From positions 18,466 through 82,465 of the forward strand of contig JBLWYD010000012.1 of NCBI GenBank assembly GCA_048267165.1: a DNA stretch of 64,000 bases, given 5' to 3'. How positions within the stretch are numbered: position 1 is the first letter of the stretch; each line of letters starts with the position of its first letter. Source of the stretch: Bacteroidota bacterium. GTDB lineage: Bacteria > Bacteroidota > Ignavibacteria > Kapaibacteriales > UBA2268. The position numbers and the translations under genes are program-made. The notes below the pieces were generated by a model. The model saw only the letters and a program-made list of their open reading frames with translations. It was not told the DNA's origin and made no database searches. Of this stretch, positions 1 through 64,000 are shown piece by piece.

Positions 1-1
1 C

Positions 2-367
2 TATAAGTTAATGGATGCAATGGAGCTTGAATATCCTGATAATAGTTTTGACTCTATCGGGCTTATCTTTTCGCATTTCCCATCAAAGATTAGATCTACT
101 TTTCATAAAAGATTAATTGATAGCTTGAAAGTAGGTGGTCATATAATATTAGAAGGATTCAGTAAAGAGCATTTGCAGTTCAGCGAAGAAAACCCCAAAG
201 CTGGCGGCCCAAGAAACATAGATATGCTATTCGATACAGAATCCATCTTAGATGATTTCAGTTCCTTAGAAACCCTACTAATAGAAGAAAAGATTGTACA
301 CCTTTCAGAAGGTGAGTTCCACCAAGGCGAAAGCTATGTGGTGCGGTTTGTAGGGAAGAAGGTGTAA
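2..367 (+). CDS. Class I SAM-dependent methyltransferase, C-terminal part (5' end outside window)
   Basis: Frame is open from the window edge (YKL-MDAM...). 'YPDNSFDSI...LKVGGHIILEGF...GGP...LSEGEFHQG' matches TehB-like methyltransferases. Confidence 0.8.
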   Translation, partial: YKLMDAMELEYPDNSFDSIGLIFSHFPSKIRSTFHKRLIDSLKVGGHIILEGFSKEHLQFSEENPKAGGPRNIDMLFDTESILDDFSSLETLLIEEKIVHLSEGEFHQGESYVVRFVGKKV

Positions 368-431
368 GGTACTAGATTATTTGTTTCCATAAATTTTTCT
401 TATTTTGAGTTTTAAATTTGAATCATAATCA

Positions 432-677
432 ATGTCACAAATAGAAAAACTATATTTCAGAATGAAAGCACTTGGCATAGCACAAGAGAGTTACTATCTA
501 CAAGGTTTATACGGCTCACTAACTGATGATAGTAAATTAGCATTAGTAATGAAAGAAGAGAACAAGTCTACTAAATACGAACTGTATTATAAAGAGAATG
601 GCGAAAAGCACGTAATTCAAATTTTTACTGATTTTGACATAGCTTCTAACTATTTTATAGAACAGTTGACAGAGTAA
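432..677 (+). CDS. Small hypothetical protein resembling polymorphic-toxin immunity proteins
   Basis: 81 aa. 'LGI..ESYYL.G...YELYYKENGEK....F.D...ASNYF..QL' resembles the 'W.VYY.ERG.K....F..E..AC.YF' pattern of small immunity proteins. Confidence 0.55.
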   Translation: MSQIEKLYFRMKALGIAQESYYLQGLYGSLTDDSKLALVMKEENKSTKYELYYKENGEKHVIQIFTDFDIASNYFIEQLTE

Positions 678-708
678 TAACTATTATCGGAAAAATGGGA
701 ATAAAACA

Positions 709-876
709 ATGAAATCAGCAAATCTAATAGCAATGGTATTAGGATTAATAAGCATAGTGTTAGGTATATACCAGATAGTAAATGGGAGTGAGTTCTCCGT
801 TTACTTCTTTAGTTTATTTGTAGGAGTTACTCTAGCTGGAGTAGGGTTTATCAATTACAAAAAGTTGGATCAATGA
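709..876 (+). CDS. Small two-TM membrane protein, 55 aa (absent from ORF track)
   Basis: Manual translation MKSANLIAMVLGLISIVLGIYQIVNGSEFSVYFFSLFVGVTLAGVGFINYKKLDQ*. It fills the gap, has an A-rich leader and an ATGA stop/start overlap with apt. Confidence 0.75.
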   Translation: MKSANLIAMVLGLISIVLGIYQIVNGSEFSVYFFSLFVGVTLAGVGFINYKKLDQ

Positions 877-1385
877 ACCTTCAAGACTACATCCGCGACA
901 TACCCGATTTCCCCAAACCGGGAATATTATTCAAAGATATAACTCCATTGCTAAGCGACCCTAAGGCGAGTAAATTCGCTCTCGACTCATTGCTTGAGCT
1001 AACTTCTGACTTGAAGATTGATAAAGTAGTTGGAATAGAAAGCAGAGGGTTTTTCTTTGCTACACTCTTAGCAGATAGACTTGGAGCAGGGTTCGTGCCT
1101 GTTCGTAAACCCAATAAGCTTCCATTCGATAAGATAAGCCAAGAGTTTGAATTAGAATATGGAACTGACCGACTGGAAATCCATAAAGATGCAATAAGCA
1201 AAGGCGAACGAGTGCTTGTACACGATGATGTACTAGCTACAGGAGGCACTGCCGAGGCGACTTGTAAGTTAGTGGAAGAACTTGGAGGGCAAATAGTTCA
1301 ATGCAATTTCTTGATTGAGCTCTCGTTTCTAAATGGAAGAGATAGGCTCAATAAGTACAATGTTGAATCATTGATTAAATATTAA
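873..1385 (+). CDS. apt: Adenine phosphoribosyltransferase
   Basis: IRDIPDFPKPGILFKDITPLL, GIESRGF, VRKPNKLP, LEYGTD and PRPP motif VHDDVLATGGT. Confidence 0.98.
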   Translation: MNLQDYIRDIPDFPKPGILFKDITPLLSDPKASKFALDSLLELTSDLKIDKVVGIESRGFFFATLLADRLGAGFVPVRKPNKLPFDKISQEFELEYGTDRLEIHKDAISKGERVLVHDDVLATGGTAEATCKLVEELGGQIVQCNFLIELSFLNGRDRLNKYNVESLIKY

Positions 1386-1401
1386 TAAATTAGAATAAAA
1401 T

Positions 1402-1863
1402 ATGAAAGAAATCGAAAAAGACGGAATGCGAATAATAGGTCTAGAGTTAGATGTTAAGACTATCAATTTGGATGGGCAATCAGCTATAGACATAACTAAG
1501 CTTTGGGGACAATTCGAGAAGCAACAGATTTACTCTAAGATTCCCAACAAAGTAAATAATGAAATTGTGGCTGTTTACTTCGATTATGAAGGTGATTATA
1601 CCGAGCCATTTTCATATATGATTGGTTGTGAAGTTACGGATGGAACTGAAGCACCAGAGGGTATGAAAAAGATTACAATCCCAAAAAGTAAGTATAGAAA
1701 GTTTCTAGCGAAAGGGAAAATGCCAGATTGCATTGGTGAAGTATGGCATCAGATATGGGGTACTGAACTGGATAGACCATACACTTACGATTTCGAGGTG
1801 TATGGAGAAAAAAGCCAGGACTTGGAAAACGCAGAAGTCGAAGTATTCATAGCAGTGAAGTAA
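1402..1863 (+). CDS. GyrI-like / AraC effector-binding domain protein
   Basis: 'I..LW.QF', 'VY.DYEGD....FSY.IGCEV', 'IP..KY.KF...G.MP..I...W..IW', 'R.YT.DFEVY'. Confidence 0.88.
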   Translation: MKEIEKDGMRIIGLELDVKTINLDGQSAIDITKLWGQFEKQQIYSKIPNKVNNEIVAVYFDYEGDYTEPFSYMIGCEVTDGTEAPEGMKKITIPKSKYRKFLAKGKMPDCIGEVWHQIWGTELDRPYTYDFEVYGEKSQDLENAEVEVFIAVK

Positions 1864-1949
1864 TAAACTCAAATTAGAATATTTCTTTTTTATCTAACTA
1901 TTAATTTCTTAATTTCTATCATCATAGATTGAAATGGGAATAATACTAG

Positions 1950-4286
1950 ATGAACAACAAAGAACAATTAGACAGTTTACTGAAACGGATAGAACTTCTA
2001 TCCGACAAACAGTCCTATTTCAATCAGGAATTGAAATCACTACGAACGGAACTTTATAATCTCCGATATGCTAATAACGATGAAGAGGTAGTAAAAGAGA
2101 AAGTTCAGAACGTCCCCCCAACTTCTAAAATAGAACACCAAGTGCCATCGGGCTACAAGCCGCAAAGTATTCCATATCCAAAGACAACCAATGTAAAGAG
2201 AGAAGAAGTTCGTAATGAGCCGAAGGCTATCAATAGGAGCATGGAGAAGTTTATAGGTGAGAATCTAATAAACAAAATCGGCATTATAATACTAGTTATT
2301 GGTGTTGGGATTGGTGCTAAATATGCTATTGACAATCAGCTAATTAGCCCACTTACAAGAATCATTCTTGGTTATTTAGTTGGACTTGGCTTGTTAGCTA
2401 CAGCCTATAAACTGAAAGAAAAATTCACGGATTTGAGTGGAGTATTGCTTAGTGGTTCTATGGCCGTGATGTACTTTATCACTTTCTTTGCTTATAGTCT
2501 ATATAGCTTGATGCCGCAGGTAGTTGCCTTTCTGCTAATGTTTGTGTTTACAGTATTTACAGTACTCGCCTCCTTGCATTTCAGGCGGGAAATAATCTCA
2601 ATAATCGGGTTAGTAGGCGCATATTTCGTACCATTCTTGCTGAGCAATAACTCTGGTCAAGTTGAGATTATGTACGGCTATATGCTGCTAATCAACCTCG
2701 GTGTGCTCTATATTGCATACAAGCAATACTGGAAGATTCTCAAAGTATCTTCATTTGCAATTACTTGGCTTATATATACTAGCTGGTTTTTCGCATCATA
2801 TAAAGAAGAGCAATTCCTAATCGCATCTATATTTATTGCTGTATTTTTCTTGATATTCCATGTATCAACTGTTCTTAATAGTTTCAATAAGAAATCGGAA
2901 AATAGCTCTTTAGATATAATTCTGACATTGATAAACTCACTCATCTTTTATTCGATTGGTTCAGCACTAATATATGATAGATTTGAAACTAATGAATCAC
3001 TTTCCATATTTACTGTTATCAATGCGTTAATCTTTTTTATTACTGTACTCTCAATTCGTGATAAAGAGCAATCGGACAGGAATTTATTCTATATTTTCTT
3101 AGGACTAGTACTCTCATTTCTGACTATAGTAATCCCAATTCAGTTTGAAGGTAGTTGGATTACAATCCTTTGGGCTGGACAGGCCGTTGCATTATTCTGG
3201 ATTGGTCAAAACAAAGATCTGAAATTTTTCACTCGAGCGGGTGTATTATTAATATTCCTAGCTACTGTAAGTTTAACTATTGATTGGGGTAGTTTCACTG
3301 ATTATGGGCGAGGTTTCGACAATCACCAAGTCACTTTCTTATTCAATATCTACTTCCTGACTTCGGTATTATATGCTATTTCACTAGGCCTAATAGTATA
3401 TATTACGAGAGGTAAAGCCGCAGAAGGACGCACAAATATTGGGATAATGAATCTGAGTTTATACAGCATATTACCAGTATTTTTAGTCTTCACTCTTTAT
3501 TATATGTTCTATCTTGAGATACAAGTTTATTGGGAGCAATTATTCTATTCAACAAAATTAGTAGTGACACAAGAAGGTAGGGATTATGAACAAACAATAT
3601 ACAATTGGAATTATGAGAACCTGAAAACAGCTTGGCTCTTCGTTTATAGTATAGTCTTCGTTGCAGGACTAATATTAGTGAATAGGTTCAAACTGAAAAA
3701 TCAGTACCTCACGAAAGCAACTGTTTTCATTGGGGTTGGAGTGTGTTTCATATTCCTAATAGGTGGTTTGTATAACCTAAGTTTACTACGAGACAAGTAT
3801 ATACTCAATAATTTGGATGAGTATTTCTCAATCGGATTTATGAATATAGCTTTACGATATATATCATTAGCGGCTCTAGGAGTATTGGCATATCTGACTA
3901 CAATCGAATCAAAAGTATTCAGTTCAATTAGTAATTATGCAGTTTACAAAGACATTGCTATTCACACTATTCTCGTCTGGCTGTTGAGCAGTGAATTGAT
4001 ACATTGGTTAGATATGTATTCGGGTGCCGCATCATACAAATTGGGACTAAGTATTCTTTGGGGACTTTATTCATTAATGCTTATTATCTTGGGAATCTGG
4101 AAAGTCAAAAAGCATATTAGATTAGCTGGGTTTTCATTGTTCTCGCTTACTTTGCTAAAACTATTCTTCTATGATATTACGTCACTAGATACAATTTCTA
4201 AAACAATTATATTCGTAATTATTGGACTGCTAATGCTATTCGCTTCATATTTATACAACCGCTATCAAGGAAAAATAGATGGTTAG
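1950..4286 (+). CDS. DUF2339-family multi-pass membrane protein
   Basis: N-terminal coiled coil, 'EKFIGENLINKIGI.ILVIGV.IG.KYAID', ~20 TM segments, C-terminal 'KLFFYDI..L.TISKTI.F'. Confidence 0.88.
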   Translation: MNNKEQLDSLLKRIELLSDKQSYFNQELKSLRTELYNLRYANNDEEVVKEKVQNVPPTSKIEHQVPSGYKPQSIPYPKTTNVKREEVRNEPKAINRSMEKFIGENLINKIGIIILVIGVGIGAKYAIDNQLISPLTRIILGYLVGLGLLATAYKLKEKFTDLSGVLLSGSMAVMYFITFFAYSLYSLMPQVVAFLLMFVFTVFTVLASLHFRREIISIIGLVGAYFVPFLLSNNSGQVEIMYGYMLLINLGVLYIAYKQYWKILKVSSFAITWLIYTSWFFASYKEEQFLIASIFIAVFFLIFHVSTVLNSFNKKSENSSLDIILTLINSLIFYSIGSALIYDRFETNESLSIFTVINALIFFITVLSIRDKEQSDRNLFYIFLGLVLSFLTIVIPIQFEGSWITILWAGQAVALFWIGQNKDLKFFTRAGVLLIFLATVSLTIDWGSFTDYGRGFDNHQVTFLFNIYFLTSVLYAISLGLIVYITRGKAAEGRTNIGIMNLSLYSILPVFLVFTLYYMFYLEIQVYWEQLFYSTKLVVTQEGRDYEQTIYNWNYENLKTAWLFVYSIVFVAGLILVNRFKLKNQYLTKATVFIGVGVCFIFLIGGLYNLSLLRDKYILNNLDEYFSIGFMNIALRYISLAALGVLAYLTTIESKVFSSISNYAVYKDIAIHTILVWLLSSELIHWLDMYSGAASYKLGLSILWGLYSLMLIILGIWKVKKHIRLAGFSLFSLTLLKLFFYDITSLDTISKTIIFVIIGLLMLFASYLYNRYQGKIDG

Positions 4287-5514
4287 AAATTTGTCATTTA
4301 TTCTAGTATTTCTATTTAGCGTTAGTTTACTCGCTGATAGTTCTAGCTTACAGACCGTAGGTTACAAACTAAATAAGGTCGAAAAAGGCTGGAACAGGTT
4401 GGAATTAGATGATGAGCTCTTAATGAATATGAGTTCTATCAACACCTACATAAAAGTCAATCTGATAGATAGCACTAATGACACACTCGAAGTTCCTTAC
4501 ATAATAGAGAGTTCTAAAAAGCTAGATTCGACAGTAAGAATACCTGTAGAAATAATAAATAAGACTACTAAAGATGGCAGAAAATACTACACTCTAATCG
4601 CTGATTCTACACAGATTATCTCTAATTTGGAGTTCTCATTTACGAGTAGGAATAATCTAGGTAAAGCGAGTCTTGAAGGAAGTAATAATCAGACAGATTG
4701 GTTTATGATTTCCGATAGTTTATTGCTTGGTGAAAGACAGAACAGCCATCAGAAGATATCAAGCAAGACAATCTATGATTTGCAGACGCTATATAAGTTC
4801 TATCGACTGAGTTTGGATGAATCTAAATCTGAACTCAAAAGCGTTACTTATGAAAAGATATATAGAACCACACCCAATTATAAAAAGCTACACGTAAAGC
4901 ATCTAAAATATAGAACTGATAAAGATAAAAATCGGACTATATATAGATTTAGTTTGAATGGGCGTTTACCTATCCATTACATTAACTTAGATATTCAAAA
5001 TAAATTCGATTATAACCGAACTGTTAATCTATTTGCATTAGTGGATAGCACTGAGACGGACAAAGGGACTAAGCATAATTACAAACTAATAGAGACTTTT
5101 CAGCTCAATTCTCTGGACTCAACTAACTATGCTTTCAGCTACCCAGAGCATTATCAGCATTACAAAATTGTAATTCTTAATGGTAATGACCCACCTCTGA
5201 AAATAGGAAGGCTGGCCGCGTATAGACACGAATATATTCTGAAGGCAAGGTTCGACGACGAAGGTGACAGTTTCATCCGTATTGCTTACACTGGCAGTTT
5301 TCCTTACTATGATATAGATAAGTTCAAGGACAGAATCCCAAGCGAAATGAATGAGATGCAAATAGGGAAGAAAATAGAAGTTGAAATAACAAAGCAAGAA
5401 GTAAAACCATTAGTAACAAATAAACTTTGGCTCTGGTTAATACTAGTAATTGCTATATTTGTAATTGGGTTCTTTAGTTTAAAAATGTTAAAAGAAGAAA
5501 AAAAGAAGGAATAA
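4279..5514 (+). CDS. DUF3999-like exported protein with C-terminal membrane anchor
   Basis: Signal peptide, 'EVPY', 'LEGSNN', 'I.NGND.PL.I', 'P.YDI..F' and C-terminal TM; usual neighbour of DUF2339. Confidence 0.7.
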   Translation: MVRNLSFILVFLFSVSLLADSSSLQTVGYKLNKVEKGWNRLELDDELLMNMSSINTYIKVNLIDSTNDTLEVPYIIESSKKLDSTVRIPVEIINKTTKDGRKYYTLIADSTQIISNLEFSFTSRNNLGKASLEGSNNQTDWFMISDSLLLGERQNSHQKISSKTIYDLQTLYKFYRLSLDESKSELKSVTYEKIYRTTPNYKKLHVKHLKYRTDKDKNRTIYRFSLNGRLPIHYINLDIQNKFDYNRTVNLFALVDSTETDKGTKHNYKLIETFQLNSLDSTNYAFSYPEHYQHYKIVILNGNDPPLKIGRLAAYRHEYILKARFDDEGDSFIRIAYTGSFPYYDIDKFKDRIPSEMNEMQIGKKIEVEITKQEVKPLVTNKLWLWLILVIAIFVIGFFSLKMLKEEKKKE

Positions 5515-5903
5515 TGGACATATTCAAAATAATAAGATATACTATTGAAGTACTGTTCGTAGTATTGATATTAGGGATGACATTCATAGGAATTGATGAC
5601 CTAGTAATTGACAATGACATAATTTATACAATGCTAATGTCATTTATATTCATACTTATGGCTGTGGAAGATAGGATAGTTGGGGCGATATACTCCAAGA
5701 AAAAAGATACAGAACCAGAAGAATACAATAACACCAAGAAAGGGCTAGTCTCTACTTCATTGCTAACTTTCCTTCTAGGCATAGTAGTCCTGATATTATC
5801 TCCGTTTGATGTTCATTCTAATTCTATACTCTTGAAATTATTTTTTACACTGTCTATATTTTCTAGCGTAAGTATGACATTCTACAAAATCACAAAGGGC
5901 TAA
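5514..5903 (+). CDS. Hypothetical 4-TM membrane protein
   Basis: Four hydrophobic segments; overlaps upstream stop (TAATG). Confidence 0.65.
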   Translation: MDIFKIIRYTIEVLFVVLILGMTFIGIDDLVIDNDIIYTMLMSFIFILMAVEDRIVGAIYSKKKDTEPEEYNNTKKGLVSTSLLTFLLGIVVLILSPFDVHSNSILLKLFFTLSIFSSVSMTFYKITKG

Positions 5904-5905
5904 GT

Positions 5906-6490
5906 ATGGTTGAAATAACAGAGTCCAATTATCACGAAGAAGTAGAATTCAAGAATCTAGATTATTCAAAGCAAAAGTTAGTTGGGGTAAAATTTGAGCT
6001 TTGCACTTTTATAAACTGCGATTTTAGCAACTCCGATATGGCAGACAGCACATTCGTGGAATGTACGTTTGTCAACTGTAATCTAAGCTTGACGAATGTA
6101 ACAAAGACGGCATTCAACGAAGTCCGCTTTGCTAAGTGCAAGCTATTAGGAATAGACTTCAGTAAATGCCGAGAATTCCTATTATCATTCAGCTTTACAG
6201 ATTGTATTCTCAGTTCTTGTTCATTCTCTAATCTGAAAATAGGTGGTACACAATTCGATAAGTGTATTATGCATGACTCTCAATTCGTCAATACCGAACT
6301 AATCGGCTGTTCGTTCGATGATTGTGACTTACGTGATGCTTTCTTCGATCATTCAACCTTGAATAAAGCTGACTTTAGGAACGCAAATAACTATGCAATA
6401 GACCCAGAAATAAACCGAATGAAAGGAGCTATCTTCTCCCGAATTGGTTTGGAAGGATTACTGGTAAAGTATGGGATGGATATAAGGTGA
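5906..6490 (+). CDS. Pentapeptide-repeat protein
   Basis: Tandem (C/S/A)-(D/T/N)-(F/L)-x-x pentads; C-terminal 'IDPE.N.MKGA.FS..GL.GLL'. Confidence 0.92.
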   Translation: MVEITESNYHEEVEFKNLDYSKQKLVGVKFELCTFINCDFSNSDMADSTFVECTFVNCNLSLTNVTKTAFNEVRFAKCKLLGIDFSKCREFLLSFSFTDCILSSCSFSNLKIGGTQFDKCIMHDSQFVNTELIGCSFDDCDLRDAFFDHSTLNKADFRNANNYAIDPEINRMKGAIFSRIGLEGLLVKYGMDIR

Positions 6491-6503
6491 GAGACATATT
6501 TTG

Positions 6504-6811
6504 CGTCACTCAGAGCGTAGCGCTTGTATTGAGCGGAGTCGAAATAAAGAGTCTTGAGAACTCCATTAGGAGTTCAATATCAGTAGCAATTATTTCTTAT
6601 AAAATTAAGACAACTCCGTCAGGAGTTGAATAATTTAATGTTCTACTCCTACGGAGTAGATGTCTATATAACTACGATATAGCTACTAACATTATATCCC
6701 TACGGGATATTAACTTCAATAAATCGGTCGCTTCGCTAAGTTATGAAAGACGCGATGGATTTGAAGTCGTATGCACTTTGGAGTCACTCAACATAAATAA
6801 TACGTCTCTAC
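6504..6811. repeat. Cluster of REP/REPIN-like palindromic elements between convergent genes
   Basis: Hairpins aactccattaggagtt (6559), caactccgtcaggagttg (6611), tctactcctacggagtaga (6642) and atatccctacgggatat (6694). The cgtcactcagagc...aagagtct element (6504-6554) is related to 31659-31704. Confidence 0.7.
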
Positions 6812-6869
6812 GCTTCATCGAAAAAAGATTAGTCATACAATTCAACAATTGGTATCGAAATCACTTTCT

Positions 6870-7634
6870 CTAAAAAGGAATAGAGAGATTAAACCGCATC
6901 GGTTCGAATTCGTTAGTATTAGTTACTGGCTTATCTTTGTGAAGTTCTGTTGTCAGATAAGCAATACCGCTGCCCACCAACGCACCAACTAGTACATCGG
7001 AGAAGAAGTGCTTGGCAGCCATTACTCTAAGAGTCGCAATTGCCGTGGCATTCACTATATTAAGTGTCACACCTATCGTTTTGTTCAGTCCTCCACTTTG
7101 GCTAGTTAGTATTATTATATTGAAAACAGCTGAGGCAAAAGCAGTCGAGGAATGCCCAGAGTAGAATGAGTACCGAGTATCATAATCATATAACACATTC
7201 TCAACTGTAGCAGTATCATAAGAGAATGGGCGATATCTACCAACTAATGATTTGGTAATAGAGTTTAATCCATAATTGAGCGACATCGTTTCCAGATACA
7301 TAATAGCATTTGTTTGAAACTGAGATTTATACTCCGAAGCAAAGGAATATGTTAGTGGCGAGATAAATTGCAAAGCTAGAAGAATATCACTAACCTCAGC
7401 ATAGGTGGGATTATAAGAAGTATTCCATCTATCGAAAAAAGGGATATTCAGTCTATCAATTCCTGCGAAATCATCATTCGTCAGAGGTTCATTCTCGTAA
7501 GTCAAAACATTACCAACTGATGCACCTAAAACACCCAAAGGCAGTAATATCATATCAGTCTTTGCATCCAACGAGAATTGAGCATTCAGATTGAATGAAC
7601 TAAAGAGCAGTATGGCGATTATTATAATCCGCAT
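6870..7634 (-). CDS. PAP2-family phosphatase with signal peptide
   Basis: C1 KSLVGRYRP, C2 SFYSGH, C3 RVMAAKHFFSD. Confidence 0.9.
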   Translation of the reverse strand: MRIIIIAILLFSSFNLNAQFSLDAKTDMILLPLGVLGASVGNVLTYENEPLTNDDFAGIDRLNIPFFDRWNTSYNPTYAEVSDILLALQFISPLTYSFASEYKSQFQTNAIMYLETMSLNYGLNSITKSLVGRYRPFSYDTATVENVLYDYDTRYSFYSGHSSTAFASAVFNIIILTSQSGGLNKTIGVTLNIVNATAIATLRVMAAKHFFSDVLVGALVGSGIAYLTTELHKDKPVTNTNEFEPMRFNLSIPF

Positions 7635-8809
7635 GCTTGTATATATAATCTGTTATTAATAACGCCAAGAGATTCGTATTCATTCATTCGCCAGTTAAAT
7701 CGGACAACACTAGTGTAATCCATCATAGCTCCAGCATAAAGTATTTGGGTTTCCAAATCCCTGACTACAAGAGAAGTAGAAGTAGCATAAGCTAATGAAT
7801 TTGACTTTGGTTTGCGAGCATAAACCCCATTAAGAAATATACCATTTGGTGCCCTAATTTGCTTACCATTTACGACCAAGTTACAATCGATAGTACAAGC
7901 AATAAAGTACATCTCGCTACCATCATAAGAAAAGCTAGGGACTGAGTTCTCCCTACCACCAGAATATTCCACCGAGTTGAAAACAACTATTTCATTATTC
8001 TGTAGATCTATCGCCTTATAAGCCAACATTGGTTCGTGTGGGTGAATAGCCAAACCTGTTATCATATTGTAATTCCTTCCAGTCTGTGGTTCACTCATTT
8101 TATCGCTTATTAACACTGCCTCATATCTACCAAATGAAAGCGTAGCAATAAACGCAAGATAATCGCCTGTGAGGTTTATTCTAACCTCAGATATGTTCTG
8201 ATATATATTTGAAGACCTCTCATCTCCTATGAAGACAGACCAAGTAGAGCCATCGTAAGCGGCATAAGCGAACCTATCATCATGCCAATAGCCAATAGGG
8301 ATAATATCTTGGAAACTCTCGGAGATTTTTCCATCATTGAAGATTGTTTTTATCCCTCCCCTACTCTCTACGAATGCGAACTTATCGCCAGTATTATTCA
8401 CAAACAATGAACCACTTCTAAATCTCATCTGGAGAGTATCAGTCTCCGAGACTATGAATTCGTTATCTGCTCTGAAAAAAGAGTATATCATCTTTTGTGA
8501 ATCGGAACCAAAAAGAATAGTACCTGGGTTATCTGCTAGTACCTGTACAATTTTGTCATTTGTAACTAGATTCCAACCGCCCATATCTTTGGCAAAAAAT
8601 GCCCATTTTTCTCCATCGGGTGAGAACTGTGGTTTTGATAGCTCTAGGTAATTATCAGAAACATATTCATTGATGTGCATTTTCTGTCTATTAGAGAAAG
8701 ATTGCGTAGTAGCCCACCAATTATATGTTGTGTCAAACCCAAAATCTACGAGGTCTTCACTGCCATCTAGTAATCGAACTTCATAACACTTGTCAGCTTT
8801 TACTGACAA
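7622..8809 (-). CDS. Exported WD40/TolB-like beta-propeller protein (start uncertain)
   Basis: 'PQFSPDGEKWAFFA', 'PSFSYDGSEMYFIA' and repeated 'G..FAF/Y.A' blades; frame is open to 8866 with a signal-like stretch. Confidence 0.65.
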   Translation of the reverse strand: MSVKADKCYEVRLLDGSEDLVDFGFDTTYNWWATTQSFSNRQKMHINEYVSDNYLELSKPQFSPDGEKWAFFAKDMGGWNLVTNDKIVQVLADNPGTILFGSDSQKMIYSFFRADNEFIVSETDTLQMRFRSGSLFVNNTGDKFAFVESRGGIKTIFNDGKISESFQDIIPIGYWHDDRFAYAAYDGSTWSVFIGDERSSNIYQNISEVRINLTGDYLAFIATLSFGRYEAVLISDKMSEPQTGRNYNMITGLAIHPHEPMLAYKAIDLQNNEIVVFNSVEYSGGRENSVPSFSYDGSEMYFIACTIDCNLVVNGKQIRAPNGIFLNGVYARKPKSNSLAYATSTSLVVRDLETQILYAGAMMDYTSVVRFNWRMNEYESLGVINNRLYIQACGL

Positions 8810-8952
8810 AAAGAGGTTGAAAAATAGAAAAATTATGATTAAGTTGTAATAAATGTGATTTCTCTTTTAAAAATTTAACTTTTGGTGTAATTATTTGAAC
8901 TTTTGACTGTCTTTACAATATCTAATATAACAAAATCTCTAAGGAATTTATT

Positions 8953-11900
8953 ATGAAGAGAATAATTTTATCAATCTTATTGTTGATAGTCACTATTTCG
9001 CCTAACTTACAATCCCAGGAAAAACCTGTATTTGGTATAACGGGCGTAGATACAGATGAGTTTCCACTTGTCAAAAGTTATTTCATCGCAAAGAATGGAT
9101 TACTAAATGACCCCTATTTCAAAGGTGTCCAAAATGTACCCAATCCACCTGACTTTGACTTATCCGAAAATGGCATAAGCAAAGATTTAACAAGTCTAAT
9201 AATGAAATGTGCTGAAATTGATGGCGAATTGCCAGTCCATATTGCTTTGGTTGTAGATGCCTCAGTAAGTATGTTTAATCCGTGGAATAATGGCGAGACC
9301 CGAGCTGACGTACTAAAAAGAGCTGTAGCTGAATTCATTGATTCTGTGAAATTTGGCAATGGAACTTCAATGCATATTGTTCCATTTTCAGGTAATAGTA
9401 TTCCTCAAGATGTATGGAAAGATTGGAATTATAATGCTAAAGATACAAAAGCAGATTTTGCTTTTTATAGACAGCTAGAAGGAAGGACTGATTTCAATAC
9501 CCCTATGTACAAAGAACCAAATGGTAAAAACGTACTTGAGATCTTTAAATCTAGACCGATAAATGAAAGAAAAGCCGTTGTTTTCCTAACAGACGGTGCA
9601 CATGAGAATCCGAACGGGAATAGTCCTTTTGAAAGACAGTTCGTAACTGAAGAATTACAAAAACGAGGAATAGAGTTTCACTCAATCACTTTTGCCGTTG
9701 ATGACCCATCTAGTGTAACTGACTTGAAACTTACAAGTGAAGCTACTGGTGGTGTTTATTATAATGCATATAGCGAAGAAGAGCTAAGAGATATATATAA
9801 AGAAATAACTGACAGTTTCAAATCTACTTCTGTTTGTTGGTTAGAATGGTTATCGCAACTAGAATGTGACGAAGTAACAGAAAGAAATGTGGAAGTTACT
9901 TTTACTAGAAAGAATTTCCCACCATCTATCAAAAGAGATATTAAATATACTCCTCCGGCAGACAAAGCAATAGCTGAAATCTCAAGAGATAAAAATATAT
10001 TATACTTCGACAACAATGGTAAAACGACTCAAGAAGTAACACTAACAGCTAAGGTTGGTGATTTCCACGTAACAGGATTCAATGTTTCTAATAATAATGG
10101 TAATTTCGATATACCTGAATTTGCAACTGTACCTCCTCAAGGATTCCTAATTGAAGAAGGGAAAAGCAAAAAATTCATAGTTAATTATATTAAAACACCA
10201 TCAGATGCACCTGCATCTTTTGATTTGGTATTCGAAACGGATTTATGCCCTACTAAACCAGTAGAGCTTATTGCACCTTGTGGGCCTACTACTCAAAAAA
10301 TATACTTTGGAAGTGTTAACTTAAGTGGCAGTACAGATTACACTGCCGCTGATGTATTTACTAATACCTCACTTGCAGAATTAAGTGGTAACATTACTCT
10401 AACAGGTGCAAATGCAGCTGAGTTTGCTATCAAATCGGCAAATGGGAATGCTGGTACTGCATTTACACTTGCCGCTGGTCAGAGTATGGATGTAGTATTG
10501 ACTGTAACTCCTACTTCAAAAGGAGCAAAAGCAGTAACATTGAACTACGGTATAATTACAGACTGTGGTGTTGCTACTTCTGAGATTACTGCTAATGTAA
10601 TAGAAGCAAGTTTGAATATGCCTCCACTAACGTGGGGAGAAATTAGAATAGGTAACCCAGTAACAGAACAATATACTATTACGAATCCGAATGATGAAGC
10701 CGTAGAGATAGAGTCTATAGCATTGACTGACGCAACACAAGGTATAGCACTAGGAGATATTAGTGCAGCTATTGGTGGAATTGCTGCTAATAGTGGTACT
10801 ACTACTTTCGATATAACTTTTACGCCAAATGTAGAAGGTCCAATTACTACAGAAATAGAAGTGAGAGTTAAGAACAGAGCCGAAGCAATCACAGCTCGAC
10901 TTTCGGGTATTGGTTATGTACCTAAGTTAAAAGGTAATCCAATAGTATTCCCTTCGACTGAAGTATATACTAATGCTGCACCTCAAAACTTGGTTATCGA
11001 AAATACTTCTGATATTGGTAAGATGGTTGTAAGAAGTGTATATATCAAAAACTCAAGCGATGCTGGGTTTTCAGTTGACTTGACTGGTTTTGTACCAGAT
11101 ACTGAATTATCAAAAGGTCAGAATCTAATAATACCTATAAACTTTACACCACAAACAATAGGTGCAAACTCTGGTGTTGTGGTTGTAGAAGCTGATAATT
11201 TAGAAGGCATAGAACCAGTAACATTCAAACTAAATGAATTCGCACTTAGTGGTGAAAGCTTACCCGGTGACGCTACAACTCTTGACACGACTATGGTAGG
11301 ACCAATACTTAGTTGTGAGTCAAAAGAACTTTTGGTTAATTTACCGAATGTAACAAAAAATGCGCAAACTGTAGATGTTGTTTTGATACAGACTGGTAAT
11401 AATTTCTCAATACCTACTACTCAGTTTGATATTCCTTTAGGTGCACTCGCAATCGGTGCTAAGGTAGATTACAACCCTACTTCTATTGGTACACATACTG
11501 CTGTATTAGAATACTCTTTCTCTGACGGAACTAAATTCATAGCTCCAGTGAAAGGTATTGCTGTAACTGCTATAGAAAATCTAACATTTGAAAACGCAGT
11601 ATATGAAACTGATTTAGGTAAGAACTTAACTACTAAGTTCAACATAGATTTATCGAAATACAGTATCCGAAATGATGTTGATGTTAATGAATTAGTTATT
11701 ACACTTAGATATAACGGAAGAATGTTATACATGGACGGAGATGCGGTAAAGTCAAATGTGGGTATAGTACCAACAGTTGATGTAAGCAATCAAATAGCGG
11801 GTAACTTTGCTTCATTTACATTTACTGGTATGATTCCATTAAACAAAAACCTGACTTTCGAAGTACCTTATCTAGTTACATTGGGTAATGACACAGTTAC

Positions 11901-12291
11901 AACAATAAGTGTGGACGCAGATTTTGTAGGACTTGGCTGTATATCTATTGGGACTGGGACTGCTAAATCTTACTCATTAGGATGTAATATAGCAAATTCG
12001 TTAATTGCTGATATGAATTTCGTTGAAGAAGGTTACAATGCCGTTCTAGTAGGCGAAAATCCTGTTAATGATGTACTAAAAATCAAATACGAATTACCTT
12101 TTGAAAGTAATGTTCGTATAGAATTATATAATTCGACTGGTGAATTAGCTAAAACTGTGAAAAACGGCACTTCTAAATTTGGAATTAGCTACGAAGACCT
12201 AGATGTAAGTAACATATCCTCAGGTGTTTATATGCTTAGATTCATTAGTGGACCTTTTGTAAGAAGTCATACTTTTGTTAAAGTAAAATAG
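8953..12291 (+). CDS. Secreted VWA + Ig-like (ASH/choice-of-anchor D-like) repeat protein with T9SS type A sorting domain
   Basis: Signal peptide; intact MIDAS (VDASVSM...T...LTDG); Ig-like repeats 'FTP...G'; C-terminal 'NPVND.L.I.Y.L...V.IELYN..G...LDVSNISSGVY.LR'. Confidence 0.85.
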   Translation: MKRIILSILLLIVTISPNLQSQEKPVFGITGVDTDEFPLVKSYFIAKNGLLNDPYFKGVQNVPNPPDFDLSENGISKDLTSLIMKCAEIDGELPVHIALVVDASVSMFNPWNNGETRADVLKRAVAEFIDSVKFGNGTSMHIVPFSGNSIPQDVWKDWNYNAKDTKADFAFYRQLEGRTDFNTPMYKEPNGKNVLEIFKSRPINERKAVVFLTDGAHENPNGNSPFERQFVTEELQKRGIEFHSITFAVDDPSSVTDLKLTSEATGGVYYNAYSEEELRDIYKEITDSFKSTSVCWLEWLSQLECDEVTERNVEVTFTRKNFPPSIKRDIKYTPPADKAIAEISRDKNILYFDNNGKTTQEVTLTAKVGDFHVTGFNVSNNNGNFDIPEFATVPPQGFLIEEGKSKKFIVNYIKTPSDAPASFDLVFETDLCPTKPVELIAPCGPTTQKIYFGSVNLSGSTDYTAADVFTNTSLAELSGNITLTGANAAEFAIKSANGNAGTAFTLAAGQSMDVVLTVTPTSKGAKAVTLNYGIITDCGVATSEITANVIEASLNMPPLTWGEIRIGNPVTEQYTITNPNDEAVEIESIALTDATQGIALGDISAAIGGIAANSGTTTFDITFTPNVEGPITTEIEVRVKNRAEAITARLSGIGYVPKLKGNPIVFPSTEVYTNAAPQNLVIENTSDIGKMVVRSVYIKNSSDAGFSVDLTGFVPDTELSKGQNLIIPINFTPQTIGANSGVVVVEADNLEGIEPVTFKLNEFALSGESLPGDATTLDTTMVGPILSCESKELLVNLPNVTKNAQTVDVVLIQTGNNFSIPTTQFDIPLGALAIGAKVDYNPTSIGTHTAVLEYSFSDGTKFIAPVKGIAVTAIENLTFENAVYETDLGKNLTTKFNIDLSKYSIRNDVDVNELVITLRYNGRMLYMDGDAVKSNVGIVPTVDVSNQIAGNFASFTFTGMIPLNKNLTFEVPYLVTLGNDTVTTISVDADFVGLGCISIGTGTAKSYSLGCNIANSLIADMNFVEEGYNAVLVGENPVNDVLKIKYELPFESNVRIELYNSTGELAKTVKNGTSKFGISYEDLDVSNISSGVYMLRFISGPFVRSHTFVKVK

Positions 12292-12314
12292 ACTTTATAT
12301 ATAAATTGAAAATT

Positions 12315-12347
12315 AAAAAGGCGGGTTATTTTGAACCCGCTTTTTTT
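12315..12347 (+). terminator. Intrinsic terminator
   Basis: gcgggtt/aacccgc stem followed by T7. Confidence 0.85.
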
Positions 12348-12400
12348 ATGTGATTAAATGTATTATTTTTGACAAGTTATTTTATTCAAAGAGCAGAAAT

Positions 12401-13468
12401 ATGATAGATAAAATTACGGAACGCCTAGGCGACCAAGCAAAGAATTTATTAGAGTTCAATACTCCAAAGATTAGTAAAGATAGATTGCATTTACCATCTC
12501 CGAATTTCGTAGATGATATATTTATCCAAACGGATAGAAACAATAGAGTATTGGGTAACTTGGAATGGATGTACCAAACTGGAAGATTGGCAAATACTGG
12601 CTATATGTCGATATTACCAGTTGACCAAGGTATAGAGCATAGCGGTAGTGCTAGTTTTACAAAGAATCCTGACTATTTCGACCCTGAAAACATAGTGAAA
12701 CTGGCTATAGAAGGTGGCTGTAATGCAGTTGCATCTACTTACGGTGTATTGGGTATGGTAGCACGTAAATATGCACACAAGATACCTTTCATCGTGAAAA
12801 TTAATCACAATGAACTAATGACTTCACCTAACACATTCGACCAAGTTATGTTCGGAAGTGTAGAAAGAGCTTATGATATGGGAGCTGCGGCTGTCGGTGC
12901 TACTATATACTTCGGATCTGAAGAAAGTACTGCTCAGATAGTTGAAGTAGCAGAAGCATTCGAAAGAGCACACGAACTAGGTATGGCAACTGTACTATGG
13001 TGTTACTTAAGAAGCAATGATTATAAAGTAGATGGTGTAGATTATCACGCTGCTGCTGATTTGACTTCGCAAGCAAATCACTTGGGAGTAACTATCCAAG
13101 CAGATATAATCAAGCAAAAATTACCGACTAATAATGGCGGTTACATAGCAATAAATTCCACAGGAACTAGCTATGGCAAATATGACAAAAATATGTACGA
13201 AACTATGGTTTCTGATCACCCAATTGACTTAGCTAGATTACAAGTAGCGAATTGCTATATGGGTAGAGCTGGTCTAATCAATAGTGGTGGTGCTTCTGGT
13301 GCAAATGATATGCAAGAAGCAATAGCAACGGCAGTAATCAACAAACGTGCTGGTGGATTAGGACTTATCTCTGGTAGAAAAGCATTCCAAAGGCCACTGA
13401 ACGAAGGTGTTGAGCTATTAAATGCTATACAAGATGTTTACTTGACAAAAGAAGTAACTATAGCTTAA
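12401..13468 (+). CDS. fbaB: Class I fructose-bisphosphate aldolase (FbaB/DhnA)
   Basis: [57 protein letters not shown] 12401 is preferred because the track start 12350 abuts the upstream terminator. Confidence 0.96.
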
Positions 13469-13496
13469 TAAAAAACGTAACCTTAAATATTATTCC

Positions 13497-13523
13497 AAAT
13501 CCCTTGTAAAAGAGGGATTTTTT
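13497..13523 (+). terminator. Intrinsic terminator
   Basis: aaatccct/agggattt stem plus T-run. Confidence 0.7.
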
Positions 13524-13531
13524 ATTTTTTA

Positions 13532-14890
13532 ATGCCAATGATATTTTCACAAGATTATAAAAATCATTACAAAGAGAATCTGAGGATAGGGTTTCCTGTT
13601 ATTATGGGTCAAGTAGGACACATGATGACTTCGCTAGTGGATAATGCTATGGTGGGTAACATCAATAGTACATTGCTTGCTGCCTCTTCCCTAGCTAATA
13701 CAGTATTCATAATGATTTATATATTCGGTATTGGGCTTTCTATTGGACTTACTCCTGCTGTTGGTCGTGCTTACGGAAACGAAAAGCATGGACAAATAGC
13801 ATCATACCTGAAAAATGGGAAAATAATTTATCTTTGGACTGGACTACTACTAACAATAGCAATGTGGGTGGCTTCCTATTTCTTTGATAAACTAGACCAA
13901 CCGGTTGAAGTAGTCGCCGAGGCGATACCCTACTTTCTGACACTATCTATTTCAATGGTGCCATTTATGTATTATATGTCGCTAAAGCAATTTGCAGAGG
14001 GTGTAACCCTTACTATGCCTGCTATGTGGGCTGGTTTGGCGGGTAATATTATCAACGTAATACTGAACTATCTTCTTATATACGGTGAGTTTGGCTTCCC
14101 AAGATGGGAACTATTCGGAGCGGGTGTTGCTACTACAATCGCACGATCACTAATGGCAGTATTTCTGTTTATAATACTAAGTAGAGATAAGCGAGTACAG
14201 AAGTATTTACGAGCTGCAAAACGTCTCAAAATCCGACGAGAAAGCATAGTAAACCTATTAAAAATTGGTGTCCCTATTGGATTCCAATTTGTACTAGAAG
14301 TAAGTTCATTTGTAGCTGGGACTATCATGATGGGATGGTTAGGAGTATTCCCACTAGCTGCTCATCAGATAGCAATTAGCTTGTCAGCTCTTGCGTTCTT
14401 AGCGGCAACAGGTATAGCAACTGCCGCTACTATTAGAGTAAGCAATTTCCTTGGGAATGAGAAATTCCACAAAATGCGTGACGCTGGTAACTCAGCTTAC
14501 GTGATGGGAATGGCACTGATGATATTCACAGCATTTTGTTTTATTTTCCTAGGTCGCGAAATATCAATGATATTTACGAATGATGAGATGGTAATCGTAC
14601 TATCTACTCAATTGCTTATGATTGCCGGCTTTTTCCAAATAGTAGATGGTGCACAAGCTGTTGGATTAGGTGTGCTTCGTGGATTGGAAGATGTGAAGAT
14701 ACCGACTGTTATAGTTATAATCGCATATTGGGGGCTAAGTATTCCACTTTCTTACATATTTGCTTTCACAATGGAAATGGGTGCCGTTGGAGTATGGTAC
14801 GGCTACCTTGCAGGTCTTAGTTTCTCTGGATTATTCCTTTATCTGAGATTCCTCAACTATTCTAAAAAGCTTTCTGGGAAAGTAGTTTAG
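13532..14890 (+). CDS. MATE-family efflux transporter (NorM-like)
   Basis: VDNAMVG, N.ILNY.LIYG.FG.P, GAG.AT, G.PIG.Q...E, LAAHQIA, FQ..DG.Q....G.LRG..D. Confidence 0.93.
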   Translation: MPMIFSQDYKNHYKENLRIGFPVIMGQVGHMMTSLVDNAMVGNINSTLLAASSLANTVFIMIYIFGIGLSIGLTPAVGRAYGNEKHGQIASYLKNGKIIYLWTGLLLTIAMWVASYFFDKLDQPVEVVAEAIPYFLTLSISMVPFMYYMSLKQFAEGVTLTMPAMWAGLAGNIINVILNYLLIYGEFGFPRWELFGAGVATTIARSLMAVFLFIILSRDKRVQKYLRAAKRLKIRRESIVNLLKIGVPIGFQFVLEVSSFVAGTIMMGWLGVFPLAAHQIAISLSALAFLAATGIATAATIRVSNFLGNEKFHKMRDAGNSAYVMGMALMIFTAFCFIFLGREISMIFTNDEMVIVLSTQLLMIAGFFQIVDGAQAVGLGVLRGLEDVKIPTVIVIIAYWGLSIPLSYIFAFTMEMGAVGVWYGYLAGLSFSGLFLYLRFLNYSKKLSGKVV

Positions 14891-14967
14891 AATAAGTTTT
14901 TTAAGTATGAATCAGAATCCATAGAATATAATAATTTATAAGATAATTTTATTTATTTAAATAGCTT

Positions 14968-15067
14968 GTCTATCCTGAATGTAGTGAAGGATCCAGGAGT
15001 TGAAATATTTAGGACTTAATTCTGTTTCCTAGATTCTTCAAATTAATTCGTAATTTATCAGAATGAC
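14968..15067. repeat. REPIN-like inverted pair
   Basis: gtctatcctgaatgtagtgaaggatcc ... agattcttca...tcagaatgac between convergent genes; same style as 31450-31486. Confidence 0.55.
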
Positions 15068-15116
15068 TACGCTAGTAATCATTTTTAGATAATCTTTCAT
15101 TATATCACCTGATTTA

Positions 15117-16064
15117 TCACAACTCAATCTTAAAGTCAACATTAGCAACCAAAGCCCTTGTCAATCCGTCTGCACGAACCTCACGAGTTACCATAGGGAA
15201 ACCGATGTTCAAACCTAGAGTATGCTTTTTAGTCATTTTGTAAGTCATACCAGCTATTATATTAAGTGTCAGTCCATCTGAATTCATGACTGTAACATCA
15301 TCACCATTTCTGTCTTCATAAATAGACTCAGATAATCTATATACTGGAAGCAAACCAGCCATTAATCTTAAATCATCTTGAACTTCAAAGTACTTTTCTA
15401 CTTTCAGCATCACATCACTACCACGCTTGAAGTTTCGAGACGATTGATAGTTCCCCCATTCTAAATAGTATTGTTTGGGGTCAGGACCTAGGTCTATCAA
15501 TGCACTTAACTCTTCGAATGAATTTTCATTTCTATTAAGTGGAATTTGCAAACCTGTTGAAATAACCCATTCATCATCATTAGCAGCCAATAGCAAAACT
15601 ACATCATTTGTACCATTGCTAGTTTGATATACCATTGGCATCGACTTCTCATCTTCATTGCGTAAATCAGCATTATTTGTAGCTAACTTAACTCCACCAG
15701 CTAGTGTAAGACCAAAGCCATCTGTTGCATACAGCTTAGAACTAAGTAACAGCGTCAAATCACCAAGACCATTAGTTTGCCCCAAAGTACCAGACGTAAA
15801 AGTAAAAGGGATTCTGGCAACTATTCCGAAATCTGAGAAGGAAGCTCCCAGTTCAAAACCAGTAGAATTGATAAGTACAGCTTCATCACCGATACCAGTG
15901 GTATTACTCAATCCGAGTGTGAGCTTAACATCATCTGAAGTAGAATCTACAGGCGAAAGATTAAACGAGCATAGCCCAGCATCAGAGCACCCCTGCGAAT
16001 AGACACTAGAAGTATTTAAAGATGTAATAAGAATCGTAATAACAAGAAGTATTGATATTTTCAT
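15117..16064 (-). CDS. Exported hypothetical protein, probable outer-membrane beta-barrel with N-terminal Cys pair
   Basis: Signal peptide, 'QGCSDAGLCS', 'GLGD', 'MPM.YQ.S.GT.D', amphipathic strands and beta-signal-like end. Confidence 0.65.
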   Translation of the reverse strand: MKISILLVITILITSLNTSSVYSQGCSDAGLCSFNLSPVDSTSDDVKLTLGLSNTTGIGDEAVLINSTGFELGASFSDFGIVARIPFTFTSGTLGQTNGLGDLTLLLSSKLYATDGFGLTLAGGVKLATNNADLRNEDEKSMPMVYQTSNGTNDVVLLLAANDDEWVISTGLQIPLNRNENSFEELSALIDLGPDPKQYYLEWGNYQSSRNFKRGSDVMLKVEKYFEVQDDLRLMAGLLPVYRLSESIYEDRNGDDVTVMNSDGLTLNIIAGMTYKMTKKHTLGLNIGFPMVTREVRADGLTRALVANVDFKIEL

Positions 16065-16319
16065 ATTTAATGTTTTCGTTTTTTGAATTATATGTAAATA
16101 TATAACAAATGAAGCAATAATCAGTTACATTTCGATTATACTTTTCTTAGAACTACTTTATGTGAATACTAAGAAATAAGGCATAATTACAATTTTAATG
16201 ATAGATATAAAAATTCATAGTTACAAATGGTAACACATTATATAAACGACTTATAAGCTAGATAATAAAAGACACAATGTGAGTGGTAAAAATAAATTTA
16301 ATGTTTTTTCATATAATGT

Positions 16320-16350
16320 TTTGTAAATTAAATAAAACTCCCTATTTTTG
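16320..16350 (+). promoter_or_regulatory. Bacteroidota-type housekeeping promoter of tRNA-Glu
   Basis: TTTG (16320-16323), 19-nt spacer, TATTTTTG (16343-16350) match the -33/-7 consensus. Confidence 0.7.
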
Positions 16351-16372
16351 TATTCAAATTTTTTACGAAAAT

Positions 16373-16444
16373 GGTCCCTTCGTCTAGTGGTTAGGACTCC
16401 GCCCTTTCACGGCGGCAACAGGGGTTCAAATCCCCTAGGGATCA
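16373..16444 (+). tRNA. tRNA-Glu (TTC), CCA not encoded
   Basis: Acceptor GGTCCCT/AGGGATC, D-loop TAGTGGTTAGGAC, anticodon arm CCGCC-CTTTCAC-GGCGG, T-arm AGGGG-TTCAAAT-CCCCT. Confidence 0.97.
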
Positions 16445-16447
16445 CTC

Positions 16448-16489
16448 AAGACCTTATAAATCAATAGTATTTATAAGGTCTTTTTTTTT
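16448..16489 (+). terminator. Terminator after tRNA
   Basis: Perfect 14-bp stem aagaccttataaat/atttataaggtctt plus T-run. Confidence 0.85.
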
Positions 16490-16592
16490 GCCAAACAACT
16501 TCTATTATAATCAAATCCTCTCCATAGATATAGAGAAATTTATTACCAAGTGCCGTTAAATAGTTATAGAATAACGATTAGACAACTCATTA

Positions 16593-17870
16593 CTACTCAA
16601 AAAGTCTTTTCAAATCTTCATACTTCTGTTCTTGAAGTTCATTAGGATATTGTTCGGGTCTATTGAATTTTACTTGACCAAAATAGAAAGTAAATATCAT
16701 AATAAGTTCAATAACTACAAATGCTGATATAAGAAATTTGGGTTTTCGCTTGCTATAATTATATGAACTTAATAGATGTTGCAAAGGGATTATTGCACCA
16801 AAGATAGCAATTATAACCATCCAAGCTTGGAGTGTAATAGGAGACAAAGCCGCAGCTATTATTAATCCCCAAAATATACTAACACCGTAATCTTTTAGCC
16901 ATAAATTTGAAGACGAAAAACCATGATAGTCATTCGCCCATTTTTTGAAAAGACTACCTCGGTAATATTTATAATTAGCATAGACTCCAAATATCACCAC
17001 ACTAATCGATAATAGTTGAAATATATACATTAACCATCTATATTGGCCATCCCAAAAAGATGTTTCTTGAATCGATTTAACCATATCAAAAGTAGTTGTT
17101 TTTACAAAATAGAACACACCTTTTAGGAATGGTGCGACTTCTATAAGACTTTGTCCCAGATAACCAGATGAGCTAGTCGATTCGGGTAAATTATTATTAA
17201 AAAAATCAAGAATGAGTGGGATAAAGAATAATAAACCTGTAACGCAACCGAATACAAATCCTTTGAAATCTACTCTCACTTTTTTCGAAAATAGAAGATA
17301 GAGAGTAGCAATTACAAGGATTAGAACTGAATTATGAATTTGAAGTCCCATAAACAGACTGAAAACATGTATAAAAGTTAGATATGTAGATTTTTTGTTT
17401 CGCATATAATATGCTGAATATAGGTGCATAGCAGCTGGCAATAGTATATAAGCTGGTTCCCATAAAAAGCCAGTATTATAGAGACGTAGCGGTGATAACC
17501 AGAATATAATCGTAAATATTAAAAGACCTTTATCTTGATAATTTTCAAGAATAATCTTACTAATCATTATATAAGCAGCGATGTTAAACAATATTGGGAC
17601 TAACATAGGAGCCCGGAAATTCTCCCATATAAACAGGGGACCTGCAACAAGTATTTGCATTAGAGAACCAAGATTTGCACCACCACCTTCTTTGAGTTTC
17701 GAAAAACTTGACAACTCTCCGCCATCTACTAATCTCATACCAAGCTCGAGTAGATGCATTTGATCACCACCAACCCAATATGAAAATGAGAGTAGGACTT
17801 GAAAAATCAATCCAATTAGGAAAACTAGAATTATAAGATTTTTATATTTGCTTTGTTTAAACACAGTCAT
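16593..17870 (-). CDS. Multi-pass membrane protein, probable GT-C-fold (ArnT/PMT-like) glycosyltransferase
   Basis: TM1 followed by loop 'GGDQ', 'LSP.......LWEP.Y', 'LQIH.S' and ~11 TMs. Confidence 0.6.
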   Translation of the reverse strand: MTVFKQSKYKNLIILVFLIGLIFQVLLSFSYWVGGDQMHLLELGMRLVDGGELSSFSKLKEGGGANLGSLMQILVAGPLFIWENFRAPMLVPILFNIAAYIMISKIILENYQDKGLLIFTIIFWLSPLRLYNTGFLWEPAYILLPAAMHLYSAYYMRNKKSTYLTFIHVFSLFMGLQIHNSVLILVIATLYLLFSKKVRVDFKGFVFGCVTGLLFFIPLILDFFNNNLPESTSSSGYLGQSLIEVAPFLKGVFYFVKTTTFDMVKSIQETSFWDGQYRWLMYIFQLLSISVVIFGVYANYKYYRGSLFKKWANDYHGFSSSNLWLKDYGVSIFWGLIIAAALSPITLQAWMVIIAIFGAIIPLQHLLSSYNYSKRKPKFLISAFVVIELIMIFTFYFGQVKFNRPEQYPNELQEQKYEDLKRLFE

Positions 17871-18057
17871 AATTCGTAATAGTTCAAAAACAAAGATAAT
17901 AAAATTGGGACCGATTATTTATAATTAGTTAAATTATTTGGGTGTAAGTCGCTATTATATCAGGATTACTAGCTACTTGCCGAAGAATGATTCGGCTATT
18001 TTTTTATTCTTTGAGCTCCTAATTGAAGATAATTCTACAACATTACAATTGAATACA

Positions 18058-18070
18058 TGTTAAAACGTTC
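18058..18070. promoter_or_regulatory. Putative ArsR operator, copy 1
   Basis: tgttaaaacgttc, exact reverse complement of 18416-18428; lies 11 nt before the arsR ATG. Confidence 0.55.
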
Positions 18071-18081
18071 TTATATATACT

Positions 18082-18393
18082 ATGACACAAACACAAAAAA
18101 ATATAGAAGCTCAAAGATTGGAACAGGTGGCTAGAATCTTGAGAACAATAGCACACCCTGTCAAATTGGAAGTGCTGGAGTTATTAGGGAAACAAGAACC
18201 TTTGTCTGTGTCCTCCATTTGCTCAAGTATTAACTCGGATTGTGAGATCTCAATGATGTCACATCACCTAGCGAAGATGAAGGATAATGGTATATTGACA
18301 TCCGAGAAAGATGGTAAGCAAGTTTATTATAGAATCGCTGATAGAAAGCTATTGAAAATATTCAATTGCATGGATAACTGTGACTTATTATAG
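18082..18393 (+). CDS. ArsR/SmtB-family regulator, probably persulfide-responsive (BigR/SqrR-like)
   Basis: IAHP.KL.VL, SHHL..MKD.GIL...KDGKQVYY; four Cys; heads a sulfur-detox operon. Confidence 0.9.
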   Translation: MTQTQKNIEAQRLEQVARILRTIAHPVKLEVLELLGKQEPLSVSSICSSINSDCEISMMSHHLAKMKDNGILTSEKDGKQVYYRIADRKLLKIFNCMDNCDLL

Positions 18394-18415
18394 TCTTTTT
18401 TTTAGCCTAATATAT

Positions 18416-18428
18416 GAACGTTTTAACA
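18416..18428. promoter_or_regulatory. Putative ArsR operator, copy 2 (inverted)
   Basis: gaacgttttaaca upstream of tauE. Confidence 0.55.
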
Positions 18429-18447
18429 AATGATAAATAGATAAACA

Positions 18448-19242
18448 ATGGAAATACTAGGGTATTTTATGGCGTTAGTAATAGGAACTTCTCTTGGCCT
18501 AATAGGCGGAGGGGGCTCAATACTTGCTGTGCCAGTACTAGCATATCTATTCTCATTGAATGAAACTTATGCAACTTCATACTCATTATTCGTAGTTGGT
18601 GCATCTTCTTTAGTAGGTGGACTAAGGCAAGGTAAGAACAATAATGTAGATTGGAGAACGGCTATAGTTTTCGGGCTTCCAGCGATAGTTGGTGTGTGGA
18701 TAGTTAGGCATTATATAGTACCAGCTTTACCAGAAGAGTTGTTCAGTATTGATACTTTTGTATTCACCCGCAGGATGATGATGTTCGGAGTATTCTCTGT
18801 TCTGATGGTATGGGCAGCTTACTCAATGCTTTCCAATAAAGAGAGTAAAGGCGGCACGGGTGAAGTGAATTACAATTACCCATTGATAATAGCAGAAGGT
18901 TTGGTAGTAGGTGGAATAACAGGTTTCGTTGGAGCTGGCGGTGGATTTCTTATAATACCCGCACTAGTAGTCCTAGCAAATCTGGAAATCAAAAAAGCCA
19001 TTGGGACTTCGTTGATAATCATAGCCTTGAAATCATTACTAGGGTTTTTCTTGAGCGATGCCCTAACTATGGATATAGATTGGACTTTTTTATTAGTATT
19101 TACGTCTATAGCAATAGCAGGAATTTTCCTAGGAGTTTCACTTGGTAAAGTGATTGATGGTACGAAATTGAAAAAAGGATTTGGCTATTTCATAATAGTA
19201 ATGGCCATATTTATATTCCTAATGGAATTTATAATAAGATAA
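18448..19242 (+). CDS. Sulfite exporter TauE/SafE family
   Basis: LGLIGGGGSILAVP, GFVGAGGGFLIIPAL, AIGTSL.II. Confidence 0.93.
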   Translation: MEILGYFMALVIGTSLGLIGGGGSILAVPVLAYLFSLNETYATSYSLFVVGASSLVGGLRQGKNNNVDWRTAIVFGLPAIVGVWIVRHYIVPALPEELFSIDTFVFTRRMMMFGVFSVLMVWAAYSMLSNKESKGGTGEVNYNYPLIIAEGLVVGGITGFVGAGGGFLIIPALVVLANLEIKKAIGTSLIIIALKSLLGFFLSDALTMDIDWTFLLVFTSIAIAGIFLGVSLGKVIDGTKLKKGFGYFIIVMAIFIFLMEFIIR

Positions 19243-19270
19243 AAAAAATGATAATAATAAAAGGTAAACA

Positions 19271-20680
19271 ATGAAAATAGAACAAATATACACAGGATGT
19301 CTGGCACAAGGTGCCTACTACATCACTTCGAACGGTGAAGCGGCGATAATAGACCCTTTGCGTGAAACAAAACCATATATAGAAAGACTAGAAAATGATG
19401 ATGTAAAATTGAAATACATTTTCGAGACGCATTTCCATGCTGATTTTGTTAGTGGGCATTTAGATTTGAGTAAGCAAACAGGAGCACCAATTATATTTGG
19501 CCCAACTGCTCAACCAGAATTCGAAGCTATTGAAGCCAAAGACGAACAGATTTTTCCACTCGGGGACATACAGATAAAAGTACTGCATACGCCTGGGCAC
19601 ACTATGGAAAGTACGTCTTATCTATTGATAGATGAGAATGGTAAAGAAACGGCTCTATTTAGTGGGGACACACTTTTCTTAGGAGATGTAGGAAGACCTG
19701 ACCTAGCACAGAAATCAGCTAGTATGACTCAAGACGAGTTGGCTGGGATGCTTTATGATAGCTTGAATAATAAGATTTTGCCATTGCCAAACGATTTGAT
19801 AGTTTACCCTGCACACGGTGCAGGCTCAGCTTGTGGTAAAAACATGATGACAGAAACCGTTGATACATTGGGGAATCAAAAGAAGGTGAATTACGCACTG
19901 AACCAACCCAATAAAGAAGCATTTGTCAAAGCAGTTACAGATGGATTAACTGCACCACCTGCTTACTTCGGATTGAATGTAGCTATGAATAAGAAGGGCT
20001 ACGAGAATTTTGATGTTGTATTGGATCAAGGGATGACAGCCCTATCAGTTGATGATTTTGAAGAAGTAGCAGAGAATAGTGGAGCGCTTATTTTAGACAC
20101 TCGTAGCAGTAGCGACTTCGCCAAAGGATATATACCACAATCCATAAATATAGGCATAGACGGTGATTTCGCTCCTTGGGTAGGGTCGATGATAGTAGAT
20201 GTCAACCAACCAATTCTATTGGTTACTGACAAAGGTAGAGAAGAAGAATCTATAACTAGACTGAGCAGAGTAGGATTCGACAATGTATTGGGTCATCTGA
20301 AAGGTGGTATAGAAGGATGGGAAGGTAAAGAAAAAGATACTGTAAATAGAATTACTCCTGTACAATTTGCCCAAGAAGTAAAAATAGGCGAAAGTAAAGT
20401 AGTTGATATCCGTAAGGAAAGTGAGTACGAAGCAGAACATATCGATGAAGCGTTCAGCAAGCCATTGGCTTATATAAACAATTGGATAAAAGATGTTAAC
20501 CCTGAAGAACATTTTTACGTTCATTGTGCTGGTGGTTACAGAAGTATGATAGCAGCAAGCATCCTGCAAGCAAGAGGGTATAGGAACTTCACTGAAGTGG
20601 AAGGTGGATTCGAAGCAATGGCTGAAACCAATATTCCTAAAACAGATTTCGTATGTCAAACAAAAGTATATAAACAATAA
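19271..20680 (+). CDS. MBL-fold persulfide dioxygenase-rhodanese fusion (CstB/Blh-like)
   Basis: GCLAQ, ETHFHADFVSGH, HTPGHT, GDTLF.GDVGRPDL, PAHGAGS.CG; two rhodanese domains, active-site HCAGGYRS. Confidence 0.93.
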   Translation: MKIEQIYTGCLAQGAYYITSNGEAAIIDPLRETKPYIERLENDDVKLKYIFETHFHADFVSGHLDLSKQTGAPIIFGPTAQPEFEAIEAKDEQIFPLGDIQIKVLHTPGHTMESTSYLLIDENGKETALFSGDTLFLGDVGRPDLAQKSASMTQDELAGMLYDSLNNKILPLPNDLIVYPAHGAGSACGKNMMTETVDTLGNQKKVNYALNQPNKEAFVKAVTDGLTAPPAYFGLNVAMNKKGYENFDVVLDQGMTALSVDDFEEVAENSGALILDTRSSSDFAKGYIPQSINIGIDGDFAPWVGSMIVDVNQPILLVTDKGREEESITRLSRVGFDNVLGHLKGGIEGWEGKEKDTVNRITPVQFAQEVKIGESKVVDIRKESEYEAEHIDEAFSKPLAYINNWIKDVNPEEHFYVHCAGGYRSMIAASILQARGYRNFTEVEGGFEAMAETNIPKTDFVCQTKVYKQ

Positions 20681-20703
20681 TAACAAATATAGAGTGATTT
20701 AAT

Positions 20704-21018
20704 ATGATAGGAATATTCAAAAGCATATTCGGCGAGAAAGACAATAGTCAGTTAATTAGTGCTATAGATGAGGGTGCGTATATAGTAGATGTGAGAAGCC
20801 CAGCTGAATTCAACGGTGGCAGCGTAAAAGGAGCGGTTAACATTCCTTTGGATTCTGTACCAAGTCAATTATCCAAGTTCAAGGGAAAAAAAGGTGTAGT
20901 CGTATTTTGCCAAAGTGGTGGTAGAAGTGGCGTAGCAAAAGGAATTTTGGAGAAAAATGGCATTCCGAATGTAATAAATGGCGGTGGCCACAGTAACATG
21001 TGCAAATGCATTAAATAG
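20704..21018 (+). CDS. Rhodanese domain protein (PspE-like)
   Basis: VDVRSP.EF.GG.V.GA.NIP, FCQSGGRS, NGGG. Confidence 0.92.
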   Translation: MIGIFKSIFGEKDNSQLISAIDEGAYIVDVRSPAEFNGGSVKGAVNIPLDSVPSQLSKFKGKKGVVVFCQSGGRSGVAKGILEKNGIPNVINGGGHSNMCKCIK

Positions 21019-21025
21019 ATAATAA

Positions 21026-21088
21026 AATTTCGATTACCCCATAATCACTTCAAAGCCCTGACGTAGAAATACGGATGGGCTTTGTTGT
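21026..21088 (+). repeat. 63-bp direct repeat, copy 1 (contains terminator-like hairpin)
   Basis: aatttcgattaccccataatcacttcaaagccctgacgtagaaatacggatgggctttgttgt; 62/63 identical to 27438-27500. Confidence 0.95.
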
Positions 21089-21209
21089 GTATATACAATT
21101 ATACAATTTTTAAATTCAAACCCGACATTGTCATTTAATAATTAACAAAATTATGATACAAACGTATTATTGTTTTGTTATTGACTAATTAAGAACATAG
21201 TTTTGCATT

Positions 21210-21575
21210 ATGATTTTTATCACAAGAATAATTTTTGTCCTTTCCTTCCTGAATTTTATAATTCTAGGAACGGGTGGTTTACAAATTGTTTCTGTAAGCA
21301 ATAGCAACCTAGTTAATATAACTAGTGGTTTCCAAAAAGATATAAATTCACACCAAATCTATGAAACTAATGGTAGATTTGACACTAATTCTGAGATACC
21401 TCTTTTAAATTTAAAAGAACCGGATGAAATAAGTCTTAGTAAAACACTACGTAGCTCATCATTTAAAGAAATTACATTTAATTATGTTTTAGTTAAGTAC
21501 TCCTCTGAGATTTTCAGAAAATTCTCTTTCAATAGCGAGTCAAAGTACTTGCTCCATCAAACTTTTCGGTTATAG
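21210..21575 (+). CDS. Hypothetical leader-type ORF upstream of RND operon
   Basis: Signal-like N-terminus, low-complexity middle, C-terminus 'YLLHQTFRL*'. Confidence 0.55.
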   Translation: MIFITRIIFVLSFLNFIILGTGGLQIVSVSNSNLVNITSGFQKDINSHQIYETNGRFDTNSEIPLLNLKEPDEISLSKTLRSSSFKEITFNYVLVKYSSEIFRKFSFNSESKYLLHQTFRL

Positions 21576-21711
21576 ATACACTCGAAACTAATAGGGATTA
21601 ACCTCTCGAATTATCATAAGAACTTATACTTGTTAAGTTATTTAATTTTTAGAAATAATAATTTCTAGAATACTATTTGTGTATTTATAAATCAAAACGA
21701 AAATCAAAAAA

Positions 21712-22806
21712 ATGAAAGTAATCAAATTTATGATTAGTGCATTAGCACTTATCAGTCTGTATAGTTGTCAATCTGAAGCACATAGCGAAAATGAAGCTCA
21801 CGAAGCAAAAACTAAATATGTTGTAACAAGCCCTATGAAGGCAGACACTACAATTATCAAAGATTATGTATGTCAAGTACATTCTTTTCAACATATAGAA
21901 CTAAGAGCATTAGAAAAAGGATATTTACAAAAAATCTATATTGATGAAGGTCAAGCTGTAAAAAAAGGACAATTAATGTTCCAAATTATGCCTAATCTGT
22001 ACAATGCAGAACTAAAGAAAGCAGAAGCTGAAGCAAACTATGCAAACATAGAGTATAAGAATACTAAGACACTTGCCGATAGTAATATAGTGTCCCAAAA
22101 TGAATTAGCACTTACAAAAGCTAAATATGAAAAAGCGTTAGCAGAAGTTCAACTTGCAAAAGTTCACCTTGGTTTTACAGAGATAAGAGCTCCATTTGAT
22201 GGTATAATGGGTAGATTCCACGTTCGGGAAGGAAGTCTTTTGGATGAAGGTGAATTACTAACTACACTTTCTGACAACAGTGAGATGTGGTCTTACTTCA
22301 ACGTACCCGAGGCAGAGTATTTGGAATACACAGCTAAAGAAAGACTAAATAAAAGCCTAGAAGTAGAACTACTTATGGCTAATCAAAAGCTATATGATTA
22401 CCCTGGTATCGTAAAAGTAATAGAAGCAGATTTCAATAACGAGACCGGTAATATTGCTTTTAGAGCGACATTCCCAAATCCAAATAAATTGCTCAGACAC
22501 GGCGAAACTGGGAATATCCAAATAAAAATGCAATTAGATAATTCTTTGATAATACCTCAGAAAGCTACTTTCGAAGTATTAGAGAAAAAGTATGTCTATG
22601 TAATAGGTAAAGACAATAAGCTAAAGGCAAGAGTGATTACAATTGCCGATGAATTACCGCACTTGTATATAATTAAGAGTGGTTTAGACATAAATGACAA
22701 AATTCTTTTAGATGGTTTAAATAGAGTAAAGCCGAATCAGAAAATTGCATATAATTTTTTGAAGCCGCGAAAAGCTATTTCTGGCTTAGAACTCTATTCA
22801 GAATAA
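21712..22806 (+). CDS. RND efflux periplasmic adaptor (MFP), lipoprotein
   Basis: Lipobox LYSC; 'DEGQ.VKKGQL.F', 'I.APFDG', 'ETG.I.FRA.F.NP..LL.HG'. Confidence 0.93.
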   Translation: MKVIKFMISALALISLYSCQSEAHSENEAHEAKTKYVVTSPMKADTTIIKDYVCQVHSFQHIELRALEKGYLQKIYIDEGQAVKKGQLMFQIMPNLYNAELKKAEAEANYANIEYKNTKTLADSNIVSQNELALTKAKYEKALAEVQLAKVHLGFTEIRAPFDGIMGRFHVREGSLLDEGELLTTLSDNSEMWSYFNVPEAEYLEYTAKERLNKSLEVELLMANQKLYDYPGIVKVIEADFNNETGNIAFRATFPNPNKLLRHGETGNIQIKMQLDNSLIIPQKATFEVLEKKYVYVIGKDNKLKARVITIADELPHLYIIKSGLDINDKILLDGLNRVKPNQKIAYNFLKPRKAISGLELYSE

Positions 22807-22838
22807 TAATATAATCCATATAAACTAAAGGAAATAAT

Positions 22839-25800
22839 ATGTTTAGTAATATAATACATAGACCCGTATTTGCTATTGTAATATCGATTATAATAGTATT
22901 TACTGGCTCGTTAGCAATTAAACAATTGCCAATTTCACAATTCCCAGAAATTGCTCCCACAACTGTCAATATATTCATCGCTTACCCCGGTGCAAGTGCC
23001 GATGTACTAGTGAAATCAACATTGATTACATTAGAGAACGCAATCAATGGTGTTCAAGGTATGCGATATATGGCTACGGACGCTACAAGTGCTGGCGAAG
23101 CTACGCTCCGTATTATCTTTGAACCAGGTACCGACCCAAATACGGCAGTAATAAGGGTGAAGACAAGGGTGGATCAGGTAATGCCGTTACTGCCAGATCT
23201 AGTGCAAAGAGAAGGAGTTATCATAACTCCAATCCAACCAAGTATGTTAATGTATGTGAACTTATATAGCAAAGACAATAAAGTTGATGAAAAATTCCTT
23301 TATAACTATGCTGATGTTCACATGATACCAGAGCTGAACAGGATAAATGGTATAGCTAGATCTCAGATATTAGGGAGTAGAAAATACGCAATGCGTATAT
23401 GGCTGAATCCTGAAAGAATGCGGGCTTACAATATCTCAGTTAACGAAGTAATGGAAGCACTTCAAGAGCAAAGTATAATCGGTCGCCCAGGTAGATTGGG
23501 GCAAAGCTCTGGTATATCTTCGCAGTCGTTAGAGTATGTACTAACTTACAAAGGAAGATTCAATGAGTCGAAAGAATACGAGAATGTGATTATACGAGCA
23601 AATGCCGAAGGTGAAAGTATTCACTTAAAAGATGTAGCCAAAGCGGAATTAGGATCAGAGTTCTTTGATATTTACTCTAACTTAGATGGTCACCCTGCTG
23701 CGTCTATCGTGCTAAAACAAAATATCGGTACTAATGCTAGTGATGTAATCAAGGAAGTAAAAGAAGCTCTAAAAGAAATGAAAACTAGCTTCCCTGATGG
23801 CGTCGATTATAAAATAAGTTATGATGTATCCAAATTCTTAGATGCATCGACAGAACAAGTTATTGATACTCTACGAGATGCATTTATACTGGTAGCGATT
23901 GTTGTATTCGTATTCTTAGGAGATTGGAGGTCAACATTAATTCCAATTATAGCAGTACCTGTATCGCTGATTGGGGCATTTTTTGTAATTCTCATTTTTG
24001 GATTATCTATTAATCTAGTTACACTTTTTGCACTGGTGCTTGCCATTGGGATTGTAGTAGATGATGCGATAGTAGTAGTAGAGGCAGTACATGCCAAAAT
24101 GGAAGAAGAAAACCTTCAACCATATCATGCCGTCAAGAAAGTAATGGGAGAGATAAGTGGAGCCATAATAGCTATTACACTAGTTATGGTTTCTGTATTT
24201 TTACCTATTTCTTTTATGTCAGGCCCAGTAGGTACTTTCTACAGACAATTCTCTATTACAATGGCAAGTGCTATTATACTCTCAGCAATTGTCGCACTAA
24301 CTCTAACACCTGTTTTATGTGCAATGATATTAAAAAATAATCACGGCAAACCAGTAAAAAAATCTCCCATTAGTTGGGTGATTGGTAAATTCAATAATAC
24401 CTTTGACAAAATGACAAATAAATATGTTTGGGTATTAAGATACATTGTCAATAAGAGATTTGTAACTTTCGGAATAGTAATACTATTTAGTTTAGGAATA
24501 TTATATGTGAATAATATACTACCTTCTGGGTTTATTCCCGGCGAAGATCAAGGTACAATCTATGCAATCATCCAGACTCCCCCAGGTTCTACATTGGAAA
24601 GAACAAACGCTGTATCACGACAATTGCAAGAGATTTGTGAAGAAATAGACGGAGTTGAATCTGTTACATCACTTGCTGGGTACGAGATTATGACCGAGGG
24701 TCGTGGCTCTAATGCTGGTACTTGTCTTATCAACTTGAAAGATTGGTCAGAAAGGAAGCACTCGGTACACGAGATAATGGAAGAACTGGAAGAAAAATCT
24801 AAGAATCTAGGTGCTATCGTTGAGTTATTCGAACCGCCAGCGATACCGGGTTTTGGTTCATCTGGTGGTTTCTCTATGCGATTGCTAGATAAAAATACGA
24901 CTACTGACTATCAAGATTTCGACAAGATAAATCAAAAGTTTATGGAAGACCTAGGTAAGCGTAAAGAACTTACTGGTTTGTTCACTTTTTTTGCAGCTAA
25001 TTATCCTCAATTCGAATTAGTAATAGACAACGAATTGGCAATGCAAAAAGGTGTATCCATTGGCGATGCTATGGAGAACCTAAATATTATGATAGGTAGT
25101 ACTTACGAGCAAGGATTCATTAAATTCGGTAGATTCTTCAAAGTCTATGTGCAATCTGACCCAAAATTCAGAAGATTACCATCTGATATATTGAACCTGT
25201 TCGTAAGAAATGATCATGGCGAAATGGTCCCTTATTCAGCATTTATGAAAATGGTGAAAACTCAAGGGCCGAATGAGATAACACGATACAATATGTACAA
25301 TTCAGCTGCTATACAAGGACTACCAGCCAAAGGATTTACAACTGGTGAGGCAATAGAAGCAATAAAAGAAGTAGCCAAAGAAACGCTACCTAATGGGTAC
25401 GACATTGCTTGGGAAGGTCTATCGTATGACGAATCGAACAGAGGGAACGAAGCAGTTATAATATTTCTGATTGTTCTTATATTCGTTTATTTAGTACTTG
25501 CTGCTCAGTATGAGAGTTTCGTACTCCCGTTAGCTGTTTTATTATCATTACCAGTTGGTATCTTCGGATCGTTCCTTGTGCTCAAACTAATGGGACTTTC
25601 GAATGATATTTATGCTCAAGTTGGGTTGATAATGTTAGTCGGATTACTTGGTAAAAATGCGGTACTAATAGTAGAGTTTGCCGTCCAAAAACGAAGAGAA
25701 GGATTTACTTTATATGATGCAGCTATTGAGGGGGCAAAAGTTAGGTTTAGACCTATTCTGATGACTTCTTTTGCATTTGTAGCTGGTCTAATACCTCTCG

Positions 25801-26000
25801 TACTCTCAAATGGAGCTGGAGCTATAGGAAATAAAACTATCGGTGGGTCATCACTCGGAGGTATGGTATTAGGTACAGTATTTGGTGTATTAGTTATACC
25901 CGGACTTTACTTTTTCTTTGCTAAACTAATAGACGGAAAGAAATTAATACAAGATGAATATGATAGTCCGCTATCTGAAGGAGAAGGTAAACATGAATAA
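22839..26000 (+). CDS. RND efflux permease, HAE1/AcrB family
   Basis: RPVFA.VISI, LP.SQFP.IAP, AIGIVVDDAIVVVE, LTPVLCA, KNA.LIVEFA, RFRPILMTS. Confidence 0.96.
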   Translation: MFSNIIHRPVFAIVISIIIVFTGSLAIKQLPISQFPEIAPTTVNIFIAYPGASADVLVKSTLITLENAINGVQGMRYMATDATSAGEATLRIIFEPGTDPNTAVIRVKTRVDQVMPLLPDLVQREGVIITPIQPSMLMYVNLYSKDNKVDEKFLYNYADVHMIPELNRINGIARSQILGSRKYAMRIWLNPERMRAYNISVNEVMEALQEQSIIGRPGRLGQSSGISSQSLEYVLTYKGRFNESKEYENVIIRANAEGESIHLKDVAKAELGSEFFDIYSNLDGHPAASIVLKQNIGTNASDVIKEVKEALKEMKTSFPDGVDYKISYDVSKFLDASTEQVIDTLRDAFILVAIVVFVFLGDWRSTLIPIIAVPVSLIGAFFVILIFGLSINLVTLFALVLAIGIVVDDAIVVVEAVHAKMEEENLQPYHAVKKVMGEISGAIIAITLVMVSVFLPISFMSGPVGTFYRQFSITMASAIILSAIVALTLTPVLCAMILKNNHGKPVKKSPISWVIGKFNNTFDKMTNKYVWVLRYIVNKRFVTFGIVILFSLGILYVNNILPSGFIPGEDQGTIYAIIQTPPGSTLERTNAVSRQLQEICEEIDGVESVTSLAGYEIMTEGRGSNAGTCLINLKDWSERKHSVHEIMEELEEKSKNLGAIVELFEPPAIPGFGSSGGFSMRLLDKNTTTDYQDFDKINQKFMEDLGKRKELTGLFTFFAANYPQFELVIDNELAMQKGVSIGDAMENLNIMIGSTYEQGFIKFGRFFKVYVQSDPKFRRLPSDILNLFVRNDHGEMVPYSAFMKMVKTQGPNEITRYNMYNSAAIQGLPAKGFTTGEAIEAIKEVAKETLPNGYDIAWEGLSYDESNRGNEAVIIFLIVLIFVYLVLAAQYESFVLPLAVLLSLPVGIFGSFLVLKLMGLSNDIYAQVGLIMLVGLLGKNAVLIVEFAVQKRREGFTLYDAAIEGAKVRFRPILMTSFAFVAGLIPLVLSNGAGAIGNKTIGGSSLGGMVLGTVFGVLVIPGLYFFFAKLIDGKKLIQDEYDSPLSEGEGKHE

Positions 26001-27432
26001 GCTAAAATTATCAATAACGACTACGACTGTAGGCATAATTCTGTTCTTGTCATCTTGCTCTATCCCTAAGGTTGAGCAACGAGAAGCGAATGAGAAAGTA
26101 CCAGAGAGTTTTTCTAATTCATTGGATACTAATAATTCGGCTAAAACGAATTGGCGAGAATTTTTCACTGATACGTACTTGACTAATCTTATTGATTCGG
26201 CTTTAGTGAATAACCAAGAGCTGAACATAATGACTAAAGAGATAATGATTTCTTCCAACGAGATAATGGCAAGAAAGGGCGAGTATATGCCTTCGGTGAA
26301 TCTGAATGCTGGTGCTGGTGCTGAGAAAGTAGGACGATACACAAGCCAAGGTGCAAATGACGCGAATACTGAAATCAGCGAAGGACACGAATTTCCAGAG
26401 CCGCTGACCGACCTCAGACTTTCGGCTGATGTATCTTGGGAGCTTGATGTTTGGGGAAAATTGCATAATGCTAAAGATGCGGCTACCAAAAGATACTTAT
26501 CATCCATCGAAGGTAGGAACTTTATGGTAACGCAATTAATAGCAGAAATAGCTAACTCGTACTATGAGTTAGAAGCACTTGACAATCAACTCAAAATATT
26601 AGAAGAAAATATTGAGATACAACAAAACGTTCTTAGAACTGTGAAGCTACAAAAAGAAGCTGGTAAAGTAACCGAACTTGCCGTGAAAAAGTTTGAAGCA
26701 GAAGTTCTGAAAAACAGAAGTCTTATCTTCAATTTCAAGCAAGATATAACAATAACTGAAAACAGGATTAACTTCCTGCTTGGTAGATATCCTCAGAGGA
26801 TAGAGCGTAGCTCCGATCAGTTTACTACTATTGTACCAACTGCTATGAGCACTGGCATACCATCAGCACTATTGCAAAATAGACCTGATATAAAGCAAGC
26901 AGAGTTGGAGCTGGAAGCTAATAAGCTAGATGTAGAATCTGCAAGAGCTAATTTCTATCCTGCGTTCCGTATCACTGGTAGCGTTGGCTATAACTCATAT
27001 AATCCTAGTTCGCTATTCCAAACGCCGGAATCTATGCTATACGGATTGGTTGGCGATATGGTAATGCCGCTGCTGAATAGAAATGCAATAGAGGCACAAT
27101 ACCTAAATGCGAATTACAGCCAAATGCAATCTGTATATAATCTGGAAAGAACTATACTGAATGCCTATGTGGAAGTATCTAATCAGCTATCGAATATAGA
27201 TAATCTGGCGAAAAGCTATGAGATGAAATCACAACAAGTAGATGCACTGATTCAATCAACTTCAATTGCGACTAATCTATTCAACTCCGCTAGAGCAGAC
27301 TATATGGAAGTAATGCTAACTCAGAGAGACGTACTTGACGCTAGGTTCGAGCTAATAGAGAACAAGAAAAAACAACTGAATACCTTAGTGATATTATACA
27401 AATCACTAGGTGGAGGTTGGGATACTAACTAG
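25993..27432 (+). CDS. TolC/OprM-family outer membrane factor, lipoprotein
   Basis: Lipobox LSSC; 'W..FF.D..L..LI..AL.NN', 'SWELDVWGKL', 'G.P..LL.NRPDI..AE', 'LY..LGGGW'; ATG 25993 gives the signal peptide. Confidence 0.94.
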   Translation: MNKLKLSITTTTVGIILFLSSCSIPKVEQREANEKVPESFSNSLDTNNSAKTNWREFFTDTYLTNLIDSALVNNQELNIMTKEIMISSNEIMARKGEYMPSVNLNAGAGAEKVGRYTSQGANDANTEISEGHEFPEPLTDLRLSADVSWELDVWGKLHNAKDAATKRYLSSIEGRNFMVTQLIAEIANSYYELEALDNQLKILEENIEIQQNVLRTVKLQKEAGKVTELAVKKFEAEVLKNRSLIFNFKQDITITENRINFLLGRYPQRIERSSDQFTTIVPTAMSTGIPSALLQNRPDIKQAELELEANKLDVESARANFYPAFRITGSVGYNSYNPSSLFQTPESMLYGLVGDMVMPLLNRNAIEAQYLNANYSQMQSVYNLERTILNAYVEVSNQLSNIDNLAKSYEMKSQQVDALIQSTSIATNLFNSARADYMEVMLTQRDVLDARFELIENKKKQLNTLVILYKSLGGGWDTN

Positions 27433-27437
27433 TATTT

Positions 27438-27500
27438 AATTTCGATTACCCCATAATCACTTCAAAGCCCTGACGTAGAAATACAGATGGGCTTTGTTGT
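27438..27500 (+). repeat. 63-bp direct repeat, copy 2
   Basis: Identical to 21026-21088 except one g/a difference. Confidence 0.95.
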
Positions 27501-27560
27501 ATATAGCAAATTTATTTCGTATTTTTAAATACTTTATATTACTAAACTAGAGAGAAAAAT

Positions 27561-27932
27561 ATGGATTTAGGAGCATTTTCGGTAAGTCTAAGCGTTAAAG
27601 ATTTGAATGCGTCGAAGGAATTTTACGAAAAATTGGGTTTCAGCGAGATGGGTGGTGGATTAGAGATGAACTACCTTATAATGAAAAATGGGACTACACT
27701 TATAGGGTTATTCCAAGGAATGTTTGATGGTAATATATTGACATTCAACCCAGGTTGGGATACTATTGGAGAAAATCTAGACCCTTATGATGATATTCGT
27801 GTTATACAAACAGAGTTGAAAGCTAAAGGTGTAACTTTGGTTAACGAAGTAGCTGATAATACTGAAGGTCCAGCAAATATAGTTTTAACTGACCCCGATG
27901 GTAATGTAATACTGATAGATCAGCATAGGTGA
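27561..27932 (+). CDS. VOC/glyoxalase family protein
   Basis: FS.SL.VKDL.AS..FYEKLGF, IGLFQGMF..NILTFNPGWD, DPDGN.ILIDQH. Confidence 0.9.
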   Translation: MDLGAFSVSLSVKDLNASKEFYEKLGFSEMGGGLEMNYLIMKNGTTLIGLFQGMFDGNILTFNPGWDTIGENLDPYDDIRVIQTELKAKGVTLVNEVADNTEGPANIVLTDPDGNVILIDQHR

Positions 27933-27960
27933 GTAGGAATTTACTTTACACAATTACACC

Positions 27961-29310
27961 TTACCCAATCACGGGTAGTTTGAATCGCTTAGTAGGAGTG
28001 CGTTTGACTTCTGTACGCAGCTCTGTTAGTTCACCGAATACTCGGCTCTCTATCATATTATTGATTTGAATTTTATGTGGGACTTGCGGCAAATCAGCAG
28101 GTGCTGGGAATATTACATTGACGTAATTCTCCGTCCAACCGCGCCACATACCGTTTTGCTCATTATACATTTCTGGAATGACAACTCGCTCAGTTCCTAC
28201 TTGTGATTCGTCAAACTCCAATCGCTTTCTATCCGATAGATCGCGTAACTGATGGGTTCTCTCTTTACGAACTTCGTGAGGAACAACTCCGTCATAGTTT
28301 ATCGCCTTAGTATTCTCACGCTCTGAGTATGTGAAAACGTGTAAATAAGTAATTGGCAGCCCATTTAGAAAATCATAAGTTTCTTTTGCTAGCTCATCAG
28401 TCTCCCCTGGGAAACCTACTATTACGTCAACCCCTATGCAGCAATGAGGCATTACTTCTTTTATTCGCAACACCAAATCGTGGTAATATGTAGCTTTGTA
28501 TCTTCTTTTCATCATTCGCAATAATTCCTGCGAGCCAGATTGCAATGGAATATGGAAATGAGGTACTATGTTCTTCGAGTTTGCAACTACTTCCAGAACA
28601 TCTTCAGTTAACAGATTCGGCTCAATAGATGAGATACGAATACGCATATCGCCAGATTTTTCGTCAATCAATTTCAGAGCATCTACGAATTTCATACCAT
28701 CATCAGTCTTGTAATCACCAAGATTAATACCTGAAAGTACTACTTCTCGGTAACCATCATTAATTAGCCCTTGCATTTCCTTTTCAATCTGGTCATAAGG
28801 CATACTACGGCTATGACCACGAGCCAAAGGAATAGTACAGAATGAACAATGATAATCACATCCATCTTGGATTTTCAGTACGGCACGAGTACGACCCGAA
28901 TTGTCCGAAACTGCAGATGTGTGAAAAGGTGCATCATCTAAATCAGAGACGAAAATCTCTGTTTGAGCATTCTTATTAAAGTTTTCTATCAGGTTAGGAA
29001 TTTCAAATTTATGCTTCGTACCTATTACAGCATCAACGCCCTCTATCTTAGCTAGCTGTTCGGGTTGCAGTTGAGCATAGCACCCAAGTACACCCACAAA
29101 CGCATTCGGCGAACGGCGAAGAGCACGGCGAACAATTTTTCTACAATCAGCATCGGCCCGATGAGTAACAGTGCAAGTATTAACAAGCACAATGTCCGAT
29201 TTCTCTTCGAAATCAACAACAGTATGACCCAACTCCTCGAATTGCTTTGCTATTCGAGAAATGTCCGCGAGATTGACTTTGCAGCCCAGATTATAGAAAC
29301 TAATATTCAT
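27961..29310 (-). CDS. mtaB: tRNA t6A37 methylthiotransferase MtaB
   Basis: LGCKVN, NTCTVT, GCYAQL, radical-SAM KIQDGCDYHCSFC, RISSIEP, HIPLQSG, DVIVGFPGET, HVFTYSER. Confidence 0.95.
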   Translation of the reverse strand: MNISFYNLGCKVNLADISRIAKQFEELGHTVVDFEEKSDIVLVNTCTVTHRADADCRKIVRRALRRSPNAFVGVLGCYAQLQPEQLAKIEGVDAVIGTKHKFEIPNLIENFNKNAQTEIFVSDLDDAPFHTSAVSDNSGRTRAVLKIQDGCDYHCSFCTIPLARGHSRSMPYDQIEKEMQGLINDGYREVVLSGINLGDYKTDDGMKFVDALKLIDEKSGDMRIRISSIEPNLLTEDVLEVVANSKNIVPHFHIPLQSGSQELLRMMKRRYKATYYHDLVLRIKEVMPHCCIGVDVIVGFPGETDELAKETYDFLNGLPITYLHVFTYSERENTKAINYDGVVPHEVRKERTHQLRDLSDRKRLEFDESQVGTERVVIPEMYNEQNGMWRGWTENYVNVIFPAPADLPQVPHKIQINNMIESRVFGELTELRTEVKRTPTKRFKLPVIG

Positions 29311-29557
29311 TACTTTGTACGATTTTAATTCATTGCAAACAAAAGAACTACCAAATTACGAGATTATTTTGGAATAAGGAAAGAAAAAGGAAGATTGGTG
29401 ATTTAAACAAAAACCTTATCCCTCCTACTTGCCTGCCAAGCTGTAGGCATGGGCTGTCTCATAATCGTCAGAATCAGGATTGACAAGATTTAAGAATTTC
29501 TAGGAAGGTATTTAGTATAACTGCAGAGACTATTGTATACGTTTCAATAGTCTCTAA

Positions 29558-29665
29558 CTACCTATCAACTTCCCTGGGAAGTACTATATCTCCCTCACCG
29601 CATTAGACAGCGAAGGAAATTATAAAATCTATCTAAAAGATGAGGTGGTTGAAGTGGTTGAGTAG
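29558..29665 (+). pseudogene. Start-less C-terminal gene remnant, PKD/Ig-like
   Basis: LPINFPGKYYISLTALDSEGNYKIYLKDEVVEVVE* begins right after hairpin agagactattg...caatagtctct. Confidence 0.35.
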
Positions 29666-29671
29666 TAAAAC

Positions 29672-30106
29672 TTATCTCAACAAACCTTTTTTAATACAAT
29701 TGCTAGAATACCAAACTAGAAAAAACCCTACTGCTACTATCATAACAGGCATTATTAATCCACTTGGGCCATATACTTCTGCTGTATTAGCGATGAAGAT
29801 AACATAAGTCATCTGAGGGATAATACCTATAAGTGAAACTATGAACATAGACCGAGCCCATTTCTTTTTCAGTAGTAAGCCGATGCAGCCGAGTGTACCA
29901 TCGAACACTGCTATCGCAAATGCGAAATATGTCCATGAAGGATAGTTATTGTATAGCTCTTGTTCAGCAACAGACAATGTCTGCATCATTTCTTCTTTCA
30001 TTAAAGTATGGCCTAAAAATGAGCCAATACCCATCAGATTCCATAAAAGAAAGATTATAGCCGCAATCCAAAACCACGTAGGTACTTTTATTGATTGGTT
30101 ATCCAT
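29672..30106 (-). CDS. Conserved 4-TM membrane protein
   Basis: 'P.WFW......LLWN.MG..SF', 'Y..YP.W...AFAIAVF.G.LG.I.LL.KKKWA'. Confidence 0.8.
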   Translation of the reverse strand: MDNQSIKVPTWFWIAAIIFLLWNLMGIGSFLGHTLMKEEMMQTLSVAEQELYNNYPSWTYFAFAIAVFDGTLGCIGLLLKKKWARSMFIVSLIGIIPQMTYVIFIANTAEVYGPSGLIMPVMIVAVGFFLVWYSSNCIKKGLLR

Positions 30107-30278
30107 ATCCTACACTCCAAATATTGATAATTTGTAATTAATAGTTCACCTAATATAATATATTGTTTGGACTTACAGTGTAATGTTTATTGCTTTTTAG
30201 ACACTTATTAGAATTTATCTATGATTTAGATATATCCAAATCTTATCTGTATTTTATCTGAATAATTTTAATTTTGTA

Positions 30279-31244
30279 TTAAATTCCTAAATTACCAATT
30301 CTTAATCTACCTCTAATTATTCCTTTCTTGACTAGAGTAATAAGAATATGCAGGACGATAGAAAAACAAAGGAATAATAATTCAATAAGGTGAGATATTA
30401 AAGGATATTCAGTGGATTCCACAAAAATATCATTTGAATAATAATATTTTTGTCTCTTTCTGAGACCATTTTCATCAAATAGAAATTCATATACCCCTGA
30501 GAACTTTGCTTCTTTAAGTACTCCACTTTTAATAGTTACTATATAGAATTCTTTACCGCTATTATTTTCAAAATTAACTATTTGTATATCAAATTGATTT
30601 CCACTTTTCTCAAACTTTTTGTTAGGTTTATCTAGGAACCCACTATTGTATACTGAGCTTTGAATTTCATCTATTTTTTCACTAGGTATTTTGGAAGTGG
30701 CCTCATTATAATGCGAAGTGTAATTACTATTTTCGCCTAATGGAGATTCTTGAAAAGCATAAAAAACTCTCTCATTATGTCTCATTTTGGGTGACTCTTT
30801 CAACAAGATTATGTGTTTAGTTGACAAAGGTTTCTGACACACAAAATTAGAGTCGTCCCAATGCTTTCTTAAAATAACTGCATTTAATAGTCTGTCAGCG
30901 TTTTTCAACTCTTCAAATACAATAGGTCTCTTGAAATAATACCCTACTTCTTGTTTATTGAAAGTAGCACCCCAATAGTTTATCGCTATAAAGAAAATTA
31001 AAAATATCTTACCTATCTCTGAAATTAGTCTCCATTTCAAGAATAATGAAGTAAGAATTGAAAGAAGTATAGGTAGTATATATGCTACTAGATACCAATT
31101 AAAATCATTTGTACAGTCATCATAGATATTACCAATATAAAAATATGTAATGACAATTTGAAGTATTACAAATCTAAATATTGGAAAGAGAACAAGACTG
31201 CTAAAGAATAAATCCCAGTTAATTTTCTTGTTTATATTTTTCAT
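30279..31244 (-). CDS. Hypothetical membrane protein (AT-rich)
   Basis: Three N-terminal TMs, soluble domain, C-terminal TM; second ATG chosen, track start is 31289. Confidence 0.6.
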   Translation of the reverse strand: MKNINKKINWDLFFSSLVLFPIFRFVILQIVITYFYIGNIYDDCTNDFNWYLVAYILPILLSILTSLFLKWRLISEIGKIFLIFFIAINYWGATFNKQEVGYYFKRPIVFEELKNADRLLNAVILRKHWDDSNFVCQKPLSTKHIILLKESPKMRHNERVFYAFQESPLGENSNYTSHYNEATSKIPSEKIDEIQSSVYNSGFLDKPNKKFEKSGNQFDIQIVNFENNSGKEFYIVTIKSGVLKEAKFSGVYEFLFDENGLRKRQKYYYSNDIFVESTEYPLISHLIELLFLCFSIVLHILITLVKKGIIRGRLRIGNLGI

Positions 31245-31375
31245 TTTTAAAGTTATAAGTTGAGTTGGTAACTTAACTAAATCACGCATATAAATAATAA
31301 TAGTTTCATCAATTATTTAACTAAACAATACCTTCCTATTACTTAGTTACAATCTATTTGTGGATTGGAGTAAAT

Positions 31376-31878
31376 GTGACTAAAGTCACTTCATTGGGAA
31401 GTAAATAATATCCGTTGGCTAAAGCCAACGGCAATAGTTCTTTTCTCCTAGACTCTTCACTACATTTCATTCCGTTCAGAGTGACATAGTTTATCACACT
31501 CTGTTGTCTTCGTATTTAAAAGTAAGTGAATCCTGATTCAGACAAATGAATAAATCCCCCAACCCCCTTAACATTTAAGGTGGCTCCGAGTGGAATAATA
31601 CAAATCAGATCATCCCAAGCTATTAAAATATTAGGGACTCGCACCACATACTTTCCCTAGACTCTTCGCACCACTTCGCAGGCTCAGTGTTGCTCTGAGT
31701 GACGGTAAAGTTCATGAAAGCCCTTAAATCCTGTTTCTGACGATTATGAGACAGCCGCGTCCTTGCAGTCCTCGCTGTGACATCGCAATTACAAGAGCCT
31801 TGATTCTATCACCTCGCATTTTCCAATAATCTAATAATCTGTGAAATCCTTTAATCAGAATAATCCGCGATTCTGAAA
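31376..31878. repeat. Dense REP-like hairpin field
   Basis: gtgactaaagtcac, ccgttggctaaagccaacgg, two 'cctagactcttc...gagtgac' copies (31447, 31656), aatcctgattcagacaa and aatctgtgaaatcctttaatcagaataatccgcgattctga. Confidence 0.7.
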
Positions 31879-32040
31879 ATCTATAAAATCAACTCCCAAT
31901 TTACTCGTCATTTGTTCTAATTATTGTTCTTACAATAAATTATTTTAGTTTTGTAAGTTCTTACCTGATGCAAGTGCGAAATATATGACGTTATACTTGC
32001 CAAAGGTTCATTATTATACATAAAATACATAAGGTTGCAG

Positions 32041-32481
32041 ATGAAAATATCTGAAAATGGCGATACTATCAAAGTACATTATACAGGAAAATTAAAGAGT
32101 GGCGATATCTTCGATTCATCAGAAGGAAGAGAGCCATTGGAATTTCAATTAGGTTCGGGAATGGTAATCGAAGGATTCAATGACGGTCTATTAGGTATGA
32201 AAGAAGGCGAATCGAAGTCAATAGAAATACCTGTTGATAAAGCTTATGGCCCTAAAAATCCTGACTACATAGTTGAAATAGCTAAAGACAAACTAGACAA
32301 TAGTGATGAGTTCCAAGTTGGTATGCAAGTTTCTTTCTCTAACCAAGAGCAAGGCGGACAACCAATACCAGTTGAAGTTGTGGCTGTTGCTGATGACACT
32401 GTTACTTTCGATGCTAATCCACCACTTGCTGGTGAAGATTTGGTATTCGAAGTAGAAATGATTGGCATATTAAAGGCATAA
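32041..32481 (+). CDS. FKBP-type peptidyl-prolyl isomerase (SlyD/SlpA-like, no His-rich tail)
   Basis: VHYTGKL..G..FDSS.GREPLEF.LG.G.VI.GF, AYGP, DAN.PLAG.DL.FEVE. Confidence 0.92.
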   Translation: MKISENGDTIKVHYTGKLKSGDIFDSSEGREPLEFQLGSGMVIEGFNDGLLGMKEGESKSIEIPVDKAYGPKNPDYIVEIAKDKLDNSDEFQVGMQVSFSNQEQGGQPIPVEVVAVADDTVTFDANPPLAGEDLVFEVEMIGILKA

Positions 32482-32486
32482 TACAA

Positions 32487-33059
32487 ATGAAAAAAATAGT
32501 CTTATTAATAGCTATTTTCACTCTAATGATGGCTTGTCAAGAAAAGAAGAGTTTTGATGATCTCCAAACTTATTCTAAGGAAGGCAAGCCACATTTTATA
32601 GTGATGAACGCGGCTGGTTCGGTAGAGAAATTCCAATACGATAATGAGTCCAATGGATTCAAAGTGAAAACTACTGACGGCATCAACGAAAGCATTAGCT
32701 TTTTGCCATTCCCTGCTAACTTCGGGTTCTACCCCTCTACTCACTCTGACGGCGAAGACAAGGGCGAATTGCTCTATGGGTTTCTTATAGCATCGGAACT
32801 GTCTATGCAAACGATGATAGACGTAAAGCCGCTAGGTGCTGTATCTGTTATGAAAGATGGTAAGGAAGTCCAGTTTGTAGTGTCTATTCCCGATGAAAAA
32901 TTACTCCGTATAGATATGGAAGACACGAATGAGCTACACGAAGATATGGAATCTATATTAGGATTGTGGTTGACTAATGCATTCGGAGTGGATAGTATTA
33001 TCAGTTGGCACGACGCTACCTATGCAAACGAGCTAATCAAAACTCGGTCTAACCGCTAA
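32487..33059 (+). CDS. Inorganic-pyrophosphatase-like lipoprotein with degenerate active site
   Basis: Lipobox MMAC; 'FLPFPANFGFYPST' and 'V.PLG' match family I PPase; DGDPxD motif absent. Confidence 0.7.
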   Translation: MKKIVLLIAIFTLMMACQEKKSFDDLQTYSKEGKPHFIVMNAAGSVEKFQYDNESNGFKVKTTDGINESISFLPFPANFGFYPSTHSDGEDKGELLYGFLIASELSMQTMIDVKPLGAVSVMKDGKEVQFVVSIPDEKLLRIDMEDTNELHEDMESILGLWLTNAFGVDSIISWHDATYANELIKTRSNR

Positions 33060-33493
33060 TGACTAAAATCGAAATAAAGTACTTATTCAAGTATTTGGCT
33101 ATGATGATAGTACCTGCAAGTATTATATTCTACTTGGTCGAGATACTATTCAACTATCTTTTCAATGAGTCGAACTCTTCTAGTATGCGTGAGCTAATAA
33201 CGAAGACTACGACTCTGATTATCATAATCAGTATGGTTAGACTGTTCCGTAAGGAAAATGATAAGTACTATAGCGAAGAGCATCTGGTATCGGGTATATA
33301 CCTGACATTCAACTCTGTCGTGTTTATGCTTCTGATTTTCTGTACTTATTATGGAATAGATATAGCTTTCAATCTGATAGAAGGAAAGCCATTGCTAATG
33401 TTCGACAACCTAGGAAGTCTAGGGTTGAATTTTGTACTTGTTTCTGTATTCACAATTATCAATTTGACTAAGAATATAAAGCTTCTCAAATAG
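33059..33493 (+). CDS. Hypothetical 4-TM membrane protein
   Basis: Hydrophobic segments; TAATG coupling. Confidence 0.6.
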   Translation: MTKIEIKYLFKYLAMMIVPASIIFYLVEILFNYLFNESNSSSMRELITKTTTLIIIISMVRLFRKENDKYYSEEHLVSGIYLTFNSVVFMLLIFCTYYGIDIAFNLIEGKPLLMFDNLGSLGLNFVLVSVFTIINLTKNIKLLK

Positions 33494-33494
33494 C

Positions 33495-34433
33495 TTATTC
33501 GCTACTCATATACCAGCTTATCAAATCAATGAATTGCTCTCTTTGGTCTATGAAAACACTGTGTGAGGCATTCTCGACAATAGATAAATTATCTTCACCC
33601 ATTAGACCTCGGAATTTGCTAAATTGAGCTTCGTCAAATAAGCCATCTTCGGCACCGTATATACCGTATATTTTCCCTTTCTTTGCTAACTTTTCTATCA
33701 TCGAAGTCATATCCATTAGCGTATATTTCTCATTAGTAAAGAAACCCGAAACTGGTTCACGAGTCATATCAGACATTAACTTAGCTTCTGGCATTTTTGA
33801 TAATTCTTGATATAGTTTTTGTGATTCTGGGCTCTGATTTTTAGGTGAGTACAAGCCACATTGCATAGCATTCATAAAGCAATAAGAACTGTATTCTAGC
33901 GAGGTTGTATCCATTTTTTCGAGCATTAGTATATACTGCAAGTTCGGAGATTTCTCCGCAATATATTTTTCTTTGCATCTTTTGATAATCACTTTGAATG
34001 ACTCTTGATAGGAAAGTGGAGAGTCAACCATTATAAATTTCTCAACTTTGTTGGGATATTTCATTGCATATTGCAAGCCAAGCGTTCCACCCCAACTATG
34101 TCCCATAATACTAGTTTTCTTTACGCCGTGCTTTGTCAATACATTATTTATATCATCGAAAGCTTCTTCTAGAGTGTATTTAGAGTCGGTTATTTCTTTG
34201 CTTCTGCCACCGCCACGTTGGTCATATACTATAACGTAGAATCCCTTGTCAGCCAATACCTGAGCAGTGGATAGCTCAAAAGAAACTGAGTTGTAACCTG
34301 GCCCACCATGCATAAATAGCAATGCTGGATTAGTTTTTTCTCCGTAAGCTTTTGAGTATATTTCTTGTGCATTAGCTACAGTAGAGAAAAGAGTAAATAT
34401 AACTGCTGCGATTATTAGAATAGATTTTTTCAT
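33495..34433 (-). CDS. Exported alpha/beta hydrolase (proline iminopeptidase-like, S33)
   Basis: Signal peptide, HGGPG, YDQRG.GRS, GHSWGG, G.EDG, ASHS.F. Confidence 0.88.
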   Translation of the reverse strand: MKKSILIIAAVIFTLFSTVANAQEIYSKAYGEKTNPALLFMHGGPGYNSVSFELSTAQVLADKGFYVIVYDQRGGGRSKEITDSKYTLEEAFDDINNVLTKHGVKKTSIMGHSWGGTLGLQYAMKYPNKVEKFIMVDSPLSYQESFKVIIKRCKEKYIAEKSPNLQYILMLEKMDTTSLEYSSYCFMNAMQCGLYSPKNQSPESQKLYQELSKMPEAKLMSDMTREPVSGFFTNEKYTLMDMTSMIEKLAKKGKIYGIYGAEDGLFDEAQFSKFRGLMGEDNLSIVENASHSVFIDQREQFIDLISWYMSSE

Positions 34434-34489
34434 TTGTTGTCTGTTTTTTGGTAAAGTTTAAGTCTCAATATAAAAAAATTAATAGAAAA

Positions 34490-35044
34490 TCATTTTAGAG
34501 ATTCGAAATCGTTTCTACTTAATACGTATTTTTTTACGTTTTGATAGAATGACCATTCTCCCGGAATAGTTGGGTATTCATCTACGAAGCTAAAGCCGAG
34601 CTTGATACATAACTTCTCTGGTGCAGGATTGAGTGCATAGAACACTCCATATATTTTTTTTAGCTTATAATTCTCGAAGAATATGGGCAGCGATAACCTC
34701 ATCAGACTCTCCCCCATTCCACGACTAATGTTGCCCTTGTGCCATATATGCGAATGTATATTAGCATATTCGCCAACTACTATTGGGGTGATATTGCAAT
34801 GCCCGATGGCTATGCCGTCCACCTCCCAAATAAGTATGTATGTGTTTCTTTCGTTGGGTGGTAGTGATATTTGCTGTTCAATAAAATCTATAATTTCATT
34901 TGTGTGCGGTATTTTGTCTAGGTCAATCCCCAATTTAAAAGCATCATCAAAGCTGAGATTTGACCAATACGCAGCTATGCTATCGGCATCACTACTTGTC
35001 GCTTCCCTAACCGTATATTGAATTACTTTTTTTAAGTCTGACAT
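34490..35044 (-). CDS. GNAT acetyltransferase (RimJ/RimL-like)
   Basis: IGHCNI, H.W......GMG, YALNPAP.KL..KLGF, Y.T.PG. Confidence 0.8.
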   Translation of the reverse strand: MSDLKKVIQYTVREATSSDADSIAAYWSNLSFDDAFKLGIDLDKIPHTNEIIDFIEQQISLPPNERNTYILIWEVDGIAIGHCNITPIVVGEYANIHSHIWHKGNISRGMGESLMRLSLPIFFENYKLKKIYGVFYALNPAPEKLCIKLGFSFVDEYPTIPGEWSFYQNVKKYVLSRNDFESLK

Positions 35045-35086
35045 TAATTATGTAATTTTAAATCTATTAATCTTAGAAATCAAGAT

Positions 35087-35647
35087 ATGAAATATATATT
35101 ATTCGGCATAATTCTATTATTCACTTTCGGCTGTGATGATTACCCAAGCTCTGGGCCAGTCAATCCTACGTTTAACCCACCAGTTGTTAATGAAATGTTG
35201 ATAACGTTGGAGAATGCTCAAGCCGCAGGAATATTGAAGTTTGGTCCTGTTTTGGTTCCGATAATTGAAGACGAACCTCATAATACAATGTTTGTGTACC
35301 CTTCAATAGCAACAGATCACATATCGATTGCCTTTTCAACTAAAAAAACTGTAAGTATTGTAATATACTTAGTACGTGCTAATGTAAGCTCTGCTCTTAG
35401 TAATCATTTATTTATGGGGAGCAATATAGGGAAAAGCAATTCAGAATTTACTTATGATCTGAATTTTTTGGCTTTTGCAAGTGAACAGATGAGTTATGTG
35501 ATAGATTTGCGTGGCTTATCCGATGGTGTATATGTTGTTTATATTAGAGATAACTCTAGTGGTCTAATATTAAGCGAAGCTGCTTTCTTCAAAACTGATG
35601 AAGCTAATAGAAAAAGAATCTATAAGAATTTGAATATTGGGAATTAA
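35087..35647 (+). CDS. Lipoprotein with T9SS-CTD-like domain (paralog A)
   Basis: Lipobox TFGC; 'VYPSIATDHI.I.F', 'IDL.GLSDGVY.V.I', 'FFK'. Confidence 0.7.
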   Translation: MKYILFGIILLFTFGCDDYPSSGPVNPTFNPPVVNEMLITLENAQAAGILKFGPVLVPIIEDEPHNTMFVYPSIATDHISIAFSTKKTVSIVIYLVRANVSSALSNHLFMGSNIGKSNSEFTYDLNFLAFASEQMSYVIDLRGLSDGVYVVYIRDNSSGLILSEAAFFKTDEANRKRIYKNLNIGN

Positions 35648-35649
35648 AG

Positions 35650-36249
35650 ATGAAAAAGTCTAATTGCAATCTCATATTTATCGTCTTATTAATCACTTTT
35701 GGGTGCTCTGATAGCTCTGACATAAACTACCCTATTAATCCTAGTTTTGACCCACCAATAGTGAACGAATTACAGATTTACTTAGAAAACGGTGATTCTG
35801 CTGGAACACTTAGCTTTGGCCCTGTGTTAGTGCCACCTATAGATACTATAGTTGTAGTTGATGATTTCGACTTTAGTCAACAAGGTATAATCGCCTACCC
35901 TACTATTACTAGTAATCTTATGAACTTAAAATATACTATACAGGATGATTTCCTTTTGACAATTTTTATATTACGTGCTAATATACCTGATTACTTGGGT
36001 AATCAGCTATATCTCGGGAGTAATATTGGCAATACGAATGATGTTTTTACTATCTACGAATATAAATATGTAGGTATTGGTATCCATACATTATCAATGG
36101 AGCTTAGTGGTTTTAGTGATGGTGTTTACGTGATGTATTTACAAAATAGCACTAAAGGGAAGATAATTGGTGAAGCAGCTTTCTTCAAAACAAACGAAGC
36201 GAATAAACAAAGAATTTATAAGAATTTAAACTTAGGAGTACCTAAATGA
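35650..36249 (+). CDS. Lipoprotein with T9SS-CTD-like domain (paralog B)
   Basis: Lipobox TFGC; aligns end-to-end with paralog A (NP.F.PP.VNE, FGPVLVP, RAN, GSNIG, SDGVYV, EAAFFKT.EAN..RIYKNLN). Confidence 0.7.
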   Translation: MKKSNCNLIFIVLLITFGCSDSSDINYPINPSFDPPIVNELQIYLENGDSAGTLSFGPVLVPPIDTIVVVDDFDFSQQGIIAYPTITSNLMNLKYTIQDDFLLTIFILRANIPDYLGNQLYLGSNIGNTNDVFTIYEYKYVGIGIHTLSMELSGFSDGVYVMYLQNSTKGKIIGEAAFFKTNEANKQRIYKNLNLGVPK

Positions 36250-36737
36250 AAAAAATGATTTTACTTACATTGCTTATACCTTTTCTGCTTATGGCAGAAG
36301 AGAAAGTAGAGAAGCCATCAATGGGTTTCACCGTTGCGGTACAGCAGTCAACTTTCGATTTGCAAATACCGATTTGGCTTTCCGATAGCTTTATATTAGC
36401 ACCCGCTTTTGGTACTAGATACCAGGACAACTTAGGAACAGAAATAGATTTCGGGTTGGGAGCTAAACTATATACTAATGATAAATCGGCAAGACCTTAC
36501 TTAGGTTTAAAAGGTGGGTTTATATATACTACATTAGACGCCGCTACTTCTAGTATGATGGATATAATAGTAGGTCCAAGTTATGGGGTGGAGTATTTTT
36601 TCAATCCTAATATAAGTTTAGGAATAGAAGGGCAGTTGAACTTCATTTTTTTTGATGAAAATTCATTGCGTTTCAGTAATCCTAGTGGGCTGAATATTAA
36701 CACAGCAGCGGTTCTATTTGCTTCTATTTATTTCTAA
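36246..36737 (+). CDS. Small outer-membrane beta-barrel protein (~8 strands)
   Basis: Signal peptide, 'RPY.G..GG', 'G.EYFF..N.S.G.E', terminal 'ASIYF' beta-signal. Confidence 0.8.
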   Translation: MKKMILLTLLIPFLLMAEEKVEKPSMGFTVAVQQSTFDLQIPIWLSDSFILAPAFGTRYQDNLGTEIDFGLGAKLYTNDKSARPYLGLKGGFIYTTLDAATSSMMDIIVGPSYGVEYFFNPNISLGIEGQLNFIFFDENSLRFSNPSGLNINTAAVLFASIYF

Positions 36738-36742
36738 CAACT

Positions 36743-37228
36743 ATGAAAACAATAAAACTTATTTTCTTAATACCTCTTATCGCTTTTGCTATCTCATGCA
36801 GTGATGATAAAGTAGTCGATATTGATACGCCACGCTCACAGTACAGCGGCGTCAGTGAGTATGACTCACTAACAAAGAAAATAAAACAGGTAGATACAGA
36901 TTGGGAACCTGAGTGCTATGAAGTTGTCAGCTTTGGCAAACATCATTTTTGCTTCTATGCTATTTACCCCCTTCCAGCGACTGATACTCTTACACTTTGG
37001 ATTGGTTCTGCTATTAAAGGCAATTATAATATTTGGTTGGCATTAAACGACACGACGGTTTCATTACCTCTTATGAATGAGAGCAAGCAAGTTGGTGATT
37101 TCGTACTTAAGATACCCTTCGATGCGGAGAAACTGGAAAGAAATCTAGTTTATAGATTATTCGTAGAGTCAACCGACTTCGAAACTAAGCAAACTCAAAT
37201 CCACTTCGGTGATGTAATCTGGAAATAG
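36743..37228 (+). CDS. Lipoprotein with divergent CTD-like Ig fold
   Basis: Lipobox AISC; 'D.DW', 'AIYPLPATD.L.L', 'VYRL.V', 'GDV.W'. Confidence 0.6.
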   Translation: MKTIKLIFLIPLIAFAISCSDDKVVDIDTPRSQYSGVSEYDSLTKKIKQVDTDWEPECYEVVSFGKHHFCFYAIYPLPATDTLTLWIGSAIKGNYNIWLALNDTTVSLPLMNESKQVGDFVLKIPFDAEKLERNLVYRLFVESTDFETKQTQIHFGDVIWK

Positions 37229-37294
37229 ATTTAGTTTTAAGATATTTTTGTCTTATTTTTGTAATTCATATTTGAATAAACACAGAAAAAGAAA

Positions 37295-38515
37295 ATGAAA
37301 TACTGGAAAAAACTTAGCCCAAAACAGATTAGAGATAAAGTATTCGAAGCTTTAGACAAAAACGTTGATTATGAAAATGGTCTAAGTATTGGCATACCTG
37401 CCTCTCATCTGGACAGTAAAGTTTTTTTTAGTCATGCCCCTTTCCTCGAAGATGCTCCGTTTATGAACACATTGGTTCAGAATCCGAATCATATCGGGTG
37501 TCATACTCTGGGTGAATCCGAAGAGTTCTTCGTAGGTACTCACGATATAGAGCGAGAAGCAATCAAGATACTAGCAGAAGATTTGCTAGGTGGCGGAGAA
37601 GACGAGCAAGACGGCTATATAGCATCGGGTGGAACGGAAGCCAATATACAAGCCTGCTGGATTTATCGTAATTATTTCAAAGTGGAAAGAAACGCAAAGC
37701 ATAAAGAAATTGCTCTGCTTTGCTCAGAAGATACGCATTACTCTATTCCCAAAGCATCAAACCTGTTGATTATAAGAAAGTATTCCGTACCCGTAATAGA
37801 AAACACAAGAGAAATAACGCCTGAAGCAGTTGCTAGCACTATAGAGCAAGCAATAAAAGATGGCAGAAAATACTTCATAGTAATAGCTAATATGGCTACG
37901 ACTATGTTCGGCTCAGTTGATAATCCACAAATATATATAGACGCTCTAAAGGCTGCAGGTGTAGAGTACAAGCTCCACATAGATGGTGCTTACGGTGGGT
38001 TCATATACCCTGTTACTTCTAATGACAAATCACTATCATTTGCTAATCCGGAAGTCAGCTCTATAACAATTGATGCACATAAAATGCTCCAAGCACCTTA
38101 TGGTACTGGGGTTTTCTTAGCTAAAAAAGGACTAATCGAATATGTATTGACAAAAGAAGCGCAGTACGTATCGGGTATGGATTTGACACTAATTGGCTCA
38201 CGTTCGGGTGCAAATGCAATAGCCGTTTGGATGATACTAATGGCTTACGGGCCTTACGGTTGGTTGGAGAAAATGCAGACACTGATTTACAGAACTGATA
38301 GACTCTGCACAGAGCTTGACAAAAAGCAAATCAAGTACTTCCGTGAGAAGGATATGAATATAGTAACTATATTCTCAGACCAGCTAACAAATGAGATAGC
38401 ACACAAATACGGATTGGTACCAGAAACGCACGATGGTGATAACAAATGGTGGAAGATTGTAATAATGGATCACGTAGATCTGAATATACTAATGCAATTC
38501 GTGAATGAGATATAG
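37295..38515 (+). CDS. Group II PLP-dependent amino-acid decarboxylase (MfnA/PanP/HDC-like)
   Basis: SGGTEANI, HYSI.K, TT.FGSVD, HIDGAYGG, PLP-Lys DAHKML, GSRSG. Confidence 0.88.
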   Translation: MKYWKKLSPKQIRDKVFEALDKNVDYENGLSIGIPASHLDSKVFFSHAPFLEDAPFMNTLVQNPNHIGCHTLGESEEFFVGTHDIEREAIKILAEDLLGGGEDEQDGYIASGGTEANIQACWIYRNYFKVERNAKHKEIALLCSEDTHYSIPKASNLLIIRKYSVPVIENTREITPEAVASTIEQAIKDGRKYFIVIANMATTMFGSVDNPQIYIDALKAAGVEYKLHIDGAYGGFIYPVTSNDKSLSFANPEVSSITIDAHKMLQAPYGTGVFLAKKGLIEYVLTKEAQYVSGMDLTLIGSRSGANAIAVWMILMAYGPYGWLEKMQTLIYRTDRLCTELDKKQIKYFREKDMNIVTIFSDQLTNEIAHKYGLVPETHDGDNKWWKIVIMDHVDLNILMQFVNEI

Positions 38516-38516
38516 G

Positions 38517-39128
38517 TTATTCCTCAGCTTGAATCTCTTCAACTAATTGTGGTGGTAGAAGTATATTAAGGAGCATCAAGTTATCCTTTTCTATATCTAT
38601 GAATTTCCAATCTGTTAGTCCATCATAGGATTTGGCATAGCTATCCTTTATAGAAAGTATATCAAACGAGCTATTAGTAGCGTCATAGCTTACATTTTCT
38701 TTGCCGAAAGTGCTTTCTAAGCCAGATAATGTAAGATTATTTCTTAATTCAATATCTTGCTGAGTAATGGTCGTATCATTACTATCATCAAACTTCATAT
38801 TCATTTTGTGCGAGTATTTTAGCATACAGAAGTAAACACTATCTATATGTCTCACTTCTCCAACATTTAGAATATTGGGTTTATTAAGACTAATATTAAT
38901 TTCTGGATTATTAAATGTCTCTTCCATAGTTGCTATCATCTGCTCTTTGGGAACAAAATCAAAAAGTTCAGGATAAAGATACTCAACCGACTCAGTAAAT
39001 TCTTGGTTTATCAAATGATTGAGATAGGCCAAAAAATCCCTCTCAATATACTTCTGAGGAGTTTGAGAAATTAAATTAGCAGTAGCGAATGCTACTATTA
39101 AGGAAATAAGTAATAATTTCTTTGTCAT
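38517..39128 (-). CDS. Exported hypothetical protein
   Basis: Signal peptide; 'Y.YPELF..VPK.Q', 'WKFI'. Confidence 0.7.
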   Translation of the reverse strand: MTKKLLLISLIVAFATANLISQTPQKYIERDFLAYLNHLINQEFTESVEYLYPELFDFVPKEQMIATMEETFNNPEINISLNKPNILNVGEVRHIDSVYFCMLKYSHKMNMKFDDSNDTTITQQDIELRNNLTLSGLESTFGKENVSYDATNSSFDILSIKDSYAKSYDGLTDWKFIDIEKDNLMLLNILLPPQLVEEIQAEE

Positions 39129-39177
39129 GGTTTCTTCTTTTTAAGTATTTAGGTGCTTACTAAATTAACTATTTCTA

Positions 39178-40011
39178 TTATATTTTCTTAGCTTCGTCCC
39201 AAAGAACGTCCATTTCTGCTAGTGTCATATCTTCCATAGATTTCCCTAGCTCTGCTGCTCTTTTTTCTATGTATTGGAATCTGAATATGAACTTATTATT
39301 AGTGAAGTGAACAGCTTCTTCGGCAACTATTTTCTCGTGTCTAGCTGCATTGACCAATGAGAATATAACATCGCCGAATTCCTCAGTCATTCGTTCCTTG
39401 TTGCCAGCATCTATCATCTCTTTTAGCTCGTCTATCTCTTCGAATACTTTATTCCATACATCGCTCTTATCATCCCAATCGAAGCCAACTTTGGCAGCTT
39501 TGTGTTGCATTCTCTCCGCTTTTAGCAATGCTGGCAAACCTTTGGGCACACCTTCAAGTGCAGATTTCTTTCCTTCACTTTTCTTCAATAACTCCCAATT
39601 CTTCACTACATCATCTTCCGATTCCACTTTAGTATCGCTGAAAACGTGTGGGTGCCTATGTACCATCTTTTCGTGAACGCTATTGATTACATCAGTGATA
39701 CCGAAAGCGCCTCTTTGCTCAGCAATTACACTATGTAGCAACACGTGAAGTAACACATCGCCTAACTCTTTTGCCAATTCCTTATCGTCATTATTATCTA
39801 TCGCATCCATTATTTCATAAGACTCCTCAATCGTCAGATGGGCTATAGATTTATTGGTTTGTTTCTTATCCCATGGACATTCATTGCGGAGTATTCGGAC
39901 TAATTCCATGAATGCTTCGAAAACATCCTTCTCTAATTTTGGGTTTTTAGGGCTTGGAGGGGTGATATTTTTCATTTTTTCTTCATATTCTTTTGATTTT
40001 TCGATTTCCAA
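39178..40011 (-). CDS. mazG: Nucleoside triphosphate pyrophosphohydrolase MazG
   Basis: LR..CPWD.KQT, EE.YE, ELGD.LL, RHPHVF, W..LK..E, GFDW, EEFGD..F. Confidence 0.96.
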   Translation of the reverse strand: MEIEKSKEYEEKMKNITPPSPKNPKLEKDVFEAFMELVRILRNECPWDKKQTNKSIAHLTIEESYEIMDAIDNNDDKELAKELGDVLLHVLLHSVIAEQRGAFGITDVINSVHEKMVHRHPHVFSDTKVESEDDVVKNWELLKKSEGKKSALEGVPKGLPALLKAERMQHKAAKVGFDWDDKSDVWNKVFEEIDELKEMIDAGNKERMTEEFGDVIFSLVNAARHEKIVAEEAVHFTNNKFIFRFQYIEKRAAELGKSMEDMTLAEMDVLWDEAKKI

Positions 40012-40098
40012 AGATAAGGTACATAGAATTGAAAAAAAATTTTATTAACTTATAAATCTTAAAACAAACAAAATAAATACTTTTTTAGAAGGTAAATA

Positions 40099-40953
40099 AT
40101 GAGTGCAACTAAACCCTATGCTTTAATACTCGGTGCTTCGAGTGGATTTGGTAAAGCGACGGCAAGAAAATTAGCCGAGAATGGATACAATATCTATGGC
40201 GTACACATGGATTTAGGTCAAAACAGAGTAAAAGCTGAAGAATTCAGAGATGAATTATCAGCACTCGGAGTTGACGTACATTTTTTCAATACTAATGCTG
40301 CAGATGATAAGAACAGAGCCGCAGTAGTAGAGGCAATCAAAGCAAATGCTGAAATAGTAGAAGGTCACGAACTAAAAGTTTTAGTACATTCACTAGCTTT
40401 TGGTACGCTTAAGTATTTGGTATCTGAATTCGAAGAAGCTCAATTATCGAAAAAACAATTAGAAATGACAATGGATGTTATGGCTAATAGTTTGGTTTAC
40501 TGGACACAAGATGTGTTCGGAGCAAAGCTGTTTAGTCATAATTCAAGAATATTAGCTTTCACAAGTGTTGGCTCTAAAAAAGCGATGCTTAACTACGGAG
40601 CTGTATCGGCTGCGAAAGCTGCACTAGAAGCATATATAAGACAGTTAGCTATCGAGCTTGCTCCTCACGGTATCTCTTCAAATAGCATATTCGCTGGTGT
40701 TACTGATACCCCTGCGGCATCTAAAATACCAGGTTTCCCTAGTATGATAGATTTGGCTAAAGAGCAAAATCCTTTCGAGAGAGTAACTACTGCGGAAGAT
40801 GTTGCTGCACTAGTATTAGCACTTTGTAATCCAGACCTTCTATTCCTTAATGGTGAAAACCTTAGAATAGACGGTGGGCACGCAGTATTCGAATATTTCA
40901 AATGGGACGAAAAAGCTGAGGGAAGACCGAAACCAGAACACGGAAAATTATAA
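40099..40953 (+). CDS. SDR oxidoreductase, enoyl-ACP reductase (FabL/FabI-like)
   Basis: LGASSGFG, HSLAFG, YxxxxxxK motif YGAVSAAK, GVTDTPA, IDGG. Confidence 0.82.
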   Translation: MSATKPYALILGASSGFGKATARKLAENGYNIYGVHMDLGQNRVKAEEFRDELSALGVDVHFFNTNAADDKNRAAVVEAIKANAEIVEGHELKVLVHSLAFGTLKYLVSEFEEAQLSKKQLEMTMDVMANSLVYWTQDVFGAKLFSHNSRILAFTSVGSKKAMLNYGAVSAAKAALEAYIRQLAIELAPHGISSNSIFAGVTDTPAASKIPGFPSMIDLAKEQNPFERVTTAEDVAALVLALCNPDLLFLNGENLRIDGGHAVFEYFKWDEKAEGRPKPEHGKL

Positions 40954-40976
40954 ATCTCCCAAAATAGAAATCAAAC

Positions 40977-41013
40977 AAAAGCCGAAATAATTATATATAG
41001 TTTCGGCTTTTTT
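40977..41013 (+). terminator. Intrinsic terminator
   Basis: aaaagccgaaa/tttcggctttt stem plus T-run. Confidence 0.85.
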
Positions 41014-41249
41014 CATTTCAACCCACAATCCACCACTTTCCCTATAAAATCACCAAAAATCAATGTTACCATATTGATACAACCTAACGAAATAATTCCA
41101 CTTTCTAAACTATTTCAATATCACCCACTTTCACTCACAAATAATTCAATATCACAACTTCACTATTAGCAATGCATACAAAACTATTTTGCAAATATTG
41201 ATAAATATTTTTTTGTATTTCAAATTATATTTGGTTAATTGCATGTGTC

Positions 41250-41279
41250 AAAGTGGGTAAAAGTGGTAGAAAGTGTGTC
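41250..41279 (+). promoter_or_regulatory. MraZ-binding direct repeats
   Basis: aaagtgggta-aaagtggtag-aaagtgtgtc, 10-nt period, just upstream of mraZ. Confidence 0.85.
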
Positions 41280-41313
41280 ATTTTTCCTATTTGAGTATAT
41301 ACAGGTGTAAAAG

Positions 41314-41766
41314 ATGTCATTTTTTCAAGGTCAGGAAACATATTCTATAGACTCGAAGGGTCGAGTGAATATACCTGCAAAGATGCGAAAAATGCTATCT
41401 AACGAATCGAATGAGACATTTGTAGTAACTCGTGGCACTGATAATTGCGTAGTCGCTTACCCTATGGATGAGTGGAAGAAATACCAAACGCAGTTGCAAG
41501 CACTGAACCAATACGACGAAAAGAATAGATATTTCCTACGTGTATTGCTAATGTGGAGCGATGAAGTTAGTTTGGATTCGCAAAACAGAATCAGTTTACC
41601 CAAGCGATTAATAGAATTCGCTGGTATTGACAAAAAAGTATTGATAATGGGAATGGTGGACAAAATAGAATTTTGGAATCCGGACACATTCTCAGAAAGC
41701 ATAGATAACTTCGGCGAAAGCTATGAAGATGTTGCAAAATTTGTAATGACTAAAAAAGAAGATTAA
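41314..41766 (+). CDS. mraZ: Transcriptional regulator MraZ
   Basis: IDSKGRV.IP and LDSQNRI.LP double AbrB-like motifs, G..DKIE.W. Confidence 0.97.
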   Translation: MSFFQGQETYSIDSKGRVNIPAKMRKMLSNESNETFVVTRGTDNCVVAYPMDEWKKYQTQLQALNQYDEKNRYFLRVLLMWSDEVSLDSQNRISLPKRLIEFAGIDKKVLIMGMVDKIEFWNPDTFSESIDNFGESYEDVAKFVMTKKED

Positions 41767-41771
41767 AGGTT

Positions 41772-42722
41772 ATGGCTAAAGAAAGAGAATATAATTACCA
41801 TGACCCGGTATTACTACAGGAGTGTTTGCACTTCCTAATAGTAGATCCGAAAGGTTTGTACATAGACGGTACGTTAGGCGGCGGAGGGCATACTGCGGCA
41901 ATATTAGAGAAATTGGAGCCAGGTGGCAAACTAATTTCGTTTGATAAAGACCCAGATGCGATAGCACACTGCCAAGAAAGATTTTCTACACAGATAGAAA
42001 ATGGCATGTTACAATTAAGAAACGCAAGTTTCGATGAGGCATGCAGCATAAAGGAGAACGATGGAAAAGTATCTGGTCTTTTGCTTGACTTAGGTGTTTC
42101 TTCGTTTCAGTTAGACGGTAGCAGTCGGGGGATAAGCTACCGATTCGACTCCGAACTCGATATGAGATTCGGAACTGAAGGAGAGACTGCAAAAGAATTC
42201 TTGCATACTGCAAGTGAAGAAGAACTAATCCAAGTTTTTGAGGATTATGGCGAAGAGCCATATTCAAAGAAAATAGCGCGACGAATCGTTGAGAGTCGTC
42301 GTGCTTCTTCTCTAAGCACTACTACTGACTTGAAGGCATTAATAGCCGAAATAGTCCCAGAAAGATTCCTATTCAAATCTCTTTCTAGAGTATTCCAAGC
42401 AATAAGAATTCACGTAAACGCAGAACTAGATGTACTTAAAAACACATTAACTGAAATTATTCCTAGAATAGACAGTGGTGGAAGAATTGTGGTTATGTCA
42501 TATCATTCTCTAGAAGACAGAATAGTGAAAGACATGTTCAAGAAATACTCTGCAACAAGAAGACCATCCGTTACTAGAGATGAGAAATACTATGGCAATT
42601 ACGTAGCTATAGACCCTATACTTAAGACAATCACTAAAACTCCGATTATTCCAAATAAGAAAGAGATAGAGCTCAACAAAAGAGCAAGAAGTGCAAAGTT
42701 ACGAGTAGCAGAAAAAGTATAA
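41772..42722 (+). CDS. rsmH: 16S rRNA m4C1402 methyltransferase RsmH
   Basis: H.PVLL.E, DGTLGGGGH, DLGVSS.QLD, LDMR, FQAIRI.VN.EL, SYHSLEDRIVK, RARSAKLR. Confidence 0.98.
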   Translation: MAKEREYNYHDPVLLQECLHFLIVDPKGLYIDGTLGGGGHTAAILEKLEPGGKLISFDKDPDAIAHCQERFSTQIENGMLQLRNASFDEACSIKENDGKVSGLLLDLGVSSFQLDGSSRGISYRFDSELDMRFGTEGETAKEFLHTASEEELIQVFEDYGEEPYSKKIARRIVESRRASSLSTTTDLKALIAEIVPERFLFKSLSRVFQAIRIHVNAELDVLKNTLTEIIPRIDSGGRIVVMSYHSLEDRIVKDMFKKYSATRRPSVTRDEKYYGNYVAIDPILKTITKTPIIPNKKEIELNKRARSAKLRVAEKV

Positions 42723-42729
42723 CTATAGC

Positions 42730-45700
42730 TTACCAGCTACCACCAAACTTCAATTTCCCTTCCCAATGAATTTGATTCTCATCAGTTTTCACTGTTTCGG
42801 GTGAATTTACATAAGTAAAGTTAAGCAAGATATTCAGCCAATCTTCTTCTGATAGATTAAAAAAGGCATCGAGTGGTATCTCTACTTCTAGTCTAGAACC
42901 ACTGATATCATTAACATTACCACCGAATGACCAACGAGCACCACCGACTATATCACCACCGATTTTTACCCGCGCATCTTCGAAGTTTTCATCGAAATCT
43001 ATCTGGGCACTAAGTCCTAATTTCCCTAACTCTTGCGCTATTTGCCGAGTGATAATATCTGAAGCAATAGTACTTTGTAGATTAATCTCTTGTCCACTCC
43101 CATTACTAGTACTAGTTTGGTCAGAAGTTCTTCCAGTCAAAAGTAGTGAAATAATATCTGAAAGTTTCTTTTCTTTATCACCAATACCAGTTTCACCACC
43201 AACTTCATATTCGAAACGAAGGTCTGGATTCTCCTTAGTGCCAGTAACAAATATCTCAACTTTATACTTTTTATAATCAGCAGTAGTCCCTTCATAAGTT
43301 GCAGTCAAATCAAGTGTCGGGTTAGATATATTTCCCGTAGGAAAGTTTATATCTCCACCAATGTCGAACGTTTTGAAGAATGAAAGCTTACTACCTTCTT
43401 TAAGGATTATACGCCCATACAGCTTAGCTTCTTTGCTGTTTCTATTTTTTACATATCGAATATTACGTAGATTCGTAGGTGTTCCAACAATAACACTTGT
43501 ACTTAAGAATTGGTTGATTTGCATATCAATAAGAGTACGTCCTCTGAACTCTACGTCCAAATCCATATTCAACAAATCAAATAAGCTCTCTGATACTTCC
43601 TGAGCCTTCTTAGTTTTCTTTACTTTTACGCTATCTTCTCTACCATAGGTAGCTGTTACCAAATCACCAGTTCTAGTATATATGAACTTGGAGCGAACGA
43701 GTTGAATCTCTTCTTCATCAGGCATTTTCAAATCAGCTGATTCGATTGCCACATAACCATCTAGATTTGGCTTTTCGAAACTACCGTAAAAACGCAGTGA
43801 GTCCTTTTCAGTTGAAATAATTAGTCTTCCGAATAAATCACTTTTTGCTTTCTGAGTCTCATCGTGCATAACCAAGAATCTCTTAGTTTTCATTCCAATA
43901 TCAAGGCCGGCTATATTCATTTCTTCTAATGTAATATTACCAGTTACATCTGCTACACCTCCACTTAGGTCATCAGGTAAGTTGTATAGCTTCACATCTT
44001 CTAGGAATACTTTATTTTCTTTGAGTATCAACCCGCCTTTCGCTCTGTAGCCAACATTAGTAGCATCAACAAGGAAAGAAGCATTATCAAATCTTACAAT
44101 ACCATTGAAATTTAGACCATCAGGTAAAAGTCCACCCACCAATAGCTTCCCTTTACCAATTCCTTTCAGATAGCTTATGGAAGGTACAAATGGACTGATA
44201 ATAGATAAAGGTAGTGAATCTATCACGAACGACATATCGGCTTGTTTAGTAGTAGAAAATCGATTCTCAACTTCCGTCAACGACAAATCGATAGGGAAAG
44301 AGTTAATTTCACCCTTTACTAAATCAGGCATATTTGATTTATCAGAATAATGATTGATTACTAAACCACCTTTTATTTGCTTGTCAGCATATTCCAAGTC
44401 TGCATTTATATCCCCCACCATCTGCTCATTGACACTTATATCATTAGAACGAACGAAAAACTTCATTTTAGGATTATCAACATCGCCATTCAAAACGACA
44501 TTCATCGAATCTACTTTTCCGTTTAACTGGTCGAATGCTTTTCTCTTTTGTCTAGGAATAAATGATTTGATTGCTTGAATATCTAGATTATTCAAGGTTA
44601 GATTGAAATTGTTGAATCGATTATTATCAGCATTGTACTCACCACCTAGATTGATTCTCTCTTTAGTATTGGGGTTAGTTAACTCCATAGAATTAATAGT
44701 AAACCCACCATCTACAAATTTGGCATCTATAGGTTCACTCAGAGATAAGTTATATTCATTTTCATAGGACAAATCTAGTCGTGAAAATCCTAGTTGAATA
44801 CCACCCGGAATAATAGTAGTATTACCATCGAATGCAATATCTATTTGATTATTGAAATCTGTCTGCCCTGTAAATTTGAATTCCTTCCCATCATATTCCA
44901 GATTAATAGCAGGGTAATTCAAAGTATTTTCATTAATAGAAATTTTCTCATTTGCTTTAGCTTTCAAATTGAAATCAGAGAACACTGCAGAAGAATCCAC
45001 TAGCTTCATATAGAGTCCACCTTCGGCAGACAAACCACGAGAGGTTACAGTCTGTTTACCAGAATTATAATACAAATCTTCTATTTTCAGATTATTTATA
45101 TATAAGGAACTTTCATTATCTTTTGCAAAAATATGGAAGTTTAACTCGGTGTTCATACGTAAGTTGACACCGTCCATAAAAGCAGTTAAGAATGAGAAAT
45201 CAGAAATATTGATTTTCAAATTAGCATCGATTGGGTCAAAAGAACCCATCTTTTCTACTTCCATTAGCACTAGCTTATTAACTAGCTCTTGATCGCTAGG
45301 GATTAGTTTATTCACCTCTTGTGCTATAAAATTATAGAGAGATGAACTCTGGTTTTGAAGCGAAGTCAGAGTATTTTCGAAGTTATAGTTACCTTGAAGT
45401 AATATACTACCGAAGTCAGAATCGAATTCGATTTTCCTATCTTCATTACTGAATTTATCGACTTTCAGTTTGAAACCAAATGGAAAGAAAGCTCTATCAT
45501 CGAATACTATATCCCTAATATCGGTATCGAATTCACCTGTAATATTATTTAACTCTAGCCCTTTACCTTGTAATTTGGAACTACCAGATAGATAGCTAGG
45601 CATTTTTTCATTTTCTAGTAATTGCTTTAGATTAACAGCATTGAAATCTACATTCATATTATAAAGTGCATTATCTTTATCGCTAATATCGAGTAAGCCA

Positions 45701-47289
45701 TGTCCTTTTATATAGCTTTTCTCTGGTACACCAATCGAATACCCCATAGTGGAAGATCCAAATTCTGCATATAGAGTATCTAACCTTACTAGACTGAAAT
45801 TTTCCGATTTCATATCAATTTTCAGTCTAGACATTTTGTATTTATCTATTGAGTTAGCCCCACCATCAAATGTTAGATTGATCGTCGGGTTATCACCTGT
45901 GATGCCTAATAGCTCCGTGTGGAGTTCGCCATTTATGTTAGTTGTAATTGTATTCGGGTATAGCTTATTAGCATTTAGTGCGCTAACTTTACCATCGTAT
46001 TTCACGTCTAATTTATTACTATTTTGCACAACTAACTCACCATTCAAACTACCAACACCTGAGTTTGCATCTAAATCGAAGTGCAGATTGTTAGGTGTGC
46101 CTTTCATTCTCATCAGATTGAAATTTGCAAATATGAAATCAGGCATATTGTTATTTTTCATATTCAAGAATTTGACTACATCATTATAAGCAACGTGAGA
46201 ATTATTAGCCGTCAAATCGAAATAGATTTTATCAGAGTTTGTAACATCTTTTATTCTACCTTTTATCTTCACATTTGAGTTTGGTAACTTCAATTTGAAT
46301 TCTTGGATATTAATATCGTCCATATTCCCATCAGCTTTCAAAGTCATATCGTGTGTACCTCTGAAATCGACTGGTGAATTAAGAAGAGTCATTAGCTCTG
46401 GAATATTCAAGCTTTCTGCTTTAGCATCGAGCATTATCTCGGCTTTTTCGAAATCCCCATCATTGATACCACCGAATATATCTATCCCAGTTATTTTAGC
46501 ATCGAGGTTGAGCTTAGTTTTTCCTGATGCATATTCCAAATCAGTAATACTAACGAAATTGCTATCTATAGCAAATTCTAAGTGCGTTGGAGTTAGTCTC
46601 TTTTTCATTACAGATTCGTAGAACGATAAATTATCAAGACTAGCTTTTAGTTGCTTCTTAGTTGGTCGAATAAATAGTGAACTACTTAAATTTAAATTTT
46701 CAAGATGAAGATTACTTGTATTGAATCCAGATGCGTCTTTATTCGCAGCATAAGGGTCATACATTCTGAAGTCAGCATCTACTAGTCTCAGCTTACTGAA
46801 AAGTATTTTTGTATCTGGTGGAGCGGTAGTGTCCGTCGAAGGTTTTGGTATTTGTGATACATTCCATATTCCTTCCTCGTTACGTAGCATATTGATTTTT
46901 GCGTTATGCAGAACTAAATCATTTATGAATATTTTACCGTTGAGAATTGCTTCGAGGTTTACTAATGCATTAGCTTCTGGAATAATAGCAATAGTATCTT
47001 TATCATCCAAGACTAATGAAACCCCGAATAAATCGGCTGACTTCAAGCTAGTGAGAGTAAAGTCATCTACATTGACTTTCGCATTCAGGCTCTTATTAAT
47101 CTCATCTTCTGCAAAATCTAGTATTACAGTACGAACAGATTTGAATTGGAGAGATACGAATGCACCAGTAATAGTAAAGACAACAAACAGAAGTAAAAAC
47201 AAAACAAGACGCACTATCCACTTCCTAATCCGAGATGGTTTCTTTTGTGCTTCCGCTTTTACTTCCTCTATGTCTTTCTTCTTCTTCAA
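42730..47289 (-). CDS. tamB: TamB/AsmA-like translocation and assembly module protein
   Basis: N-terminal TM, long beta-taco repeats, C-terminal DUF490-like 'G.I.F.TG...NP.LD.TA...V.GT..NP.L.F'. Confidence 0.8.
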   Translation of the reverse strand: MKKKKDIEEVKAEAQKKPSRIRKWIVRLVLFLLLFVVFTITGAFVSLQFKSVRTVILDFAEDEINKSLNAKVNVDDFTLTSLKSADLFGVSLVLDDKDTIAIIPEANALVNLEAILNGKIFINDLVLHNAKINMLRNEEGIWNVSQIPKPSTDTTAPPDTKILFSKLRLVDADFRMYDPYAANKDASGFNTSNLHLENLNLSSSLFIRPTKKQLKASLDNLSFYESVMKKRLTPTHLEFAIDSNFVSITDLEYASGKTKLNLDAKITGIDIFGGINDGDFEKAEIMLDAKAESLNIPELMTLLNSPVDFRGTHDMTLKADGNMDDINIQEFKLKLPNSNVKIKGRIKDVTNSDKIYFDLTANNSHVAYNDVVKFLNMKNNNMPDFIFANFNLMRMKGTPNNLHFDLDANSGVGSLNGELVVQNSNKLDVKYDGKVSALNANKLYPNTITTNINGELHTELLGITGDNPTINLTFDGGANSIDKYKMSRLKIDMKSENFSLVRLDTLYAEFGSSTMGYSIGVPEKSYIKGHGLLDISDKDNALYNMNVDFNAVNLKQLLENEKMPSYLSGSSKLQGKGLELNNITGEFDTDIRDIVFDDRAFFPFGFKLKVDKFSNEDRKIEFDSDFGSILLQGNYNFENTLTSLQNQSSSLYNFIAQEVNKLIPSDQELVNKLVLMEVEKMGSFDPIDANLKINISDFSFLTAFMDGVNLRMNTELNFHIFAKDNESSLYINNLKIEDLYYNSGKQTVTSRGLSAEGGLYMKLVDSSAVFSDFNLKAKANEKISINENTLNYPAINLEYDGKEFKFTGQTDFNNQIDIAFDGNTTIIPGGIQLGFSRLDLSYENEYNLSLSEPIDAKFVDGGFTINSMELTNPNTKERINLGGEYNADNNRFNNFNLTLNNLDIQAIKSFIPRQKRKAFDQLNGKVDSMNVVLNGDVDNPKMKFFVRSNDISVNEQMVGDINADLEYADKQIKGGLVINHYSDKSNMPDLVKGEINSFPIDLSLTEVENRFSTTKQADMSFVIDSLPLSIISPFVPSISYLKGIGKGKLLVGGLLPDGLNFNGIVRFDNASFLVDATNVGYRAKGGLILKENKVFLEDVKLYNLPDDLSGGVADVTGNITLEEMNIAGLDIGMKTKRFLVMHDETQKAKSDLFGRLIISTEKDSLRFYGSFEKPNLDGYVAIESADLKMPDEEEIQLVRSKFIYTRTGDLVTATYGREDSVKVKKTKKAQEVSESLFDLLNMDLDVEFRGRTLIDMQINQFLSTSVIVGTPTNLRNIRYVKNRNSKEAKLYGRIILKEGSKLSFFKTFDIGGDINFPTGNISNPTLDLTATYEGTTADYKKYKVEIFVTGTKENPDLRFEYEVGGETGIGDKEKKLSDIISLLLTGRTSDQTSTSNGSGQEINLQSTIASDIITRQIAQELGKLGLSAQIDFDENFEDARVKIGGDIVGGARWSFGGNVNDISGSRLEVEIPLDAFFNLSEEDWLNILLNFTYVNSPETVKTDENQIHWEGKLKFGGSW

Positions 47290-47402
47290 ATAATTCTTTT
47301 GAAATTCATGATTTTTGTATTATTATGTAAACGTATGTTAATACAAATTTGTTTATAATACTTAAGTAATACAGCAAATGTGATACCGAAATAGCAGGAA
47401 AT

Positions 47403-47840
47403 ATGAAAAACATCAATAATACTATAGTTATAATAGACGACGACAAGTGGATAATCAAATTAGCTCGTAATATGCTTGAAAAATACGGATTTACCGTACT
47501 CGAAGCTGCTACTCCACATGAAGGTCTAGAACTAGTAATAAAAGAAAAACCGCTACTTATATTGCTTGATCTTAGTTTGCCCAATATTGATGGTGATTCA
47601 TTGCTATATTTAATAAAGCACATGTCAATTACTAAAGACACAAAAGTAGTTATACTTTCGGCCCTAATAACCAAAGAAAAAATCAAATCTACTTACCAAT
47701 TGGGTGCTGCTGCATTCATAGCCAAACCATTCGAAGAAAAACTGTTAATACAGAAAATCAACGAATGTTTGGACAAAGATTCAATTAAAAAACTAAAGAA
47801 TGAAACGCCTATAAAAGACGAATTCTTTATTAAAATTTGA
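47403..47840 (+). CDS. Single-domain response regulator receiver
   Basis: IIDDD, LLDL.LP.IDG, ILSA, GA..FI.KPF. Confidence 0.92.
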   Translation: MKNINNTIVIIDDDKWIIKLARNMLEKYGFTVLEAATPHEGLELVIKEKPLLILLDLSLPNIDGDSLLYLIKHMSITKDTKVVILSALITKEKIKSTYQLGAAAFIAKPFEEKLLIQKINECLDKDSIKKLKNETPIKDEFFIKI

Positions 47841-49263
47841 ATACTCTTATCATATTCTGATAGTTTGGTTTATCTTTAGAAAGACCGGCTACATATACAA
47901 CATAGTCTCCTTCTTTTATAAAATCAAACTCTTCTAGTAATTCTTCTCTGAAAGTTACGATTACGTCTTCGGACTTAATTGGCTTATCAACGAATTTAGG
48001 AATTACACCCCAGATAAACGACAATCTACGAGCCACTGATTCTATATCAGTAAAAGCTATTATCGGAACTCTTGGTCTATAGTTAGCTACATTTTTCGCA
48101 GTATATGCTGAACTAGTTAGCGATACTATAGCGGCAGCATTAATCTGGTCGGCTATCATAGTAGCTGCGTGACCTAGTGCATCAGAGATATCTCCATCGT
48201 TGAAGCTAGACTTGTATTTCTCACTTCCGAAAGGATATTTTTCTTCTATATTTTTTATAATTCTAGACATATACCCTACTGCATCGTATGGGTATTTACC
48301 AACACTCGATTCTGCACTTAGCATCAGACAGTCCGAACCATCCATAACTGCATTGGCTACATCACTTGCTTCTGCCCTAGTCGGACGTGGGTTTTCTATC
48401 ATCGATTCTAGCATCTGAGTAGCCGTAATTACAGGTTTACCGAAATAATTACAACGATTGATTATCTCTTTTTGGATTAATGGCACTCTCTCGGCAGCCA
48501 TTTCAAGACCAAGGTCTCCCCTTGCTACCATTATACCAGTAGCTTCTTGGATAATCTCATCTATATTTTCGTATGCTTCTACTCTTTCTATTTTAGCAAT
48601 TATTGGTACTTCTCTTTTGAAGATTTTCATTGCTGTTTTTAATTCTACTATATCTTCTCGTGAACGAACGAAAGATAATGCAACCCCATCTACCCCATTA
48701 TCCAATCCAAACTTCAAATCATCTAAATCCTTTTCACTTAAAGATGGAGCATTACTACTCGCACCCGGTACAACTATACCCTTCTTGCTTTTTAGAATCC
48801 CACCTTTTATTACCTGAGTTTTTATCTCTGGGCCTTTAACATCGATTACTTTTAAGCTAATATAACCATCATCAAGTAATATAGTATGTCCGGGTCTTAC
48901 TTCATTTTTAAGCTCAGTATATTCAGTGCTTACTATTTTCTCATTGCCTTCTTTTAGCTGTTTAGTTGTAATAGTAAACTCTTGCTTATCGATTAGCTCT
49001 ACTCCACCTGCTTTTACATTACCGATTCTAATTTTCGGTCCTTGTAAATCCATTAGGATAGGGATATTTTTACCTGCTATATTGGAAGCAGCACGAATAT
49101 ATTTTATAGTCTTTTTGTGAACTTCGTGGCTACCATGCGAGAAATTCAATCTCGCGGCATCCATACCAGCATAAATTAGTCTTGTAAGATTTTCTGTACC
49201 TGTAGCCGCAGGGCCAATTGTACATAAGATTTTGGTTTTTCTTGGGAATAAATCGTTAGTCAT
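47830..49263 (-). CDS. pyk: Pyruvate kinase
   Basis: RKTKI.CTIGPA, RLNFSHG, DLQGPKIR, IIAKIE, MVARGDLG, TATQMLESM, PTRAE.SDVANA. Confidence 0.98.
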   Translation of the reverse strand: MTNDLFPRKTKILCTIGPAATGTENLTRLIYAGMDAARLNFSHGSHEVHKKTIKYIRAASNIAGKNIPILMDLQGPKIRIGNVKAGGVELIDKQEFTITTKQLKEGNEKIVSTEYTELKNEVRPGHTILLDDGYISLKVIDVKGPEIKTQVIKGGILKSKKGIVVPGASSNAPSLSEKDLDDLKFGLDNGVDGVALSFVRSREDIVELKTAMKIFKREVPIIAKIERVEAYENIDEIIQEATGIMVARGDLGLEMAAERVPLIQKEIINRCNYFGKPVITATQMLESMIENPRPTRAEASDVANAVMDGSDCLMLSAESSVGKYPYDAVGYMSRIIKNIEEKYPFGSEKYKSSFNDGDISDALGHAATMIADQINAAAIVSLTSSAYTAKNVANYRPRVPIIAFTDIESVARRLSFIWGVIPKFVDKPIKSEDVIVTFREELLEEFDFIKEGDYVVYVAGLSKDKPNYQNMIRVFKF

Positions 49264-49384
49264 AATCTTCAACTTTTATTTAATTGTTATATGCAAATTT
49301 ATGTTATTTCCGTATATTATACGTTAATAAACTGTTAGTATTCTCTTAACTTAGTATAATTTAATCAAATATCGAACCAAAAAC

Positions 49385-49774
49385 ATGATAAAATCATCAA
49401 TTTCTAAAGAAACTATAATAAAGACTGGTATTATTTTCGCATTACTTACTGTAGCTATAGGTGCTTTTGGTGCTCACGGACTATCCGAATTGCTTAATGA
49501 GAACGGTAGATTAGAGACTTTCAAAACTGGAGTGCTCTATCAGTTATTTCACTCATTAGCAATATTAGTAGCAGGAATTCTCTATGATAAGTATGACTCG
49601 AAGAAAATTGGGCGTGCAGCAATTCTATTTTCTTTAGGAATTATTGTTTTCTCAGGTTCGCTGTATGCACTGTCAATAACTAATATCGGTATATTCGGAG
49701 CGATTACTCCAATCGGTGGTTTATTGTTTATTATAGGTTGGGTTTACCTATTTTTATCCGTTAAGACTAAGTAA
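49385..49774 (+). CDS. DUF423 (YgdD/TMEM256) membrane protein
   Basis: GAFGAHGL, T...YQ.FH, GI..FSGSLY, GAITPIGG. Confidence 0.93.
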   Translation: MIKSSISKETIIKTGIIFALLTVAIGAFGAHGLSELLNENGRLETFKTGVLYQLFHSLAILVAGILYDKYDSKKIGRAAILFSLGIIVFSGSLYALSITNIGIFGAITPIGGLLFIIGWVYLFLSVKTK

Positions 49775-49778
49775 TCTA

Positions 49779-50192
49779 TTACTTAATCTGGCGGAAATCC
49801 ATAACGTACCACATAGAATCTAGCTGACGCATAGAGAAAGCAAATTCTTTTACATAGTCGAATTCGAGTTTCACATTGTGCAACTCTAAGGAAATTGTAT
49901 CGGCAATAATTCTTGTTACTTTTCTTTCATTTAGAATTCTAGTTAATCTTGCAAGATTGTAATATTGCTCTTGTTGTTTATTAGCACTGTATCTACCCTC
50001 ATTATCAGAAAGTAATTGAGCTGCACCGGGTACATTTTCTAGTTGTAACTCTGTAGTGAAAAGTAGTGCACCACCAATAGCTGATTCTTGGGTAATGTCA
50101 TTTACTTCTTTTGGAGGTCTATTATTACCAATTACGAATAGTTCGCAAGAAGTCAAGAACAGTACTAGTATAATTGTGCTGATTATTCGCAT
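49779..50192 (-). CDS. Hypothetical lipoprotein
   Basis: Lipobox LTSC; coupled to upstream gene. Confidence 0.7.
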   Translation of the reverse strand: MRIISTIILVLFLTSCELFVIGNNRPPKEVNDITQESAIGGALLFTTELQLENVPGAAQLLSDNEGRYSANKQQEQYYNLARLTRILNERKVTRIIADTISLELHNVKLEFDYVKEFAFSMRQLDSMWYVMDFRQIK

Positions 50193-51016
50193 TATTTTCT
50201 TAGGAATTCAATAGTTGAGTTAATAGCTTGATCTAATATTTCATTAGTTCCAGTAAACGGATGACGACAATTAAAAGTATGATTCGCCTTATTTATTATG
50301 CAAAGTTCGGAATTTTTTGCCGCATTATCGAGCATTTTCGCTTCTTTCATGCTAACAGTAAAATCTTTATCACCGTGGACTATTAATATAGGTAAATCTA
50401 ATTCTGAAATACATTTTTCCAAATCGTATTTTTCTTTGTTTCTGAGCTTATCTTCTAAGTACTCTACATCAAGATAAAGCATTTGACCAGTTATCCGATT
50501 TTCAAACTCAAGTACCCCTTTCGCTCGCCAATCGTCTTTTTGTCTTTGAGTGTTCCTATCTATATCACCGATTGAGCCCCAAGTTACGACCTTGCTTATA
50601 TCATTTCTTTGTGATGCTGTGATAACAGAAACCGCTCCACCTAGTGAGTGACCGAGTAGAAATACTTCGCCATTCCACCTTTCAATAGAGTTTTCATCTA
50701 AGAGAGATTTCAGATTATCAATCACTGTATTCAAGTCATTTATTTCTTGAGTTACCGTAATTGATCTGAATTTATCAGCATCGAATATTCCTTTTTCGGC
50801 ATCAACAACCCCATTCAGAGAGAAATCGATATTGACGACTATCATACCCGATTGTGCGTATTGCTCTGCCATATAAGGGAAGAATCCCCATTCGCGATAT
50901 GCCTTGAATCCGTGTGTTATAATAAGAATAGGTTGCGAAGTAGCGACGGCGCTATATATATCACCGTTAACTACTAAACCATCTCCAACTTGCAATGCAA
51001 ATGTTTTCTTGTTCAT
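50192..51016 (-). CDS. Alpha/beta hydrolase
   Basis: HGFK....WG.F, GHSLGG, HG.KD.TV, ANHTF. Confidence 0.9.
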   Translation of the reverse strand: MNKKTFALQVGDGLVVNGDIYSAVATSQPILIITHGFKAYREWGFFPYMAEQYAQSGMIVVNIDFSLNGVVDAEKGIFDADKFRSITVTQEINDLNTVIDNLKSLLDENSIERWNGEVFLLGHSLGGAVSVITASQRNDISKVVTWGSIGDIDRNTQRQKDDWRAKGVLEFENRITGQMLYLDVEYLEDKLRNKEKYDLEKCISELDLPILIVHGDKDFTVSMKEAKMLDNAAKNSELCIINKANHTFNCRHPFTGTNEILDQAINSTIEFLRK

Positions 51017-52434
51017 TATTCCTGAGTCAGGTTTCTGATTGTTTGCTCTAGCAAGTTTATATACTCGTTTAGGTCTGTGAAATCACTTTCTGTCCATTCT
51101 CTTTTGGCAGGAGGATAGCTACGAAGTTTGTTCCAAACTCTAACGTACTTTTTGTTTTTACTGATAACTGGATTTGTATCTCTAGCGTCTAATTCTTTCG
51201 CTTCTGCATTCAAAGATTTGAATGATTCAACATTTCTGAAATTCTCTACTATTAGCGGGTCATTCGAGTTGATAATCAAGTGTTTCTTATGTACTTTTTC
51301 TGTATTATCTAGATAGAATATAGCTGATGAATTAGCGACTTTTTCATCAAGTTCCCCTACCATTTTCTTTGCTCCTTCTAGATTTGGCTCATCACCACTT
51401 AGTGCTGCAAATACTATATTCACTGGTGCTGGGTTCTCTTTGAATCTTCTTGCTAACTCCATAACGGCTGCAATACCCGATATATTATTACCAGATTCGT
51501 AGTAGAATTTATTTTGTTTCTTTATATAGTCTTCTATTTTTTTGTCAGATAATGCTTCGTCATAAGGAAATGCTATTATTACATTTCTGTTTTCGTCCTC
51601 ACCTTCTATCATCCCATATACATTCGAGTATTTAATAGCTTTAGCTTCTAATTGCAAATTCATATCAACTTTTACATTAGAAAGTATAAAACTATTTGGT
51701 TTTTTAGTTTCTCTAATAGCTCTTTCTTTGTCAATCAGAGCAACTTTCTTATTGAAGTATCTCTCTAGAGAACCTCTATTAGCTTGAAGAGCTATAATAC
51801 CAGAGTTGAATTTATCTACTATTACTGGTTCGAATACATTTGCTGAATCGCCCATTGCTTTGATGAATAAAGCACCAATCGCTCCATTTTTCTGAGCATT
51901 TTTTACTTTATATTCGTAGCTACTGAATAATTGGAATTTTTCTGATATTGCTCCATCTGGTGAATCAGTAAGAATTATTACTACTTTACCTTTAACATCC
52001 ATTCTAGAATAGTCATCATAATCGGGTGCCGTTATCCCATATCCAACAAAAGCTAATTCAGCTTCAGAGATATTACCATCAGAAGTAAACCCAAGAGGAA
52101 GCCAATCTTTTTCGAATTCCCATTTCTGAATACTTGGCTTTATTCTATCCATTGGGATACCCATACGAGGTACTATAACGCTGAATGAAACACTATTATC
52201 GCCAAAGCTAAGACCACTCTCCACCTCAAATTCGTCAGTGTAGCCGTCTGTCAGCTCTTCTAATCCGAGAGATTTGTACTGATTTACTAAGTAATCCTTA
52301 GTATTAGTGAGAGCAGGCTCGCCACTAATTCTATTATAAATCTCATCTTTATTGAGAGATTCTATATCACTATTTATATCCTGACCGAACATAGAAGTAG
52401 TTGATAATATTAAACAAAAGATAAATATTCTCAT
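51016..52434 (-). CDS. PA-domain M28 peptidase homologue with degenerate zinc site
   Basis: Signal peptide from ATG 52434; PA domain 'FVGYGITAPDYDDY..MDVKGK.V'; 'NV.G.IEG'; zinc ligands substituted. Confidence 0.78.
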   Translation of the reverse strand: MRIFIFCLILSTTSMFGQDINSDIESLNKDEIYNRISGEPALTNTKDYLVNQYKSLGLEELTDGYTDEFEVESGLSFGDNSVSFSVIVPRMGIPMDRIKPSIQKWEFEKDWLPLGFTSDGNISEAELAFVGYGITAPDYDDYSRMDVKGKVVIILTDSPDGAISEKFQLFSSYEYKVKNAQKNGAIGALFIKAMGDSANVFEPVIVDKFNSGIIALQANRGSLERYFNKKVALIDKERAIRETKKPNSFILSNVKVDMNLQLEAKAIKYSNVYGMIEGEDENRNVIIAFPYDEALSDKKIEDYIKKQNKFYYESGNNISGIAAVMELARRFKENPAPVNIVFAALSGDEPNLEGAKKMVGELDEKVANSSAIFYLDNTEKVHKKHLIINSNDPLIVENFRNVESFKSLNAEAKELDARDTNPVISKNKKYVRVWNKLRSYPPAKREWTESDFTDLNEYINLLEQTIRNLTQE

Positions 52435-52567
52435 GGTTCTTTTTATTTTAGTTCTTAATGAATACAAAAATAATAAATATTTATGTGCTATATAAGTATT
52501 ACTATTTTATAATTATTCATTAATTTATTAATTTAAAGAAATATTAACTAACTAAATAGATTATATT

Positions 52568-54130
52568 ATGGAAAATAACAGAGAAATCGAACGAAAGATT
52601 GAGCTGCTCCAAAAGAAAAAGGACGAAGCCCAACAGGGTGGCGGTAAAGATAGAATAGAAGCACAGCACAAAAGAGGCAAACTAACAGCCAGAGAGAGAC
52701 TAGATTTACTACTGGATAAAGGTAGTTTCACCGAAATGGATATGCTAGCTCATCACCACTCAACTGCTTTCGGATTAGACAAAACTGTTGTTCTAGGAGA
52801 TGGAGTAGTAACAGGTTATGGTAATGTTAATAGTAAAAGTATTTTCACATTCTCACAGGACTTCACAGTACTTGGTGGTTCATTAGCTGAGCAACACGGT
52901 AGAAAAATAGTGAAAATAATGGAAATGGCATTGAAAAATGGAATGCCAGTCATCGGTTTGAACGATTCGGGTGGAGCTCGTGTACAAGAGGGAGTTATCT
53001 CGCTTGGTGCTTATGCAGATATTTTCTTACAAAATACAATCGCTTCGGGAGTAATCCCACAAATCTCTGTTATTATGGGTCCTTGTGCCGGTGGAGCAGT
53101 TTATTCTCCAGCTATAACAGACTTCGTTATTATGGTCAAAGATACATCATATATGTTTGTAACTGGCCCCAAAGTAGTGAAGACAGTAACTCACGAAGAT
53201 TTGACACCTGAGAATTTAGGTGGCGCTTCTATTCACAGCACTAAAAGTGGGGTTGCTCACTTCGTCGCTGACAATGATTTAGAAGCAATCGAAATAGTAA
53301 AAAATCTATTAGAATATATACCTAGTAATAATGCAGAAGCTGCCCCTTTCAAAGAGACAGCCGACCCAATCGATAGAGAAAGTCCAGATCTGAACTATAT
53401 AGTACCTGCAAATCCGAATCAACCTTATGATATCAAAAATGTTATAAGAGAAGTCGCAGATGATGGTGAATTCCTAGAAGTTCATCAAGACTATGCAGAA
53501 AATATAGTAGTAGGTTTCATTCACTTAGGTGGCATGTCTATAGGCGTTGTGGCTAATCAGCCAATGGTATTAGCGGGAGTTCTAGACAATGAAGCTTCTC
53601 GTAAGGCAGCTAGATTCATCAGATTTTGCGATGCATTCAATATCCCATTATTAACATTCGAAGATGTACCAGGATTCATGCCTGGTAGAGAGCAGGAATG
53701 GGGCGGAATTATATCTAATGGAGCAAAATTACTTTACGCATACTGCGAAGCGACAGTACCGAAAATCACTGTAATAACAAGAAAAGCTTATGGCGGTGCT
53801 TACGACGTAATGAGTAGCAAGCATATCAGAGGTGATTTCAACTTTGCTTGGCCTACAGCAGAGATTGCAGTTATGGGTGCAAAAGGTGCAATTGAGATTA
53901 TATTCAAGAAGCAAGTCGATGAAGCCGATAACAAAGCTGAGAAGATGATTGAGTTAGAAGATGAGTATAATGAAAAGTTTGCTAATCCATATATAGCAGC
54001 TTCTTACGGCTATATCGATGATATTTTCGAGCCCAAATTTACTAGACAACGATTAATTGATTCATTCAATTTATTGAAAAACAAAGTGGATAAGAATCCA
54101 CCGAAGAAACATGGTAATATACCTTTATAG
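52568..54130 (+). CDS. pccB: Acyl-CoA (propionyl-CoA) carboxylase carboxyltransferase beta subunit
   Basis: GKLTARER, QDFTV.GGSL, DSGGARVQEG, GPCAGGAVYSPA.TD, DVPGF.PG, RKAYGGAY, KKHGNIPL. Confidence 0.93.
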   Translation: MENNREIERKIELLQKKKDEAQQGGGKDRIEAQHKRGKLTARERLDLLLDKGSFTEMDMLAHHHSTAFGLDKTVVLGDGVVTGYGNVNSKSIFTFSQDFTVLGGSLAEQHGRKIVKIMEMALKNGMPVIGLNDSGGARVQEGVISLGAYADIFLQNTIASGVIPQISVIMGPCAGGAVYSPAITDFVIMVKDTSYMFVTGPKVVKTVTHEDLTPENLGGASIHSTKSGVAHFVADNDLEAIEIVKNLLEYIPSNNAEAAPFKETADPIDRESPDLNYIVPANPNQPYDIKNVIREVADDGEFLEVHQDYAENIVVGFIHLGGMSIGVVANQPMVLAGVLDNEASRKAARFIRFCDAFNIPLLTFEDVPGFMPGREQEWGGIISNGAKLLYAYCEATVPKITVITRKAYGGAYDVMSSKHIRGDFNFAWPTAEIAVMGAKGAIEIIFKKQVDEADNKAEKMIELEDEYNEKFANPYIAASYGYIDDIFEPKFTRQRLIDSFNLLKNKVDKNPPKKHGNIPL

Positions 54131-55064
54131 AATAATAGTTCTATTAATCTTGGCTTTATTGACTTCGTGTATAGAAGACCCAGTAAAGACAAGTATTGAT
54201 GATAATTACATTTCGTCCATTGCAAAGTCGGATTCATATCTTTTTGCGTCTGCTAGCAATGGACAAATTTTCAGGTCTTCCGATGGTGAAGACTGGAATG
54301 CTTTAGTACTTAATAACAGCATTTTGCTACTAGATATAGAAGCAACACCAGACGGTAGATTAGTAGCCAGCGGTGAAAATGGAGTTATTTTCGTAAGCAA
54401 TAATAATGGTGAGAACTGGAGCAAAAAAGCGACAGGAGTCTCATCATTCCTCAAAGACTTGGTAATCTATAATGATAGCACTTACTATGCCGGTGGCCGC
54501 TCTGGCACATTAATCAGAAGCACCGACTTCGGAGCAACTTGGGTAACTATACCCACACCATTCTCCACACAAATCTCAAAACTTTCCCTTATCAACAACA
54601 AGATTTACATCGGTTTAAGAACTAATACTGAAGGTTCCCCCCTACTTTACGAATACAGCATTGATGCAGATACAGTTACAAGTATAGATATAGAAATCAG
54701 CTCTTTCATTACCGACATAGCAGAAATCAATAGTGAGATTTATTTCACTGATTATTCTGGATGCTATAAGCTAATAGAAAATGCGGGTTACAGTAAAGAA
54801 TTAGTCTATAGTACTAGCAATGGATTCATCGCTCAGAAAATATTGGGCTATGGCGGTGAAATAGCATTAGTAGGACATAGCGGGTTTAACTTAGGTAAAG
54901 TAATAACTGGAATACCGAGTAATCCTCAAATAAAAGAATTCGAAGAAAGCATTTATTTTAATTCAGGCATAATTTTTTCTAATAAGTTAATTGCGTGCGG
55001 TGGCGACGAATTTGAGCTAGCTGTATTACAGAACTCAAATTGGAATATCATCAAGTTAAAATAG
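54111..55064 (+). CDS. YCF48/BNR (Asp-box) beta-propeller lipoprotein
   Basis: Lipobox LTSC; Asp-boxes SSDGEDW, SNNNGENW, STDFGATW. Confidence 0.8.
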   Translation: MVIYLYRIIVLLILALLTSCIEDPVKTSIDDNYISSIAKSDSYLFASASNGQIFRSSDGEDWNALVLNNSILLLDIEATPDGRLVASGENGVIFVSNNNGENWSKKATGVSSFLKDLVIYNDSTYYAGGRSGTLIRSTDFGATWVTIPTPFSTQISKLSLINNKIYIGLRTNTEGSPLLYEYSIDADTVTSIDIEISSFITDIAEINSEIYFTDYSGCYKLIENAGYSKELVYSTSNGFIAQKILGYGGEIALVGHSGFNLGKVITGIPSNPQIKEFEESIYFNSGIIFSNKLIACGGDEFELAVLQNSNWNIIKLK

Positions 55065-55108
55065 AGTTTAAAACAAGAAATAAAACAAAAATACTTCCGG
55101 AGTTTATT

Positions 55109-58100
55109 ATGAAACGAATAGCAATGCTTTGTGCAAGCATATTACTATTAGTATCATCTACCCTAATAGGGCAAATACCTAATAAAATTTCCTACCAAGG
55201 ATTACTCACAAACACAGCCCTAAAACCATTGGCTGACGGCGACTATAACATCGAGTTTAGGATGTATAGTGATGAAAGCAGTGGGCAGATTCTTTGGAAT
55301 GAGAAGCAAAGGCTAACTCTACAGAATGGAGTATTCAACGCTGTTTTGGGTGATGTAAACCCCATAAGCCTGAAGTTTAATCAACGTTATTGGCTTGGGA
55401 TAAAGTTAGAAAATGAGACCGAAATGACCCCGAGAATACCGATGGTGTCGGTACCCTATTCATTCTATGCTGGTTTGTCGGAAGGACTAGCTGAAGATGC
55501 GACGGGTGCTGTTTTATCTCTTAACGGTTTGGAGGGAGACGTCGAAATAGAAGGTGATAATGGAGTTACTGTTAGCAAAAGCGGTAATAAACTATTAATC
55601 AGCAATAAAGTAAGTGCTATTGAGACAATTGTATCTTCAAAAGCACAGCTAACAATAGATTTAAACGGAACTGAAGTTGACATAAACATTGCCCCAAAAA
55701 GTATATCTGACGAAGAAATATCGGACGTAAATTGGGAAACAATTACAGGAAAGCCAAACCTTTTTCAACCGGGTGGTTCAGCTGGTGGTGATTTGGTTGG
55801 TGATTATCCGAACCCTACTCTTTCGAGTAAAGGTGCTTCAACTGGTCAAGTATTAAAATGGAATGGAACGCAATGGGTAGCTGATGATGATATGGTTGGC
55901 AGCTTCGAGTTCACCGTTAACAGTCCACTAACAGGCGACGGCACCAAGATTAATCCGCTTTCAATAAACAAATCTTCGTCAAGCATAGATGGATATTTAA
56001 CTTCAAATGATTGGACAATCTTTAATAACAAGCTAGACAAAGTAACTACAGACGCTATAATACTAGGCGACGGTACAGTAACAAATCCACTTTCAATGGC
56101 GAAAGCGAATAGTAACAATAGTGGTTATTTGGATTCAGATGATTGGAAAAGATTTGATAGTAAGTTAGATGATATAATAACTACTGGTGCTATAATAGGT
56201 AAGGGAACAACCGCAAACCCACTGAGAATGAACAAAGCTACCAACTCGAATGATGGGTATTTGACATTCTCTGATTGGAATACATTTAATAGCAAATTAT
56301 CGACTGTTAATAGCGAACTTCCAATAATTGGAGACGGTTCAATAACTAAACCATTAACTATGGCAAAAGCTTCAGCAACTAAAGACGGTTACCTGTCGGC
56401 AACAGATTGGACGAAGTTCAATGCACCCAACACAGTGAGTGTAAATACACCACTAGTCGGTGACGGTAGCAGTGGAAACCCAATTACTCTTGGCAAAGCT
56501 AATGGAACTACAAGCGGCTTTTTGTCTTCTGCCGACTGGACGAAATTTAATAGTAAACTAGGGATATTAGTAAGTAACACTCCCCTTTCAGGCGAGGGTA
56601 CGTCAGCATCTCCATTGATGATTAGTCAAGCGAATAGCACGGCGAATGGATATTTAAGTTCTGGCGATTGGAATACGTTCAATAACAAATTATCGACTGT
56701 AGGTGTGAATGCTCCAATATCAGGATCAGGCACGAATCTTGATCCATTGACATTGGTAAGATCAAACGCATCAGTTGACGGTTATCTTGGTGCAACAGAC
56801 TGGGTAAAATTCGATAGTAAACTAGATGCAGTTGTGGCAACAGCACCTATAAATGGTCAGGGAACTACAGCTAGCCCTCTAACTTTATCACAAGCAAATT
56901 CCTCAACAGACGGATATTTATCTTCAGCAGATTGGACGAAATTCAATACTGCTGCAACAGTTTCCGTGTCTGCCCCAATAACTGGTGATGGCACTAGTGG
57001 CAGCCCACTTGCAATGTCATCAGCAAACACTACAGTTGATGGGTATTTGACATCTACAGACTGGAATTCATTTAATAATAAACTAAGCTTAGTCTCAGTT
57101 AATGGCCCACTAGTTGGGGACGGAACAAGTGCATCACCAATCACATTAGGAAGAGCTGATGCAACAACAAACGGATTCTTAGCTTCTTCTGATTGGAATA
57201 CATTTAATAATAAGCTAACTAACGTCTCTGCGAACGCACCGATGACTGGTAACGGTACGTCGGGGAATCCTCTTGTTCTTGTACAAGCGAACGGCACTAA
57301 CGACGGTTATCTTAGCTCAGCTGATTGGACGAAGTTCAACAACTCAGGAACAATCACAGCTTCTGCCCCACTTTCGGGGGATGGCTCAACTGGTAACCCA
57401 CTTGTAATAGCAATGGCTAATACAACAAACGATGGGTATTTAACTTCGACAGATTGGAATACGTTTAATAATAAGCTAACTAATGTCTCTGCATCTGCAC
57501 CAATGACTGGAAACGGGACTTCGGGTAATCCTCTAGTTCTTGCACAAGCGAACGGCTCTAACGACGGTTATCTTAGCTCTGCTGATTGGACGAAATTCAA
57601 TAATTCTGGGACTATCACAGCTTCTGCCCCACTTTCGGGTGATGGCTCGACTGGTGACCCACTTGTAATAGCGACTGCTAATACTACTACTGATGGATAT
57701 TTAACGGCTACTGATTGGAATTCATTTAACAATAAGCTAGGTTTAGTTTCTGTTAATGGCCCACTAGTTGGAGACGGAACAAGTTCATCACCAATCACAT
57801 TAGGAAGAGCTGATGCAACAACAAACGGATTCTTAGCTTCTTCAGATTGGAACACATTCAACAATAAGCTAACTAACGTCTCTGCATCTGCACCTATGAC
57901 TGGTAACGGGACTTCAGGGAATCCTTTAGCATTAGCACAAGCGAACGGTAGCAATGACGGTTATCTTAGCTCGGCTGATTGGACGAAGTTCAACAACTCT
58001 GGTACTATCACGGCTTCGGCTCCACTTTCGGGGGATGGCTCAACTGGTAGCCCACTTGTAATAGCGACTGCTACTACTACTGCTGATGGATATTTAACAT

Positions 58101-61100
58101 CTACCGATTGGAACACATTCAATAATAAGCTAACAAGCGTCTCTGCATCTGCACCTATGACTGGAAACGGGACTTCGGGTAATCCTCTTGTTCTTGCACA
58201 AGCAAACGCTAGTACGAACGGTTATCTTAGCTCAGCTGATTGGACGAAGTTCAACAACTCTGGTACTATCACGGCTTCTGCTCCACTATCGGGTGATGGC
58301 TCGACTGGTAGCCCACTTGTAATAGCAACGGCTAATACAACAAACGATGGATATTTAACTTCGACAGATTGGAATACATTTAATAATAAGCTAACTAACG
58401 TCTCTGCAAACGCTCCGATGACTGGAAACGGTACTTCAGGCAACCCTCTTGTTCTTGCACAAGCGAACGGCTCTAACGACGGTTATCTTAGCTCAGCCGA
58501 TTGGACGAAGTTCAATAACTCTGGGACTATCACAGCTTCGGCTCCACTTTCGGGGGATGGCTCAACTGGTAGCCCACTTGTAATAGCAACAGCTAATACA
58601 ACAAACGATGGGTATTTAACTTCGACAGATTGGAATACATTTAACAGTAAGCTTGATGATGTTGCTGTTGACGGCACTAGCGTTATAACTGGGGACGGTA
58701 CTGTTGCTACTCCACTTACAATCGATTCAGCTACCTCGGCTCGTTCAGGGTATTTAACTTCGTATGACTGGGATAGATTTAACACTATGGCTTCTTCGAC
58801 AGTAACGGTTAGCTCACCACTATCAGGAATCGGAACTTCTGGTGATCCAATCGCTATTGCAACGGCTAATACAACAAACGATGGATACTTAACAGCTACT
58901 GATTGGAACACATTTAACAGTAAGCTTGATGATGTTGCTGTTGACGGCACTAGCGTTATTACTGGGGACGGTACTGTTGCTACTCCACTTACAATCGATT
59001 CAGCTACCTCGGCTCGTTCAGGGTATTTAACTTCTTACGATTGGGATAGATTTAACACGATGGCTTCTTCGACTGTTACAGTTAGCTCACCGCTATCGGG
59101 AATCGGAACATCTGGTGATCCAATCGCTATCGCAACTGCTAATACAACAAACGATGGATATTTAACTTCTTCTGATTGGAACACATTCAACAGTAAGCTA
59201 AGCGATGTCGCTGTTGACGGCACTAGCGTTATAACTGGGGACGGTACTGTTGCTACTCCACTTACAATCGATTCAGCTACCTCGGCTCGTTCAGGGTATT
59301 TAACTTCGTATGACTGGGATAGATTTAACACTATGGCTTCTTCGACAGTAACGGTTAGCTCACCACTATCAGGAATCGGAACTTCTGGTGATCCAATCGC
59401 TATTGCAACGGCTAATACAACAAACGATGGATACTTAACAGCTACTGATTGGAACACATTTAACAGTAAGCTTGATGATGTTGCTGTTGACGGCACTAGC
59501 GTTATTACTGGGGACGGTACTGTTGCTACTCCACTTACAATCGATTCAGCTACCTCGGCTCGTTCAGGGTATTTAACTTCTTACGATTGGGATAGATTTA
59601 ACACTATGGCTTCTTCGACTGTGACTGTTAGCTCACCGCTATCGGGAATCGGAACATCTGGTGATCCAATCGCTATCGCAACTGCTAACACAACAAACGA
59701 TGGATATTTAACTTCTTCTGATTGGAACACGTTCAATAGCAAACTATCGACTGTATCTGTGGAATTGAACAACCCAATAAAAGGTGATGGTACAACGGCT
59801 GATAAACTACGTATGGATTCGGCTACTTCAACTCGCTCGGGTTATTTAACTTTAACTGATTGGAATAAATTTAATAGTAGTTCGATTGATTCAATTAAAG
59901 TTTCTACCCCTTTAACTGGCAATGGTATTACAAATAGTATTTCTATTCCTAAAGCAACTAACTCTGTCCATGGATATCTTAGTTCAGGCGATTGGAATAC
60001 GTTCAACAACAAATTATCCGAAGTTGTTATAGCTAATAATATTCCCCTTTCGGGTAGAGGCTTAAGCGGTGATTCATTGACTATTGCGACTGCAAACACA
60101 ACTACTGACGGATATTTAACTGCAGCTAATTGGAATACATTCAACAACAAACTCTCAAATGTAGCAGTAAATGGGCCTATTACAGGTAATGGAACTATTG
60201 GAAATGAATTAACAATTGGAAGAGCTGATGGTACAACTAATGGCTACTTAGGTTCTACCGATTGGACTACTTTCAATAATAAATTAACTAATATTACTTT
60301 AGCTGGTGGAACACCACTTAGTGGTAGTGGAACGACCGGTAGTCCTTTGACTATTTCGACTGCAAATACAACTACTGACGGATTCTTAACAGCAGCCAAT
60401 TGGAACACATTCAATAGCAAACTTTCGACTGTTAACGCTACTTCTCCTATTACAGGAAATGGAACTTCTGGTAATCCTCTGAAAATGGATTCGGCAACTG
60501 CTTCTAATGGCGGTTATCTTTCTGCTAATGACTGGTCTAGATTCAACAGCAACTCGACTGCAACGGTAATTACAACTTTACCTGTTCGTGGTGATGGTTC
60601 TACAAGTGATAGAATAAGAATGGATCAAGCAAATACAACTACTGATGGTTATTTAACATCTTCAAATTGGAATACATTTAACGGGAAACTTTCATCCGTG
60701 TCTATTGCTACGGGGACTCCTATTACTGGTAATGGTACATCAACTACTCCATTAGTATTAGCAAAATCAAGTGGAAGTGTGAATGGTTATCTGAGTTCGG
60801 GCGATTGGACTACTTTCAACAACAAATTATCAGCTGTAAGCGCTACTGCTCCAATTACTGGCTCTGGTACTTCGGGTAGTCCACTGAAAATGGACTCTGT
60901 TGGTTTTTCCAATCCTGGGTATATGACTACAGATGATTATATAACTTTCTATAGTAAATTGAGTTCAGTTTATACTCAAATCGGAGGTGTTATTACGGGT
61001 AATGGTACTTCGGGTGATAGACTAAAAATTGCCCAAGCTAATGCTACTACAGACGGTTATTTATCTTCTACAGATTGGAATACTTTTAATAACAAACTTT

Positions 61101-62743
61101 CAGCTATGAATGTAGTTACAGAATTACCAGTGAAAGGAAATGGAACTTCTGGCAATCCTTTGAAAATGGATTCGGCAACTGCTTCAAATGCTGGTTACCT
61201 AACAGCAAATGATTGGACTAGATTCAATAACAACTCATCTTCAACTGTATATACTACACTCCCTGTACGTGGTGATGGTACGTCTGGTGATAGAATAAGA
61301 ATGGATGCAGCTGGAACAAGTACCAATGGTTACTTAACTATGGGAGATTGGAATAATTTCAATAATAAGCTAAGTGCTTTGCATATTAGTACTGTATTTA
61401 CTGGTAGTGGAGTTAACTCAGGTAGTCCATTGGATATTGAATATGCTTCGCCTACTCAAAAAGGTATCGTAAGTAAAAACGCTCAAACTTTCGGTGGTGA
61501 AAAAACCTTCGCTGATGGTGTGAGTATTCAAGATAGAAATCCACTTAGATTATATGATTCAGGCAATACTAATTATATAGCTCTTAGATCGGCTGCTTCA
61601 CTTAGTGCAAACTACACTCTTACTCTACCCAATGGTGTAGGTACTAGTGGTCAATTCTTAACTACTGACGGTAGTGGAAATATGTCTTGGACTACTTCGA
61701 CTGCTGGGACTGGGTATATTACTTATGGTACTGATAGTACACAACAAACGGCATTAATGTCTGAGTATATTTTCGATGTATCGAATGAGACTGTTGCTTC
61801 TGGCGGAGCATTAGGTGCAAAGATCACAGCTAAAGGTGGTACGAGTACTGGTTCGGCAACAGGGTTGACAGTACAAGCAACAGTGAATGGTGGTTCGAGC
61901 GATGCCGTTTCAATAAAAGCTGTAGCAACTAACAGCGGCACCGGAAAAGAAATCGCTCTGGATGCCGAAGGTGTTATCACAACTGACAATTCTTACGCTA
62001 TCAACGATACTACTGTGCTAAATAATAAGAACCAAAGTGTGTTCGTTGGTAATTCGGCTGGTAGTAGTATTACTAATGGAACAAGCAATGTAGTAGTTGG
62101 ATTTGAGTCTATGAAATCATCGACTACTGCTAGCAACAACGTAGTAGTAGGTAATAAAACGGCAACTAGTTTGGCTGGTAATTCGAACGTACTAGTAGGT
62201 AATAGTATAACTATTGGCAATAGCGCAGCTGATAGCAATAACGTAGCAATAGGTAAAGGGTCGAGAATTAATAGTGGCAATGCATTCTCATCTGCAATTG
62301 GTTCATTAGCACAAGTGGATGCAAACCACACAGTTGTATTAGGTGCTATAGACGGTGTGAACGGAGCTGATAGTTCTGCGAATGTGGGAATTGGTACACA
62401 AGCACCAGATGCTAGGTTACAAGTGATTTCGACTGACGCTAGTACTCACGCTCTTAAAGTTGGGGGTTCCAACTCAGGTGAATATGGTACAATGAATTTT
62501 GCTTCAATTTGGAAGGGGACAAGCACTACTCCACCTAAAGGATATTCTATCTACTATTACAATAATAACCAAACAAACCTTATTTCTTTACCTGCCGGTG
62601 AAGATGGTCAAGTTTGCTTTGTCATGAATAAGTCTGGACTCAAAATCACTATTGACTCTGATCCTCAAGACTATGAGATAGGTAATGGAGAGTTACAAAT
62701 GTTTCTATTCTTTGGTAGTTATTGGACAAGAGTTACTATATAA
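55109..62743 (+). CDS. Giant secreted repeat protein, phage-tail-fibre / trimeric fibre adhesin-like
   Basis: Signal peptide from ATG 55109; N-domain 'IP..ISYQG.L...LW.E.Q..NG.F...LG'; ~41 repeats 'P..G.G....PL....A.....GYL...DW..FN'; shaft motifs 'YTLTLP...G..GQ.L.TDGSG..SW' and 'NVGIGT..P...L.V'; YadA-like 'N..VG' rungs. Confidence 0.85.
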   Translation: MKRIAMLCASILLLVSSTLIGQIPNKISYQGLLTNTALKPLADGDYNIEFRMYSDESSGQILWNEKQRLTLQNGVFNAVLGDVNPISLKFNQRYWLGIKLENETEMTPRIPMVSVPYSFYAGLSEGLAEDATGAVLSLNGLEGDVEIEGDNGVTVSKSGNKLLISNKVSAIETIVSSKAQLTIDLNGTEVDINIAPKSISDEEISDVNWETITGKPNLFQPGGSAGGDLVGDYPNPTLSSKGASTGQVLKWNGTQWVADDDMVGSFEFTVNSPLTGDGTKINPLSINKSSSSIDGYLTSNDWTIFNNKLDKVTTDAIILGDGTVTNPLSMAKANSNNSGYLDSDDWKRFDSKLDDIITTGAIIGKGTTANPLRMNKATNSNDGYLTFSDWNTFNSKLSTVNSELPIIGDGSITKPLTMAKASATKDGYLSATDWTKFNAPNTVSVNTPLVGDGSSGNPITLGKANGTTSGFLSSADWTKFNSKLGILVSNTPLSGEGTSASPLMISQANSTANGYLSSGDWNTFNNKLSTVGVNAPISGSGTNLDPLTLVRSNASVDGYLGATDWVKFDSKLDAVVATAPINGQGTTASPLTLSQANSSTDGYLSSADWTKFNTAATVSVSAPITGDGTSGSPLAMSSANTTVDGYLTSTDWNSFNNKLSLVSVNGPLVGDGTSASPITLGRADATTNGFLASSDWNTFNNKLTNVSANAPMTGNGTSGNPLVLVQANGTNDGYLSSADWTKFNNSGTITASAPLSGDGSTGNPLVIAMANTTNDGYLTSTDWNTFNNKLTNVSASAPMTGNGTSGNPLVLAQANGSNDGYLSSADWTKFNNSGTITASAPLSGDGSTGDPLVIATANTTTDGYLTATDWNSFNNKLGLVSVNGPLVGDGTSSSPITLGRADATTNGFLASSDWNTFNNKLTNVSASAPMTGNGTSGNPLALAQANGSNDGYLSSADWTKFNNSGTITASAPLSGDGSTGSPLVIATATTTADGYLTSTDWNTFNNKLTSVSASAPMTGNGTSGNPLVLAQANASTNGYLSSADWTKFNNSGTITASAPLSGDGSTGSPLVIATANTTNDGYLTSTDWNTFNNKLTNVSANAPMTGNGTSGNPLVLAQANGSNDGYLSSADWTKFNNSGTITASAPLSGDGSTGSPLVIATANTTNDGYLTSTDWNTFNSKLDDVAVDGTSVITGDGTVATPLTIDSATSARSGYLTSYDWDRFNTMASSTVTVSSPLSGIGTSGDPIAIATANTTNDGYLTATDWNTFNSKLDDVAVDGTSVITGDGTVATPLTIDSATSARSGYLTSYDWDRFNTMASSTVTVSSPLSGIGTSGDPIAIATANTTNDGYLTSSDWNTFNSKLSDVAVDGTSVITGDGTVATPLTIDSATSARSGYLTSYDWDRFNTMASSTVTVSSPLSGIGTSGDPIAIATANTTNDGYLTATDWNTFNSKLDDVAVDGTSVITGDGTVATPLTIDSATSARSGYLTSYDWDRFNTMASSTVTVSSPLSGIGTSGDPIAIATANTTNDGYLTSSDWNTFNSKLSTVSVELNNPIKGDGTTADKLRMDSATSTRSGYLTLTDWNKFNSSSIDSIKVSTPLTGNGITNSISIPKATNSVHGYLSSGDWNTFNNKLSEVVIANNIPLSGRGLSGDSLTIATANTTTDGYLTAANWNTFNNKLSNVAVNGPITGNGTIGNELTIGRADGTTNGYLGSTDWTTFNNKLTNITLAGGTPLSGSGTTGSPLTISTANTTTDGFLTAANWNTFNSKLSTVNATSPITGNGTSGNPLKMDSATASNGGYLSANDWSRFNSNSTATVITTLPVRGDGSTSDRIRMDQANTTTDGYLTSSNWNTFNGKLSSVSIATGTPITGNGTSTTPLVLAKSSGSVNGYLSSGDWTTFNNKLSAVSATAPITGSGTSGSPLKMDSVGFSNPGYMTTDDYITFYSKLSSVYTQIGGVITGNGTSGDRLKIAQANATTDGYLSSTDWNTFNNKLSAMNVVTELPVKGNGTSGNPLKMDSATASNAGYLTANDWTRFNNNSSSTVYTTLPVRGDGTSGDRIRMDAAGTSTNGYLTMGDWNNFNNKLSALHISTVFTGSGVNSGSPLDIEYASPTQKGIVSKNAQTFGGEKTFADGVSIQDRNPLRLYDSGNTNYIALRSAASLSANYTLTLPNGVGTSGQFLTTDGSGNMSWTTSTAGTGYITYGTDSTQQTALMSEYIFDVSNETVASGGALGAKITAKGGTSTGSATGLTVQATVNGGSSDAVSIKAVATNSGTGKEIALDAEGVITTDNSYAINDTTVLNNKNQSVFVGNSAGSSITNGTSNVVVGFESMKSSTTASNNVVVGNKTATSLAGNSNVLVGNSITIGNSAADSNNVAIGKGSRINSGNAFSSAIGSLAQVDANHTVVLGAIDGVNGADSSANVGIGTQAPDARLQVISTDASTHALKVGGSNSGEYGTMNFASIWKGTSTTPPKGYSIYYYNNNQTNLISLPAGEDGQVCFVMNKSGLKITIDSDPQDYEIGNGELQMFLFFGSYWTRVTI
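57200..59745 (+). repeat. Intragenic tandem DNA repeats: 261-bp units, then 4 x 273-bp units forming a 546-bp dimer (boundaries approximate)
   Basis: cttagctc.gctgattgg at 57311 and 57572 (261 apart); cgttat(a/t)actggggacgg at 58681, 58954, 59227 and 59500 (273 apart) with alternating variants. Confidence 0.9.
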
Positions 62744-62759
62744 TTTTATCTACTCTCCC

Positions 62760-63665
62760 TTAATCTTTTTTCAAAGTTAGGGGAGTATCTTTCATCATAG
62801 ATGATAGCTTTTCGCCGCCTTTTATTCCGAAATCGAGTGTACGTATAGGGAATGGAATAGTAATCTCATTCGCTTTGAAAGCCTTATTGATTGCCATTAT
62901 AGCTCTGTGCCTTGCTTCCATATACTCGCTGTGTTTGACTGCGTACTGCGTCCAAAACATAACAACAAAGTTGATAGAACTATCGCCATAGTCCGTAAAG
63001 TAGAACTGTACTTCTTCGTCTTTCAGAATATCTTCGAGTGAGTTTATAGCCTCTAGTGTTACTTTCTGTACTTTCGGTAAGTCATCACCATAGGAAACAC
63101 CAACCTCCAGATCGATTCTTCTTTTTCCATTTTCAGTGAAGTTAGTAATCGCATTTTGGAATATAGTCTTGTTGGGGATTAGCACTTTTTGGCCTTGGAA
63201 TGTTCTTATATTAGTAGTTCTGAGTGTTATTAACTCAACAGTTCCAACTAAATCATTGACCTGTATTATATCACCTATAGTGAATGGTTTATTGAGCGAG
63301 AGTATAATACCTGAAATGAAGTTTGCAGCTATTTCTTGGAAAGCAAAACCAATAGCTAACCCCAAAATACCAAGCCCAGCTAGCATAGACGTAACTGTTT
63401 TATCCAAATCTAAAATATCAAGAGCTACGAAAAGCCCGGCTGCCAGCACTGAGAGATATACTACATTCGAAAATAGATTGATAGCAGCAGATGGTCCATA
63501 AAACTTCTGAAAGATATCCTTCATCAACTTTTTTATGTACTTAGCAACTATGAAAAACACGAGGAGCACAATCATAGCAACTACGAAGTTGGGGAACATA
63601 CTGACAACAGATTCCCACCAGCCACTAACCTTGTTATATATAATCTCGAATGCGTTTGATAACAT
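62760..63665 (-). CDS. mscS: Small-conductance mechanosensitive channel
   Basis: AG.G..GLAIGFAFQ.I..NF.SG, PF..GD.I, G.V..I.LR.T, IPN, RR.DL.VGV.Y..D, I.IPFP. Confidence 0.92.
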   Translation of the reverse strand: MLSNAFEIIYNKVSGWWESVVSMFPNFVVAMIVLLVFFIVAKYIKKLMKDIFQKFYGPSAAINLFSNVVYLSVLAAGLFVALDILDLDKTVTSMLAGLGILGLAIGFAFQEIAANFISGIILSLNKPFTIGDIIQVNDLVGTVELITLRTTNIRTFQGQKVLIPNKTIFQNAITNFTENGKRRIDLEVGVSYGDDLPKVQKVTLEAINSLEDILKDEEVQFYFTDYGDSSINFVVMFWTQYAVKHSEYMEARHRAIMAINKAFKANEITIPFPIRTLDFGIKGGEKLSSMMKDTPLTLKKD

Positions 63666-63874
63666 AAAGTCCTTTGTCTTATTTAAACTAAAATTGCTTT
63701 ATCACTCGTTAAATATAACGAAAATTAAACTATGATTCTGCAATACAAATTACATAATTCAATAATAATTACATCTAAAACATCTAAATCTGCAATAGCA
63801 ACGTTATATTATAAAACGAAAAAGAAATTAGTTATTTTAGATTTGCAATCAACTAATTAATGGGAAATAGCTAA

Positions 63875-64000
63875 ATGAAAATGCAAGAAGTCTTTGAAAA
63901 AATGAAAAATATAGCTGTCTATGGAATGTCTGCGGACATTGCCAAAGCAGCACACACAGTACCGGGATATATGCTGAAAAGAGGATATAATGTTATCCCT
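63875..64000 (+). CDS. CoA-binding protein (YccU-like), partial, runs off window
   Basis: MKMQEVFEKMKNIAVYGMSADIAKAAHTVPGYMLKRGYNVIP matches 'IAV.G.S....K....V..Y....GY.V.P'. Confidence 0.8.
   Translation, partial: MKMQEVFEKMKNIAVYGMSADIAKAAHTVPGYMLKRGYNVIP

Follow-up and report, generated by a model that had tools for sequence, protein, structure and literature searches.

What kind of protein is the giant, fibre-like product encoded in this 64,000-nt stretch of Kapabacteria DNA (hereafter, the window), and how might such a protein be placed at the cell surface? The original prediction described a single gene of about 2540 aa at positions 54111..62743. The size was right, but the start was not, because position 54111 opens a lipoprotein gene. 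The span 54111–62743 holds two genes in different frames: a 317-aa lipoprotein (54111..55064, + strand; lipobox LLTS/C and a BNR/Asp-box, Ycf48-like propeller by Pfam) and, 44 nt downstream on the same strand, as had been noted, the fibre. The beginning of the lipoprotein gene shares 20 nt with the end of a carboxyltransferase gene. The fibre's open frame runs uninterrupted from 55040 to 62743 (+ strand), and its first ATG, at 55109, gives a product of 2544 aa plus stop (55109..62743; ORF calls). Consistent with the earlier remark that no phage genes lie nearby, the 12 neighbouring ORFs between 37.3 and 63.7 kb are housekeeping genes with zero phage structural families. A promoter and terminator scan of the locus returned fewer promoter-like sites than shuffled sequences and nothing usable. 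The fibre locus is kept across five related genomes; the single-protein query used to retrieve ortholog loci reaches close relatives only. The host is an uncultured, soil-type bacterium whose genome is a metagenome-assembled genome (MAG) in 162 contigs; titles and abstract openings of the Kapabacteria literature contained no lifestyle information.

The N-terminus has the proposed Sec-type start, with MKR, a hydrophobic run and IG/QIP. The predicted signal peptide, read from the sequence by eye, covers aa 1–21 (55109..55171, + strand), and the mature fibre probably starts at Gln22. After it comes the N-domain (55172..55474, + strand; aa 22 to about 122) with its expected motif ISYQG..LW.E.Q..G.F..LG, which paralog alignments and an AF2 model describe as a six-strand beta-sandwich (pLDDT >90 over model residues 1–95). 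Foldseek found no PDB match for this model at E ≤ 1e-3. In a wide structure search (VIA), all matches were generic Ig/FnIII-like sandwiches (best Z 7.2), among which a T9SS C-terminal domain (CTD), 8qb1, did not stand out (Z 6.5).

The N-domain is the family-defining, cell-proximal module of the fibre. The genome has six paralogs with this domain (the target included), and a profile of it, a check suggested with the original prediction, recovers a very large wider family of 66,123 cluster representatives at E ≤ 1e-3 (31,048 at E ≤ 1e-10), for which there is no Pfam model. The domain starts near residue 20–30 in nearly all of 150 listed relatives (of the 66,123). Of 151 genomes sampled from the phylum, 52 have it. 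The six paralogs share the N-domain and otherwise have different bodies, of 415–2544 aa. One (C6) ends in Peptidase_S74, the only S74 domain of the genome, and another carries nine YadA_head stretches; a small C-terminal motif is common to four of the six.

The only recurrent known family among the N-domain members is NF053851 (Bdello_MAT_N), found in 31 of 32 members at E ≤ 0.01 (best 1.1e-11), with a match that spans only model positions 2–78 of 162. Together with the Peptidase_S74 end of a paralog that has the same N-domain, this upholds the proposed likeness to the mosaic adhesive trimer (MAT) proteins of Bdellovibrio, and profile comparison shows the N-domain to be distantly related to that of MATs. 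Against a curated cut-off of 60 bits, the model scores 22.4 bits on the whole target, 29.3 bits on its N-domain alone and 24.6–32.9 bits or less on the six paralogs. Membership in the Bdellovibrio MAT subfamily as modelled is thus rejected. Bdellovibrio MATs, fibres with which that predator takes hold of its prey, are the only studied examples of the N-domain fibre family. Bdellovibrio bacteriovorus has 21 of them, with a mosaic of S74 and non-S74 ends, and their N-domain has no standout PDB homologue (Caulton et al. 2024, PMC10769870). The same paper leaves their surface route and N-domain ligand open, and the accessible portion of a 2026 review adds nothing further.

Searches of the fibre with Pfam and NCBIfam models (E ≤ 0.1) bore out the absences first reported from the letters alone: the fibre has no T9SS CTD of type A (TIGR04183/PF18962) or type B (PF13585), no autotransporter barrel or YadA anchor and no S74 domain, so that neither collection recognizes an outer-membrane targeting signal in it. 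Its C-terminus, in particular, scored neither as a CTD nor as a barrel. The same CTD models score clearly on small neighbours of the paralogs.

Those neighbours form a pattern. Five of the six paralogs adjoin a small protein that combines a conserved module of about 55 aa with a sorting signal, which is a T9SS CTD in three cases and IPTL-CTERM in two. A profile of the module finds just five copies in the six-frame translation of the genome, each abutting one of these five paralog genes. The target has no copy nearby and has the upstream lipoprotein instead; its orthologs in genomes G081 and G137 likewise have no module gene beside them. With a profile built partly from loci picked for holding fibres, and across related genomes that are non-independent samples, 35 of 41 module matches in 18 other genomes have a fibre frame with the N-domain <900 nt away, on the same strand in 19 of 20 adjacent cases in five genomes and in 15 of 15 in the other thirteen. 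Among matches held out of profile building in the five genomes, 10 of 13 are adjacent. All 19 module-bearing genomes fall among the 52 with the N-domain, and the module occurs in 0 of the 99 genomes that lack it. The recurrent neighbour of the N-domain family is this small module-plus-sorting-signal protein, not a lipoprotein. Conserved residues are P, Y-Q-G, W-x-E and G-x-F in the N-domain and S-x-G-G, T-x-G-Q and G-F-W in the module. A comparison of module and N-domain with hhalign gave no similarity.

The fibre itself carries no signal for outer-membrane targeting. Across the N-domain family, we think that this step most plausibly falls to an accessory or adaptor protein, usually the neighbour with the module and a T9SS CTD or IPTL-CTERM. 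Having no such neighbour, the target may borrow its closest paralog's adaptor in trans or may rely on the lipoprotein encoded just upstream. How the adaptor might act is a more tentative matter: one possibility, to which we give limited credence, is that the module grips the N-domain while the sorting signal provides both the export ticket and a covalent anchor for fibres without a CTD, the target included in trans. A candidate for such a trans adaptor is the 307-aa CTD protein of the closest paralog, which a congener retains beside the same AraC and OmpA-family genes although it lacks the paralogous fibre gene. The adaptor cannot be a universal requirement, because many family members, like the target, have none; in five other genomes it adjoins 20 of 52 fibres. 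A literature search at listing level found no paper that describes this gene pairing or links T9SS to tail-fibre-like proteins or to hitchhiking export.

The module proteins might instead be assembly chaperones or tip-specific accessory factors, with the fibres leaving through vesicles, lysis or a similar route. Phage tail-fibre chaperone genes directly adjoin fibre genes, and the module genes do likewise, lying upstream in some loci and downstream in others. Pairing in just 20 of 52 cases would also suit a chaperone, as would the adaptor that persists in G137 without an adjoining fibre. However, what is conserved in the partner goes together with fibres whose sole conserved part is the N-domain and not the tip, and the smallest partner, of 171 aa, consists only of signal peptide, module and T9SS CTD, a make-up that suits export and surface fixing. 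The 35 listed module relatives are, moreover, all small (34 of 155–467 aa and one of 835 aa), and 33 of them have Pfam domains, nearly all of the C-terminal sorting type. We therefore regard a chaperone role as unlikely.

About equally doubtful, in our judgement, is the idea that the N-domain is itself the export or anchor signal of an uncharacterized outer-membrane pathway with the BNR lipoprotein as its dedicated partner. The lipoprotein (DUF6242 at 30.9 bits and PSII_BNR at 29.1 bits, each exceeding its Pfam cut-off; BNR hits weak) sits 44 nt upstream of the fibre on the same strand, and the adjacency is kept in two congeners, G081 (88 per cent identity) and G137, where the lipoprotein is just 43 per cent identical. 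The target is also the sole paralog without a module adaptor, for which a lipid-anchored protein could substitute. The I-E-D-P that follows the lipobox Cys includes an acidic pair, which we take to resemble the surface-lipoprotein export signal of Bacteroidota. On the other side, adjacency in the four closest MAGs carries little weight, since synteny there extends over all 10 kb upstream. No such ortholog adjoins the fibre in G045; a same-family genome has its closest homolog (25 per cent identity) on a different contig from its only fibre. None of the other five paralogs adjoins a BNR lipoprotein (0/5), the only other match in the genome lies within an unrelated 2669-aa ORF, and the 66,123-member N-domain family shows no link to BNR proteins. 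The partnership first suggested is thus reduced to a weak candidate, a gene that adjoins the fibre within the genus only.

Between the N-domain and the distal parts lie a neck and a long shaft. The neck (55475..55909, + strand; aa 123–267) has a collar-like motif 'GQVLKWNGTQWV' and is common to the target and the C9 paralog, the only two matches when it was used as a query against the genome. The shaft array (55910..61372, + strand) consists of 41 tandem units of 43–46 aa each with the consensus V....P..GdGTsg.PL.ia.An.t.dGYLtS.DWntFNnKL. The count of about 41 repeats made by eye is exact by pattern: G[YF][LM]x3-4[DN][WY]xxF matches 41 times between aa 295 and 2084 and 0 times across 1000 shuffles. 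Of these 41 matches, 40 also satisfy the stricter pattern G[YF]LxxxDWxxF or its N-containing equivalent. Units are spaced by 44 (17 times), 46 (10), 43 (7) or 45 (6) residues, and Tandem Repeats Finder reports super-repeats of 261 and 273 nt with 86–91 per cent identity. The 41 units have no Pfam match and no PDB sequence match (the whole fibre has 0 PDB matches at E ≤ 1); the shaft unit is new and has no family model. Unit number differs among congeners, 41 in the target vs 23 in the G137 ortholog (on a 614-kb contig), although the 41 may be an assembly estimate, given that the host genome is a MAG and that the orthologous contigs of four public MAGs and of G081 all end within the repeat array. 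Despite its fewer units, the G137 ortholog has the same N-domain and tip as the target.

The likeness to phage fibres claimed for this protein finds support in the shaft and beyond it. In a single phage record, LR756504.1 from an uncultured jumbo phage, a 1157-aa ORF contains one homologous copy of the shaft unit. Distal to the array, a collar module (61538..61699, + strand; aa 2144–2197, '..LRLYD..YTLTLPNGVGTSGQFLTTDGSGNMSWTT') is 48 per cent identical to an S74 protein of phage DSL-LC04; other giant fibre proteins contain numerous copies of this type of module (segment matches, P0153–P0180). The last 471 aa match the tail fibre of Pelagibacter phage HTVC111P by tblastn (30 per cent identity over 57 per cent), and the protein atlas places phage clusters (0.94) and YadA_head (0.88) next to the last 215 aa. 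PHROG matches of the whole fibre and six pieces are all weak (E ≥ 0.002). The predicted YadA-like rungs can be seen by eye as a periodic N.V.VG pattern in a beta-helix or rung region (62030..62383, + strand; aa 2308–2425), but Pfam YadA_head is silent there at E ≤ 0.1; the region matches the tail spike phrog_4636 with E 0.003. Next comes NVGIGTQAPDARL (62381..62419, + strand), a capping-loop-like motif that, judged by eye, resembles the consensus V-G-G/N-pi-x-x-P-x-x-x-L of MAT and S74 proteins (PMC10769870).

The C-terminal tip (62420..62740, + strand; aa 2438–2544) is modelled by AF2 as a small all-beta domain with nine strands (pLDDT 64 overall, 72–83 over the last 50 aa). Its homologs are limited to the C9 paralog, the G137 ortholog and one Kapaibacterium fragment (P0181), and a search of a set of 5.8 billion proteins gave one match. 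Foldseek ranks the Ig-like domain of StcE (E 1e-4) among the best matches, along with 6o38 and domains of phage tailspikes, all of which at a model pLDDT of 64 serve as leads only.

If the tip were a divergent, unrecognized CTD, the fibre would be ordinary T9SS cargo. The organism does appear to use T9SS, as had been supposed: SprA is present, and all 150 TIGR04183 candidates that were scored (of 262) are above the cut-off, giving at least 150 CTD proteins. The small beta domain of the tip is, in addition, roughly as large as a CTD. Against this, no type A or B model scored on it at E ≤ 0.1, the usual CTD ending that is present in neighbours of the paralogs is missing from it, and the Foldseek matches listed are tailspike-type and Ig-like domains with no CTD or barrel among them. 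The tip also occupies the position where the S74 chaperone sits in one paralog and many relatives. We consider this explanation very improbable. Hardly credible, finally, is a prophage tail-fibre remnant with no cellular role: the shaft and distal modules have phage relatives, but the 12 flanking ORFs include no phage structural genes, the frame is intact over 2544 codons, a signal peptide is present, the N-domain has no match in 50,697 phage records and the locus is conserved across five related genomes.

On balance, we think that the target is quite probably a chromosomal, Sec-exported, non-S74, MAT-like adhesive surface fibre, and probably a trimeric one. The signal peptide would carry the chain into the periplasm, where three chains could build a long, thin fibre. 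Its conserved beta-sandwich N-domain would remain at the cell and dock the fibre base, and the 41 shaft units would act as a length-variable spacer of about 0.1 micrometre by rough extrapolation. The small C-terminal beta domain would then be the distal, ligand-binding tip.

MAT-type fibres have so far been understood only in Bdellovibrio. The same building plan appears here in a different phylum, within a family of tens of thousands that has no Pfam model, and the target extends it to extreme length through a new shaft unit. For the export and anchoring of MAT-type fibres, a step so far missing, the gene pairing offers a concrete candidate. Should the reading in which the module grips the N-domain be true, it would represent a hitchhiking use of type IX secretion and would answer what MAT-type N-domains bind; the target, having no adjoining adaptor, is a natural test of adaptor action in trans. 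The fibre is, further, a candidate factor by which uncultured Kapabacteria attach to particles or other cells.

Among known systems, SprB of Flavobacterium johnsoniae (6497 aa; PMC9251779) is likewise a giant repetitive protein of a T9SS-bearing Bacteroidota, with the surface location of the target being presumptive. Because SprB is T9SS-secreted, T9SS is able to move very large folded proteins; SprB, however, has its own C-terminal T9SS signal, whereas the target has none. Like YadA-type trimeric autotransporters, the target is long, repetitive and adhesin-like, with a rung-like N.V.VG periodicity near its distal end, and one of its paralogs has true YadA_head repeats. It differs from them in having no YadA_anchor beta-barrel and in that its conserved end is N-terminal rather than C-terminal.

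Phage fibres and tailspikes with S74 domains include the K1F endosialidase and the T5 L-shaped fibre. The target's distal shaft is homologous to the putative tail fibre of HTVC111P, and it shares its collar module with the DSL-LC04 S74 protein and one shaft unit with the jumbo-phage ORF. Unlike the S74 fibres of phages, it has no S74 domain; a Sec signal and a cell-type N-domain replace the virion attachment domain, and its chromosomal context is one of housekeeping genes.

The closest comparison is with MATs. These belong to Bdellovibrionota, whereas the host here belongs to Bacteroidota (Kapabacteria), for which there is no evidence of predation, and the N-domains are distant (the target scores 22–29 bits where the cut-off is 60). 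MATs are about 1000 aa long and the target 2544 aa; unlike theirs, its shaft is made of 41 copies of a 44-aa unit without a family model, and its tip is so far found in Kapabacteria only. A T9SS- or IPTL-tagged adaptor accompanies relatives of the target; the available part of the MAT paper (PMC10769870) mentions none for MATs. As in non-S74 MATs such as Bd2133, a signal peptide is followed immediately by a beta-rich N-domain without a PDB homologue, and a long body leads to a variable C-terminal tip. The target likewise belongs to a paralog family that mixes S74 and non-S74 ends, and like MATs it combines phage-like modules with a capping-type motif, VGxG..P...L.

The gene at 55109-62743 on the plus strand is real and intact and encodes a giant fibre resembling the mosaic adhesive trimer (MAT) fibres of Bdellovibrio, and such a fibre is ordinary within a very large, uncharacterized protein family. 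The span 54111-62743 (plus strand) holds two genes in different frames. The first (54111-55064, plus strand) encodes a 317-aa lipoprotein with the lipobox LLTS/C and matches to BNR/Asp-box, Ycf48-like propellers, whose family scores (DUF6242, 30.9 bits; PSII_BNR, 29.1 bits) are each barely above the Pfam cut-off; its start overlaps the 3' end of a carboxyltransferase gene (52568-54130) by 20 nt. The fibre gene begins with an ATG at 55109, 44 nt past the lipoprotein stop, and ends with a stop at 62743, giving a product of 2544 aa. The original prediction had the length, signal peptide, N-domain motif and 44-nt gap right, but placed the start of the fibre at what is the start of the lipoprotein gene. 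The 12 flanking ORFs are housekeeping genes (e.g. pyruvate kinase, MscS, RsmH and a response regulator), and none of the 12 matched a phage structural family. The nearest public relatives are metagenome-assembled genomes (MAGs) labelled Candidatus Kapaibacterium, Ignavibacteriota and Chlorobiota. Elsewhere in the window, a 1519-aa ORF (42730-47289, minus strand) is kept in four related MAGs and has a sole, sub-threshold match to DUF748 at its N-terminus (33.7 bits versus a cut-off of 50).

Most of the fibre is a repeat array. The pattern G[YF][LM]x3-4[DN][WY]xxF occurs 41 times from residue 295 to 2084, spaced 43-46 residues apart (0 occurrences of the same pattern in 1000 shuffles), and the 44-aa shaft unit has the consensus V....P..GdGTsg.PL.ia.An.t.dGYLtS.DWntFNnKL. 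Part of the array is recent, because it contains DNA super-repeats of 261 and 273 nt with 86-91 per cent identity. The number of units is also variable: the ortholog in the congeneric genome G137, located within a contig of 614 kb, is 1814 aa long and has 23 units, with the N-domain and tip as in the target, compared to 41 units in the target, a provisional figure taken from a MAG of 162 contigs. In four public MAGs and a second congener (G081), every orthologous contig breaks off within the array. Antisense to it (56857-62331, minus strand), several ORFs of 88-155 aa recur in related loci; the simplest reading takes them as shadow frames cast by the repeats on the coding strand, not as genes.

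The far end of the fibre has relatives among phages. The final 471 aa match a tail fibre (putative) from Pelagibacter phage HTVC111P (30 per cent identity over 57 per cent) as well as an S74 protein from phage DSL-LC04, and in the protein atlas the final 215 aa have phage clusters as neighbours (0.94). A query of four shaft units matched one record only, that of an uncultured phage of 636 kb with one copy of the unit in a 1157-aa ORF. The tip of about 105 aa has relatives only in the nearest paralog (C9), the G137 ortholog and one Kapaibacterium fragment. A weak model of the tip (pLDDT 64) has a StcE Ig-like domain and phage tailspike-type domains as its top fold matches, with no C-terminal sorting domain (CTD) or barrel among the fold matches listed.

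The base of the fibre is of cell type. The N-domain (residues 22 to about 122) is common to six proteins of 415 to 2544 aa in the target's own genome (G000), whose remainders differ: paralog C6 (657 aa) has Peptidase_S74 at its C-terminal end, paralog C1b has nine YadA_head stretches, and C9 (1674 aa) shares with the target an N-domain at 55 per cent identity, the neck, the 44-aa units and the tip. A small, loosely similar beta motif closes four of the six paralogs, including the target. The AF2 model of the N-domain is a confident six-strand beta-sandwich for which no match stood out among PDB structures; the target likewise had no match among PDB sequences. A profile of the six N-domains retrieved 66,123 of 1.84 billion cluster representatives at E ≤ 1e-3 (31,048 at E ≤ 1e-10), and in nearly all of the 150 relatives listed of the 66,123 the domain starts at about residue 20-30. 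Of 151 genomes sampled from the phylum, 52 were positive with the profile (1-13 copies per genome), and a tblastn search of 50,697 phage records found no N-domain. Nor is the domain in every case one N-terminal base, since there are six matched stretches of it in relative P0003 (916 aa) and three each in P0004 and P0008. Among curated families, these domains match only NF053851, which models the N-domain found in MAT fibres of Bdellovibrio; 31 of 32 members do so at E ≤ 0.01 (best 1.1e-11). The target itself scores 29 bits, under the 60-bit cut-off, and its match covers just the model's first half. With shaft and tip modules of phage type on a base of cell type, the fibre follows the MAT plan.

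Searches of Pfam and NCBIfam at E ≤ 0.1 detected no type IX secretion system (T9SS) CTD of either type, autotransporter anchor, YadA anchor or S74 domain in the target, and with these defining domains absent it falls outside T9SS cargo, trimeric autotransporters and S74 fibres. The mature protein would begin with Gln, in keeping with the 'Q-rule' for signal-peptidase substrates in Bacteroidota. T9SS cargo is abundant in G000, where each of the 150 TIGR04183 candidates that were scored, out of 262, exceeded the cut-off, and SprA is present.

Five of the six paralogous fibre genes in G000 adjoin a gene for a small secreted protein, or adaptor (C6:18094-18609(+), C1:100600-101190(-), C5:106609-107295(+), C1:122250-122936(+) and C9:20440-21363(-)). 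Directly behind the signal peptide, adaptors carry a module of about 55 aa (consensus ..SV..sGG....G...L..T.GQ..IG.......GFW) that has no Pfam or NCBIfam model and no similarity to the N-domain. Three end in a T9SS type A CTD and two in an IPTL-CTERM signal; the smallest (171 aa) consists of signal peptide, module and CTD, and nothing else. The two IPTL-CTERM adaptors (L003:787-1470 and L005:787-1470, from contigs C5 and C1) are 84 per cent identical and end in IPTLSEWALILLG..., scored as PF18203, which shows that the module is paired with another, poorly understood sorting signal as well. In databases, the module's relatives are small proteins that end in PF18962, PF18203 or PF13860 and are named after the sorting signal only. 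The atlas neighbours of the C9 adaptor include clusters in which Cohesin and a T9SS CTD are combined (0.92); Pfam gave no Cohesin match, so this link is a lead only.

In a six-frame translation of G000, the module profile recovered exactly the five adaptor copies. Among the sampled genomes, the module occurs in 19 of 151, all 19 within the 52 that have the N-domain and none among the 99 without it. In the 18 genomes besides G000, 35 of 41 module matches lie less than 900 nt from an N-domain fibre frame, counts that include related genomes rather than independent samples and come from a profile partly built from fibre loci. In a five-genome subset, 20 of 23 matches are fibre-adjacent, 19 of these in the fibre's orientation; among the 13 of the 23 that lay outside the profile-building set, 10 are fibre-adjacent. 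Thirteen further genomes give 15 of 18, each of the 15 in the fibre's orientation. Conversely, only 20 of 52 fibres in the five genomes have an adaptor beside them. No paper describing the pairing was found in the literature searched.

A CTD-less fibre may borrow the CTD of its adaptor for T9SS export, through a putative binding of the two. Such lending is physically plausible, because the T9SS is described as carrying folded and very large proteins and as requiring a folded CTD (PMC9251779). Alone among the paralogs, the target has no adaptor gene beside it, a lack shared by its G081 and G137 orthologs. It may use the adaptor of C9 in trans. The C9-type locus of G137 (G137:C2:251287-255067) retains genes for an AraC regulator, a CTD adaptor of 306 aa and an OmpA-family protein of 668 aa, with no fibre gene in the interval from regulator to adaptor, and the target's ortholog is the only fibre of the C9/target type in that genome. 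Alternatively, as the original prediction suggested, the upstream lipoprotein could take the adaptor's place; its adjacency to the fibre is kept within the genus, down to 43 per cent identity, but in a genome of the same family the lipoprotein is not beside the fibre, and none of the other paralogs has such a lipoprotein. The target offers a useful adaptor-less test case for this candidate T9SS hitchhiking mechanism. In G000, the C9 fibre and adaptor genes are followed on the same strand by a gene for a 665-aa protein (C9:18441-20438; L047:445-2439(-)) with a C-terminal OmpA domain, an N-terminal part left unassigned and 42 per cent identity to its G137 counterpart, which might be an envelope component of the C9 system.

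The target probably works like a non-S74 MAT fibre. As solved MAT fibres and S74 fibres are trimers, we infer that it too would be trimeric, with the N-domain at the cell and the tip distal, and it presumably lies at the surface and serves in adhesion. Scaled from residues 662-1031 of Bd2133, reported as 142-150 Å long (PMC10769870), its length would by rough extrapolation be about 0.1 micrometre. According to the same report, all 21 MATs have a beta-rich and conserved domain, about 130 aa in length, straight after the signal peptide, described there as lacking a PDB homologue and as having an unidentified element of the surface for its presumed binding partner (PMC10769870). The target likewise has a beta-rich N-domain behind its signal peptide, with no standout PDB match. 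Because it fails the curated MAT_N cut-off, we keep it out of the Bdellovibrio MAT subfamily; it is a distant relative of MAT fibres from a Bacteroidota branch. It differs from them in its new 44-aa shaft unit, present in 41 copies, in its lineage-restricted tip, in a length 2.5 times that usual for MATs, and in a family context that includes sorting-signal adaptors.
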